A stretch of 32,000 bases of DNA from Desulfocapsa sulfexigens DSM 10523. GTDB taxonomy: Bacteria > Desulfobacterota > Desulfobulbia > Desulfobulbales > Desulfocapsaceae. The notes under the pieces were generated by a model. It was not told the DNA's origin. It worked only from the letters and a program-made list of their open reading frames with translations, and made no database searches. The stretch is from the NCBI RefSeq assembly GCF_000341395.1, contig NC_020304.1, positions 2,490,001 through 2,522,000 on the forward strand, given 5' to 3'. Positions within the stretch are counted from its first letter, which is position 1. Every line of letters starts with the position of its first letter. The translations under genes and the position numbers were made by a program. This document shows positions 1 through 32,000 of this stretch, piece after piece.

Positions 1-705
1 TTCAACGGAGTAGTTATCAACCTTTTTCAGCATCCAGAAAGAAATGCCCCCAAGAAGCAGACCATATAAAACTCCACCTACAACCTCTGTTGCAAAAATA
101 TGAAATATGGTCTCAACCGTTACAGGTTTTGTTCCCGTTGCCATCGCTGCTATCACCAAAAATACAACAACAGCGATACCATCGTTAAAGAGTGATTCAC
201 CAGCAATTTTTGTCTCAAGGCTCTTAGATGCTCCGGCGGTTTTCAAGATGCCCAGAACCGCGATGGGATCGGTGGGTGATATCAAAGAACCAAAGAGCAG
301 ACAATAAATCATCGGAATATTCAGATCCAACAAGGCCGAAATGTACCAGGCGCCAATACCAATCAAAAAAGTTGCCCCGATAACGCTTGCTGTTGCAAGG
401 ATTGCAATTACCAGACGTTGTTTTGCCAGATCCTCCAGATTGATATGTAATGCTCCGGCAAAAAGGAGAAAACTGAGCATTCCATGGAGCAGGGTCGCAT
501 TAAAATCAATGGAGGTGAGCATTCTTTCAACCTCCTGTCCAATGGTACCGTAACCAAACTTAGCCAGACCGATTAAAACAAGGGACATGACAAGGGCAAT
601 GGTCATTAAGCCAATGGCCGTCGGCATACGGAGAAAGCGGTAATTTACCCAACTGAATGCGGCAGCCAGGCTGATAAGAATGGCGATAATATGAAATAGC
701 TGCAT
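1..705 (-). CDS. Na+/H+ (cation:proton) antiporter, CPA1/NhaP-like, N-terminal 235 codons; gene continues beyond the left edge
   Basis: It is absent from the ORF track because it has no in-window stop. My manual reverse translation from ATG 705..703 gives an open frame to position 1: MQLFHIIAILISLAAAFSWVNYRFLRMPTAIGLM...LLFGSLISPTDPIAVLGILK...GESLFNDGIAVVVFLV. It has several TM helices plus the SPTDP and LFNDG motifs typical of NhaP exchangers. Track ORFs 107-307, 341-553 and 560-778 lie inside or antisense to it. Confidence 0.8.
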   Translation of the reverse strand, partial: MQLFHIIAILISLAAAFSWVNYRFLRMPTAIGLMTIALVMSLVLIGLAKFGYGTIGQEVERMLTSIDFNATLLHGMLSFLLFAGALHINLEDLAKQRLVIAILATASVIGATFLIGIGAWYISALLDLNIPMIYCLLFGSLISPTDPIAVLGILKTAGASKSLETKIAGESLFNDGIAVVVFLVIAAMATGTKPVTVETIFHIFATEVVGGVLYGLLLGGISFWMLKKVDNYSVE

Positions 706-777
706 GCGATCTTCTTTTTTTTATAGGAATTGTGCCTGGGGACAGTGGTGGAAACCACCCTCTGCAAAGTTTATCCA

Positions 778-2253
778 TCAGGGGAGAATGGTAATATCCG
801 GATACACCCCTTGCATGTTGCCAAAGAGAAATGGTTGGATATTATTTAACGAAAGCTTACGGTTATTCTGTGCGTGTCCTTTAACATTGTTGTTATGCTC
901 ATGGAAAAAGGCACCGTTAACCTCAAGAATGTGTTGTATCCGGTCTTTAAAAGCCTGAACAAAGGTGGATCCGCTGCCTTCAAAAAACATGTTTCCCTGG
1001 TTGGTATGTGTTTCAATTTTTTTGAGATTCTCGAGTGAAATACTGTTTTCCTGAAGCTCCTGCTGATTGGTGACGAGTCCCCAAACCAGAGTGTCTTGAG
1101 GAATGGAGAGAGTCTCCTCGGAGTCTATAATGGTATGAGGCATGATCACACACCCCTTTCCTATTATGAGCCGATGTTCTGGTTTACCGAAGAGAAAACT
1201 GTTGAAGCCTACAAACACACCTTCATCGAGATCGGCTTCAATTATTTTTGCACCATGGGCTGTGACATTGCCCCCTTCCAGGCGAGAGTTAATGATAAAA
1301 CAATGTTCCTGAGCATTTGCCCCCCTGCCCAAATAGGAATTTTCCAGGTAGGCACGTTGGGCAACAAGTACATTTTCTGAAATCGTTGTGCTTGGCAGAA
1401 CGACGGCATAACGATCAAGTGAGGCGTTTTCCGGTACCTTGATTGTGTCTTCCAGGTTGGCAGCGTCAAAAATCGTATTGAATGCATCTTTGCGTGCCTC
1501 AATGAAATCAATCAGGAGCCCAGTTGGCCCTTTTTCAGGGGAACAGTGAATGTATTGCTTGAGTCTTTTTGTGGGATATTGATAGAGAAAATTAAATTGT
1601 CCCGGGCTGTTGACCCAAATTGTTCCAGGTTCGACGTTGAGGTGATTGATCTCGCCGGCCTGTATGTAGGAATAAGGGCCTATTACGCAATCGCGCATGG
1701 TTGTAAGATCAATTGTTGCAAAAGAACCAAGAAAACAGCCATCAGAGGGCGCTCCATGGATATTTGAGTAATCAAGCGCCAGTGTATCCTTGATGAAAAA
1801 ACGTTCGGGAGTCTCGGGATCATGAGAGTAGTTGTGCACCAGTGTCTTTATAAGAGCACTGGTTTCTATGTCTATAAGCTCGTCTTTTGCAAGATCAATA
1901 CTGAAGTGTTTGTATTGAAAGGTGTCCCCTTTTCGCTTGAGTTCGTCACCTCGTATATCTGATTTGTAGAGCAGCGAATCTGATATTCGACAATTACCAA
2001 GAAAATAACTGCCTGCAAGACCACTGTGAATAAACTTGAGGTTGAGTGGGATATCTGCTGTGATTCCATAAAAAGCATAGAATTCACTCATTTTTTCCAG
2101 ATTGATATGGTCTTTAACAAAGGGGCTTACGTCAAAAGTAAGATCTCGAAGATTGATATTCACTCGCTGGATGATTCTGTTGAAAATCTTTTCAATTTCG
2201 TACATGGCGTATCCTTGAATAGGGGAAGAAGTCTGTCCTATTAACTTTTCCAT
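778..2253 (-). CDS. 491-aa protein with probable left-handed beta-helix (hexapeptide-like) segments; function unknown
   Basis: Long ORF. It has repeated short [LIV]-G-x-x-x-x-like turns (VIGPYSYIQAGEINHLNVEPGTIWV, GANAQEHCFIINSRLEGGNVTAHGAKIIEADLDEGVFVGFNSFLFG). It sits 24 nt downstream of the CBS gene and 72 nt upstream of the antiporter on the same strand. Confidence 0.5.
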   Translation of the reverse strand: MEKLIGQTSSPIQGYAMYEIEKIFNRIIQRVNINLRDLTFDVSPFVKDHINLEKMSEFYAFYGITADIPLNLKFIHSGLAGSYFLGNCRISDSLLYKSDIRGDELKRKGDTFQYKHFSIDLAKDELIDIETSALIKTLVHNYSHDPETPERFFIKDTLALDYSNIHGAPSDGCFLGSFATIDLTTMRDCVIGPYSYIQAGEINHLNVEPGTIWVNSPGQFNFLYQYPTKRLKQYIHCSPEKGPTGLLIDFIEARKDAFNTIFDAANLEDTIKVPENASLDRYAVVLPSTTISENVLVAQRAYLENSYLGRGANAQEHCFIINSRLEGGNVTAHGAKIIEADLDEGVFVGFNSFLFGKPEHRLIIGKGCVIMPHTIIDSEETLSIPQDTLVWGLVTNQQELQENSISLENLKKIETHTNQGNMFFEGSGSTFVQAFKDRIQHILEVNGAFFHEHNNNVKGHAQNNRKLSLNNIQPFLFGNMQGVYPDITILP

Positions 2254-2277
2254 GGAATCATGGAGTGTTGTGTCGTG

Positions 2278-2844
2278 CTACTTTTCTCCAATATTCAATG
2301 CCTTCATTCCATGGCAAGCTGCGACAAAAACATCTGCTATGCGCAGGACACCGATTATTTCCTCATCCCTTTTGACAAGTAGTGAAAGGTGATTGCCACT
2401 CACCAGTTTGTGAACAGCAATATCAAGTGGACTTGATTCTGCAACGTATTCATCAGGTGTCGGTTTCTGCATGAATTCTTCCACTTTTTTACCGGCAGCT
2501 TTTTTTAGGGCCTGTTGGGTGAAAATTTTTGTGTCAAGACGAATAGTTTCTCTGATGTTTTCGATATATGCGTCACTGAAATTAAACATTTTAAGTTTGC
2601 TGAGGTCTTTTGAAAGCTCCTCTCCGGCTTCTATAGCCTTGAGTATCCTGTGTTGGCTGATTCTGCCGACAACTTTTTTCTCATCGTCCAGAACAAGAAT
2701 GGCTCGGTGCTGATATTTGCCGTGATAGAATTTTTCCTGAGCCTGCTCAAGCGCTAAAATTGCGTCGAAGAGCGTTGTGCCAAGCGATACAGTTGCATAT
2801 TCGGAGATGGGTAATAAGAGTTTTTTTACTGTGAAATTTTTCAT
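2278..2844 (-). CDS. CBS domain pair protein
   Basis: 188 aa with two CBS-like units (HRAILVLDDEKKVVGRISQHRILKAI; HLSLLVKRDEEIIGVLRIADVF). Confidence 0.8.
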   Translation of the reverse strand: MKNFTVKKLLLPISEYATVSLGTTLFDAILALEQAQEKFYHGKYQHRAILVLDDEKKVVGRISQHRILKAIEAGEELSKDLSKLKMFNFSDAYIENIRETIRLDTKIFTQQALKKAAGKKVEEFMQKPTPDEYVAESSPLDIAVHKLVSGNHLSLLVKRDEEIIGVLRIADVFVAACHGMKALNIGEK

Positions 2845-3228
2845 ATAATCCCATGCTTGATCAAATTCTTATCAACAACTCCCTTGTCCCAGGCAAAACT
2901 GCGACATTTGTGAAGAATAATACTATTGTGTATCTCATCCATACTGTAGGTGTATACTCACGCTATTTAGATGTCAACTTTTAGTGAGGGAGGATATGCT
3001 TGCTGGTTTGTGTGAATCGCCACGAGTATTCTAGACACTCATCTCCTTTATAGCAGCCCATAAATTATAAGGCTAAAATAAGAGAAGAACAGTAGATCTA
3101 TTAATCTGGGACATTGACAGGATATTGAATCTTCGGAATGGCTGTACGTTATAGCTCAGGGGATTTCGCCACTTTACCCCGATATTTGCCCAAAGATCGG
3201 ACTGGCAAAATTTTCCCGCAGCGCCTTG

Positions 3229-3525
3229 TTATGCTATTAGTTCATCTACAGGTAGTATTTGCTTAGTGTGACGGATAGTAAGAATGGCAATACTCATCTC
3301 TTCTATTCGGTAAATTATTCGATAATTACCAAAAATAATTCCTCTTATTTCTTTTCTGTTTATTTCTGGAACAGTACGGCCCATTTTGGGCATTGAATTT
3401 AAGATTAGAACTTTTTCAAAAATATCATCAATCCATTTTGATGCAGCCGTAGGATTGTCTAATGAAATATATTCTGCAATTTCCGAGGCTCTATCAATAG
3501 CTAATGGAGACCAGGTTATTTTCAT
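3229..3525 (-). CDS. parE: type II toxin, ParE/RelE family
   Basis: 98 aa. The pattern MKITWSPLAIDRASEIAEYI...PKMGRTVPEINRKEIRGIIFGNYRIIYRIEE..IAILTIRH is typical of ParE/RelE toxins. Its ATG overlaps the antitoxin stop (ATGA, 3522-3525). Confidence 0.85.
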   Translation of the reverse strand: MKITWSPLAIDRASEIAEYISLDNPTAASKWIDDIFEKVLILNSMPKMGRTVPEINRKEIRGIIFGNYRIIYRIEEMSIAILTIRHTKQILPVDELIA

Positions 3526-3803
3526 TTGGATATTCTCTTTAAGATCATATCCTTTGCGTTTTTGTGTGCTACTCCTTCTCCATTTTCAATTTGGCTAATT
3601 GCTTTTTGCACATCACTTAGCAATTCGATCTTTTCCTGCATAGCTTCATATTCGCCTACGTCCAACAATACAGCAGCACCTTTGCCATGCTGAGTAATAA
3701 TTAGTGGTCTTTTAGTATCGTGGACTTGCTTAAGAAAAGAAGCTATTCCTGCCCTGAATTCTGACATAGAACGTATATCTTGATCTACTCTCAATCTTTG
3801 CAT
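3522..3803 (-). CDS. phd: type II antitoxin, Phd/YefM family
   Basis: 93 aa. It has the SMSEFRAGIASFLKQVHDTKRPLIITQHGKGAAVLLDVGEYEAMQE motif and is upstream of parE, translationally coupled to it. Confidence 0.85.
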   Translation of the reverse strand: MQRLRVDQDIRSMSEFRAGIASFLKQVHDTKRPLIITQHGKGAAVLLDVGEYEAMQEKIELLSDVQKAISQIENGEGVAHKNAKDMILKRISK

Positions 3804-3831
3804 TTGGGCATCTCCTTTGGTGTGGAATGTG

Positions 3832-3847
3832 GTACATTATAACGTAC
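3832..3847. promoter_or_regulatory. Imperfect 16-bp palindrome GTACATTATAACGTAC, candidate Phd/ParE operator
   Basis: It lies 29-44 nt upstream of the phd start. TA operators are usually promoter-overlapping palindromes. Confidence 0.35.
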
Positions 3848-3989
3848 TTCAGGAGGTTCGTGCAATGGTTATTGTTTCGAGGCGAATAACGAGTCTGCAG
3901 AAAAACCCAATTTCCAGAAAGGTTCTCCTGCCTGACTTCAGAATTCTGATTTAGACTAAATTGTTTTTATCCTAATTGGTTATATCACA

Positions 3990-5720
3990 CCTGCTAAATT
4001 TGTCATGAAAATCATAACAGACGCATGTATTTGATCTTCTAACCCATGCCTTTCCCTTTGTTTGTCTTATGTTGCTCCTGGCATTCCATAGTTATGCACC
4101 TTTTTCAGGTTATGGACGACACAAAACAACAGCCATTGGTTGTTGACCTTCTTTTTCCCTCGAAAGCTGAAACGATCTAATCCCATGACATGTCTGATAT
4201 GTGCAAAAGGTGGCTCTGCTGTTGCTATTCTCTTGGCGTAGATGGCCTTGCCTATAACAGAATCAATCTTGCTTTTCATCTTATCAGCAAAAGATGCACC
4301 TGTGTTTGTAGGTACCGTACCAAGCGCACATGTCACTTGTCGTACTTCTGTTCTCTCTGGATACCGGAGGCATTGGGTTCTCAGTTTACATGGGCGGCAG
4401 TTTTTTTTCTGGCCTGTAAAAGCAGCACGCTTCACTCCTCTTAATAATGGAAAACCGCTTTTGTACATCCGCTTACCCGCTGGGCATACGCAATAACGAA
4501 ACTCTGGGTCAAATGTGAAATCTTTTGGAAGAAACTGCTTGCGCGAGTGATCTATTTTCCTGCGTTCCTCTGTTGTTCTTTCTTTGTATCTACCAGCATT
4601 GTCAAACCGGGGGTCTCTTTTGCGGAAATAGCGGTCCGCGATATAGGCATCTATTTGCTCTTCTGCCAACATCTCCATATTCTTATTGGTGTGAAAACCA
4701 CTGTCTGCGGTCAGTTTTGTGGTCTTGAAAACATCTTCGTCACTCTCAATACTCTCAAAGTTTTTACGCGTTATTTCTATCATCGGAGATAGTAAATTGT
4801 ATTCGGTGGCCTCTCCGTAGGCTGCAGCTCCAACGATCACCTGGTGCCTGTTATCCACCATCGCAACGCCATTATATCCCTGGATTATACCATTGGAGGA
4901 TTTTATCTTGGCACTGTCGTTATCTGTTATGTTGGACTTGGTGGGAGTCTTATTATGGCCTGGCTTGTCATCATTATCATCCATCCATTCTTTTATTTTT
5001 TTCACCTGTTTCTTCAGGGTTGAAACATACTGTTTCTCGGTTTCCTTTACTCTATTCTCAGGTTTTGTTAGATCTGCTTCACGGTGACGTTTGACGATAC
5101 GTTCAATGGCATTTTCCAACTTCAGGCATTTTCTCTTAAAATCTTTCTTCGTTCCGCTCCACTCTTTTGAGGCATTTGAAGGGAGCTTACATCCATCAAC
5201 GGCAAACATCTCTCGTCCGATGAGGCCCATTGCATCGCAGACGAGGAGGACCTCCCGGAAGAGTGTGATCACCTCTTTATCCATACTGGAAATAAAGTTA
5301 GAAATGGTTGTGAAGTGAGGTCTGCTATGGGCTGATAGAGCCATGAAAACCACATTTTCCTCACAGCACTTGGCTATCTCTCTACTTGAGGTTATCCCTC
5401 TGGAATAGGCAAACAAAACAACTTTTAACAAGATACGGGGATCATAAGCGGGGGCACCATTTTCGTCATTCCGATAACGACTATCCAAATGAGACAAGTC
5501 CATTTCATGATCTATAAGATAGTTGATGGAGTACTCAAAAGTACCTTTCTGAAGCTGCTTGTTGAAAAAGACCGGGAGGAAATGACCTTGTGCAGGGTTA
5601 TAGGGCTTGTATTTTGCCACAATGAACCTCTTTTTAGATGTTCAGTTGTCTGTTTGGTTAACTTCGGCAAAATATAGCATATTTTGTCAATAATATCAAG
5701 GTGGTTATGGTTATTCTACA
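3990..5720 (-). mobile_element. IS1182-family insertion sequence; the ends are NOT resolved and the coordinates are approximate
   Basis: The transposase fills 4067-5620. I could not find convincing terminal inverted repeats by eye in 3950-4066 versus 5621-5730. Confidence 0.3.
4067..5620 (-). CDS. IS1182-family (IS5-like) DDE transposase
   Basis: 517 aa. The N-terminus is MAKYKPYNPAQGHFLPVFF...PAYDPRILLKVVLFAYSRGITSSREIAKCCEENVVFMALS. The DDE region includes FAVDGCKLPSNAS and LTADSGFHT, and a Cys-rich segment reads CVCPAGKRM...CRPCKLRTQC. It has a GTG start with an AAGAGG SD 7 nt upstream. Confidence 0.85.
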   Translation of the reverse strand: MAKYKPYNPAQGHFLPVFFNKQLQKGTFEYSINYLIDHEMDLSHLDSRYRNDENGAPAYDPRILLKVVLFAYSRGITSSREIAKCCEENVVFMALSAHSRPHFTTISNFISSMDKEVITLFREVLLVCDAMGLIGREMFAVDGCKLPSNASKEWSGTKKDFKRKCLKLENAIERIVKRHREADLTKPENRVKETEKQYVSTLKKQVKKIKEWMDDNDDKPGHNKTPTKSNITDNDSAKIKSSNGIIQGYNGVAMVDNRHQVIVGAAAYGEATEYNLLSPMIEITRKNFESIESDEDVFKTTKLTADSGFHTNKNMEMLAEEQIDAYIADRYFRKRDPRFDNAGRYKERTTEERRKIDHSRKQFLPKDFTFDPEFRYCVCPAGKRMYKSGFPLLRGVKRAAFTGQKKNCRPCKLRTQCLRYPERTEVRQVTCALGTVPTNTGASFADKMKSKIDSVIGKAIYAKRIATAEPPFAHIRHVMGLDRFSFRGKKKVNNQWLLFCVVHNLKKVHNYGMPGAT

Positions 5721-5727
5721 GGCTCAA

Positions 5728-5798
5728 CGTTTGAGTTAACCAGTGCGCCACCCAAAGATGCAGATGAGGCAACCAACCTCTTCGCATCTGGTTAAACG
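5728..5798 (+). repeat. About 71-nt imperfect palindrome (attC-like or terminator-like stem-loop) immediately 5' of the intron insertion site
   Basis: The outer arms CGTTT[GAG]TTAACCAGTGCG (5728-5747) and CGCATCTGGTTAAACG (5783-5798) are complementary with extrahelical bases. There is an inner hairpin GATGCAGATGAGG/CCTCTTCGCATC (5757-5788). The right end GTTAAAC (5791-5797) fits the GTTRRRY consensus. Confidence 0.4.
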
Positions 5799-6344
5799 CC
5801 TGGTGTACGCCCGACATGGGCGTGAACTAATGGGGTTAGAGTCCCCTGTAAGTGTTCCATGTAACGTTGTGAAACGTAACATAAATTACTAGCCAATGGC
5901 AAGGGCGTTACCGTGAGGTAGGGTCTGAAGGAAGCCGGATGGCAAAGATATGGGGTGACGAACAGAAATATCATATAAGGCCGAGTCTCTGGGTCAGTCA
6001 GCACAACATGATTACGCCCGGGAACAGGAGATACGGTAAATGATGCGCTCGCATATCGGAAGTTCACGCTCTTATTCGGGGAGATCTGTATTCCATGCAA
6101 TATGAAATTATTTCCAGTGAAATTACCGGTGGGGTTCCGGTTTCCAAATATCCCGGCATAGACAGGGAATGTCCTGCCCGTCTGTGAGATACGAAGAAAG
6201 AAGACAGACAGGAAATGATGAAATACGGCACCACTTTGAGCAATCGGAATGGTGAGAATGCAGAAGTCAGCAGAAGCCATAGTAGTCCAAAGCCGGGGGT
6301 AATGCCGCGGACACGGTGAAGGGCTGAACATTAAGGAGAGAAAT

Positions 6345-7694
6345 ATGTTGCCAAGACATCTTACACGTACTGTGAACCTGAACGGGGGAGTAGTGTATAA
6401 GCGTATCGCGGATGAGCAGTTCTCAAACGATCAACTACTGGAACGTATAGTTTCGACAGAGAATGTCGGTAAGGCCTGGAAACAGGTGCGCAGTAATAAA
6501 GGTGCTCCCGGAATCGACGAAATAACAGTCGGGGATTTCCCGTTCACTTTTCGTGAATGCTGGCCTGAAATACGCTCAACCATACTGGAAGGGAATTACA
6601 CCCCTTCTCCTGTTCAGAGAGTTGAAATCCCCAAACCGGATGGCAGTACTCGTCCTCTTGGGATTCCAACTGTGCTGGATAGAGTTATCCAGCAGGCCAT
6701 CGCTCAGGTTATGAGTCCTATTTTCGAGCCTCATTTTTCAGAATCGAGTTGTGGGTTCAGACCGGGCAGATCAGCCCATGATGGAGTGAAGCAGATAAAG
6801 CAGTACATCAGACAGGGCTACAAAGTCGCAGTTGATATGGATTTGTCGAAATTCTTCGACACAGTCAACCACGATGTTCTGATGAACCGGGTATCACGTC
6901 GGATAGAAGATAAACGTGTACTCAAGCTTATCGGCAAATACCTTCGGGCTGGCGTAATGGTTAATGGCCGTCGTCTTGCAACTCCGCTTGGAGTACCGCA
7001 GGGCGGTCCTCTTTCGCCACTTCTTGCAAATATTCTTCTTGACGATCTGGATAAGGAACTGGAGAAACGTGGTCACCACTTCGTTCGTTATGCCGATGAC
7101 TTCATCATTTTAGTGAAAAGTCTTTCAGCAGCAGAACGGGTGATGGCCAGTGTCAGCAGATTCCTGAAAAGAGAGCTACGGCTAATCGTCAACGAGAAGA
7201 AAAGCAGTTTTGGTAAAGTGGAGGAATGCAGTTTTCTCGGGTTTGTCTTTGTGCGAGGCAAAATAAGATGGAGCGACAAAGCCTTTTGTGAGTTCAAAAG
7301 ACGTATTCGTCTTTTTACCGGAAGAAGCTGGGGCGTCTCCATGGAATACCGCCTACACAAACTTGCAGAGTATGTACGGGGCTGGATAAACTATTACGGC
7401 ATTTCGGAGTATTATCGCCCGATCCCGATAGTAGACGAATGGCTCCGTCGCAGGATACGAATGTGTTTCTGGAAACAATGGAGATATACACGAACCAAAG
7501 TGTCCAATCTTCTCAAGCTGGGAACCTTCAAAAGACAGGCAATTATGACAGCATTAAGTCGTAAAGGCCCATGGCATCTCGCCAGAACCCTGGCTGCACA
7601 AACGGGCATGACCAACAAATGGCTGAAAGAACTTGGGTTGATATCTGTCAAAGACCAGTGGGTGAAGATTCACTATCCGGCTCAGGCCCGATGA
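6345..7694 (+). CDS. group II intron-encoded reverse transcriptase/maturase (no endonuclease domain evident)
   Basis: 449 aa. RT motifs are RVEIPKPDGSTRPLGIPTVLDRVIQQA, GFRPGRSAHD, AVDMDLSKFFDTVNH, GVPQGGPLSPLLANILL and RYADDFIILV. A maturase X-like region reads GWINYYGISEYY. There is a strong SD (AAGGAGAG) before the ATG. Confidence 0.92.
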   Translation: MLPRHLTRTVNLNGGVVYKRIADEQFSNDQLLERIVSTENVGKAWKQVRSNKGAPGIDEITVGDFPFTFRECWPEIRSTILEGNYTPSPVQRVEIPKPDGSTRPLGIPTVLDRVIQQAIAQVMSPIFEPHFSESSCGFRPGRSAHDGVKQIKQYIRQGYKVAVDMDLSKFFDTVNHDVLMNRVSRRIEDKRVLKLIGKYLRAGVMVNGRRLATPLGVPQGGPLSPLLANILLDDLDKELEKRGHHFVRYADDFIILVKSLSAAERVMASVSRFLKRELRLIVNEKKSSFGKVEECSFLGFVFVRGKIRWSDKAFCEFKRRIRLFTGRSWGVSMEYRLHKLAEYVRGWINYYGISEYYRPIPIVDEWLRRRIRMCFWKQWRYTRTKVSNLLKLGTFKRQAIMTALSRKGPWHLARTLAAQTGMTNKWLKELGLISVKDQWVKIHYPAQAR

Positions 7695-7704
7695 CCTTAA
7701 TGAA

Positions 7705-7772
7705 CCGCCCTATGCGGAGCCGCTTGTGGGGTGGTGTGGGGAGGGCGAGGGAAAACCTCGCCCTTACCCGAT
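7705..7772 (+). ncRNA. Intron domain V (7705-7734), J5/6 (7735-7737), domain VI (7738-7769) and 3' tail
   Basis: DV is CCGCCCTATGCG-GAGC-CGCTTGTGGGGTGG. It has a 9-bp lower helix with CGC at positions 2-4 (central G.U wobble), a 2-nt 3'-strand bulge, a 3-bp upper helix and a tetraloop. DVI is GGGGAGGGCGAGG-GAAAA-CCTCGCCCT(TA)CCC, with unpaired A7766 as the putative branch point. The intron ends ...CCCGAT at 7772. Confidence 0.6.
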
Positions 7773-7808
7773 TCGGCGATTTTCACCATCTGGCTTGTCG
7801 CTAAACCT

Positions 7809-7846
7809 AAAAAAGGCCAGGCACTCTCATGAGTATCCGGCCTTTT
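7809..7846 (-). terminator. Rho-independent terminator after the 146-aa gene (bidirectional A/T tails)
   Basis: On the minus strand it reads AAAAGGCCGG-loop-CCTGGCCTTTTTT, about 30 nt after the stop at 7878. Confidence 0.7.
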
Positions 7847-7877
7847 AAAGGTATGAAAATATGATAAATATTTTTGA

Positions 7878-8318
7878 TTATCCAGGGGAAGGTGCATTGC
7901 TCTTAGGTTCTTTTATTAAGTCAACTAGAAATGGAATTTCGCTATCTAACTTCCATCGTGTATTTCTTTTTGTTTCAACCGTTATCAAGTATTCACCTTC
8001 ATGCTCAGCCACAAGGTTAGCTATTTCAACGTTTATGTTTGCTGTCCTGCCTACAGGACCACCAATTACAATTGGTTGTTCCAGTAGTATTTCTTTTTTT
8101 TCTGTTCCGGGAACAATTATCCCTATACGGAAACGAATATTTCTTTTATTTTTAGAATTATAGAACCATGTTGAGGTGAGTATTAATGGTGGTATTTTAG
8201 ATGGCAGACCTGTAAGGCCAAATGAAGCTCCACTTAACACCTCGATAAAACTTGGTAATTTAGTTCTTTCATCTGCTATTACTTTGCTACAGATGAGACT
8301 CGTCACATGTCGGATCAT
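7878..8318 (-). CDS. hypothetical 146-aa protein, third gene of the hicAB unit; possibly DUF6941-like (weak recollection)
   Basis: The ORF is MIRHVTSLICSKVIADERTKLPSFIEVL...RTANINVEIANLVAEHEGEYLITVETK...IPFLVDLI. No catalytic motif was recognised. It starts 28 nt after the hicB stop with an AAAGGA SD. Confidence 0.6.
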   Translation of the reverse strand: MIRHVTSLICSKVIADERTKLPSFIEVLSGASFGLTGLPSKIPPLILTSTWFYNSKNKRNIRFRIGIIVPGTEKKEILLEQPIVIGGPVGRTANINVEIANLVAEHEGEYLITVETKRNTRWKLDSEIPFLVDLIKEPKSNAPSPG

Positions 8319-8346
8319 ATCATCATCATCCTTTTAATACTCTTAA

Positions 8347-8868
8347 TTATTGTAAGCTGAAGTTATTTGAGCTGCCGGACAAAAATGCACCGACTGCACT
8401 TTCTTTAGTACCTTCAATGTCGGTAGTGATATTCAAATATTGAGAATGCTCAGAGGCAAGGATGGCAACATTTTTAGCCATACCCGCTGTTTGACCAATG
8501 ATCGCTTTAAGTTCATCAATAACGTTTTTGTACACTTCAACTTTGCTGGAGCGTTCTTGGAGCATTGACACAATTTGTGAATTAAGAGAAATTCCTTCTT
8601 GTTCAGCTATTTTTGACAACCGTTCATGGAGTGAAACAGGTAGTCGTAGTCGAAATTGTCCACTGAACTTTTTCGCTGTTTGTGGCAACGGAATTTCTTC
8701 ACCATCTTCTTTTAATATTTCTATTGCATCAGCTAAAACCAAATTTAATTGTGCAGTTGCTTTTTCTTGTGTTTCGCCAAACCCCGACAAAAATGGAAAT
8801 TCCATTGAAGTCGCCACAAAGCACTCATCCTCTTCGCTCCACAAGGTACTTATAGAATATTTGTGCAT
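8347..8868 (-). CDS. hicB: HicB-family antitoxin (HicB N-domain + ribbon-helix-helix) with about 65-aa C-terminal extension
   Basis: 173 aa. The N-domain reads YSISTLWSEEDECFVATSMEFPFLSGFGETQEKATAQL...EDGEEIPLP. The RHH-like segment reads FRLRLPVSLHERLSKIAEQEGISLNSQIVSMLQ. An extra tail follows: SSKVEVYKNVIDELKAIIGQ...SNNFSLQ. Confidence 0.75.
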   Translation of the reverse strand: MHKYSISTLWSEEDECFVATSMEFPFLSGFGETQEKATAQLNLVLADAIEILKEDGEEIPLPQTAKKFSGQFRLRLPVSLHERLSKIAEQEGISLNSQIVSMLQERSSKVEVYKNVIDELKAIIGQTAGMAKNVAILASEHSQYLNITTDIEGTKESAVGAFLSGSSNNFSLQ

Positions 8869-8881
8869 TATGATCCCTTTA

Positions 8882-9160
8882 TTATAATTTTATCTGAAAT
8901 TCTTCTATGAAACTAAGTAACTGTTTTACTTGGTAGGGTTTAGCTTTGCTTTTATCTCGTTCATCATGTTGAAAGTTCATCAAATTATTGGGTGCTTTGA
9001 TGGTTGAGTGTTTATACATGAATCCATGACCAGAACTTTTTCTTCTCTCAAAGCCAGCTTTCCCTGCTAACTTCAAAAGATTTTTAAAGCTAACATTCTT
9101 TGGGTTGGCAATCGCATCTCCTAATAGCTTTTCTATACGACTCATCAGGTCATCTCTCAT
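8882..9160 (-). CDS. hicA: HicA-like toxin (mRNA interferase family), divergent
   Basis: 92 aa. Motifs are FKNLLKLAGKAGFERRKSSGHGFMYKH...KAKPYQVKQLLSFIEE. It lies 13 nt upstream of hicB in the canonical hicA-hicB order. Confidence 0.6.
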   Translation of the reverse strand: MRDDLMSRIEKLLGDAIANPKNVSFKNLLKLAGKAGFERRKSSGHGFMYKHSTIKAPNNLMNFQHDERDKSKAKPYQVKQLLSFIEEFQIKL

Positions 9161-9280
9161 TATGGTACCACAGGGGGGACCATTTTGTAAACTATCTGTA
9201 TTTATTTATCAAGGGTTAATTTTATGCAAGGCTTACCTATCTCCGCCAGCCGAACGCCAGAGATAACCGGCTTGCCAACC

Positions 9281-9370
9281 AGTTGGCTACCAAGTTCAAA
9301 CGGCTAAAATTATTGAAGCTAACTCAAGAGAACGCGCGTGCTCGCAAGTCGGGTTGATTGATTTGTTATG
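9281..9370 (-). repeat. Candidate attC-like site B (poorly symmetric)
   Basis: On the minus strand it reads ACATAAC(9370-9364)...GTTATCT(9287-9281). The arm CCGACTTGC can pair with GCAAGCCGG, but only with a 12-nt offset. It shares TTGTTATGT and a GCGCG-rich arm with site A. Confidence 0.3.
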
Positions 9371-9420
9371 TTATTTCATGCACATATGATATTTACAGCA
9401 GTGTTTATCTGTGCGAAACT

Positions 9421-10281
9421 TTAATTTATTGCCCATTTTTGAATGTTGAATTTATTACTTTCACCGCTATATGCCCAATTTGCACCTGTTGCAACAGCGA
9501 AATCATTACCGAAGGTTGTTAATTTAACTGACCAAAAGTAAGATGAATCTAGTGTTTGAGGACAACGCTCATCTTTTCTTTTTTCTTTTTTATATTTTTC
9601 AAATTCACTCCAAAGTTTACCCATAACTCCATAAGAATATTTTGAACCGCAGTCTTCGTGAGGGAATAATGATTCCTTTTTAGTTTTGACAAGACCGAGT
9701 CTTTCTAGGTTGCTGATGTATAACCACATTCTGGAATTATTTTTTATGCCAGCCTTAACTTGTAAAGGGAAACTGTCTTTAGAAAACTGAAAACCACTTT
9801 CTACTTTCATATAAAGGCTAGCAAATATATGTGCTTCTATAATATTGTATGGCGACGAAGCAATAACAGAGAAAATTCGGCATTCGTCGGATACCAAATT
9901 TTTTAGAACTTCTGCAAAAGCTGGGTGGGTAGTATCAATTTTTTCTTGATCCATATTCCCTGCAAGTAAGTTTACAAACATAGTTCTTGGCAGCGGGTCT
10001 TCTGCATTTATGGTTGACTGTAGTCCTTGGATTACCCTGATTGCCATCTCTGGTTCTGGGCTAACGATAGTTGAAGGGTCTTTTCTCTCATTTTTGAACT
10101 TTTGCTCAATTGCGGATTCAACCCAGTCAAATGTTTTATCTACTGTTGATATAAGGCCGGAGACAGGACGTAAGGTTACTTTGATTGCTTCAGTCAAAGT
10201 GTTGCCAAATTCTTTTGCGGCACCGTGCACTACATCATCATAAATTTTGGGGATCAAAGACTTAATAACTTTTTCTTCCAT
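9421..10281 (-). CDS. Abi-alpha / DUF4393-like protein (abortive-infection-associated family)
   Basis: 286 aa from ATG 10281, which has an AAGGATGA SD. The track's TTG start at 10308 is less likely. The N-terminus GAAKEFGNTLTEAIKVTLRPV and the motif AEDPLPRTMFVNLLAGNMDQE resemble the Abi_alpha signature (..LQ.MWA.LLA..). Confidence 0.6.
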   Translation of the reverse strand: MEEKVIKSLIPKIYDDVVHGAAKEFGNTLTEAIKVTLRPVSGLISTVDKTFDWVESAIEQKFKNERKDPSTIVSPEPEMAIRVIQGLQSTINAEDPLPRTMFVNLLAGNMDQEKIDTTHPAFAEVLKNLVSDECRIFSVIASSPYNIIEAHIFASLYMKVESGFQFSKDSFPLQVKAGIKNNSRMWLYISNLERLGLVKTKKESLFPHEDCGSKYSYGVMGKLWSEFEKYKKEKRKDERCPQTLDSSYFWSVKLTTFGNDFAVATGANWAYSGESNKFNIQKWAIN

Positions 10282-10297
10282 TATTTCATCCTTACAA

Positions 10298-10421
10298 ACA
10301 TAACGCAAAGCTAAGACGCGCGCCTAGCCGAGGTTAGAGTAGGTTCGAGTTGTATTGAGATGGCCGAAGCCGATTTAGCAAAGCGCAAGTTTGCGCGTCG
10401 TGCTTGAGCGAATTGTTATGT
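10298..10421 (-). repeat. attC-like recombination site A (124 bp imperfect palindrome)
   Basis: It has exact inverted 7-mers ACATAAC (10298-10304) and GTTATGT (10415-10421). The adjacent arms GCAAAGCTAAGACGCGCGCC and GCGCGTCGTGCTTGAGCGAATT pair with extrahelical bases. It starts 5 nt after the stop of the upstream (minus-strand) ORF and ends 16 nt before the next ATG, which is the classic cassette layout. Confidence 0.55.
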
Positions 10422-10426
10422 ATTTT

Positions 10427-10936
10427 CTATTTTGGCGTAATTGTACCAGTTGCTTTTTGGTCTGGACAGCTCTCAACTTCATACGATGCATTTTCAATAT
10501 AATAAGTGATTTTACAGCCGGTTACTTCATGTTCGCCTAAATAAGCTATGGGGTGCTCTGTTAATATGATTTTATCATCCTCTTTGTCGTACTCCGCTTT
10601 TCCTGATGATGTTGAATGGCCGTTATTAATTTGAATTTTAACATCATTTGTGGCGATGAGTTTTTTTACCTTCTCAGCCATTTTTTCGTCGCCTGAATTA
10701 GAAATATTTTCGTGCAAAATAACCAGCTTTTGGCACTCAATTTTCATATTGGTTGATGTGGCAACTACGTCTTTTGTAATGATGATGATGTTTTCTTTAT
10801 TTTTGAACTCCCAATAGTCACCTATGACATGCAACTTAGATGCACCAATATAACCCTCTGCGGCCTTAATTTGCGGGACATAACTGGCAATTGCTAAGAG
10901 GATTGTGAAAAGGGCGATTGGTTTCTTGGTGTTCAT
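10427..10936 (-). CDS. secreted protein with LptA/OstA-N-like beta-jellyroll pattern
   Basis: 169 aa. The signal peptide is MNTKKPIALFTILLAIASYVPQIKAAEG. The LptA-like repeats read ITKDVVATSTNMKIECQKLVIL...LIATNDVKIQINNGHSTSSGKAEYDKEDDKIILTEHPIAYLGEHEVTGCKITYYIEN. Confidence 0.5.
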   Translation of the reverse strand: MNTKKPIALFTILLAIASYVPQIKAAEGYIGASKLHVIGDYWEFKNKENIIIITKDVVATSTNMKIECQKLVILHENISNSGDEKMAEKVKKLIATNDVKIQINNGHSTSSGKAEYDKEDDKIILTEHPIAYLGEHEVTGCKITYYIENASYEVESCPDQKATGTITPK

Positions 10937-10949
10937 TTGGTGTTCATAT

Positions 10950-10998
10950 ACATAACAGTGTTAATACATGGACAATGTCCATCATATTACCTTATATC
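10950..10998 (-). repeat. Short attC-like or operator palindrome upstream of the LptA-like gene
   Basis: It reads ACATAAC-AGTG-TTAATAC-ATGGACA-A-TGTCCAT-CATATTA-CC-TTATAT. It begins 13 nt upstream of ATG 10936. It is shorter than typical attC sites. Confidence 0.3.
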
Positions 10999-11658
10999 TG
11001 GCTACATTTTCCTCTTATCTTGATATTAAAACATTCTGCATGGAAAATAGTGTCCACTTATTACCTTGAAATCTCTATTTTCCAGCTATTGCCATATTAG
11101 GGCCAAAAAGTGGAAAAACAGACGGTTTGCGTCATTTTTCCCACAAACATAACCGGACTGTTTTTTTATAGATATTATGGGAGATGTCCAGTGGGCAAGA
11201 ATGGCCTAGGCAGAAATACCTTAAGTTAATATAATTTCCGCTCCTCTTCCTTCAAATAAACCACCATCCATTAAAACAGACGATCCATACTTATTCAATG
11301 AATAAATGTGCTATTTGTTTGATAATTCAAATGAATTTTTTGTAAAGATGTGCGGTGGCAAGGGTAACTGTCGTGCAATATAGGCAGGTTTAGATGTTTT
11401 TTATACATCTCGATTTCAAAAGAGTGACTGAAACTCAACCGACTGGAAACATAAAAATTTAGGTAAACAGGAGGAGTGTGATTGTTTAGAGTTATGTGGA
11501 ATTCCAGAAATTTCCCTTGGCCATTCACGCCGGAATCGTGGTCTGTCCCTTAATCCCTGCTTAATCCCCCACTGCAGGTGACGTCAATACATGGGCTTTG
11601 TTTATTGCCATTAGAAATAAAAAACGTGGGACAGGAGTGGGATAGGGGGGGGCAAATG

Positions 11659-11694
11659 AAAAAAGCACATAGGGCAAAAACGCTCTATGTGCTT
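11659..11694 (-). terminator. Rho-independent terminator downstream of tRNA-Gln
   Basis: On the minus strand it reads AAGCACATAG-loop-CTATGTGCTT followed by TTTTT, about 10 nt after the tRNA CCA end. Confidence 0.65.
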
Positions 11695-11704
11695 GAATTT
11701 TCAA

Positions 11705-11778
11705 TGGCTGGGGGACAGGGATTCGAACCCCGATAAGCGGAGTCAGAGTCCGCTGTCTTGCCGTTAGACCATCCCCCA
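11705..11778 (-). tRNA. tRNA-Gln (anticodon CUG), CCA encoded
   Basis: I folded the reverse complement TGGGGGATGGTCTAACGGCAAGACAGCGGACTCTGACTCCGCTTATCGGGGTTCGAATCCCTGTCCCCCAGCCA by hand. It gives a 7-bp acceptor, a 4-bp D stem, the anticodon stem GCGGA/TCCGC with loop CTCTGAC, and a T arm with GGTTCGAAT. Confidence 0.9.
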
Positions 11779-11842
11779 GAATGGGTGCTGTTGAGGGAGA
11801 TTATTTAGACAGTTTTGGTAGTTCTGTCAAGGAAAAAGACCC

Positions 11843-12664
11843 TTAAGATATGAGGACTCCGGCATAGCCAACGACCTGTTTGGTGTCACCGGAGATTTCA
11901 CCAGAATCTGTGTAGCGGACAAGTTCGGTTTTCGTGGCCCCAAGTTCTAAGGCTGCTATCAGGGCAACGGTGACCGGCATGATTCCGCACATTGAAATGT
12001 TGTGTCCGATGACAGAACGGTAGAGTATATTCGGATCCATATCTGCTATCTTCTTCAGCACATAATGATCCTTTTTGTCAGCTGCTTCCCGTGGTTCGTA
12101 ATGGGTCATGTCGGTAGAGGCAACAATCAGGATATTTCCGCTATCATTTTGTTTGATGACTTCTGCCAGGGCCAGGCCAAGTTCATTCAGAATCTGATAG
12201 GAGACGTGTGAGATAGTGATGGGGACAATGGAGAGATTCGGTTGTACCATCTGAAGAAAAGGAATCTGCACTTCCAGTGAATGTTCATAGGTGTGTGCGA
12301 GTTCATCTTCCTCAATAATATCTGTTGCTTCAAGTAAATCCTGCGCAAAGTGACGGTTAACGGGGACACTGCCCATGGGCATATTCCAGGTGGCAGTGGA
12401 GAGGGCTACGGGGGCGCCTTTTCCGGTATGGTTGGGGCCAAGAAGGATTACCGTTTCCGGAACTTCTACCCTGCCAAGTGTTTCAGCTGCAACCCCTCCA
12501 GAGTATACGTATCCGGCATGAGGAGATAGGGCGGCCAGAACTTTTTGTTTTGTTGCAGGTAGAGGATGGTTGCCTGCTAATTCCCTAATGGCGAGTCGCA
12601 GAGACTCTGCATCTCCAGGGTAAAATCTGCCGGCAACAGCCGGTGAACGAATGATGGATGCCAT
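11843..12664 (-). CDS. amrB: AmmeMemoRadiSam system protein B (Memo-like)
   Basis: 273 aa. Motifs are RSPAVAGRFYPGD, SPHAGYVYSG, LGPNH, EHSLEVQIPFLQ and STDMTHY. Confidence 0.88.
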   Translation of the reverse strand: MASIIRSPAVAGRFYPGDAESLRLAIRELAGNHPLPATKQKVLAALSPHAGYVYSGGVAAETLGRVEVPETVILLGPNHTGKGAPVALSTATWNMPMGSVPVNRHFAQDLLEATDIIEEDELAHTYEHSLEVQIPFLQMVQPNLSIVPITISHVSYQILNELGLALAEVIKQNDSGNILIVASTDMTHYEPREAADKKDHYVLKKIADMDPNILYRSVIGHNISMCGIMPVTVALIAALELGATKTELVRYTDSGEISGDTKQVVGYAGVLIS

Positions 12665-12665
12665 G

Positions 12666-14135
12666 TCAGCTCCGTTTTACGCTCCAGCCGGTTCCTTCCG
12701 GTCCGTCTTTGAGCTCTATTCCACGGTCGAGAAGTTCATCGCGGATTTCATCGCTTCGGGTCCAGTTTTTGTCTGTTCGAGCCTGGTTGCGTTCTGCTAT
12801 AAGTGCAAGAATCTCGGCTTCGCTGATGTCAGTTTCTGCAAGCATGGCAGCCTTCTTGTGGGCAAGATATTCGGCTGCATTTTCCTGAACTATTCCCATG
12901 ATAGCGGCAAGCTTTACGATGTCTGCAGAACCACTTTTCAGTAGATTGTAATCAGAGGTCGCGGGTACATCAGGAAGCTGCTGGATAATCTTATTGATGA
13001 CCTTTACTGTTTCAAAAAGGCTTGCCTGGGCCTGGGCAGTATTAAAGTCATTGTCCATGGCCTTCTGGAATCGTTCTTCCAGTGACTCTATCTTTTTTAT
13101 GTCTTTTGGTGTTGCAACGATTTCAGCACTGTCAGAATGAGCCGTTCCAAGAGCATCGCAGGCGGCAATACACTCATAAAGACGATCGAGACCCGTCATG
13201 GCATCCTGCATGGCTGCCTCGGAAAAATCGAGCGGGTTGCGATACTGGGTGGAAAAGATAAAAAATCTCAGCACCTCAGGGTGGTAATGGGCAAGAATAT
13301 CTCTGATGGTAAGGAAATTTCCAAGAGATTTCGACATCTTTTCATCACGGATGGTGACAAAGCCATGATGGATCCACATATTGACAAAGGGTTTATTATT
13401 GGCACCTTCACTCTGGGCCAGTTCGTTCTCATGATGTGGGAAGATCAGATCTTGACCACCGCCATGGATATCAAAGGTGGAACCAAGATATTTGCGACTC
13501 ATGGCGGAGCATTCGATATGCCAGCCAGGTCTTCCAGGGCCCCACGGGCTATCCCAGCTGGGTTCTCCCGGTTTGGATGCCTTCCACATTACAAAATCCA
13601 TGGGATCTGTTTTGTTTTCATTGACGGAAACGCGGGCACCTGCCTGCATATCGTCAAGGTTCCGCCCTGAAAGTTTGCCGTATCCATCAAAAGAATGCAC
13701 TTTATAGTAGACATCTCCCCCGGCGGGGTAGGCCATGCCCTTATCGATGAGTTCACTTACCAGGTCAATCATTTCCTGGATGTGCTCGGTGGCCTTTGGT
13801 TCCATTGTTGGCCTGTCCACGCCAAGTCTGTCCATGTCAACGTAGAATTCATCAATAAAACGATTAGCGAGCTCTTCTGTTGTGGTTCCCTGTTCCTCTG
13901 CGCGTGCAATGATTTTGTCATCAATGTCAGTGAAATTCCTGATGTATGTGACTTTGTTGCCACGATACCTGAGGTAGCGGACTATCATGTCGAAGGCGAG
14001 TGCCGATCGCGCATGTCCAATATGGCAGTAATCGTAGGATGTAATTCCACAGACATAGAGTTTTATATGCCCAGGTTCGATGGGTTTTAGGAGTTCTTTT
14101 TTTCTGGTAAGTGTATTGTATATCTTAACTGGCAT
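12666..14135 (-). CDS. cysS: cysteine--tRNA ligase
   Basis: Motifs are MPVKIYNTLTRKKE..., the HIGH motif CHIGHARS, KMSKS, and WHIECSAM. I chose the start at ATG 14135 (Met37 of the track ORF) to match the canonical CysS N-terminus. Confidence 0.93.
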   Translation of the reverse strand: MPVKIYNTLTRKKELLKPIEPGHIKLYVCGITSYDYCHIGHARSALAFDMIVRYLRYRGNKVTYIRNFTDIDDKIIARAEEQGTTTEELANRFIDEFYVDMDRLGVDRPTMEPKATEHIQEMIDLVSELIDKGMAYPAGGDVYYKVHSFDGYGKLSGRNLDDMQAGARVSVNENKTDPMDFVMWKASKPGEPSWDSPWGPGRPGWHIECSAMSRKYLGSTFDIHGGGQDLIFPHHENELAQSEGANNKPFVNMWIHHGFVTIRDEKMSKSLGNFLTIRDILAHYHPEVLRFFIFSTQYRNPLDFSEAAMQDAMTGLDRLYECIAACDALGTAHSDSAEIVATPKDIKKIESLEERFQKAMDNDFNTAQAQASLFETVKVINKIIQQLPDVPATSDYNLLKSGSADIVKLAAIMGIVQENAAEYLAHKKAAMLAETDISEAEILALIAERNQARTDKNWTRSDEIRDELLDRGIELKDGPEGTGWSVKRS

Positions 14136-14357
14136 AGTCGCGGTGGTTCCGGTTTTATCAAGTGGTTGGAAACCTGTTTTCTTTAAGTACCTTATGTATT
14201 CTTTTCTTGTTTTTTGAAAAGAATTTGGTGAAGGTGCTTTCACCCCTCAAGGGGTACTGTACTGAGTACTGGCTTACTTGGTGTTCACCAGTATGAGAGA
14301 ATAAAAAAAAGTATAAGTTCATTGATACCATAAATCAATTGCGGGGAAAAGAGAAGA

Positions 14358-15917
14358 ATGGCTGAAAAAAATAGCAGCAGTGGCAGTAAAATTGATATGC
14401 TGAGGGTGTGGGTACATCCAAGAGTTCTTACCATGCTTTTTCTCGGGTTTTCGGCTGGAGTTCCAATACTTCTTATTTTTTCAACCCTTTCGGTATGGCT
14501 GCGTGAAGCCGGAGTCAGTCGTTCTGCGGTAACGTTTTTCAGTTGGGCGGCACTCGGCTATTCCTTTAAATTTATATGGGCACCTCTTGTCGACAAACTC
14601 CCCCTGCCACTATTGACAAAAATGTTCGGCCGTCGTCGTTCCTGGATGTTATTTTCTCAATTTTCGGTGATTACAGCTATCGTCTGGATGGGCCTTACCG
14701 ATCCCACCCGCAGTGATACCAGTCTTGTATATATGGCCCTGGCTGCTGTTTTTCTCGGCTTTTCTTCTGCGACTCAGGATATTGTTATTGATGCCTATCG
14801 TATTGAAAGTGTCGATGAGTCCATGCAGGCCATGCTGGCATCCACCTATGTTGCCGGGTACCGGATCGGCATGCTTGTGGCAGGTGCGGGGTCTCTTTAT
14901 ATCGCTTCCTGGCTGGGGACGTCGCGTGAGTTGTACAATGTGAGCGCCTGGCGTGGAACCTACCTTGTCATGGCTGCTGTTATGCTGGTTGGGGTAGCTA
15001 CGACCTGTGTTATAGACGAACCTCAGGGTTCTGGCAAAACCCCCTATCGCTATACAGTCATTCAGTATATCAGATTCCTCTGTCTTTTTCTGCTTGCTGC
15101 TGCTCTTTTTGCAGCATGTTTTTTTCTCAGTGCTTCCTTTGTTGCCTCGCTGAAAGAACAACTGGTTGCAAGCGCTGGCATACATGGAAAACTCATAGGC
15201 TTTATGGTGGAAACAGTACGCCTCTTTCTTGCGCTTGGAGTGGCGGCCTTTGGGGCTCTTCTGGCTGTTAAAGCAGGGCTTGCTGATAGGGACATGGTGC
15301 AGGAGAGTTATGTTGCACCGGTTCAGGACTTTTTCCTCCGTTATGGAGTGAAAACAGCAGTTGTCCTTCTCCTTTTGGTCGGGTTTTACAGGATTTCAGA
15401 TATTGTCCTTGGGGTGGTTTCCAATGTGTTTTATCTGGACATGGGCTTTAGTAAGAACGTGATAGCTACAGTCACAAAGACTTTTGGCCTTTTGATGACA
15501 CTTGCTGGTGGATTTCTTGGCGGGGTACTTACTATTCGTTATGGCGTATACCGTATGCTCTTTGTTGGTGGAGTTCTGGCTGCAGCAACCAATCTGCTCT
15601 TTATGCTCCTTGCGCAAAGCGGGGAGAATATAACTGTTCTCACTGTGGTGATTGGTGCTGATAATCTCTGTGCGGGACTGGCGTCAACAGCCTTTGTGGC
15701 CTTTCTCTCCAGTCTTACCAATATCTCTTTTACCGCTGTTCAATATGCTCTGTTCTCATCACTGATGACATTATTTCCTAAATTGATAGGTGGTTACTCG
15801 GGCACTGCCGTTTCAAGTTATGGCTATGAAACATTTTTTCTGATGACAGCAGTCCTTGGGGTGCCGGTACTGGTTTTAATCTGGTTTGCAGGGAGACTGG
15901 TTGAGAAAAAAACCTGA
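14358..15917 (+). CDS. ampG: AmpG-family muropeptide/MFS permease
   Basis: 519 aa and polytopic. The motif LGFSAGVPILLIFSTLSVWLREAGVS...FKFIWAPLVD is typical of AmpG/PAT-family transporters. Confidence 0.8.
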   Translation: MAEKNSSSGSKIDMLRVWVHPRVLTMLFLGFSAGVPILLIFSTLSVWLREAGVSRSAVTFFSWAALGYSFKFIWAPLVDKLPLPLLTKMFGRRRSWMLFSQFSVITAIVWMGLTDPTRSDTSLVYMALAAVFLGFSSATQDIVIDAYRIESVDESMQAMLASTYVAGYRIGMLVAGAGSLYIASWLGTSRELYNVSAWRGTYLVMAAVMLVGVATTCVIDEPQGSGKTPYRYTVIQYIRFLCLFLLAAALFAACFFLSASFVASLKEQLVASAGIHGKLIGFMVETVRLFLALGVAAFGALLAVKAGLADRDMVQESYVAPVQDFFLRYGVKTAVVLLLLVGFYRISDIVLGVVSNVFYLDMGFSKNVIATVTKTFGLLMTLAGGFLGGVLTIRYGVYRMLFVGGVLAAATNLLFMLLAQSGENITVLTVVIGADNLCAGLASTAFVAFLSSLTNISFTAVQYALFSSLMTLFPKLIGGYSGTAVSSYGYETFFLMTAVLGVPVLVLIWFAGRLVEKKT

Positions 15918-16985
15918 TTCTTCCATATGATTGATAAGCTTTCGATGGCCCGCCGGAAAGGCGTGGCTTGCAAGAGCAGTAAACGGGATCCATTTGAATT
16001 CCTGCGCGGCGTGGAGAACTGGATCGCTATCCTGTTGAGCAAGCGTCACAAGGAAACAGTGCAGAGTGACTTTATAGCGGGTGAAATGATGGATGGTGGT
16101 GGTGATCTTTGAGTCAATCTCTATCTTAAACTCCGTTTCCTCAAAAAACTCCCGGACGACCGTCTGCTCTGGGGTTTCTCCCAGTTTTAACCGCCCACCG
16201 GGGAATTCCCAGAGCGATCCCCACACATCATCCTCGAGGCGCTGCTGAATAAAGAGTTGCCCATTGTGAAGAAGGACACCCGTAGCCATCTCAATAGGGA
16301 GAATCTTTGTACTTTTTTTGGGTATAGGCCGTTCAGGGATAAGATCGTGTTTGAGGGCCAGACAGTATGGTGCCAGGGGGCACAGGGAGCAATCCGGTTT
16401 TTTGGGGCGGCAGATAAGCGCTCCTAGTTCCATCAGGCCCTGATTAAAGTTTCTCGCCTGTTTGGGGGGGAGCAGTGTTTCTGCCTTCTGCCAGTGGATT
16501 CTTTTTGCTTCCGGGCTTCCTGAAATCAGATCTATATTAAAGAGCCGTGCAAAAATCCGTTCGATATTGGCATCAACCACTGGTACGTCACGGTTGAAGC
16601 TGATGGAAGCTATGGCGCCTGCCGTATAGGGACCGATGCCGGGCAATTTCAGCAGCTCCTTTCGGCTGCTTGGAATCCTTCCCTCGTGTCTCTCGACAAG
16701 GATCTGTGCAGTTTTCAAGATGTTTCGTGCTCTTGAATAATAGCCCAGTCCCTCCCAGCACTTCAAAATCTGATCTTCAGAGGCCATTGCCAGTGTTGCT
16801 ATATCTGGAAATGTATTCATCCAGCGAGAAAAAAAAACAGTAACTCGATCCATCTGAGTCTGTTGGAGCATAATTTCTGATATCCATATCTGGTAGGGGG
16901 TATAGCTGCTTCTCCACGGAAGATCTCTCTGGTTCTTGTCAAACCAGTCGAGGAGTGCCTGTTGAAGAGTGTTGGGGGTGGACAT
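15876..16985 (-). CDS. mutY: A/G-specific adenine DNA glycosylase
   Basis: Motifs are LLDWFDKNQRDLPWR..YQIWISEIMLQQTQ, the HhH-GPD segment LPGIGPYTAGAI, the FeS Cys cluster C..C..C..C, and a C-terminal NUDIX-like WEFPGG. Confidence 0.9.
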   Translation of the reverse strand: MSTPNTLQQALLDWFDKNQRDLPWRSSYTPYQIWISEIMLQQTQMDRVTVFFSRWMNTFPDIATLAMASEDQILKCWEGLGYYSRARNILKTAQILVERHEGRIPSSRKELLKLPGIGPYTAGAIASISFNRDVPVVDANIERIFARLFNIDLISGSPEAKRIHWQKAETLLPPKQARNFNQGLMELGALICRPKKPDCSLCPLAPYCLALKHDLIPERPIPKKSTKILPIEMATGVLLHNGQLFIQQRLEDDVWGSLWEFPGGRLKLGETPEQTVVREFFEETEFKIEIDSKITTTIHHFTRYKVTLHCFLVTLAQQDSDPVLHAAQEFKWIPFTALASHAFPAGHRKLINHMEESGFFLNQSPCKPD

Positions 16986-17124
16986 GAATAATCTGTTTTA
17001 GTCAAAAGTTTTAAACAATGGCACAATATGCTTGCGCAACTGGATACAGTTTCTTACAGTTAATTGAAATAGGAAAATAGAAGAAGCGTTTTTAAGAGTA
17101 TGTAAAAAAAAAGGAGGATTTTCC

Positions 17125-17610
17125 ATGAAAAGTCTAGTCGTCTACTCGTCAAAAAGTGGTAATACCAAAAAACTGGCCGAGGCGGTTTACAACCATCTCA
17201 GCGGAGAAAAAGAAATTTTTGCAGTTGCAGACGCTCCAGATCCTGCCGGATACGACTTTGTTGCGGTCGGTTTCTGGCTGCAGGGTGGTCAGCCTGACCC
17301 TGATTCCCAGGCGTTTCTGGCGAAAATTGCAGAGGGACAGGATCTGTATCTTTTTGCTACTCATGGTGCAGCTGCCGGGTCGCCACATGCCGAGAATGCA
17401 ATGAATGCTGCGAAATCCATCGCTGCCAAGGGCCATGTGATTGCCACCTTTTCCTGTCCCGGTCAGGTTCCTGAAAAGGTTCTGGAAATGGCCAGCAAGA
17501 AAGATCCCCAGCCGCCATGGTTGGCTGACGCTCCAGCTGCAGTTGGCCATCCCGACGAAACCGATGTTAAGAATGTTGTGCGTCTTCTTGTGGAGTTGGA
17601 TTTACCTTAG
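17125..17610 (+). CDS. flavodoxin-family protein
   Basis: It has the MKSLVVYSSKSGNTKKLAEAV FMN-phosphate loop and a strong SD (AAAGGAGG). Confidence 0.8.
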   Translation: MKSLVVYSSKSGNTKKLAEAVYNHLSGEKEIFAVADAPDPAGYDFVAVGFWLQGGQPDPDSQAFLAKIAEGQDLYLFATHGAAAGSPHAENAMNAAKSIAAKGHVIATFSCPGQVPEKVLEMASKKDPQPPWLADAPAAVGHPDETDVKNVVRLLVELDLP

Positions 17611-18018
17611 AGAAACAAAGGAAAACTCCGGTTTGTTCTCTTTTTTTCTGATCCAGTTGAGTCCTTTCTGCACTGGACGATAGGAGAGCAGACGATCTGT
17701 CAGCGCCCGTTTTCCAGGAAAGTCCAGCAGAGAGATGCCAAGGATAATGGTAAGGATTCCCTGGCCTGGGAGAAAGAGCATCAGGATCCCGGAAAGAAAA
17801 AGGATGAATCCTAAAAAGTAGCGCAGGGTACGAAGGAGGATGAATATCACAGGATGTTCATCCTCCTTTTTTTTGTGTTCGTGGAGGTGGATAAAAAAAT
17901 CCTTGTCGAGCATACCGATGATCCAGGGAATGATAAGCAGGCTCAGGAAGAATGTCGCAGTTGAAAGAAGGCCAAGCAGGCTGAGTAGGTGGCCGTATGT
18001 GTCAATAAAGAGTTGCAT
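17602..18018 (-). CDS. small membrane protein, PGPGW/YbaN-like
   Basis: 138 aa from ATG 18018: MQLFIDTYGHLLSLLGLL...LPGQGILTIILGISLLDFPGK. The upstream part of track ORF 17602-18318 overlaps the prmA C-terminus and has no protein-like character. Confidence 0.55.
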   Translation of the reverse strand: MQLFIDTYGHLLSLLGLLSTATFFLSLLIIPWIIGMLDKDFFIHLHEHKKKEDEHPVIFILLRTLRYFLGFILFLSGILMLFLPGQGILTIILGISLLDFPGKRALTDRLLSYRPVQKGLNWIRKKENKPEFSFVSLR

Positions 18019-18043
18019 TACGCTGAGAGTCGTTGACGGAGGA

Positions 18044-18883
18044 TCAGACCATTGTATTGGCAAGTACCCAGAGTCGCCAGGTATCGGATTTTCTTCTTTC
18101 AAGAAGCTTGAGTTTATCCATGGGGAGGGCAGCGAGGAGTTCCTCTTCCATGGAGGGAATAAATCCCGAGATAATATAGTAGCGTGCATTCCAGAAATCC
18201 GGATTCTCAAAAAAACTGAGCAGCAGCCCTTTGTAGAGGTTTGCCACCACCAGGTCAACGCTGGTATCGGGAAGCACACCACGAAGGTCTGCCTCCATAA
18301 CCGTGATCTGTGTGTCACAGTTGTTTAAGCCTACATTTTTTTCGGCCACGGTACATGCAAAGGGGTTGTTGTCATAGGATCGTATTGTATCGACCCCAAG
18401 CTTGGCAGCACCGAGGGAAAGTAATCCTGTTCCTGTGCCAAAATCCACCATGGTATTGATTTGCCTGGGGGTGGAGCAGAGCATATCACTGATCGTCTGC
18501 AGACACAGTCTGGTGGTAGGGTGAAACCCGGAGCCAAATATAACACTTGGGTCGAGCTGAATGGTGATTTCTTCCTCGTTGTCGTTCAGCTGGTCGACTT
18601 CCCATAGTGGAGCAACAACGAGAGGCGGTACAGAGAAGGTGGTGATATCCAGTCCCGCCTCCCAATCCTGATAGTCCAGATTGGCGTCATAGATGATTTC
18701 TGCGCCACTCCGCCTGCAGATAGCTTCGACAAGTTCCTTTTTTTCCTTATGAAAAAAGAGGATTGCGGTGTCATCTTCAATCCAGGTACCGATAAGGTCT
18801 GGATCATCAATAATGCCTAAATCAATGCGGTCAAAATTGTAGACATAGAGCTGGTCGTAACGGGTATATGGCGGTTTTAGCAT
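18044..18883 (-). CDS. prmA: ribosomal protein L11 methyltransferase
   Basis: Motifs are IFGSGFHPTTRLCL and the SAM motif VDFGTGTGLLSLGAAKLG. Confidence 0.9.
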   Translation of the reverse strand: MLKPPYTRYDQLYVYNFDRIDLGIIDDPDLIGTWIEDDTAILFFHKEKKELVEAICRRSGAEIIYDANLDYQDWEAGLDITTFSVPPLVVAPLWEVDQLNDNEEEITIQLDPSVIFGSGFHPTTRLCLQTISDMLCSTPRQINTMVDFGTGTGLLSLGAAKLGVDTIRSYDNNPFACTVAEKNVGLNNCDTQITVMEADLRGVLPDTSVDLVVANLYKGLLLSFFENPDFWNARYYIISGFIPSMEEELLAALPMDKLKLLERRKSDTWRLWVLANTMV

Positions 18884-18888
18884 AATTA

Positions 18889-21800
18889 TTAGGGAGTACT
18901 GCGAACTGTTGTGATACCGATACGGGAACCATTTGTAGCGCTGGCATCGGTGATTTCCGGTTTGTTCATTATGGTTACGCGCCGGGGAGAAATATTCAGG
19001 CTGTGGACACAGAAATCGTACACGATGAGACTACGTTCCCTGGCCAGGCCGAGCAGGGTTTCATCACTGATGGAAACGGGCTTGGCCTGAATCGGTTTAT
19101 ATCCGGCAAGATCTTTTTTAGGGATATTCTCTTCTTTTACGGTGTTTCCCGGCGGTGCAGCCAGTATTGCGGCTTGTTGCTTCTTCTGGTATTCGGCAAG
19201 AGCCTGACTGTTGATACTGTCAACTCGTTGCTGTTCTATTTCTTCCTGTAATGCCTGTAATACTTGCCGGTCTGTTTTGTTGTCGGCCAGTCCTGTTATT
19301 GTAAGGCCGAGTCCGGGATGTTCATGTAAAAGTTCGGCGTATCGGCCAAGAATCTTTTTACCTTTACTGTCAATTTGGTTTGAGCCTGGCTGAAAGGAGA
19401 CAGTGTTCTGATCCTGCAGATCTTTAAAGCGGCGGTCAAGCAGGAGTGGGGTGTAAGATGCTTTGATGACAGTTGTTTGAAAGGTAGTCAGAGCTTCTTT
19501 GAGGAGTGAGCGACTGCTGTCCGTAATGGCTATATCCAACGGAAAGGAGTTATCAGTGTCCTTCAGAAAGGCGAGCGCCAGCGCCGTGTCGGAATTGAGG
19601 GAAGCAGGTTGAAGGTTTGTAACAATGATTTTATTTTTACTGCTGAAAAGTGAATCTTTTTCAATCATATTCAGCTCCAGGGACAGGCTTGCATGCTCTG
19701 GACTGATCGTGGATGACTCCAGTTGTTTGTGAAATATTTTAAGTGGTAAGTCAGAGAATTTCATTCCTGCACGAGCCTCAAGTGAATCGTCAAACAGAGC
19801 CAGAGCACCAGACAGGTCGAGTGGAGACTCTTCCAGCTTTCCGGTCAGGCTAAAGATGGCAAGGCCGTTTTTAGTGGTGTTGAGATTCCTTATGGTTCCT
19901 TCCAGTGCATTGACTGTTGTCGACCATGAAGGGGACAGGCGGCTGTCTGTTATGCTTATGGAAGCATCTTTTAAATTAAAATTCCGTATCTCAAGAGGAA
20001 AGACTGTTTTTTCTTCTGCACTCTTCTCTGCTACAAGCCGTATTCCTTTTTGGAGATCCTGAAAGGCTGATTGAGCACTTCGCTGCCATTGAAGCTGTGG
20101 AGAATTGAGCAGCATGGATTCCGCCCGGAGTGAGAAAGGTGTGAGGCGACAACTGATGTCGTTTAATTCTGCTGATTTCCAGGTAAGGAGCGGTGTTTTA
20201 GGGGCTACCTGGAGGAGCGAGTCAGTTAGCCTGATGTCCCCCTGGAAGGAGGCGTCGGGATAACTGTAGGTACCTTTTCCGTGAAGTGTGGTTTTGCTAT
20301 GAAATAAAAGTGGCCAACTGACAAAAAAAGGAGAGAAACTCTGTGAGTCAATATTAGAGAATGCGAGATTTGCCTCAATCTGTATGGGGGCAAGATTAAA
20401 GACACCCTTTGCTTTCACGATACCTTTTTGCGGCAGTTGTCCCGAAAAAGCAAAATTTTCTGTGGTGGAAGTTTGCTCAAGTCTGTTTGTCTGGAAGCGG
20501 ATTTCAGAAATGAGGAGAGGTTTCTTTTGGGTTTTGCTGTTTTTTATGGTGACCTCTCCCTCAAAATCAATACCCTGTATGAGTGGATGGTTTTTAGCTG
20601 TGAAAAGCTGATTTAACAGGGGAGGAAGCGTATTGTCGGTAACAGTCAGTGACGCATCTTTAAGAAAAATATTACCAAGGTTGTACTGGTCTGCTGTTTT
20701 GCTGAGACGGGTAAAGCGAATGGAATCTGCTTTTAGCCAGGTGTCTTTGCCGTGGAGAAACTTCAGGTCATGGAGTTGCAATATGGCATCGTCAAGGGTA
20801 TGGCCAGTTGAATTGTTCTCTCTGGGGGAAATGCTGAGATCACCAGAAAGTGTAGCTGTCCCATGAATCATGTCCTTTGATTCCGGGAGCAGTTGCCGGA
20901 AAAGGATACCCGCGGGAAAATTATTGAGGAGGAGTTTTCCCTTTATTGTCTCGCTACTCTGATACTTTCCCTGCCACGAAAAGTCGGCTTTGTTCGGGGC
21001 ATGATTTCCACTGACGTGGAAGATTCCCGTCGCATTGGTAGAATCAAAATTTTTGATGGTAAGCTGCAGATCACTCCACTCTGAAGTGCTTGGTTTTCCC
21101 TTGATCGTCTCGTCAATCAGGGTGAGCTTACTCTGGTCGGTCAGGAATCTGTCAATAATGATGGTTGGAGGAAGTGTTCCCTGGGGATGGCTTGGAAAGA
21201 AAATCTGCTGCAGGACTGCCTGGAGTTGCCCCCCATTGCCTGAGAGTTCAATATTTTTGGTTATTATATCTCTGATGTGAAATTCTTTTCCGACGGGTGT
21301 TAGCATCGCATCCAACTTCATGGCAGGCACAATGAGCTGAAAAGTATCATCGTTTCCCTGCATCTCAATATCCATCGCATCCATCTTGATATCAATGCTG
21401 AGGCGATCTCCCTGTCGCTTATCAGGGGCGAAACTTATTTCTAAAGTGGTGTCTGCCCATCCTTTTTTTATGGAAAGAGGGACAGTTGACGGAAGATATG
21501 AAAAATAGGGAACCAGGTCGAGAGACTTTATATTACAGGAAAGTTTTGTCTGGAATCCCTGATTGTCAGGAAGTTGAACAGCCTCACCTGTCAACTGGAT
21601 CGGGCTACCATTGATGACTGCAGAAAAATGAGGCTGGATATAATTGTTTGACTGGAAATCGAAATTGGAAAGTGTCGGAATGGCAAGTTGCAGATCTTCA
21701 ACAGCATGTTTTTTTTCAGTGACTTGATCTTCAAACAGAATACGACTGTTGTTGATATCAATATTGTTGAGTGAGAAGAGAAATGGCAATGTTGCGAAAT

Positions 21801-22326
21801 GTATAATATCGCCCTGTTCCTGATTCTTTGAAACACGTGAAAGAGCTGGAATGTTATAGTGGGTATCTTTATATCGAATGAGGTTCAGTTGCAGTTTTTC
21901 AATTGTCAGTTTGTCACAGGTGAATGAGTTGCGAACCAGGGAAGTCAGGTCAAGATCGATAAAGAGTGACTGGGCGCTGAGTAGCGGGTCCGTTGTTGCA
22001 TTTTTATCGAGGTCTGCGGTGAGCTGTTTTAGCGTAAGCTGGAAATTGAGTGGATTGAGCCGGGCACTCCCAATGGTCAGGGTGAGGCCCAATTGCTTTT
22101 GTATATAGCGGGGAATGTATTTCTTTATTGCCAGAGGGACAATATAAATTGCAGTCAGGAAGTATGTGGCAATGAAAAAAAACACCAGAATGGGAAGAAA
22201 AAATGATTTTCGTGGTGTTGTCGGCTTCTTGGCGGGCTTGCCAGGTTTTCGATGTTTCTGCGGTTTCTGAGGTTTTGGGGATGGGATGTCAGAATTGATT
22301 GCTATGGAGCCGTAATGATCAGACAT
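18889..22326 (-). CDS. large N-terminally membrane-anchored DUF748/AsmA-like protein with OmpA-like C-terminal segment
   Basis: About 1145 aa from ATG 22326; the track start at 22419 is also possible. It has a Lys/Pro-rich stretch followed by the TM helix FFLPILVFFFIATYFLTAIYIV. A long beta-rich body follows, and the C-terminus reads F.PGS..I...GKKILGRYAELLHEHPGLGLTITGLAD. Confidence 0.65.
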   Translation of the reverse strand: MSDHYGSIAINSDIPSPKPQKPQKHRKPGKPAKKPTTPRKSFFLPILVFFFIATYFLTAIYIVPLAIKKYIPRYIQKQLGLTLTIGSARLNPLNFQLTLKQLTADLDKNATTDPLLSAQSLFIDLDLTSLVRNSFTCDKLTIEKLQLNLIRYKDTHYNIPALSRVSKNQEQGDIIHFATLPFLFSLNNIDINNSRILFEDQVTEKKHAVEDLQLAIPTLSNFDFQSNNYIQPHFSAVINGSPIQLTGEAVQLPDNQGFQTKLSCNIKSLDLVPYFSYLPSTVPLSIKKGWADTTLEISFAPDKRQGDRLSIDIKMDAMDIEMQGNDDTFQLIVPAMKLDAMLTPVGKEFHIRDIITKNIELSGNGGQLQAVLQQIFFPSHPQGTLPPTIIIDRFLTDQSKLTLIDETIKGKPSTSEWSDLQLTIKNFDSTNATGIFHVSGNHAPNKADFSWQGKYQSSETIKGKLLLNNFPAGILFRQLLPESKDMIHGTATLSGDLSISPRENNSTGHTLDDAILQLHDLKFLHGKDTWLKADSIRFTRLSKTADQYNLGNIFLKDASLTVTDNTLPPLLNQLFTAKNHPLIQGIDFEGEVTIKNSKTQKKPLLISEIRFQTNRLEQTSTTENFAFSGQLPQKGIVKAKGVFNLAPIQIEANLAFSNIDSQSFSPFFVSWPLLFHSKTTLHGKGTYSYPDASFQGDIRLTDSLLQVAPKTPLLTWKSAELNDISCRLTPFSLRAESMLLNSPQLQWQRSAQSAFQDLQKGIRLVAEKSAEEKTVFPLEIRNFNLKDASISITDSRLSPSWSTTVNALEGTIRNLNTTKNGLAIFSLTGKLEESPLDLSGALALFDDSLEARAGMKFSDLPLKIFHKQLESSTISPEHASLSLELNMIEKDSLFSSKNKIIVTNLQPASLNSDTALALAFLKDTDNSFPLDIAITDSSRSLLKEALTTFQTTVIKASYTPLLLDRRFKDLQDQNTVSFQPGSNQIDSKGKKILGRYAELLHEHPGLGLTITGLADNKTDRQVLQALQEEIEQQRVDSINSQALAEYQKKQQAAILAAPPGNTVKEENIPKKDLAGYKPIQAKPVSISDETLLGLARERSLIVYDFCVHSLNISPRRVTIMNKPEITDASATNGSRIGITTVRSTP

Positions 22327-22698
22327 GGGAATAAACTGTATTAGAAGGTGCTTTAACTTGCATATGTAATGGTTGTTGTATTTGAATGTAAGGGTGTGCG
22401 ATAAGTCACGCTGTCTCATCTGCGACCAGTATACCTGACATCGAAAACAAAAAAATTAAAAAAATGGAGATTTGTTGCAGGATTATTTTATTCCTCTATC
22501 ACAATCCTGTGATTACTACCGGATGCTTCAGGAATCGTCAATCGTGTGGACGGTACCCCTGCTGTTGAATGAAAAAAAACAGTCAATAACTGCTAAAAAA
22601 AAAGGAAGATGAATTTTGTTTGGAAAAAGTTGTTAAATTCAAGTAGTATAAAGAAAAGTTTTTTCTTAATCCCCTTCTGATGACGTGACCGAACACTA

Positions 22699-23490
22699 AT
22701 GCTTGCAAGTTTCAATATTTTACGGTGGCAAGATGTCCTGGATATTCTGGTAGTAGCTTTTATTATCTATCAGCTTATAGCCATTATCCGTGGTACGCGT
22801 TCTGTTCAGATGGTGCTGGGGTTAATCGTGGTGGGTATGGTCTATTTTATGGCCTCCATTCTTGATCTTGTTACTCTCCAATGGCTGCTGAAAACATTTC
22901 TCGGTTCTCTCCTGCTTATTATTGTAATTGTTTTTCAACAGGATATTCGCCGGGCTCTGACTCAGGTAGGAAAATCCCCTTTCCAGAAAAATCTTGATAT
23001 GGCCGAAAAGGATCTCGATGAGATTATTCGTGCCTGTTATTATTTGTCAAAGCGGCGTATAGGTGCTCTGATTGTCATTGAAAGAGAAACAGGACTACGT
23101 GAGTTTGTTGATTCTGGCTTTAAATTAAACGCAGTTCTGAGCAAAGAATTGCTGATTTCAATTTTTATGCCGGTTTCTCCTCTTCATGATGGCGGTGTGA
23201 TTATTTATAAGGGGAGGGTGCAGACAGCGGGATGTATTATGCCACTCTCTCAAAATCCATATATCAGCAAACGTTTTGGAACCCGCCATCGTGCAGCAAT
23301 TGGACTCTCCGAGGAGACAGATGCGGTTATTATCGTTGTGTCTGAGGAGACCCAGGAAGTATCACTTGTTCAGCATGGCGCTCTTACTGCCATGCACGAT
23401 GAGATGACTCTCACCAATACCCTGCGAAATATTTTTCTTCCAAAAGAAACTCTGACTAACGGCTGGAAGCAATGGGTGGGGCGCACATGA
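22699..23490 (+). CDS. cdaA: diadenylate cyclase (c-di-AMP synthase), membrane-bound CdaA type
   Basis: It has three N-terminal TM helices and a DisA_N domain: GALIVIERETGL, SPLHDGGVII and GTRHRAAIGLSEETDAVIIVVSEE. Confidence 0.92.
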   Translation: MLASFNILRWQDVLDILVVAFIIYQLIAIIRGTRSVQMVLGLIVVGMVYFMASILDLVTLQWLLKTFLGSLLLIIVIVFQQDIRRALTQVGKSPFQKNLDMAEKDLDEIIRACYYLSKRRIGALIVIERETGLREFVDSGFKLNAVLSKELLISIFMPVSPLHDGGVIIYKGRVQTAGCIMPLSQNPYISKRFGTRHRAAIGLSEETDAVIIVVSEETQEVSLVQHGALTAMHDEMTLTNTLRNIFLPKETLTNGWKQWVGRT

Positions 23491-24461
23491 ATGTTTTTAA
23501 TTTTCGTCATTGGATGCAGCTCTCTCCCAAGGATTGGGTGCTTCGCCTTGTTTCTCTTGGACTTGCCATTGTGCTCTGGTATTTTGTGGGCGGAGAGGAC
23601 ATTGTAAATAAGAATGTTATGGTGCCCGTCGAGGTTATTAATCTGCCTCGTGATCTGGTTATCTCCAATCAGTATAAGAAAGAGATTGAAGTCTCTGTCA
23701 GTGGCCCTCGTAGTCTGGTTATGGACATTGGAAACCGTGGGATTTCCCGTCATATTGACCTTTCCCAGGCAACGCCAGGTACCATGGTACTTGAAAACAC
23801 TAATGATGTTATCAGTGTTCCCCGTGGGGTAAAGGTTCTCCGTATTCAGCCCAAGAGCGTGATTCTTTCACTGGATAAAATGATCCAGAAACAGTTTTCA
23901 GTGAATCCTGTCACCGTTGGCATGCTTGCAACGGATTTTATATTAAAAGAGATTCGTATGGAACCAGACTCGATTTCCATTACTGGCCCTCAAACTGTAT
24001 TGTCACAATTTGACGTGTTGCGTACAAAGCCAATTGATATTAGCGGGTTGCGGAAATCGACTCAAATTCAGATTCCCCTTGAACTTGACCCGGTGATTGT
24101 AGATTTGATTGGTGCCACCACAATCACAGCCGATCTTGATATTGCAGTTGAAACAGTGCAGAAGAAGATTTCAAATCTGACCGTTGAAGTGGAAAAAGAT
24201 GGCGCACCTCAAAGAGTTACTCCAGCTACTGTGTCCATCACCGTTGCACTTCCCAAAACTTTGATCCGGGAAAAGGTGGATCTTCAGTCATTATTTACCA
24301 TTACTGCAGTGGATGAAAAAAATGATGGCCAGATGCACGTGAAGGCAATTCCCACTAACAAGTTTACTGATAATCCCATTCGGGTGATTCGTATTGAGCC
24401 TCAGGTTGTGACTTTGATTGAAGAGGTTGTTGTCCCTGAGGGGCCCGCCACACAAGAGTGA
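23487..24461 (+). CDS. cdaR: CdaA regulatory protein CdaR (YbbR-repeat protein)
   Basis: Its start overlaps the cdaA stop (ATGA). It has an N-terminal TM helix and repeated YbbR-like beta modules (VPVEVINLPRDLVI.., ISITGPQTVLSQ). Confidence 0.8.
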   Translation: MNVFNFRHWMQLSPKDWVLRLVSLGLAIVLWYFVGGEDIVNKNVMVPVEVINLPRDLVISNQYKKEIEVSVSGPRSLVMDIGNRGISRHIDLSQATPGTMVLENTNDVISVPRGVKVLRIQPKSVILSLDKMIQKQFSVNPVTVGMLATDFILKEIRMEPDSISITGPQTVLSQFDVLRTKPIDISGLRKSTQIQIPLELDPVIVDLIGATTITADLDIAVETVQKKISNLTVEVEKDGAPQRVTPATVSITVALPKTLIREKVDLQSLFTITAVDEKNDGQMHVKAIPTNKFTDNPIRVIRIEPQVVTLIEEVVVPEGPATQE

Positions 24462-24513
24462 CTGTAGAGTATATCTTTGTGCTCACAATCAAGTAATTCA
24501 AACAAAATAAATC

Positions 24514-25857
24514 ATGAGAAAATTATTTGGAACTGACGGTATTCGCGGAGTAGCAAATATCTACCCCATGACCACTGAAATAGCCATGCAGGTTGGTCGT
24601 GCCATAGCTTTTATTGTTAAAAACCGTAATGGTCGTCACCGTATTGTAATTGGTAAAGATACCAGACAGTCAGGTTATATGATAGAGAATGCCCTGGCTG
24701 CCGGAATCTGTTCCATGGGAGTTGATGTGCTGCTCGTCGGCCCTCTGCCAACACCAGGCATTGCCTTTATTACAACTTCTATGCGGGCAGACGCCGGTGT
24801 CGTAATTTCGGCATCTCATAATCCGTTTCAGGATAATGGTATTAAGATATTTTCACACGATGGGTTTAAATTGCCCGACGCACTTGAGGCCGATATTGAA
24901 GATCTTATTTTTTCTCAAAAGATGGCAGCACTGCGACCGGTTGCGGAAGAAGTTGGCCGGGCAAAACGCATCGATGATGCCAAGGGACGATATATTGTGT
25001 TCCTGAAAAATATTTTCCCTAAAAAGCAGAAGCTTGATGGCATGCACATTGTCCTTGATTGCGCCAATGGGGCAACCTATGGCGTTGCTCCTCACGTATT
25101 TGAAGAACTTGGAGCCAAGGTGACAACTCTTGGGGTAAATCCCGACGGTAAAAACATCAATCACCTGTGCGGAGCATTGCATCCGGAACTGATGGCAGCG
25201 AAGGTCAAGGAGACTGGTGCTGATATTGGTCTGGCACTGGATGGTGATGGCGATCGGTTGATTGTCTGTGATGAAAAAGGCAAGGTGGTTGACGGCGATC
25301 ATATCATGGCGATTTGCGCCAAAGATCTCATGAAGAAGCGGAAGCTGCGGAAAAAAACACTTGTGACAACGGTTATGTCTAATCTGGGACTCGAAGTTGC
25401 CATGAAAAAAATGGGCGGAAAAATGGTTCGTACCCAGGTCGGCGACCGCTACGTTGTAGAAGAGATGCGCCAAAAAGGATATTCCTTTGGCGGTGAACAA
25501 TCGGGCCATCTGGTCTTCCTTGACCATATTACAACGGGAGATGGGAATCTGGCTGCTCTTTGTCTTCTTGCTATTATGCAGAAACGCAACAAACCAATGT
25601 CAGAGCTTGCGCGTGTGATGGAATCCTATCCCCAGGTTTTGAATAACGTGAGGACATCTAAGCCAATTGATCTCGCAAATTTCATAGATTTTCAAGAAAC
25701 TGTGAAGAAGATGGAGAAAAAACTAGGTAAGAGCGGACGGATACTGGTGCGAGCATCGGGTACAGAGCCAGTTATCCGGGTAATGATTGAAGGGGAAAAA
25801 AGGGAAACCATTCAGGCTATGGCAGATGAGCTTGGCGATATGATTTCCAAAGCATAA
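24514..25857 (+). CDS. glmM: phosphoglucosamine mutase
   Basis: Motifs are [12 protein letters not shown], the active site [17 protein letters not shown] and GGEQSGH. Confidence 0.95.
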
Positions 25858-26029
25858 CCTGAGTGGATGTTACTAGCTGTCTCACCACAGTTTGTGTCCT
25901 GAATGATATGATATGAACCATTGTCCATGACTGGGGGTAACTTCACTGTTCAAACAAACTGAGCCACATCTAACCGTTACAGATCTGTAGCCACTCAAGT
26001 AACCTTAATACGTTTTCCAATACACTTTT

Positions 26030-26359
26030 TCACGGGGTTTCTGTATTCGACGCGTAAAGAGTTATTCCATGTGTTTTAATATGTTCGAGCAGGTTTTCAT
26101 TTTGAGTTGACTCCAGGTGGATACAATCGAAAAAGTAGGGAAGTAAGGTTTCCTCTTCGAGGTAGTCTCGGATGCGGCTCACAAGCTGCGGTGTTACTTT
26201 TTCCCCACTGAATGCACAGTCAATATCGGATCCAGATTTTGCGTTACCTAATGCTCTGGAACCGAAAACCACAACTCTTTCGATTTCAGGGTAGCTGGAA
26301 AATATGGAAATCAGTTGTGACACTGTTTGCGGCGGTAGGTCAATTCTCTTCCTGCTCAT
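26030..26359 (-). CDS. minimal nucleotidyltransferase (MNT, HI0073-like)
   Basis: It has the VVVFGSRALGNAKSGSDIDCAF (GS..D.D) motif. The likely start is Met16 of the track ORF (26359), which overlaps the upstream gene by 20 nt. Confidence 0.78.
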   Translation of the reverse strand: MSRKRIDLPPQTVSQLISIFSSYPEIERVVVFGSRALGNAKSGSDIDCAFSGEKVTPQLVSRIRDYLEEETLLPYFFDCIHLESTQNENLLEHIKTHGITLYASNTETP

Positions 26360-26756
26360 TACATTCCTGGAACCATTTAACCAGTTTTGTGATTTCTGGT
26401 GCAAAGTCCTGTTTGATTAGTCTATATGATTCCATGGCGAGGGTTTCGTCATAGGTATGCGCCAGTAAGTTTCTTTTTCCCAGCATATCCAACCAGCACT
26501 CTCCTTCGTCAATTATCTGATGATGAAAAGCTTTCTTTATGATTTCTCTTGGAAATTGACAGATAACACCCTGGGCTTCGAGATAGTCTTTTAATGTCTT
26601 CCAGGAAAGTTCAAAGGTGAACTCAAAACTCTGGATAATACCCTGTCGCTCGATATCGCTGGGATGTTCAATGTCCAGTCCTCTTTGGAGCTGGCGAAAT
26701 GCCTTCTCCAAATTCTGGAACCGTTGTTGCCAGCGTATTGTTTTCAGTTGGTTCAT
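26340..26756 (-). CDS. HEPN-type nucleotidyltransferase substrate-binding protein (HI0074 family)
   Basis: 138 aa. Motifs are RWQQRFQNLEKAFRQL, FEFTFELSWKTLKDYL and the Rx4HxY motif KRNLLAHTY. Confidence 0.78.
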   Translation of the reverse strand: MNQLKTIRWQQRFQNLEKAFRQLQRGLDIEHPSDIERQGIIQSFEFTFELSWKTLKDYLEAQGVICQFPREIIKKAFHHQIIDEGECWLDMLGKRNLLAHTYDETLAMESYRLIKQDFAPEITKLVKWFQECNEQEEN

Positions 26757-26938
26757 TTGATGTTTGTTTGAATCAGTGAATCAGAGGACATGTTGTAGTT
26801 TTTCTTTGTATCACTATTCATTTCATTCTTGCCATACTGGTACAAATTATACCTTGATAGTGTGATTTTCTCCTATCATTTTTTTGTGGAATAATTAAAA
26901 GGAAAAATGCGGACACCTGTGCTCTGAAGCAAGATCTC

Positions 26939-28027
26939 TCATTCTGTTCTTTTGTTTATGAGGCTCATGGCAGCAGCAAAGACCTCCTGCACGGTGATTT
27001 GTTGCATACATGCGGCATTGTTTGGACATTTTGGGGTGTAGCCAAATCTGGTGCATGGTGAGCATGAAAGCTGTTTATTAATGATAATATGTTTATCTCC
27101 ATGTGGTGCCCATTTGGCAGCAATACCAGAACCGAATAAAGAGACGGTTGCTTTGTTAAGGGCAACACCAGCATGCAGCATTCCGGAATCCCCACTAATC
27201 AGTAAGTGGGAGTTTTGGATGATAGCAAAAGACTCTGCAAATGTTGTTTTTCCTGCTAAATTTGTCCCTTTGTTTCCTTTGACTATCTCATTGCCAGTAT
27301 CGATGTCTTCCTTTCCGCCAATAACTACTACCTGAAATCCTTTTTGATTGAAAAGTTGGGTAAGGCGAAAAAAATTGTCCTCCCCCCATTGTCTTTCCTG
27401 GATGCTTGCTCCAGGAAATATGCAGATGTATGTTTCTGACTGCAAAGGTGTAAGCAGTCTTTGGACTGTTTGTTTTGCGGACTCAGGTAGTTGCAGGAAT
27501 GGTTTGGATATTTTTTCTGGTGGTGTAATACCGAGTGGTGCCAGCAGATTGAGAAAACTATCTGCCTCGTAAGTGTCGTGTGAGTAGTCAACACAATCTG
27601 AAAACATTTTGACACGCTCGTTTCCAGAAAAACCGATTTTGACATCACTGCGGATAACACGTGAGACGACCGCAGAAAGACGGTGGTGCTGCTCGGTGTC
27701 GATGATACAGTCATAGCGTTTTGTTAAACAGGAGAAGAGTTCCATGAAATGATCATGCCTGTAGACTTTTTCTACGGCTGAACACAAGGTGAAAACTGCT
27801 CCATTTCGGGTTTCAGCCAATATCTCAATATGGCAGTCAGGGAAAGCAGATTTGATGGCTTGAATTGCTGGAATAAGAAGGATTGCATCTCCAATACCAC
27901 CAGGACGGATGAATAAAAAACTGGGTGCAGCAGGAAATTCTCGTCGGGTATTTTTGAACCGGGGTAAAAGACGAATTAAGAGTGAGCCAAATTGTTGGTC
28001 AATACCTTTTAGAAAGAGAGTGTTCAT
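26939..28027 (-). CDS. glycosyltransferase family 9 (LPS heptosyltransferase-like)
   Basis: Motifs are IRPGGIGDAILLIPAIQAIK and ISGDSGMLHAGVALNKATVSLFG. Confidence 0.82.
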   Translation of the reverse strand: MNTLFLKGIDQQFGSLLIRLLPRFKNTRREFPAAPSFLFIRPGGIGDAILLIPAIQAIKSAFPDCHIEILAETRNGAVFTLCSAVEKVYRHDHFMELFSCLTKRYDCIIDTEQHHRLSAVVSRVIRSDVKIGFSGNERVKMFSDCVDYSHDTYEADSFLNLLAPLGITPPEKISKPFLQLPESAKQTVQRLLTPLQSETYICIFPGASIQERQWGEDNFFRLTQLFNQKGFQVVVIGGKEDIDTGNEIVKGNKGTNLAGKTTFAESFAIIQNSHLLISGDSGMLHAGVALNKATVSLFGSGIAAKWAPHGDKHIIINKQLSCSPCTRFGYTPKCPNNAACMQQITVQEVFAAAMSLINKRTE

Positions 28028-28044
28028 CAGGGAAGGATTGACGA

Positions 28045-28953
28045 TTATGATTTTTTTTGAGGCCTGGCAAACACAGTGATATTATCACTACGACCTGTCA
28101 AATAGCCTAGGGCAATGAGTGGTGCGAAAAATAGCATTGAGAGTGGGGTCGTGCTCAAGGCTCTACCAATACGAGGGAACCTTCGAGTAAAGCTTTGAGG
28201 GTACCAGAGAGGTGATGGCGTTTGGTACAGTTTTGATACGTTATACCCACAGGATATTAGCAGTATGCGAAGCGCCTTTGGGTTGAAAAAACTGCAATGC
28301 CAGGGAAGAACCCATGTCCAGTTTGTTCCGAATATCTTTCTGCCGATACAATAAATATTTGGCACAACTATCAGGAGTAGTCCGTTGTTTGTTAATTGTG
28401 GAATCAGCTCACGTAATATTTTCTGCGGATGTTCAAAGTGTTCGACAACATGACGGATGACAATTAAGTCAAATTTTTGATCTGGCTTCAATTCCTCAGC
28501 ATAACATGACAAAACGTCGAGTCCTCTTTGCCGAGCAATTGCTGCTCTTTTTGGTGATGGCTCGAGTCCTGTAACAATTGCTCCAGATTCTGCCCAAATT
28601 TGTGAGATTAGCCCGGTACCACAGCCAATATCCAACATCCTGAAATCCTTTTTCCCGAGGAGCTGTCTTGCTTTGGCAATTTCAGGGTTTATTATTAAGC
28701 GTTTGTGGAGGGTACGTAATAGGTTACTCTCAAACAATTCTACAGCACCGTCTACAGATTCCATTTTACGTTCCTCAACGTCTAATAGAACAAGGGGGCG
28801 AAGAAATTCGAGGGTGCAGCTTTGGCAACGGTAGATGAACGATTCTCCATTGTTATGGAGAAGACGGTAAAAAACAGAATCGGTGGTATCGCCGCATCCT
28901 GGGCAGATACGGGGTGAACTTGAGGTCCTGAATGCTTCTAGTGTGTTCATCAA
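28045..28953 (-). CDS. class I SAM-dependent methyltransferase with N-terminal Cys4 zinc-ribbon
   Basis: It has CPGCG...CQSC followed by MLDIGCGTGLISQIWAESGAIVTGLEPS. Confidence 0.82.
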   Translation of the reverse strand: MMNTLEAFRTSSSPRICPGCGDTTDSVFYRLLHNNGESFIYRCQSCTLEFLRPLVLLDVEERKMESVDGAVELFESNLLRTLHKRLIINPEIAKARQLLGKKDFRMLDIGCGTGLISQIWAESGAIVTGLEPSPKRAAIARQRGLDVLSCYAEELKPDQKFDLIVIRHVVEHFEHPQKILRELIPQLTNNGLLLIVVPNIYCIGRKIFGTNWTWVLPWHCSFFNPKALRILLISCGYNVSKLYQTPSPLWYPQSFTRRFPRIGRALSTTPLSMLFFAPLIALGYLTGRSDNITVFARPQKKS

Positions 28954-28973
28954 AGTATTGGTAGCCCTTATCT

Positions 28974-29699
28974 TTAGGGAAATGGTTTCATATCTGTGTG
29001 GAGAGATACAAAAGTGGAAAAAATTGTATACGATACCACCATCATGAGCATATAAAAACCAACTTGCAACCCTAGCCCTGGCATTCCAAATAGGGGGAAA
29101 AATACGAAAATCAGGGCCGTGTAATCGGGGAAAGAGAGAAAGGACTTGATATTACGTTGAAACCACCATTGACGGTATCGGTTGTACCATCGAAAGAAAG
29201 GGAAAGTACCTAAGGTTTCTTTATGTTGCTTTACCGCAAATCCCATCAGATAGCTTATGTAGCATTCTGCGACATGCATAAACAGCATTGCCCAAATCCA
29301 AAGAGAGGACAGCATCCCTTGTGACCAAGCCAGGCAGAGCAGGATGAGGATGTCTCCTACCAGGTCGGACATGTGATCAAGGTAGCGACCTAATTCTGAT
29401 GATTGTTTGTTGATCCTGGCTACAGTCCCATCAGCACAATCACCCACATAGGCAAGATAATAACTTAATGCACCGATAATTAGCCCTGGGTAACTGTTTG
29501 TTAGAAAACAACTCATTGTTATCAGGCGAAAAGCAATGGCAGAAAATGTTATATGGTTTGCAGTCAATGATGTGCGGTTAACCACATATACAACTAATTT
29601 ACGCGAAACTGGTTGTATAAAAGGGAGCGCCCACCATGTTTTTAAAGACATCGCTGCATCTGCCTGGGACTCAGTGATCTTAGATTGCTTATCCGCCAT
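28974..29699 (-). CDS. CDP-alcohol phosphatidyltransferase family membrane protein
   Basis: It has the signature DCADGTVARINKQSSELGRYLDHMSDLVGD (D..DG..AR...G...D...D) and multiple TM helices. Confidence 0.85.
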   Translation of the reverse strand: MADKQSKITESQADAAMSLKTWWALPFIQPVSRKLVVYVVNRTSLTANHITFSAIAFRLITMSCFLTNSYPGLIIGALSYYLAYVGDCADGTVARINKQSSELGRYLDHMSDLVGDILILLCLAWSQGMLSSLWIWAMLFMHVAECYISYLMGFAVKQHKETLGTFPFFRWYNRYRQWWFQRNIKSFLSFPDYTALIFVFFPLFGMPGLGLQVGFYMLMMVVSYTIFSTFVSLHTDMKPFP

Positions 29700-30102
29700 T
29701 ACGTAATTGACCTTTTAAAGAAGAACTTGAGATGTCTTTTGTGCGGGGGAGATAGATGACTTCACAATACTCTTTTAAAAAATCAAATTCTCCCTTCCAG
29801 TCATCACCCATTACAAAGATATCAACTTTATAGTGCAATACATCTTTGATTTTCTGATCCCAGCTTTTTTCTGGAATAACCAGATCAACATAACAAATTG
29901 CTTCAAGGATTTCTTTTCGCTGATCAAAAGGTAAAAAAGATGACTTGTGTTTGAGTAGATTGAAATCATCAGCCGAAAGACCAACGATTAAAAAGTCTCC
30001 CAATGCTTTAGCACGTTTTAAAAGACGGATATGGCCAACATGGAGAAAATCAAAAGTGCCATAAGTGAGGATTGTTTTGATATTTGCATCAATAGACATC
30101 AT
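29689..30102 (-). CDS. tagD: glycerol-3-phosphate cytidylyltransferase (TagD-like)
   Basis: Motifs are ILTYGTFDFLHVGHIRLLKRAKALGDFLIVGLSADDFN...VMGDDWKGEFDFLKEYCEVIYLPRTKDISSS. From memory this is close to B. subtilis TagD. Its stop overlaps the next gene's start by 11 nt. Confidence 0.85.
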   Translation of the reverse strand: MMSIDANIKTILTYGTFDFLHVGHIRLLKRAKALGDFLIVGLSADDFNLLKHKSSFLPFDQRKEILEAICYVDLVIPEKSWDQKIKDVLHYKVDIFVMGDDWKGEFDFLKEYCEVIYLPRTKDISSSSLKGQLRNGG

Positions 30103-30103
30103 C

Positions 30104-31120
30104 TTATACCGCTAACTTCAACAATCTTAAGACTGGGTAGGATAGTTTTCCGAGGGACATAAATATTTTGGGTTGTAACCAAAAAAGTGTAAAGGATAAT
30201 TTATGTTTTATTGATTTTCCGTTTAGGACGTAGAACCAACCTAGTCTTCTGAATTCGTTGTTACTTTTAAGGAAATGGATGATTTGTTTTGTCCCATCGT
30301 TTTTGTTTGATTTGTCTATTAATTTGTATACTGATTCCATATTTAATTTTTCAAATTTTGCAATATTGTAGCCATTGCTTTTCAGTACATCAGAAAAACT
30401 ACTTTTACATATTGATGTCTCGATGAAATTGTATATTTTGAATAAATCAAAAATGTTCTTCATCTTTAATTCACTGGTATTTGATCCAGTTCTGAAACGT
30501 CTATAATAGTATAAATACTCATTGCACATTGCAACGCGTTTTGCATCCAACATGATTAAGTAGGAAAACTCGATATCCTCGTGGACATGATTTTCTCGGA
30601 ACGGAATTTTTATTGCCAAATCACGAGTAATAAATTTGTTGCATGCAGATAGGCAGAACGAATTGTAATTTAGGGATTCAGTGAGAAATATTTTACCAGT
30701 TATTATGTTTTCGTGAAGATAACTGTTTCGTTTTATACGTCTATCTCCAATCGCTAGATAATATTCATATACTAATACATCAAGGTTGTGTTTTTTAGCT
30801 TTTTTGTAAAGAATTTCGCAGGTATTGTTGGCAATCCAATCATCGCTGTCTATGAACAAAACATACTCGCCGGTAGATTGTTTAACCCCAATATTACGCG
30901 CACAACTGGTTCCGGAGTTGGCTTGCTTGATTATTTTTATTCTAGAGTCAATAGATTGATATTTTTCACTAACTTGAAGTGTGTTATCTGTTGACCCATC
31001 ATCTACTATTATAATTTCAATATTCTCTAGTGTTTGATTCACAACAGACTCTAAACATTCACTGATATATGTTTCTACATTATATGCTGGAATTATTAGA
31101 CTTACGTTTGGGGGATTCAT
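30104..31120 (-). CDS. glycosyltransferase family 2
   Basis: It reads MNPPNVSLIIPAYNVETYISECLESVVNQTLENIEIIIVDDGSTDNT...FIDSDD. I chose the start at Met14 of the track ORF (31120). The gene is visibly AT-rich. Confidence 0.82.
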   Translation of the reverse strand: MNPPNVSLIIPAYNVETYISECLESVVNQTLENIEIIIVDDGSTDNTLQVSEKYQSIDSRIKIIKQANSGTSCARNIGVKQSTGEYVLFIDSDDWIANNTCEILYKKAKKHNLDVLVYEYYLAIGDRRIKRNSYLHENIITGKIFLTESLNYNSFCLSACNKFITRDLAIKIPFRENHVHEDIEFSYLIMLDAKRVAMCNEYLYYYRRFRTGSNTSELKMKNIFDLFKIYNFIETSICKSSFSDVLKSNGYNIAKFEKLNMESVYKLIDKSNKNDGTKQIIHFLKSNNEFRRLGWFYVLNGKSIKHKLSFTLFWLQPKIFMSLGKLSYPVLRLLKLAV

Positions 31121-31121
31121 C

Positions 31122-31266
31122 TTAACGGCTTGCCTCTGTAGAGCCATCATTGATAACAATTATTTCTATATTCTTAAGAGTTTGATCCATTACTGATGAG
31201 AGACATATTGAAAATATATTTTTCAGCGTTAATCGAAGAGATAATAATACTAATTTTCGGTTCCAC
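31122..31266 (-). pseudogene. Frameshifted N-terminal remnant of another GT2 gene
   Basis: My manual translation gives (V)EPKISIIISSINAEKYIFN. After a 1-nt frame change it continues CLSSVMDQTLKNIEIIVINDGSTEASR*. This is a GT2 N-terminal signature that stops after about 50 aa, directly abutting the intact GT2 start. Confidence 0.5.
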
Positions 31267-31293
31267 AAAATCATGTCTGCTAAGGTTAGCTTC

Positions 31294-32000
31294 CTATTTC
31301 ACACTCCATCTTTTTTTTTCACCACAGGCAAGACGAAACATATCTGCGATTTCAAGGCCAATTTTTTTTGAAAAAATTGTCACTACCAAAAGCTTTAATA
31401 ACGAAATAGGAAATTCATAAAACTGATGACACAATGGAATTTGATAGCCCAATTCTTTTGAGATCTGTCTGTTTTCAAGTAAAATACCAAGACCTGATGT
31501 GAGCTTTCCAGAAACACCGCCTATAGGCATTCGATCAATTAAAAGATCGAAATACTCAGGTTCCTTATTTAATATTGATTCCATCATCAAGTAACTATCT
31601 CCAGAAATTCTTAAACGAATGTCGAAAGGCTCATTAGCTACAAAAAGTGACTTATGGTGAAATGTTGCTGGATGCGGTGGCAATTGAGGGCGGAGTAAAG
31701 TCCATTCATTTTTCAATTCACACCACGGCTTATCAATTATATCTATCACTTGTCTTTTTATTTCAGACACCAGAAGTAAATTTCCATATACTAAGTCATG
31801 AAAAGGATGCGCCTTCGCAAGGACTGATGCCATTTTTTCAAGAGTGTCAGGATCAGCCAACTCATCCCCAGCGCCTATGAATTGTATCCATTCCCCTTTT
31901 GCATGTCGCAGCGCTTTGTTCCAAGCATCATAAATCCCCTGGTCCGGTTCACTGAACCACAGGTCAATAATATCTTCGTATTGCTTAACCACTGAAAGAG
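31294..32000 (-). CDS. glycosyltransferase family 2 (WcaE-like), C-terminal part; the start lies beyond the right edge
   Basis: It reads SEPDQGIYDAWNKALRHAKGEWIQFIGAGDEL.... The frame stays open upstream of the track's GTG at 31992 to the window end. Confidence 0.7.
   Translation of the reverse strand, partial: LSVVKQYEDIIDLWFSEPDQGIYDAWNKALRHAKGEWIQFIGAGDELADPDTLEKMASVLAKAHPFHDLVYGNLLLVSEIKRQVIDIIDKPWCELKNEWTLLRPQLPPHPATFHHKSLFVANEPFDIRLRISGDSYLMMESILNKEPEYFDLLIDRMPIGGVSGKLTSGLGILLENRQISKELGYQIPLCHQFYEFPISLLKLLVVTIFSKKIGLEIADMFRLACGEKKRWSVK

What the first reader, a model, noticed from the sequence alone, without database searches (positions are those of the whole stretch)
7878..9160. hicA / extended hicB / unknown 146-aa gene: candidate undescribed three-component toxin-antitoxin or defence module
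Seen: three minus-strand ORFs are packed with 13-nt (8869-8881) and 28-nt (8319-8346) gaps. There is no terminator or attC-like site between them, and a single strong terminator (7809-7846) follows the third gene, so they look co-transcribed. Gene 1 is HicA-like but divergent. Gene 2 has a HicB N-domain plus RHH, then runs about 65 aa past the point where canonical HicB ends. Gene 3 (146 aa) has no motif I can link to a characterised function. Established: canonical hicAB loci are bicistronic. Inference: the third gene could be an extra effector, sensor or chaperone. The HicB tail could be its docking site. The location in a TA/Abi-rich cassette region fits an anti-phage role.
Basis: partly seen in the sequence, partly recalled or inferred. 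Interest (0 to 1): 0.72.

Follow-up and report, generated by a model that had tools for sequence, protein, structure and literature searches.

The report
Conserved three-gene HicA–long HicB–DUF6941 module
A known two-gene toxin–antitoxin pair (HicA/HicB) here carries a third gene for a small immunoglobulin-like protein, and the same three-gene unit recurs in distant bacteria always with an unusually long-tailed antitoxin, pointing to an undescribed three-part version of this system.

Summary
Three minus-strand ORFs (8882-9160, 8347-8868, 7878-8318) are separated by 13 and 28 nt and followed by one strong terminator (7809-7846). The window is Desulfocapsa sulfexigens DSM 10523.

- **Gene 1** is a divergent HicA.
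- **Gene 2** is a HicB with an RHH domain plus a 67-aa tail.
- **Gene 3** is a divergent member of Pfam DUF6941. It is predicted with high confidence (pLDDT 94.9) to be an Ig-like all-beta sandwich, not SecB.

The decisive result is comparative. In all 22 distinct DUF6941-like genes (23-63% identical) whose upstream DNA could be read, a HicB of 161-184 aa sits directly upstream. The gaps are -13 to +54 nt, and seven pairs overlap. A HicA gene precedes HicB wherever there is room. These loci come from at least four phyla and have unrelated flanks. Seven related hicAB loci without DUF6941 have HicB of 107-155 aa, and none has a tail of more than about 37 aa.

So this is a conserved, mobile three-gene module, and the tail and the third gene co-occur. 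The closest known analogue is the toxin-antitoxin-chaperone (TAC) system, but the SecB criterion fails. Mechanism and any anti-phage role remain untested. No paper in the searchable library mentions DUF6941 or this arrangement.

The parts
8882..9160 (-). hicA-like toxin gene. The ORF as listed is 92 aa; the probable true start is the ATG at 9145, giving 87 aa.
   Evidence: Pfam HicA_toxin E = 0.074 and phrog_8887 'toxin' 6e-4. It is 28-43% identical to seven aligned HicA proteins, six from syntenic modules; 7 of the 8 sequences hit PF07927, best 5.7e-10. The SGH...KH histidines are retained. Homologues start at the position of Met6.
8671..8868 (-). hicB, N-terminal HicB (HicA-binding) domain, about aa 1-66.
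   Evidence: PF05534 HicB 2e-10, 40.8 bits against a cut-off of 21. A profile of the long HicBs hits Burkholderia HicB structures 6g1c/6g1n over positions 15-59.
8551..8664 (-). hicB, ribbon-helix-helix DNA-binding domain, about aa 69-106.
   Evidence: PF03869 Arc 2.3e-06, 27.8 bits against a cut-off of 20.4. It aligns to Arc, Mnt and AmrZ structures. The motif SGQxRxRxPxSLHxxL...SLN is invariant in the family.
8350..8550 (-). hicB C-terminal tail, aa 107-173 (67 aa). The proximal part (107-150) is possibly helical; the distal part is variable. The stop codon is at 8347-8349.
   Evidence: No family hit covers it. A tail of 55-75 aa is present in 18 DUF6941-linked HicBs measured, and all 21 complete ones are 161-184 aa long. 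It is missing or at most about 37 aa in 7 related HicBs without DUF6941. Its sequence is not conserved across the family. Among close relatives dN/dS is 0.09-0.10 for aa 107-150 and at least 0.33 for aa 151-173. The AF2 model is low confidence here (pLDDT below 40).
7878..8318 (-). Third gene, a divergent DUF6941 protein (UWK_02234, 146 aa), Ig-like beta sandwich.
   Evidence: 100% match to UWK_02234. 118 representative clusters match at E <= 1e-3, full length. 53 of 65 members hit PF22091. The AF2 model has pLDDT 94.9 and nine strands. Structure and profile matches are only to generic Ig/FnIII/V-set sandwiches. dN/dS is 0.19-0.37.
7809..7846 (-). Intrinsic terminator closing the three-gene unit.
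   Evidence: Hairpin plus U6: -28 kcal/mol for the 86-nt stretch, z = -6.05.
9162..9191 (-). Candidate sigma-70 promoter for the operon (TTTACA, 18-nt spacer, TG-extended TACCAT). This is a consensus match only.
   Evidence: The number of such matches in the region equals the chance expectation, so this is weak.

Best explanation
The locus is one copy of a self-contained, horizontally mobile three-gene operon: hicA, a long-tailed hicB, and a DUF6941 gene.

**Shown by comparison:**
- The three genes travel together, tightly spaced or overlapping, across at least four phyla and in unrelated contexts.
- The 55-75-aa HicB tail is found in every DUF6941-linked HicB examined, and no comparable tail is found in the related HicBs sampled without DUF6941.

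**Inferred from established HicAB biology:**
- HicA is the RNase toxin.
- The HicB N-domain neutralises it.
- The HicB RHH domain auto-represses the operon.

**Inferred mechanism for the new parts:**
- The DUF6941 protein is a cytoplasmic Ig-like binding module. It binds the fast-evolving HicB tail and thereby controls the stability or activity of the antitoxin.
- This is the logic of toxin-antitoxin-chaperone (TAC) systems. There, a variable C-terminal 'chaperone addiction' extension makes the antitoxin dependent on a third protein encoded just downstream.
- If the third protein is lost or diverted, for example by a phage or stress-derived ligand, HicA would be released.

I put about 0.9 on 'real conserved tripartite module with tail and DUF6941 functionally paired'. 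I put about 0.4 on the specific TAC-like stabiliser/sensor mechanism. The figure given is a compromise between the two.
For: - **Obligate synteny.** 22 of 22 non-redundant DUF6941-like genes with readable upstream DNA have HicB directly upstream, and HicA upstream of that wherever the contig allows. Gaps are -13 to +54 nt and 7 pairs overlap.
- **Variable flanks.** No family recurs in more than 2 of 61 neighbouring proteins.
- **Tail and third gene co-occur.** 21 of 21 complete linked HicBs are 161-184 aa. The 7 related HicBs without DUF6941 are 107-155 aa.
- **The tail is coding and constrained in close relatives but variable across the family**, like ChAD elements (PMC5105189; bioRxiv 10.1101/2024.02.24.581848).
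- **DUF6941 looks like a binder, not an enzyme.** It is a confidently predicted Ig-like sandwich. It carries an Ig-type core Trp and a D/E-x-G-x-Y tyrosine-corner-like motif, and it gives weak V-set profile hits.
- **The gene order is that of TAC.** Toxin, antitoxin, third gene is the TAC order, and HicAB is one of the TA families known to form TACs (PMC5105189).
Against: - No direct evidence of a tail-DUF6941 contact.
- The HicB model is low confidence: pLDDT 48.9, from only 4 sequences.
- DUF6941 is not SecB-like in sequence or fold, so the TAC analogy is functional only.
- The proximal tail aligns with the Mnt region that follows the RHH. It may simply be an oligomerisation helix.
- Thermus pVV8 HicB has a tail of about 30-37 aa without DUF6941.
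- A distant structural relative in Anoxybacillus phage A403 stands alone, without hicAB.
- The sample of loci is modest and was not drawn at random.
Confidence: 0.5

Rival explanations
1. Toxin-antitoxin-toxin reading. DUF6941 is a second toxin or effector. The 'RHH plus C-terminal tail' half of HicB works like a ParD/RelB/CopG-type antitoxin, with the tail wrapping the protein encoded downstream. One bifunctional antitoxin would then hold two different toxins.
For: - The order 'RHH antitoxin then toxin' is the canonical type II layout (established knowledge of parDE and relBE).
- The tail follows the RHH directly and co-occurs strictly with the downstream gene.
- Weak CopG_antitoxin and FitA-RHH matches cover the RHH.
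- DUF6941 has conserved polar residues: D16, T19, N20, S23, R64 and R94.
- Several members carry K/R-rich C-termini that could bind nucleic acid.
Against: - The fold is a plain Ig-like sandwich, with no match to any known toxin or enzyme.
- Most invariant positions are structural (Cys, Trp, Pro, Gly).
- No bicistronic 'RHH-tail + DUF6941' module without HicA and the HicB N-domain was seen in 22 loci.
- A phage relative stands alone without an obvious antitoxin.
Confidence: 0.2
2. DUF6941 acts on the toxin side or on the target, not on the tail. It could be a specificity or targeting factor for the HicA RNase, or a trigger sensor that binds HicA, RNA or the ribosome. The HicB tail would then be an independent Mnt/MatP-like oligomerisation helix that tunes operator binding.
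For: - The long-HicB profile aligns with Mnt through residue 68, beyond the RHH.
- There is a weak MatP_C match over aa 82-121.
- A helix is predicted for aa 95-145, though at low confidence.
- Basic C-terminal tails occur in a subset of DUF6941 proteins.
Against: - It does not explain why the long tail and DUF6941 always occur together.
- The distal tail is non-helical and variable.
- The frequent hicB/DUF6941 start-stop overlaps suggest coupled synthesis of these two proteins.
Confidence: 0.15
3. Passenger gene. ORF146 merely hitch-hikes behind hicAB and has no role in the TA system.
For: No functional data exist. The window protein itself has only sub-threshold family hits.
Against: - Linkage holds in 22 of 22 loci at 23-63% identity, across phyla and with unrelated flanks.
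- The gene is under purifying selection, dN/dS 0.19-0.37.
- It co-occurs with a specific HicB feature, the tail.
Confidence: 0.05

Closest known systems
Toxin-antitoxin-chaperone (TAC) systems, e.g. M. tuberculosis HigB1-HigA1-SecB(TA) and Methylomonas methanica HicA-HicB-SecB(TA) (PMC5105189; bioRxiv 10.1101/2024.02.24.581848)
   Same: - The operon order is toxin, antitoxin, third gene.
- The TA pair comes from a 'toxin-first' family, and HicAB is one of the three families known in TACs.
- The antitoxin carries a C-terminal extension after its DNA-binding domain. [quoted passage not shown]
- The third protein is about 135-160 aa.
   Different: - The third protein is not SecB. There is no PF02556 hit, the predicted fold is an all-beta Ig-like sandwich rather than SecB's alpha+beta fold, and no SecB appears among the structure or profile matches.
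- Chaperone dependence, a degron function for the tail, and ClpXP involvement are all untested.
Class 4 hicAB operons (HicB with a C-terminal RHH) in Gerdes 2024, mBio (PMC10865869)
   Same: The order is hicA then hicB, the HicA is a dsRBD-type small toxin, HicB has an N-domain plus RHH, and the spacing is tight.
   Different: - That survey lists 14 HicA contexts. All are bicistronic or fused, and none has a conserved third gene or DUF6941.
- Here HicB is 161-184 aa, against 107-155 aa in the related two-gene loci sampled here.
- Here the operon is tricistronic.
Other tripartite type II systems (paaR-paaA-parE, HipBST, omega-epsilon-zeta, PasABC)
   Same: A third small protein is encoded in the TA operon.
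   Different: In those systems the third component is a transcriptional regulator, a split toxin or antitoxin domain, or a toxin enhancer of a known fold. None is an Ig-like DUF6941 protein paired with an antitoxin tail. This comparison rests on my own knowledge and on abstracts listed.
Pfam DUF6941 (PF22091) / PHROG 5881
   Same: 53 of 65 family members hit PF22091 and 10 of 65 hit phrog_5881. Length and fold are the same as a 134-aa protein of Anoxybacillus phage A403, with TM 0.69/0.75.
   Different: The window protein itself scores below the Pfam cut-off (15.9 against 27 bits). The family has no assigned function, and no paper in the searched library mentions it. The phage relative is not next to hicAB.

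Membership tests
HicB antitoxin (PF05534) with RHH | HicB domain above the Pfam gathering score | tested here: met
   40.8 bits against a cut-off of 21, E = 2e-10. The profile also hits solved HicB 6g1c/6g1n.
HicB antitoxin (PF05534) with RHH | C-terminal ribbon-helix-helix DNA-binding domain | tested here: met
   Arc PF03869 at 27.8 bits against a cut-off of 20.4. It aligns to Arc, Mnt and AmrZ.
HicA toxin (PF07927) | HicA_toxin domain above the gathering score | tested here: inconclusive
   The window protein scores 13.6 bits against 27 (E = 0.074). A profile of the family finds no solved HicA at E <= 0.01. However, 7 of 8 aligned homologues hit PF07927 (best 5.7e-10) and precomputed Pfam marks HicA_toxin in L009, L012 and L014.
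HicA toxin (PF07927) | Conserved catalytic-region histidine, and a position immediately upstream of hicB | tested here: met
   SGH...KH aligns with GSH...xH of the homologues. The gap to hicB is 13 nt.
HicA toxin (PF07927) | RNase activity and toxicity neutralised by HicB | not testable with these tools
   Needs expression assays.
DUF6941 (PF22091) | Match above the gathering score | tested here: inconclusive
   The window protein scores 15.9 bits against 27 (E = 0.017). Its full-length family (118 clusters) hits PF22091 in 53 of 65 members, best 6.1e-11. It is a divergent member by transitivity.
TAC (toxin-antitoxin-chaperone) system | Type II TA pair of the HigBA, MqsRA or HicAB family with a third gene in the same operon, in the order T-A-C | tested here: met
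   The definition comes from PMC5105189.
TAC (toxin-antitoxin-chaperone) system | Antitoxin carries a variable C-terminal extension that is absent from two-gene relatives | tested here: met
   The tail is 55-75 aa in 18 linked HicBs measured, is not conserved in sequence, and is absent or shorter in 7 controls.
TAC (toxin-antitoxin-chaperone) system | Third protein is a SecB homologue (SecB fold, PF02556) | tested here: not met
   No SecB hit at E <= 1 for the protein, nor at E <= 0.01 for 65 family members. The model is a nine-strand all-beta sandwich. No SecB appears among the 50 Foldseek PDB matches listed or in the PDB profile search at E <= 1.
TAC (toxin-antitoxin-chaperone) system | Antitoxin function and stability depend on the third protein through the extension | not testable with these tools
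   Needs genetics and biochemistry.
Known anti-phage defence systems (PADLOC-DB) | Any of the three proteins matches a defence-system model | tested here: not met
   No hit at E <= 1 for any of the three.

The most novel reading that the evidence does not exclude
DUF6941 proteins are a second, independently evolved class of antitoxin 'addiction' partner. In this reading an intracellular Ig-like domain replaces SecB in a TAC-type circuit. It holds the HicB tail, and it releases HicA when its binding surface is occupied by a phage or stress-derived protein. That would make the third gene the sensor of an abortive-infection switch.
Probability: 0.3. Interest if true: 0.8.

Novelty: new variant of a known kind. 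Interest (0 to 1): 0.66.

Why it matters
Tripartite TA systems show how toxin release is gated. In TACs the chaperone has turned out to be the phage sensor. A second, structurally unrelated third component attached to HicAB has several consequences:

- It would show that 'antitoxin tail plus dedicated partner' is a recurrent design rather than a SecB peculiarity.
- It would give DUF6941 its first functional context.
- It would add a fifteenth HicA context to the 14 catalogued in 2024.
- It offers a compact, easily testable system of three small genes, about 1.3 kb, for studying how an Ig-like domain could control an antitoxin.

The family is rare, with about 118 clusters at 50% identity among 1.84 billion representatives, and it is mostly environmental. 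The impact is therefore conceptual rather than broad.

Tried and rejected
- **Word-indexed protein searches.** These returned almost nothing for ORF146 (2 hits), for HicB (4 hits) and for the family alignment (6 hits). The exhaustive HMMER search was what opened the family up.
- **The search for related loci.** It failed with the DUF6941 alignments and the HicB alignment because no stretch was conserved enough. I replaced it with a hand-made degenerate DNA pattern for D-x-x-T-N-L-V-S-Y-I-[ND]. Its matches were then filtered with family HMMs. That left 3 true loci of 16 in genomes, 10 of 17 in metagenomes and 0 in viral contigs.
- **Plasmid and phage databases.** They hold no DUF6941-like gene at tblastn sensitivity. 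A search at E <= 10 gave only noise.
- **Tail charge against DUF6941 charge.** No correlation (Spearman -0.15, p = 0.56).
- **Cys-His-Asp catalytic site.** I considered H4, C10 and D16. H4 and C10 lie six residues apart on one strand and H4 is not well conserved, so I rejected the idea.
- **attC or integron-cassette reading of the hairpin.** I considered it and did not pursue it. The hairpin followed by a U-run behaves as an ordinary terminator.
Full report
**What is in the window**

The window is from the chromosome of Desulfocapsa sulfexigens DSM 10523; ORF146 is 100% identical to UWK_02234. Three minus-strand ORFs lie at 8882-9160, 8347-8868 and 7878-8318, with gaps of 13 and 28 nt that contain Shine-Dalgarno-like motifs. 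A hairpin at 7809-7846 followed by U6 folds at -28 kcal/mol for the 86-nt stretch (z = -6.05, no shuffle as good), about 30 nt after the last stop codon. Promoter-like matches in the block are no more frequent than chance.

**What the three proteins are**

- **Gene 2** is a HicB. PF05534 scores 40.8 bits against a cut-off of 21, and an Arc-type RHH scores 27.8 against 20.4. The RHH ends near residue 106 and 67 more residues follow.
- **Gene 1** matches HicA_toxin only weakly (E = 0.074) and a phage 'toxin' PHROG at 6e-4. It aligns at 28-43% identity with seven HicA proteins, six from the syntenic modules described below. Of the 8 aligned sequences, 7 hit PF07927, best 5.7e-10. The histidines of the GSH...H region are retained. 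The homologues indicate that the true start is Met6 at 9145.
- **Gene 3** has a sub-threshold DUF6941 hit (E = 0.017) and nothing in NCBIfam or PADLOC.

**The third gene belongs to a real family**

- An exhaustive HMMER search of 1.84 billion representatives found 118 clusters at E <= 1e-3. Nearly all are 130-177 aa and match over their full length.
- 53 of 65 of these hit PF22091 (DUF6941).
- With that alignment, AlphaFold2 gives a nine-strand all-beta sandwich with mean pLDDT 94.9.
- Foldseek against the PDB finds only generic Ig/FnIII-type sandwiches, with TM about 0.4-0.55.
- A profile search of PDB sequences gives weak V-set immunoglobulin hits, E about 1e-3.
- The conserved positions are mostly structural: C10, P39, W51, P70, G108 (invariant) and W122. 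There is also a polar group: D16, T19, N20, S23, R64 and R94.
- There is no similarity to SecB at any level.
- ORF146 is under purifying selection, with dN/dS 0.19-0.37 against close relatives.

**The decisive evidence is the neighbourhood**

I examined DUF6941-like genes from three sources:

1. Exact-protein look-ups of family members at 22-39% identity.
2. A degenerate DNA pattern for the family's N-terminal motif, scanned over GTDB species genomes.
3. The same pattern scanned over JGI metagenomes.

After removing copies that are at least 90% identical, 22 distinct loci had readable upstream DNA. All 22 have a HicB gene immediately upstream (gaps -13 to +54 nt; 7 overlap), and a HicA gene precedes it wherever the contig extends far enough. 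Three further contigs (L001, L007, L037) end too close to the gene to be judged. L001 still shows the last codons of a HicB-like tail.

Named sources include Desulfocapsa, a Brocadiia MAG, a Spirochaetaceae MAG and two Gemmatimonadaceae MAGs. The flanks have nothing in common: no family occurs in more than 2 of 61 neighbouring proteins. Some neighbours are defence genes (type I R-M, MADS, a SIR2/ThsA-like protein, PDC-S21). Others are housekeeping genes (SmpB, TIM, RpoA, ribosomal proteins). The three genes therefore move as a unit.

**The tail goes with the third gene**

- All 21 complete HicBs linked to DUF6941 are 161-184 aa, and the tail measures 55-75 aa in the 18 examined.
- Seven related hicAB loci that lack any DUF6941-like ORF were compared: six plasmid loci at 33-50% identity, searched within 1.5 kb at E <= 1, and the short metagenome contig L004.
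- Their HicBs are 107-155 aa. Five end 0-8 aa after the RHH. The longest, Thermus pVV8, has about 30-37 extra residues.
- A Fisher test on this non-random sample gives p about 8e-7. It should be read as descriptive only.
- The tail is not alignable across the family. Among close relatives its proximal part (aa 107-150) is as constrained as the core, with dN/dS 0.09-0.10 against 0.09-0.11. The last 23 residues are freer, at 0.33 or above.
- The only structure model I could obtain for HicB used four sequences and is unreliable (pLDDT 48.9, tail below 40). It suggests a helix running on from the RHH to about residue 145.
- The long-HicB profile aligns with Mnt beyond its RHH, so part of the tail could be an oligomerisation helix.

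**Comparison with what is known**

- *TAC systems.* TACs are operons of toxin, antitoxin and a SecB-like chaperone. HicAB is one of the three TA families involved. [quoted passage not shown] In E. coli HigBAC the extension is a disordered degron held by the chaperone, and a phage protein competes for the chaperone (bioRxiv 10.1101/2024.02.24.581848). The present module has the same gene order and the same antitoxin architecture, but it fails the defining SecB criterion. It works like a TAC at best. It is not one.
- *The HicA survey.* Gerdes' 2024 survey of HicA contexts lists 14 classes. All are bicistronic or fused, and none has a third gene (PMC10865869). The hicAB part here corresponds to his Class 4.
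- *Literature search.* No paper in the searchable library contains 'DUF6941', and searches for tripartite or tricistronic HicAB found nothing else.

**Mechanism**

Two things are shown: a conserved tricistronic unit, and strict co-occurrence of the long tail and DUF6941. The rest is inferred.

- HicA is taken to be the RNase toxin.
- The HicB N-domain is taken to be its inhibitor, and the RHH to be the autorepressor.
- DUF6941 is taken to be an Ig-like binder of the tail that gates antitoxin stability or activity.

Three rivals remain.

1. **DUF6941 is a second toxin held by a ParD-like 'RHH + tail' half of HicB.** This is plausible from the gene order. It is disfavoured by the binder-like fold and by the lack of stand-alone RHH-tail/DUF6941 pairs.
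2. **DUF6941 acts on HicA, RNA or the ribosome, and the tail is only an oligomerisation helix.** This does not explain the co-occurrence.
3. **DUF6941 is a passenger gene.** This is contradicted by linkage in 22 of 22 loci.

An anti-phage role is possible but unsupported beyond context. In the window, Abi_alpha lies directly upstream. Phd/ParE, an IS and a group II intron are nearby, in a low-GC island next to tRNA-Gln. PADLOC has no model for any of the three proteins.

**Verdict**

This is a conserved, apparently undescribed three-component variant of HicAB, whose third part is an Ig-like DUF6941 protein paired with an extended antitoxin tail. It is a new variant of a known kind, namely tripartite or TAC-like type II TA systems. 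It is of solid interest to TA and defence specialists and is cheap to test.

Noticed in passing
window 5744-7785 (+), approximate; Rfam hits at 5907-6070, 6229-6324 and 7703-7772; RT ORF at 6345-7694: A complete-looking group II intron with its reverse-transcriptase/maturase ORF lies on the opposite strand. Its 3' end is only about 30 nt from the terminator of the three-gene operon. The 5' boundary is my reading of a GTGCG at about 5744.
   Followed up: partly
window 2900-11800: This is a small low-GC island (37-39% at 8-11 kb, against 45-49% in the housekeeping genes at 12-21 kb) beside tRNA-Gln (11705-11778, -). It holds Phd/ParE (3229-3803), an IS-type DDE transposase (4067-5620), the intron, the hicA-hicB-DUF6941 operon, Abi_alpha (9421-10308) and a secreted LptA-like protein (10427-10936).
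   Followed up: partly
window 9265-9296: An imperfect 15-nt palindrome (AACCGGCTTGCCAAC / GTTGGCTACCAAGTT, 2-nt spacer) lies about 110-150 nt upstream of hicA. It could be an operator for the RHH, or it could belong to the Abi_alpha 3' end.
   Followed up: no
L058 (Anoxybacillus phage A403, MG969427.1) 35864-36268: The best structural match of the ORF146 model in the viral library (TM 0.69/0.75) is a 134-aa hypothetical protein of this temperate phage. It is encoded between a secreted nuclease gene and the integrase, and no hicA or hicB is found anywhere in the phage. Also, 10 of 65 family members hit phrog_5881 (unknown function). Distant DUF6941-like proteins therefore exist outside the hicAB context.
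   Followed up: partly
proteins P0037, P0118, P0122 and L043 (DUF6941-like C-termini): A subset of DUF6941-like proteins end in Lys/Arg-rich tails, for example KKKTSKKKTSKKKTRNR. This hints at contact with nucleic acid or an acidic partner. The window protein lacks such a tail.
   Followed up: no
L002 663-1025 and 120-638: In one close relative the DUF6941 gene is cut to 120 aa, losing the last strand. The last ~25 residues of the HicB tail are also unrelated to those of the window copy. This may be joint decay of the two parts.
   Followed up: no
L009 1822-6723; L010 6076-8862: Some copies of the module sit beside defence-type genes. In L009 these are a PD-(D/E)XK/Cas4-like protein, an HTH protein, a radical SAM protein and a DUF1016 nuclease. 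In L010 it is a 929-aa SIR2_2 protein. Other copies sit among ribosomal, SmpB or TIM genes.
   Followed up: partly
window 5792-6331 (-): This 179-aa ORF has no family hit and overlaps domains I-IV of the group II intron, so it is probably spurious.
   Followed up: partly

Follow-up and report, generated by a model that had tools for sequence, protein, structure and literature searches.

By definition, a CALIN has two or more attC sites on the same strand, spaced by less than 4 kb, and lacks a nearby intI (PMC4889954). A preprint (bioRxiv 10.1101/2024.07.02.601686) presents sedentary chromosomal integrons, for example the Vibrio superintegron, as a reservoir in which toxin-antitoxin and anti-phage cassettes are kept. 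Among the insertion sequences, the IS1111-attC group of the IS110 family inserts into gene cassettes in one orientation and attC-specifically (Tetu & Holmes 2008 and Post & Hall 2009, as cited in PMC3971601), with a transposase that PMC11187229 gives as DEDD.

We analysed a 32-kb window of a Desulfocapsa genome of ~4 Mb, together with 8.5 kb further left. Three attC sites (attC_A, attC_B and attC_C) were found on the minus strand, with gaps of 0.9 kb and 3.4 kb, both under 4 kb, and no intI or intI pseudogene was found within the ~10 kb searched. Because neither an integrase nor a relic of one occurs in the window or in the 8.5 kb to its left, as the sequence-only reading of this DNA had already noted for intI, the CALIN definition applies, and we put the probability that the region is a chromosomal CALIN in a tRNA-Gln variable region at roughly 85%.

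Compared with described CALINs (PMC4889954), the locus shows no essential difference, sharing their small size, non-resistance cassettes, toxin-antitoxin modules and an insertion sequence inside the element. What sets it apart is that it directly adjoins a tRNA gene, that its 748-bp leader contains additional 7-mers resembling R boxes, and that two different attC-seeking elements have struck one of its attC sites. With sedentary chromosomal integrons it shares the chromosomal setting, self-promoted toxin-antitoxin cassettes and a defence candidate (Abi_alpha, PDC-S47), whereas it has no intI or attI, only three to four cassettes, and heterogeneous attC sites in place of a uniform species-specific repeat. 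The locus is a new CALIN from Desulfocapsa, which belongs to the Desulfobacterota and disproportionates sulfur; its cassettes comprise an orphan one for an LptA-like, putatively secreted protein, an Abi_alpha defence candidate and two toxin-antitoxin cassettes. The array is real but ordinary and leaves knowledge of integrons unchanged; it illustrates the decay of an orphan array, attC_C being disabled at both recombination boxes by the two attC-seeking elements, and it confirms that a cassette array can be recognised from raw sequence alone.

Three attC sites and an intron within one of them

An attC site was taken to comprise an inverse core R'' (RYYYAAC) and a core R' (GTTRRRY) with conserved AAC and GTT, to span ~57–141 nt, and to lie at the 3' end of a cassette ORF in a single orientation, its polarity being set by extrahelical bases on the R''/L'' arm of the bottom strand. 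The search used a covariance model, R1, trained on 14 verified class 1 integron attC sites only; R1 is a small model in which the aadA-type 60-nt family predominates; its calibration is only rough, and it is distinct from the curated model of IntegronFinder. Applied to the window, R1 returned exactly three matches, all on the minus strand: attC_A (10298..10421, 124 nt; 32.2 bits, E 1.4e-6 over the whole window), attC_B (9249..9371, 123 nt; 25.2 bits, E 1.2e-4) and attC_C, whose match (5810..5722; 22.1 bits, E 8.4e-4) covers the main part of the site (5722..5804), the first six bases of an inserted intron standing in for part of the R'' box. The cassette array that the sequence-only reading had staked on such a model is borne out by these significant matches. 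No other match of at least 15 bits was obtained with R1 in 1.08 Mb of control genomic loci, and 341 kb of metagenomic arrays gave 199 attC matches with scores from 22 to 75 bits, several of them adjoining IntI homologues 40–55% identical to IntI1.

Aligned to the R1 structure, the three sites were 86% paired, and 6 of the 22 pairs showed compensatory changes affecting both partners; pairing fell to 20–38% when the 3' partners were slid by 1–3 columns. The sites share a layout of R boxes, an unpaired spacer of 5–7 nt and an L stem with two bulges, six pairs apart, on the 3' arm of the bottom strand, and each directly follows a gene or operon. AAC and GTT are present in all three, with inner positions one or two bases off the consensus. 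Their lengths are 124, 123 and 88 nt (the third with the intron removed), and they start 5, 49 and 100 nt past the stops at 10427, 9421 and 7878, respectively.

On the minus (top) strand, attC_A reads R'' ACATAAC, spacer AATTC and L'' GCT[C]AAG[C]ACG[A]CGCGC, then a variable loop, L', spacer TTTGC and R' GTTATGT. Its recombinogenic bottom strand is the plus strand, with bulged G, G and T on the 3' arm and a canonical minimum-energy fold (7-bp R box, 5-nt spacer, bulged L stem), and its R''-L'' arm is close to the aadA1 attC arm TAACAATTCGTTCAAGCCGACGCCGC. As had been read from the letters, the 7-mer pair at 10298 and 10415 bounds a 124-nt imperfect palindrome whose single-strand fold is bulged on one arm and which begins 5 nt past an ORF stop (codon 10427-10429); the distance from its low end (10298) to the next ATG (10284) is 13 nt rather than the 16 nt given before.

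attC_B has ACATAAC as its R'' box (9371..9365) and GTTCGGC as its R' box (9255..9249), with top-strand bulges C and A six paired positions apart. attC_B and attC_C each carry two bulges six paired positions apart in the model alignment; their minimum-energy folds are non-canonical, and they are assigned to attC by the R1 alignment. The L'-spacer-R' arm of attC_B resembles the attC that follows homologues of its cassette protein at two other loci (L094, L095). GTTATCT (9262-9268) was considered as the R' box of attC_B and set aside, R1 placing it as L'. The segment 9281-9370, earlier proposed for folding, is only part of an attC, as attC_B extends to 9249, outside the array start given as 9281; a second segment, 10950-10998, is not an attC but an isolated R' box with which the first cassette begins. 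R1 gave no match at 10950-11160, 11147-11497, 3804-4066 or 3141-3234, and the first three were rejected as attC sites for that reason. The candidate attC sites had no match in Rfam at gathering and E-value thresholds, and blastn of attC_A against plasmids returned nothing useful.

The array had been thought to be defined by the 7-mer ACATAAC/GTTATGT. The window contains 11 copies, where dinucleotide-preserving shuffles averaged 3.38 and never exceeded 7, and seven of the 11 fall within 9365-11497, where ~0.23 would be expected per 2.2 kb, in agreement with the earlier estimate of ~0.3. The enrichment in 2.2 kb therefore stands, and the count of six does not, a seventh copy (10878-10884) internal to ORF 10427-10936 having been overlooked. 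On re-reading, the shared contexts ACAAACATAAC at 10294 and 11143 were correct, the first 7-mer copy was found at 9365-9371 rather than 9364, and TTGTTATGT starts at 9363 rather than 9362. The 7-mer occupies both ends of attC_A and the R'' box of attC_B only, so that attC R boxes account for just three of the seven copies, and a fourth (10950) marks the first cassette boundary; the remaining R boxes of the array read GTTCGGC, GCCGAAC and GTTATTC, and the 7-mer does not define it. The copies at 11147 and 11491, previously counted as array members, both lie in the leader, outside every detectable attC.

attC_C is interrupted by an intron of 1968 nt (5805..7772, plus strand) with a reverse transcriptase/maturase ORF at 6345-7694. 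The intron occupies the bottom strand of attC_C within R'', opposite to the cassettes (CCTGGT/intron/TCGGC), and the remainder of R'' (7773..7777, minus-strand site, bottom strand TCGGC) is placed by the intron 3' end. Its ribozyme was matched by Rfam RF02001 (121.7 bits) and RF01998 (59.5 bits), and by RF00029 at 7703-7772 with 37.8 bits, slightly below the gathering score of 40. The 449-aa protein contains Pfam RVT_1 and GIIM, scores 403 bits with TIGR04416, and shares 54% identity, across 96% of its length, with the protein of an intron that lies in the intI1-blaIMP-26 integron of the S. marcescens plasmid CP083755, and 62% identity with that of a Methylocalor plasmid intron adjoining attC matches. 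The 3' end was set by RF00029 (7703-7772) and by alignment with a homologous locus (L092), whose junctions (GAATTGT/GTACGCCC... and ...CCCGAT/TAGAA) correspond to those of the window (CCTGGT/GTACGCCC... and ...CCCGAT/TCGGC). A 5' end at 5743 (GTGCG) was dropped for 5805 after the same alignment, and a Logan contig end at 5832 is consistent with this. Excision in silico joins GT (5803-5804) to TCGGC (7773-7777) and restores GTTCGGC, so that the restored R'' of attC_C reads GCCGAAC; its R' is GTTATTC or GTTGAGC.

Site, orientation and pairwise identity place this intron in the group IIC-attC type, and its insertion matches the published behaviour of such introns (S.ma.I2 and relatives; PMC3001079, PMC7923331), with which it shares the bottom strand, the opposite orientation and a TTGT/T-type R'' site. 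The CP083755 intron has the same opposite orientation, with the junction TTGT/T where the window has TGGT/T. The host here is a CALIN on a Desulfobacterota chromosome rather than a clinical class 1 integron.

Cassettes, leader and the tRNA-Gln border

The array had been placed at 9281-11497; it extends left to ~3141 through a HicA/HicB cassette, the doubly interrupted attC_C and a Phd/ParE cassette. The three minus-strand attC sites uphold the proposal of minus-strand ORF-attC units that carry toxin-antitoxin, Abi and small secreted-protein genes. Cassette 1 (10304..10955, minus strand, 652 bp) ends with attC_A and holds ORF 10427-10936, an LptA/OstA-like protein with a hydrophobic, signal-peptide-like N-terminus and a Pfam LptD_N match (1.4e-8); its TIGR03002 match falls short of the cut-off, and among 5.8 billion proteins it had no homologue but itself. 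Cassette 2 (9255..10303, minus strand, 1049 bp) ends with attC_B and holds ORF 9421-10284, with matches to Pfam Abi_alpha (9.6e-36) and the PADLOC candidate PDC-S47 (6.7e-31). Just two homologues of this Abi protein were detectable among 5.8 billion proteins (L094, L095), both with an attC at the stop codon and one within a three-attC array. Exact-sequence look-ups with the LptA-like, Abi, HicB and reverse transcriptase proteins retrieved no contig.

The coding part of cassette 3 (7778..9254, minus strand), which ends with attC_C, is an operon of a HicA-like ORF (8882-9160; Pfam HicA_toxin, weak at 0.074), a HicB ORF (8347-8868; Pfam HicB, 2e-10) and an ORF for a 146-aa protein (7878-8318; DUF6941, weak at 0.017), all on the minus strand. 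The cassette also contains a promoter-like site of its own (9191..9162) and a terminator-like hairpin (7803-7845), and HicA/HicB homologues adjoin an attC at another locus (L115). Cassette 4 (3141..3890, minus strand) contains Phd/YefM (3522-3803) and ParE (3229-3525) genes, both with Pfam matches, behind an upstream promoter-like site (TTGCAC-17-TATAAT), and Phd/ParE homologues are likewise found in attC arrays. At its end an attC-like hairpin is predicted at 3141-3234, where GCATAAC (R''-like) overlaps the ParE stop and the R' position reads GTACAGC (degenerate). From this predicted stem, which R1 does not match, we infer a possible fourth attC, decayed.

Upstream of the array, a lone R'-type box (GTTATGT, 10950..10956, minus strand) was read from the sequence 13 nt before the ATG of cassette 1, the same R'-to-ATG spacing as in cassette 2. 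This box marks the upstream cassette boundary and may be attI-like, attG-like or a truncated attC. With only 13 nt between R' and ATG, cassettes 1 and 2 would be reliant on transcription derived from the leader. The leader itself (10957..11704, 748 bp) is non-coding and separates the array from the tRNA-Gln; it contains two copies of the 7-mer (11147-11153 and 11491-11497), direct repeats (10975-10993 and 11050-11067) and, on the minus strand, a hairpin resembling a terminator (11110-11144; fold of 11040-11165, z = -2.9). R1 detected no attC upstream of the 10950 box, Rfam gave no match in the leader, and a six-frame Pfam scan of 10937-11704 found neither a protein-family match nor a relic. 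The description of 11154-11660 as ORF-free holds except for one ORF with a GTG start (11295-11528, 77 aa), which has no family match. The leader showed no similarity to the loci of relatives or to metagenomic integron loci, so no attI can be assigned. On a weaker reading, its lone GTTATGT boxes beside the tRNA-Gln may form a non-canonical docking site used in trans.

The tRNA-Gln(CTG) (11705..11778, minus strand; ARAGORN and Rfam) is conserved beside Memo/CysS in Desulfocapsa MAGs, and three contigs stop exactly at its 3' end; it is the conserved chromosomal border of a variable region. GC content is 36–39% in the array region and 44–49% in the flanks. Among 80 loci around Memo/tRNA-Gln in relatives, none carried the island, the leader or the left-flank genes, and no tRNA-derived direct repeat bounding an island was found. 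Logan contigs end at 10973, 8861 and 7729, at least partly, it appears, through low coverage; the break at 10973 is accordingly no sign of variable cassettes.

The position expected for intI holds the leader, the tRNA-Gln and the housekeeping genes Memo and CysS, and the layout of a complete integron (divergent intI, attI, Pc promoter) is absent, there being no intI. Pfam scans of the main ORFs of the window revealed no tyrosine recombinase, and no integrase was found among the called genes in the 8.5 kb further left (L091). The best E value in a tblastn search of the window with IntI1 was 0.35; this match (88-132) lies inside a Na+/H+ antiporter gene and was discarded as chance.

Origin of the array

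In the history that we propose, an integron integrase would have captured each cassette in turn, recombining the folded bottom strand of its attC at G/TT; this integrase would since have been lost, or would act from another place in the 4-Mb genome. With intact sites on either side, cassettes 1 and 2 are predicted to remain excisable in trans; since attC_C is disrupted in both of its R boxes, cassette 3 is probably frozen. The toxin-antitoxin cassettes with their own promoters may stabilise the array.

A different origin, which we hold possible though doubtful, is that no local integron ever included the array: an integrase working in trans would have inserted cassettes at an attG-like site in the tRNA-Gln variable region, with later additions at the resulting hybrid site. 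Integrases are reported to insert cassettes at genomic GWT sites, a proposed origin of small CALINs (bioRxiv 10.1101/2022.09.11.507474), and ~95% of CALINs have no intI pseudogene nearby (PMC4889954). The upstream boundary is consistent with this, being a lone GTTATGT with no adjacent attC or recognisable attI next to 748 bp of leader free of any intI relic, as is the hybrid-looking R' at the distal end (GTACAGC), which is however a poor fit to GWT. Against it, the leader has two extra 7-mers, which point to eroded remnants of older sites more than to naive genomic DNA, and no empty site was recovered among the loci of relatives compared. This alternative bears on the origin of the array only and agrees on what the array is.

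It is also conceivable, if unlikely, that a rearrangement split the array from a complete integron, still active, with its intI elsewhere in the genome, and that this integrase still serves the array. About half of CALINs occur in replicons that encode IntI (PMC4889954), only 32 kb of ~3.99 Mb was examined, attC_A and attC_B appear intact, and the insertion sequence and intron present could mediate rearrangements. The visible 40 kb offers no support for this, however, and the attC sites differ among themselves, whereas those of large sedentary chromosomal integrons are uniform; moreover, the double disruption of one attC and the decay of another suggest that the array has seen little integrase activity in recent times.

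Finally, that the palindromes are REP-like, MITE-like or terminator elements of a tRNA-linked defence/toxin-antitoxin island, with no relation to integrons, is highly improbable and largely refuted: the tRNA-Gln is an insertion hotspot in the genus (the three contigs ending at its 3' end), one locus (L003) has after it a 132-aa ORF that by eye resembles a tyrosine recombinase N-terminus (a candidate), and the whole-sequence fold energies of the palindromes are no better than those of shuffles, but when each intergenic palindrome was compared by blastn with the window and with ~1 Mb of related loci, only the query and no second copy came up, the sites score with a model whose training set was solely class 1 integron attC, homologous genes at other loci have attC beside integron integrases, and an attC-specific intron sits at the canonical position.

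An insertion sequence at the attC_C R' box

The chromosomal CALIN carries its second interruption in the R' box of attC_C, an IS1182-family insertion sequence (3891..5725, minus strand, 1835 bp) with a transposase at 4067-5620 that scores 272.8 bits with NCBIfam NF033551 against a cut-off of 270. Its terminal inverted repeats, GAGTCTGCAGAAAAACC and GAGCCTGTAGAATAACC, match at 14 of 17 positions. The element sits in the GTT of the R' box (5728..5726), with GTT duplicated on either side, and the same GTT/TIR junctions recur at four other loci (L173, L172, L127 and L218). Insertions into the GTT of attC were observed in Desulfocapsa, Pseudoalteromonas piscicida and several metagenomic arrays.

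Like the IS1111-attC elements, this is an insertion sequence that enters attC in a single orientation; it differs from them in being an IS1182-family DDE element with 17-nt inverted repeats and a 3-bp GTT duplication, inserted at the R' core. IS1111-attC elements are not known to have classical terminal repeats or target duplications. We tentatively suggest that an undescribed IS1182-family DDE lineage and its 159-bp MITEs might target the GTT crossover triplet of the attC R' box precisely and in a single orientation, duplicating GTT. If so, they would form a third class of attC-specific parasite, after the IIC-attC introns and the IS1111-attC elements; such elements would inactivate or reshuffle cassettes and could mark attC sites.

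As a by-product of the analysis, the IS lineage and its 159-bp MITEs appear to be attC-GTT-specific, and IS1182-type and MITE insertions in the GTT of attC merit a proper survey.

Identification of an attC array on the minus strand

Class 1 integrons were located in plasmids using IntI1, and 14 different attC sites were excised from between annotated cassette genes at nine loci and aligned. The textbook R box/L box structure, when imposed on this alignment, was 83% paired over the 14 sites, with covariation exceeding that of all 500 shuffles and far above that of shifted registers, and a covariance model (R1) was derived from the structured alignment. A search of the whole window with R1 and filters off returned exactly three matches, all on the minus strand: attC_A (10421..10298; 32.2 bits, E 1.4e-6), attC_B (9371..9249; 25.2 bits, E 1.2e-4), and attC_C (5810..5722; 22.1 bits, E 8.4e-4). 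Among 1.08 Mb of other loci, the sole match of at least 15 bits was the copy of attC_C in an identical contig. Independent metagenomic arrays gave 199 sites in 341 kb (22–75 bits), and several of these arrays adjoin IntI homologues that are oriented divergently, as usual (e.g., locus L137). Placed on the R1 structure, the three window sites were 86% paired (20–38% in shifted registers), and 6 of 22 pairs showed changes on both sides; the 86% figure leans towards the structure because the alignment was fitted to R1. Rfam gave no attC match.

The sequence-only reading had proposed a cassette array without an integrase at 9281–11497 on the basis of the 7-mer ACATAAC/GTTATGT. The enrichment was borne out, with seven copies in 9365–11497 versus approximately 0.23 expected, and 11 copies in the window, whereas 100 shuffles averaged 3.38 and never exceeded 7. 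The six copies originally listed omitted one at 10878, within an ORF, and the first begins at 9365, one base away from where it had been placed. The longer shared contexts of the 7-mer and the 124-nt palindrome at 10298–10421, 5 nt past a stop codon, were present as described, although 13 nt, not 16 nt, separate the palindrome from the following ATG. The three attC matches and the absence of a detected intI support the proposed array, whose coordinates are better set at approximately 3141–10956.

On its top (minus) strand, attC_A reads ACATAAC-AATTC-GCT[C]AAG[C]ACG[A]CGCGC ... GCGCGTCTTAGC-TTTGC-GTTATGT, very near the attC of aadA1 (GTCTAAC-AATTC-GTT[C]AAGCCG[A]CGCCGC). In the fold, the extra bases of attC_A map to the plus-strand 3' arm, which identifies the plus strand as the recombinogenic bottom strand; the cassettes are accordingly read on the minus strand, as had been inferred from the sequence. 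attC_B spans from ACATAAC (9371) to GTTCGGC (9255..9249); GTTATCT was rejected as its R' box, being the L' box according to R1. With boundaries at G|TT, the minus-strand cassettes, numbered from the side of tRNA-Gln, are cassette 1 (10955..10304, 652 bp), cassette 2 (10303..9255, 1049 bp), and cassette 3 (9254..5728, 1559 bp without an intron that it contains).

Pfam scans of the main ORFs revealed no tyrosine recombinase, tblastn with IntI1 gave chance matches only, and no match was obtained in any of the six frames of the leader, a 748-bp non-coding stretch (10957–11704) between tRNA-Gln and cassette 1. The 8.5 kb to the left of the window contains housekeeping genes. The array falls within the published definition of a CALIN, an attC cluster without an integron integrase (PMC4889954), and these results support the region being a typical small CALIN of an already known kind.

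Cassette genes and their homologues

The product of cassette 1 (10427–10936, minus strand) is a protein of 169 aa that has the LptA/OstA fold and begins with a hydrophobic segment. Since no homologue besides itself was found among 5.8 billion proteins, we regard this LptA-like protein as an orphan secreted cassette protein. Cassette 2 carries an Abi_alpha gene (9421–10284, minus strand) that matches the PADLOC candidate PDC-S47 and has only two detectable homologues among the 5.8 billion proteins. Both homologues have an attC at the stop codon (35.1 and 30.8 bits), with L'-spacer-R' arms resembling those of attC_B, and one sits within a three-attC array.

A search pattern derived from this Abi-homologue attC type (L094, JGI 3300082281, 1122–2972; loci L096–L175), whose arm is CCGGTTAT..C...CGTT, matched at least 120 metagenome contigs versus approximately 2 expected by chance. 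Some of these environmental sites carry the ACATAAC/GTTATGT R boxes of the window, and several of the contigs encode IntI homologues 40–55% identical to IntI1.

Cassette 3 contains, all on the minus strand, genes for a HicA-like protein (8882–9160), HicB (8347–8868), and a 146-aa protein (7878–8318) that begins 28 nt past the end of HicB and shows only a weak DUF6941 match; this arrangement suggests a three-gene HicA/HicB/X unit. A terminator-like hairpin (7803–7845) follows the 146-aa ORF. Homologues of HicA/HicB, and of the Phd (3522–3803, minus strand) and ParE (3229–3525, minus strand) proteins of cassette 4, were found in metagenomic attC arrays. In cassette 4, which comes after the IS described below, a promoter-like site (TTGCAC-17-TATAAT) precedes Phd/ParE, a GCATAAC motif resembling an R'' box overlaps the ParE stop, and a hairpin with the far end GTACAGC follows. 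This hairpin received no R1 score, and we infer that it is a decayed terminal attC.

Two mobile elements at attC_C

A plus-strand group II intron interrupts attC_C, with junctions CCTGGT|GTACGCCC... (5804|5805) and ...CCCGAT|TCGGC (7772|7773) by end alignment, and its excision in silico restores the bottom-strand R'' box GTTCGGC. The intron resembles IIC-attC introns, whose hallmarks are an anti-cassette orientation, insertion into the bottom strand, and a TTGT/T-type position (PMC3001079, PMC7923331), in all three respects. Across 96% of its length, the 449-aa intron protein shares 54% identity with the one from an intron of the Serratia marcescens plasmid CP083755, where the order is intI1(+), blaIMP-26(-), intron(+), qacEdelta1(-) and the junctions, also by end alignment, are GAATTGT|GTACGCCC... 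and ...CCCGAT|TAGAA. On a Methylocalor plasmid, the nearest relative of the intron (62% identity) likewise adjoins opposite-strand attC matches. In the same strain, one Logan contig stops 30 nt after 5802, consistent with a repeat boundary there.

The other end of attC_C adjoins an IS1182-family element (3891–5725; transposase 4067–5620, minus strand) whose inverted repeats agree at 14 of 17 positions. It is flanked by GTT on each side (top strand CAAAC-GTT|IS|GTT-ATTCGCC) and therefore sits in the R' core of attC_C, the original R' box being GTTATTC. The terminal repeat GAGSCTGTAGAAAAAS was found immediately after the R'-box GTT of attC at several other places, with GTT on both flanks every time: in a full IS with a 45% identical transposase (L173, 619), a 1839-bp IS with a 42% identical transposase in Pseudoalteromonas piscicida (L218, 5880–7718), and 159-bp MITE-like elements, two in L172 (4745–4903 and 6326–6484) and one in L127 (3891–4049). 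The transposase points away from the attC in all three full copies (window, L173, and L218), and GTT-flanked GAGSCTGTAGAAAAAS elements occur in Desulfocapsa, P. piscicida, and metagenomes. The searchable literature yielded no description of IS1182-type or MITE insertion at the GTT of attC, the attC-targeting IS described there being IS1111-attC elements of the IS110 family only; the IS1182-family IS and the 159-bp MITEs may represent an undescribed attC-targeting transposon lineage. The intI of the metagenomic integron in L127 (2746–3225), which adjoins the MITE-bearing attC, matches IntI1 in only two fragments (residues 9–105 and 279–325) and is, on this basis, probably a deleted pseudogene.

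Leader and chromosomal setting

A lone GTTATGT at 10950–10956 lies 13 nt before the ATG of cassette 1, a spacing identical to that of cassette 2, and marks a cassette boundary. Upstream of it, nothing folds as an attC or scores with R1. Two further copies of the 7-mer occur in the leader (11147–11153 and 11491), and the stretch 11040–11165 has a fold z of -2.9. This stretch contains a strong minus-strand terminator-like hairpin (GTGGGAAAAATGACGCAAACCGTCTGTTTTTCCAC then TTTTT, 11104–11144, with the hairpin itself at 11110–11144) that starts 2 nt past GTTATGT 11147–11153 and has no transcribed gene evident upstream. Just upstream of cassette 1, direct repeats 75 nt apart (10975–10993 and 11050–11067; (A/G)TGTCCA..TTATTACCTT) could be a putative regulator or recombinase binding site. 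The leader matched no Rfam family and no similar locus elsewhere. Its features could derive from an attI or attC that has eroded, or from a secondary insertion site of the described attG type (bioRxiv 10.1101/2022.09.11.507474), and integrase loss, trans insertion, and rearrangement therefore remain candidate origins of the array.

The leader abuts tRNA-Gln(CTG) (11705–11778, minus strand). GC content from there leftward to about 2850 is 36–39%, down from 44–49%, and Memo and CysS, to the right of the array, are 75–88% identical to Desulfocapsa MAG proteins. None of 20 related genomes has the array genes downstream of tRNA-Gln, three related MAG contigs (L007, L014, and L018) stop exactly at the tRNA-Gln 3' end, and one relative (L003) has at that end a 132-aa ORF (11024–11422) that by eye resembles a tyrosine-recombinase N-terminus, a likeness that no search bore out. 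The tRNA-Gln(CTG) 3' end beside Memo/CysS is therefore a variable-region hotspot in Desulfocapsa.

Elsewhere in the window, a nucleotidyltransferase substrate-binding (HEPN-like) gene (26340–26756) overlaps a 124-aa ORF (26030–26404), and together (26030–26756) they look like an MNT/HEPN-type toxin-antitoxin pair. This pair adjoins a low-GC (33%) glycosyltransferase cluster at 29500–32000.
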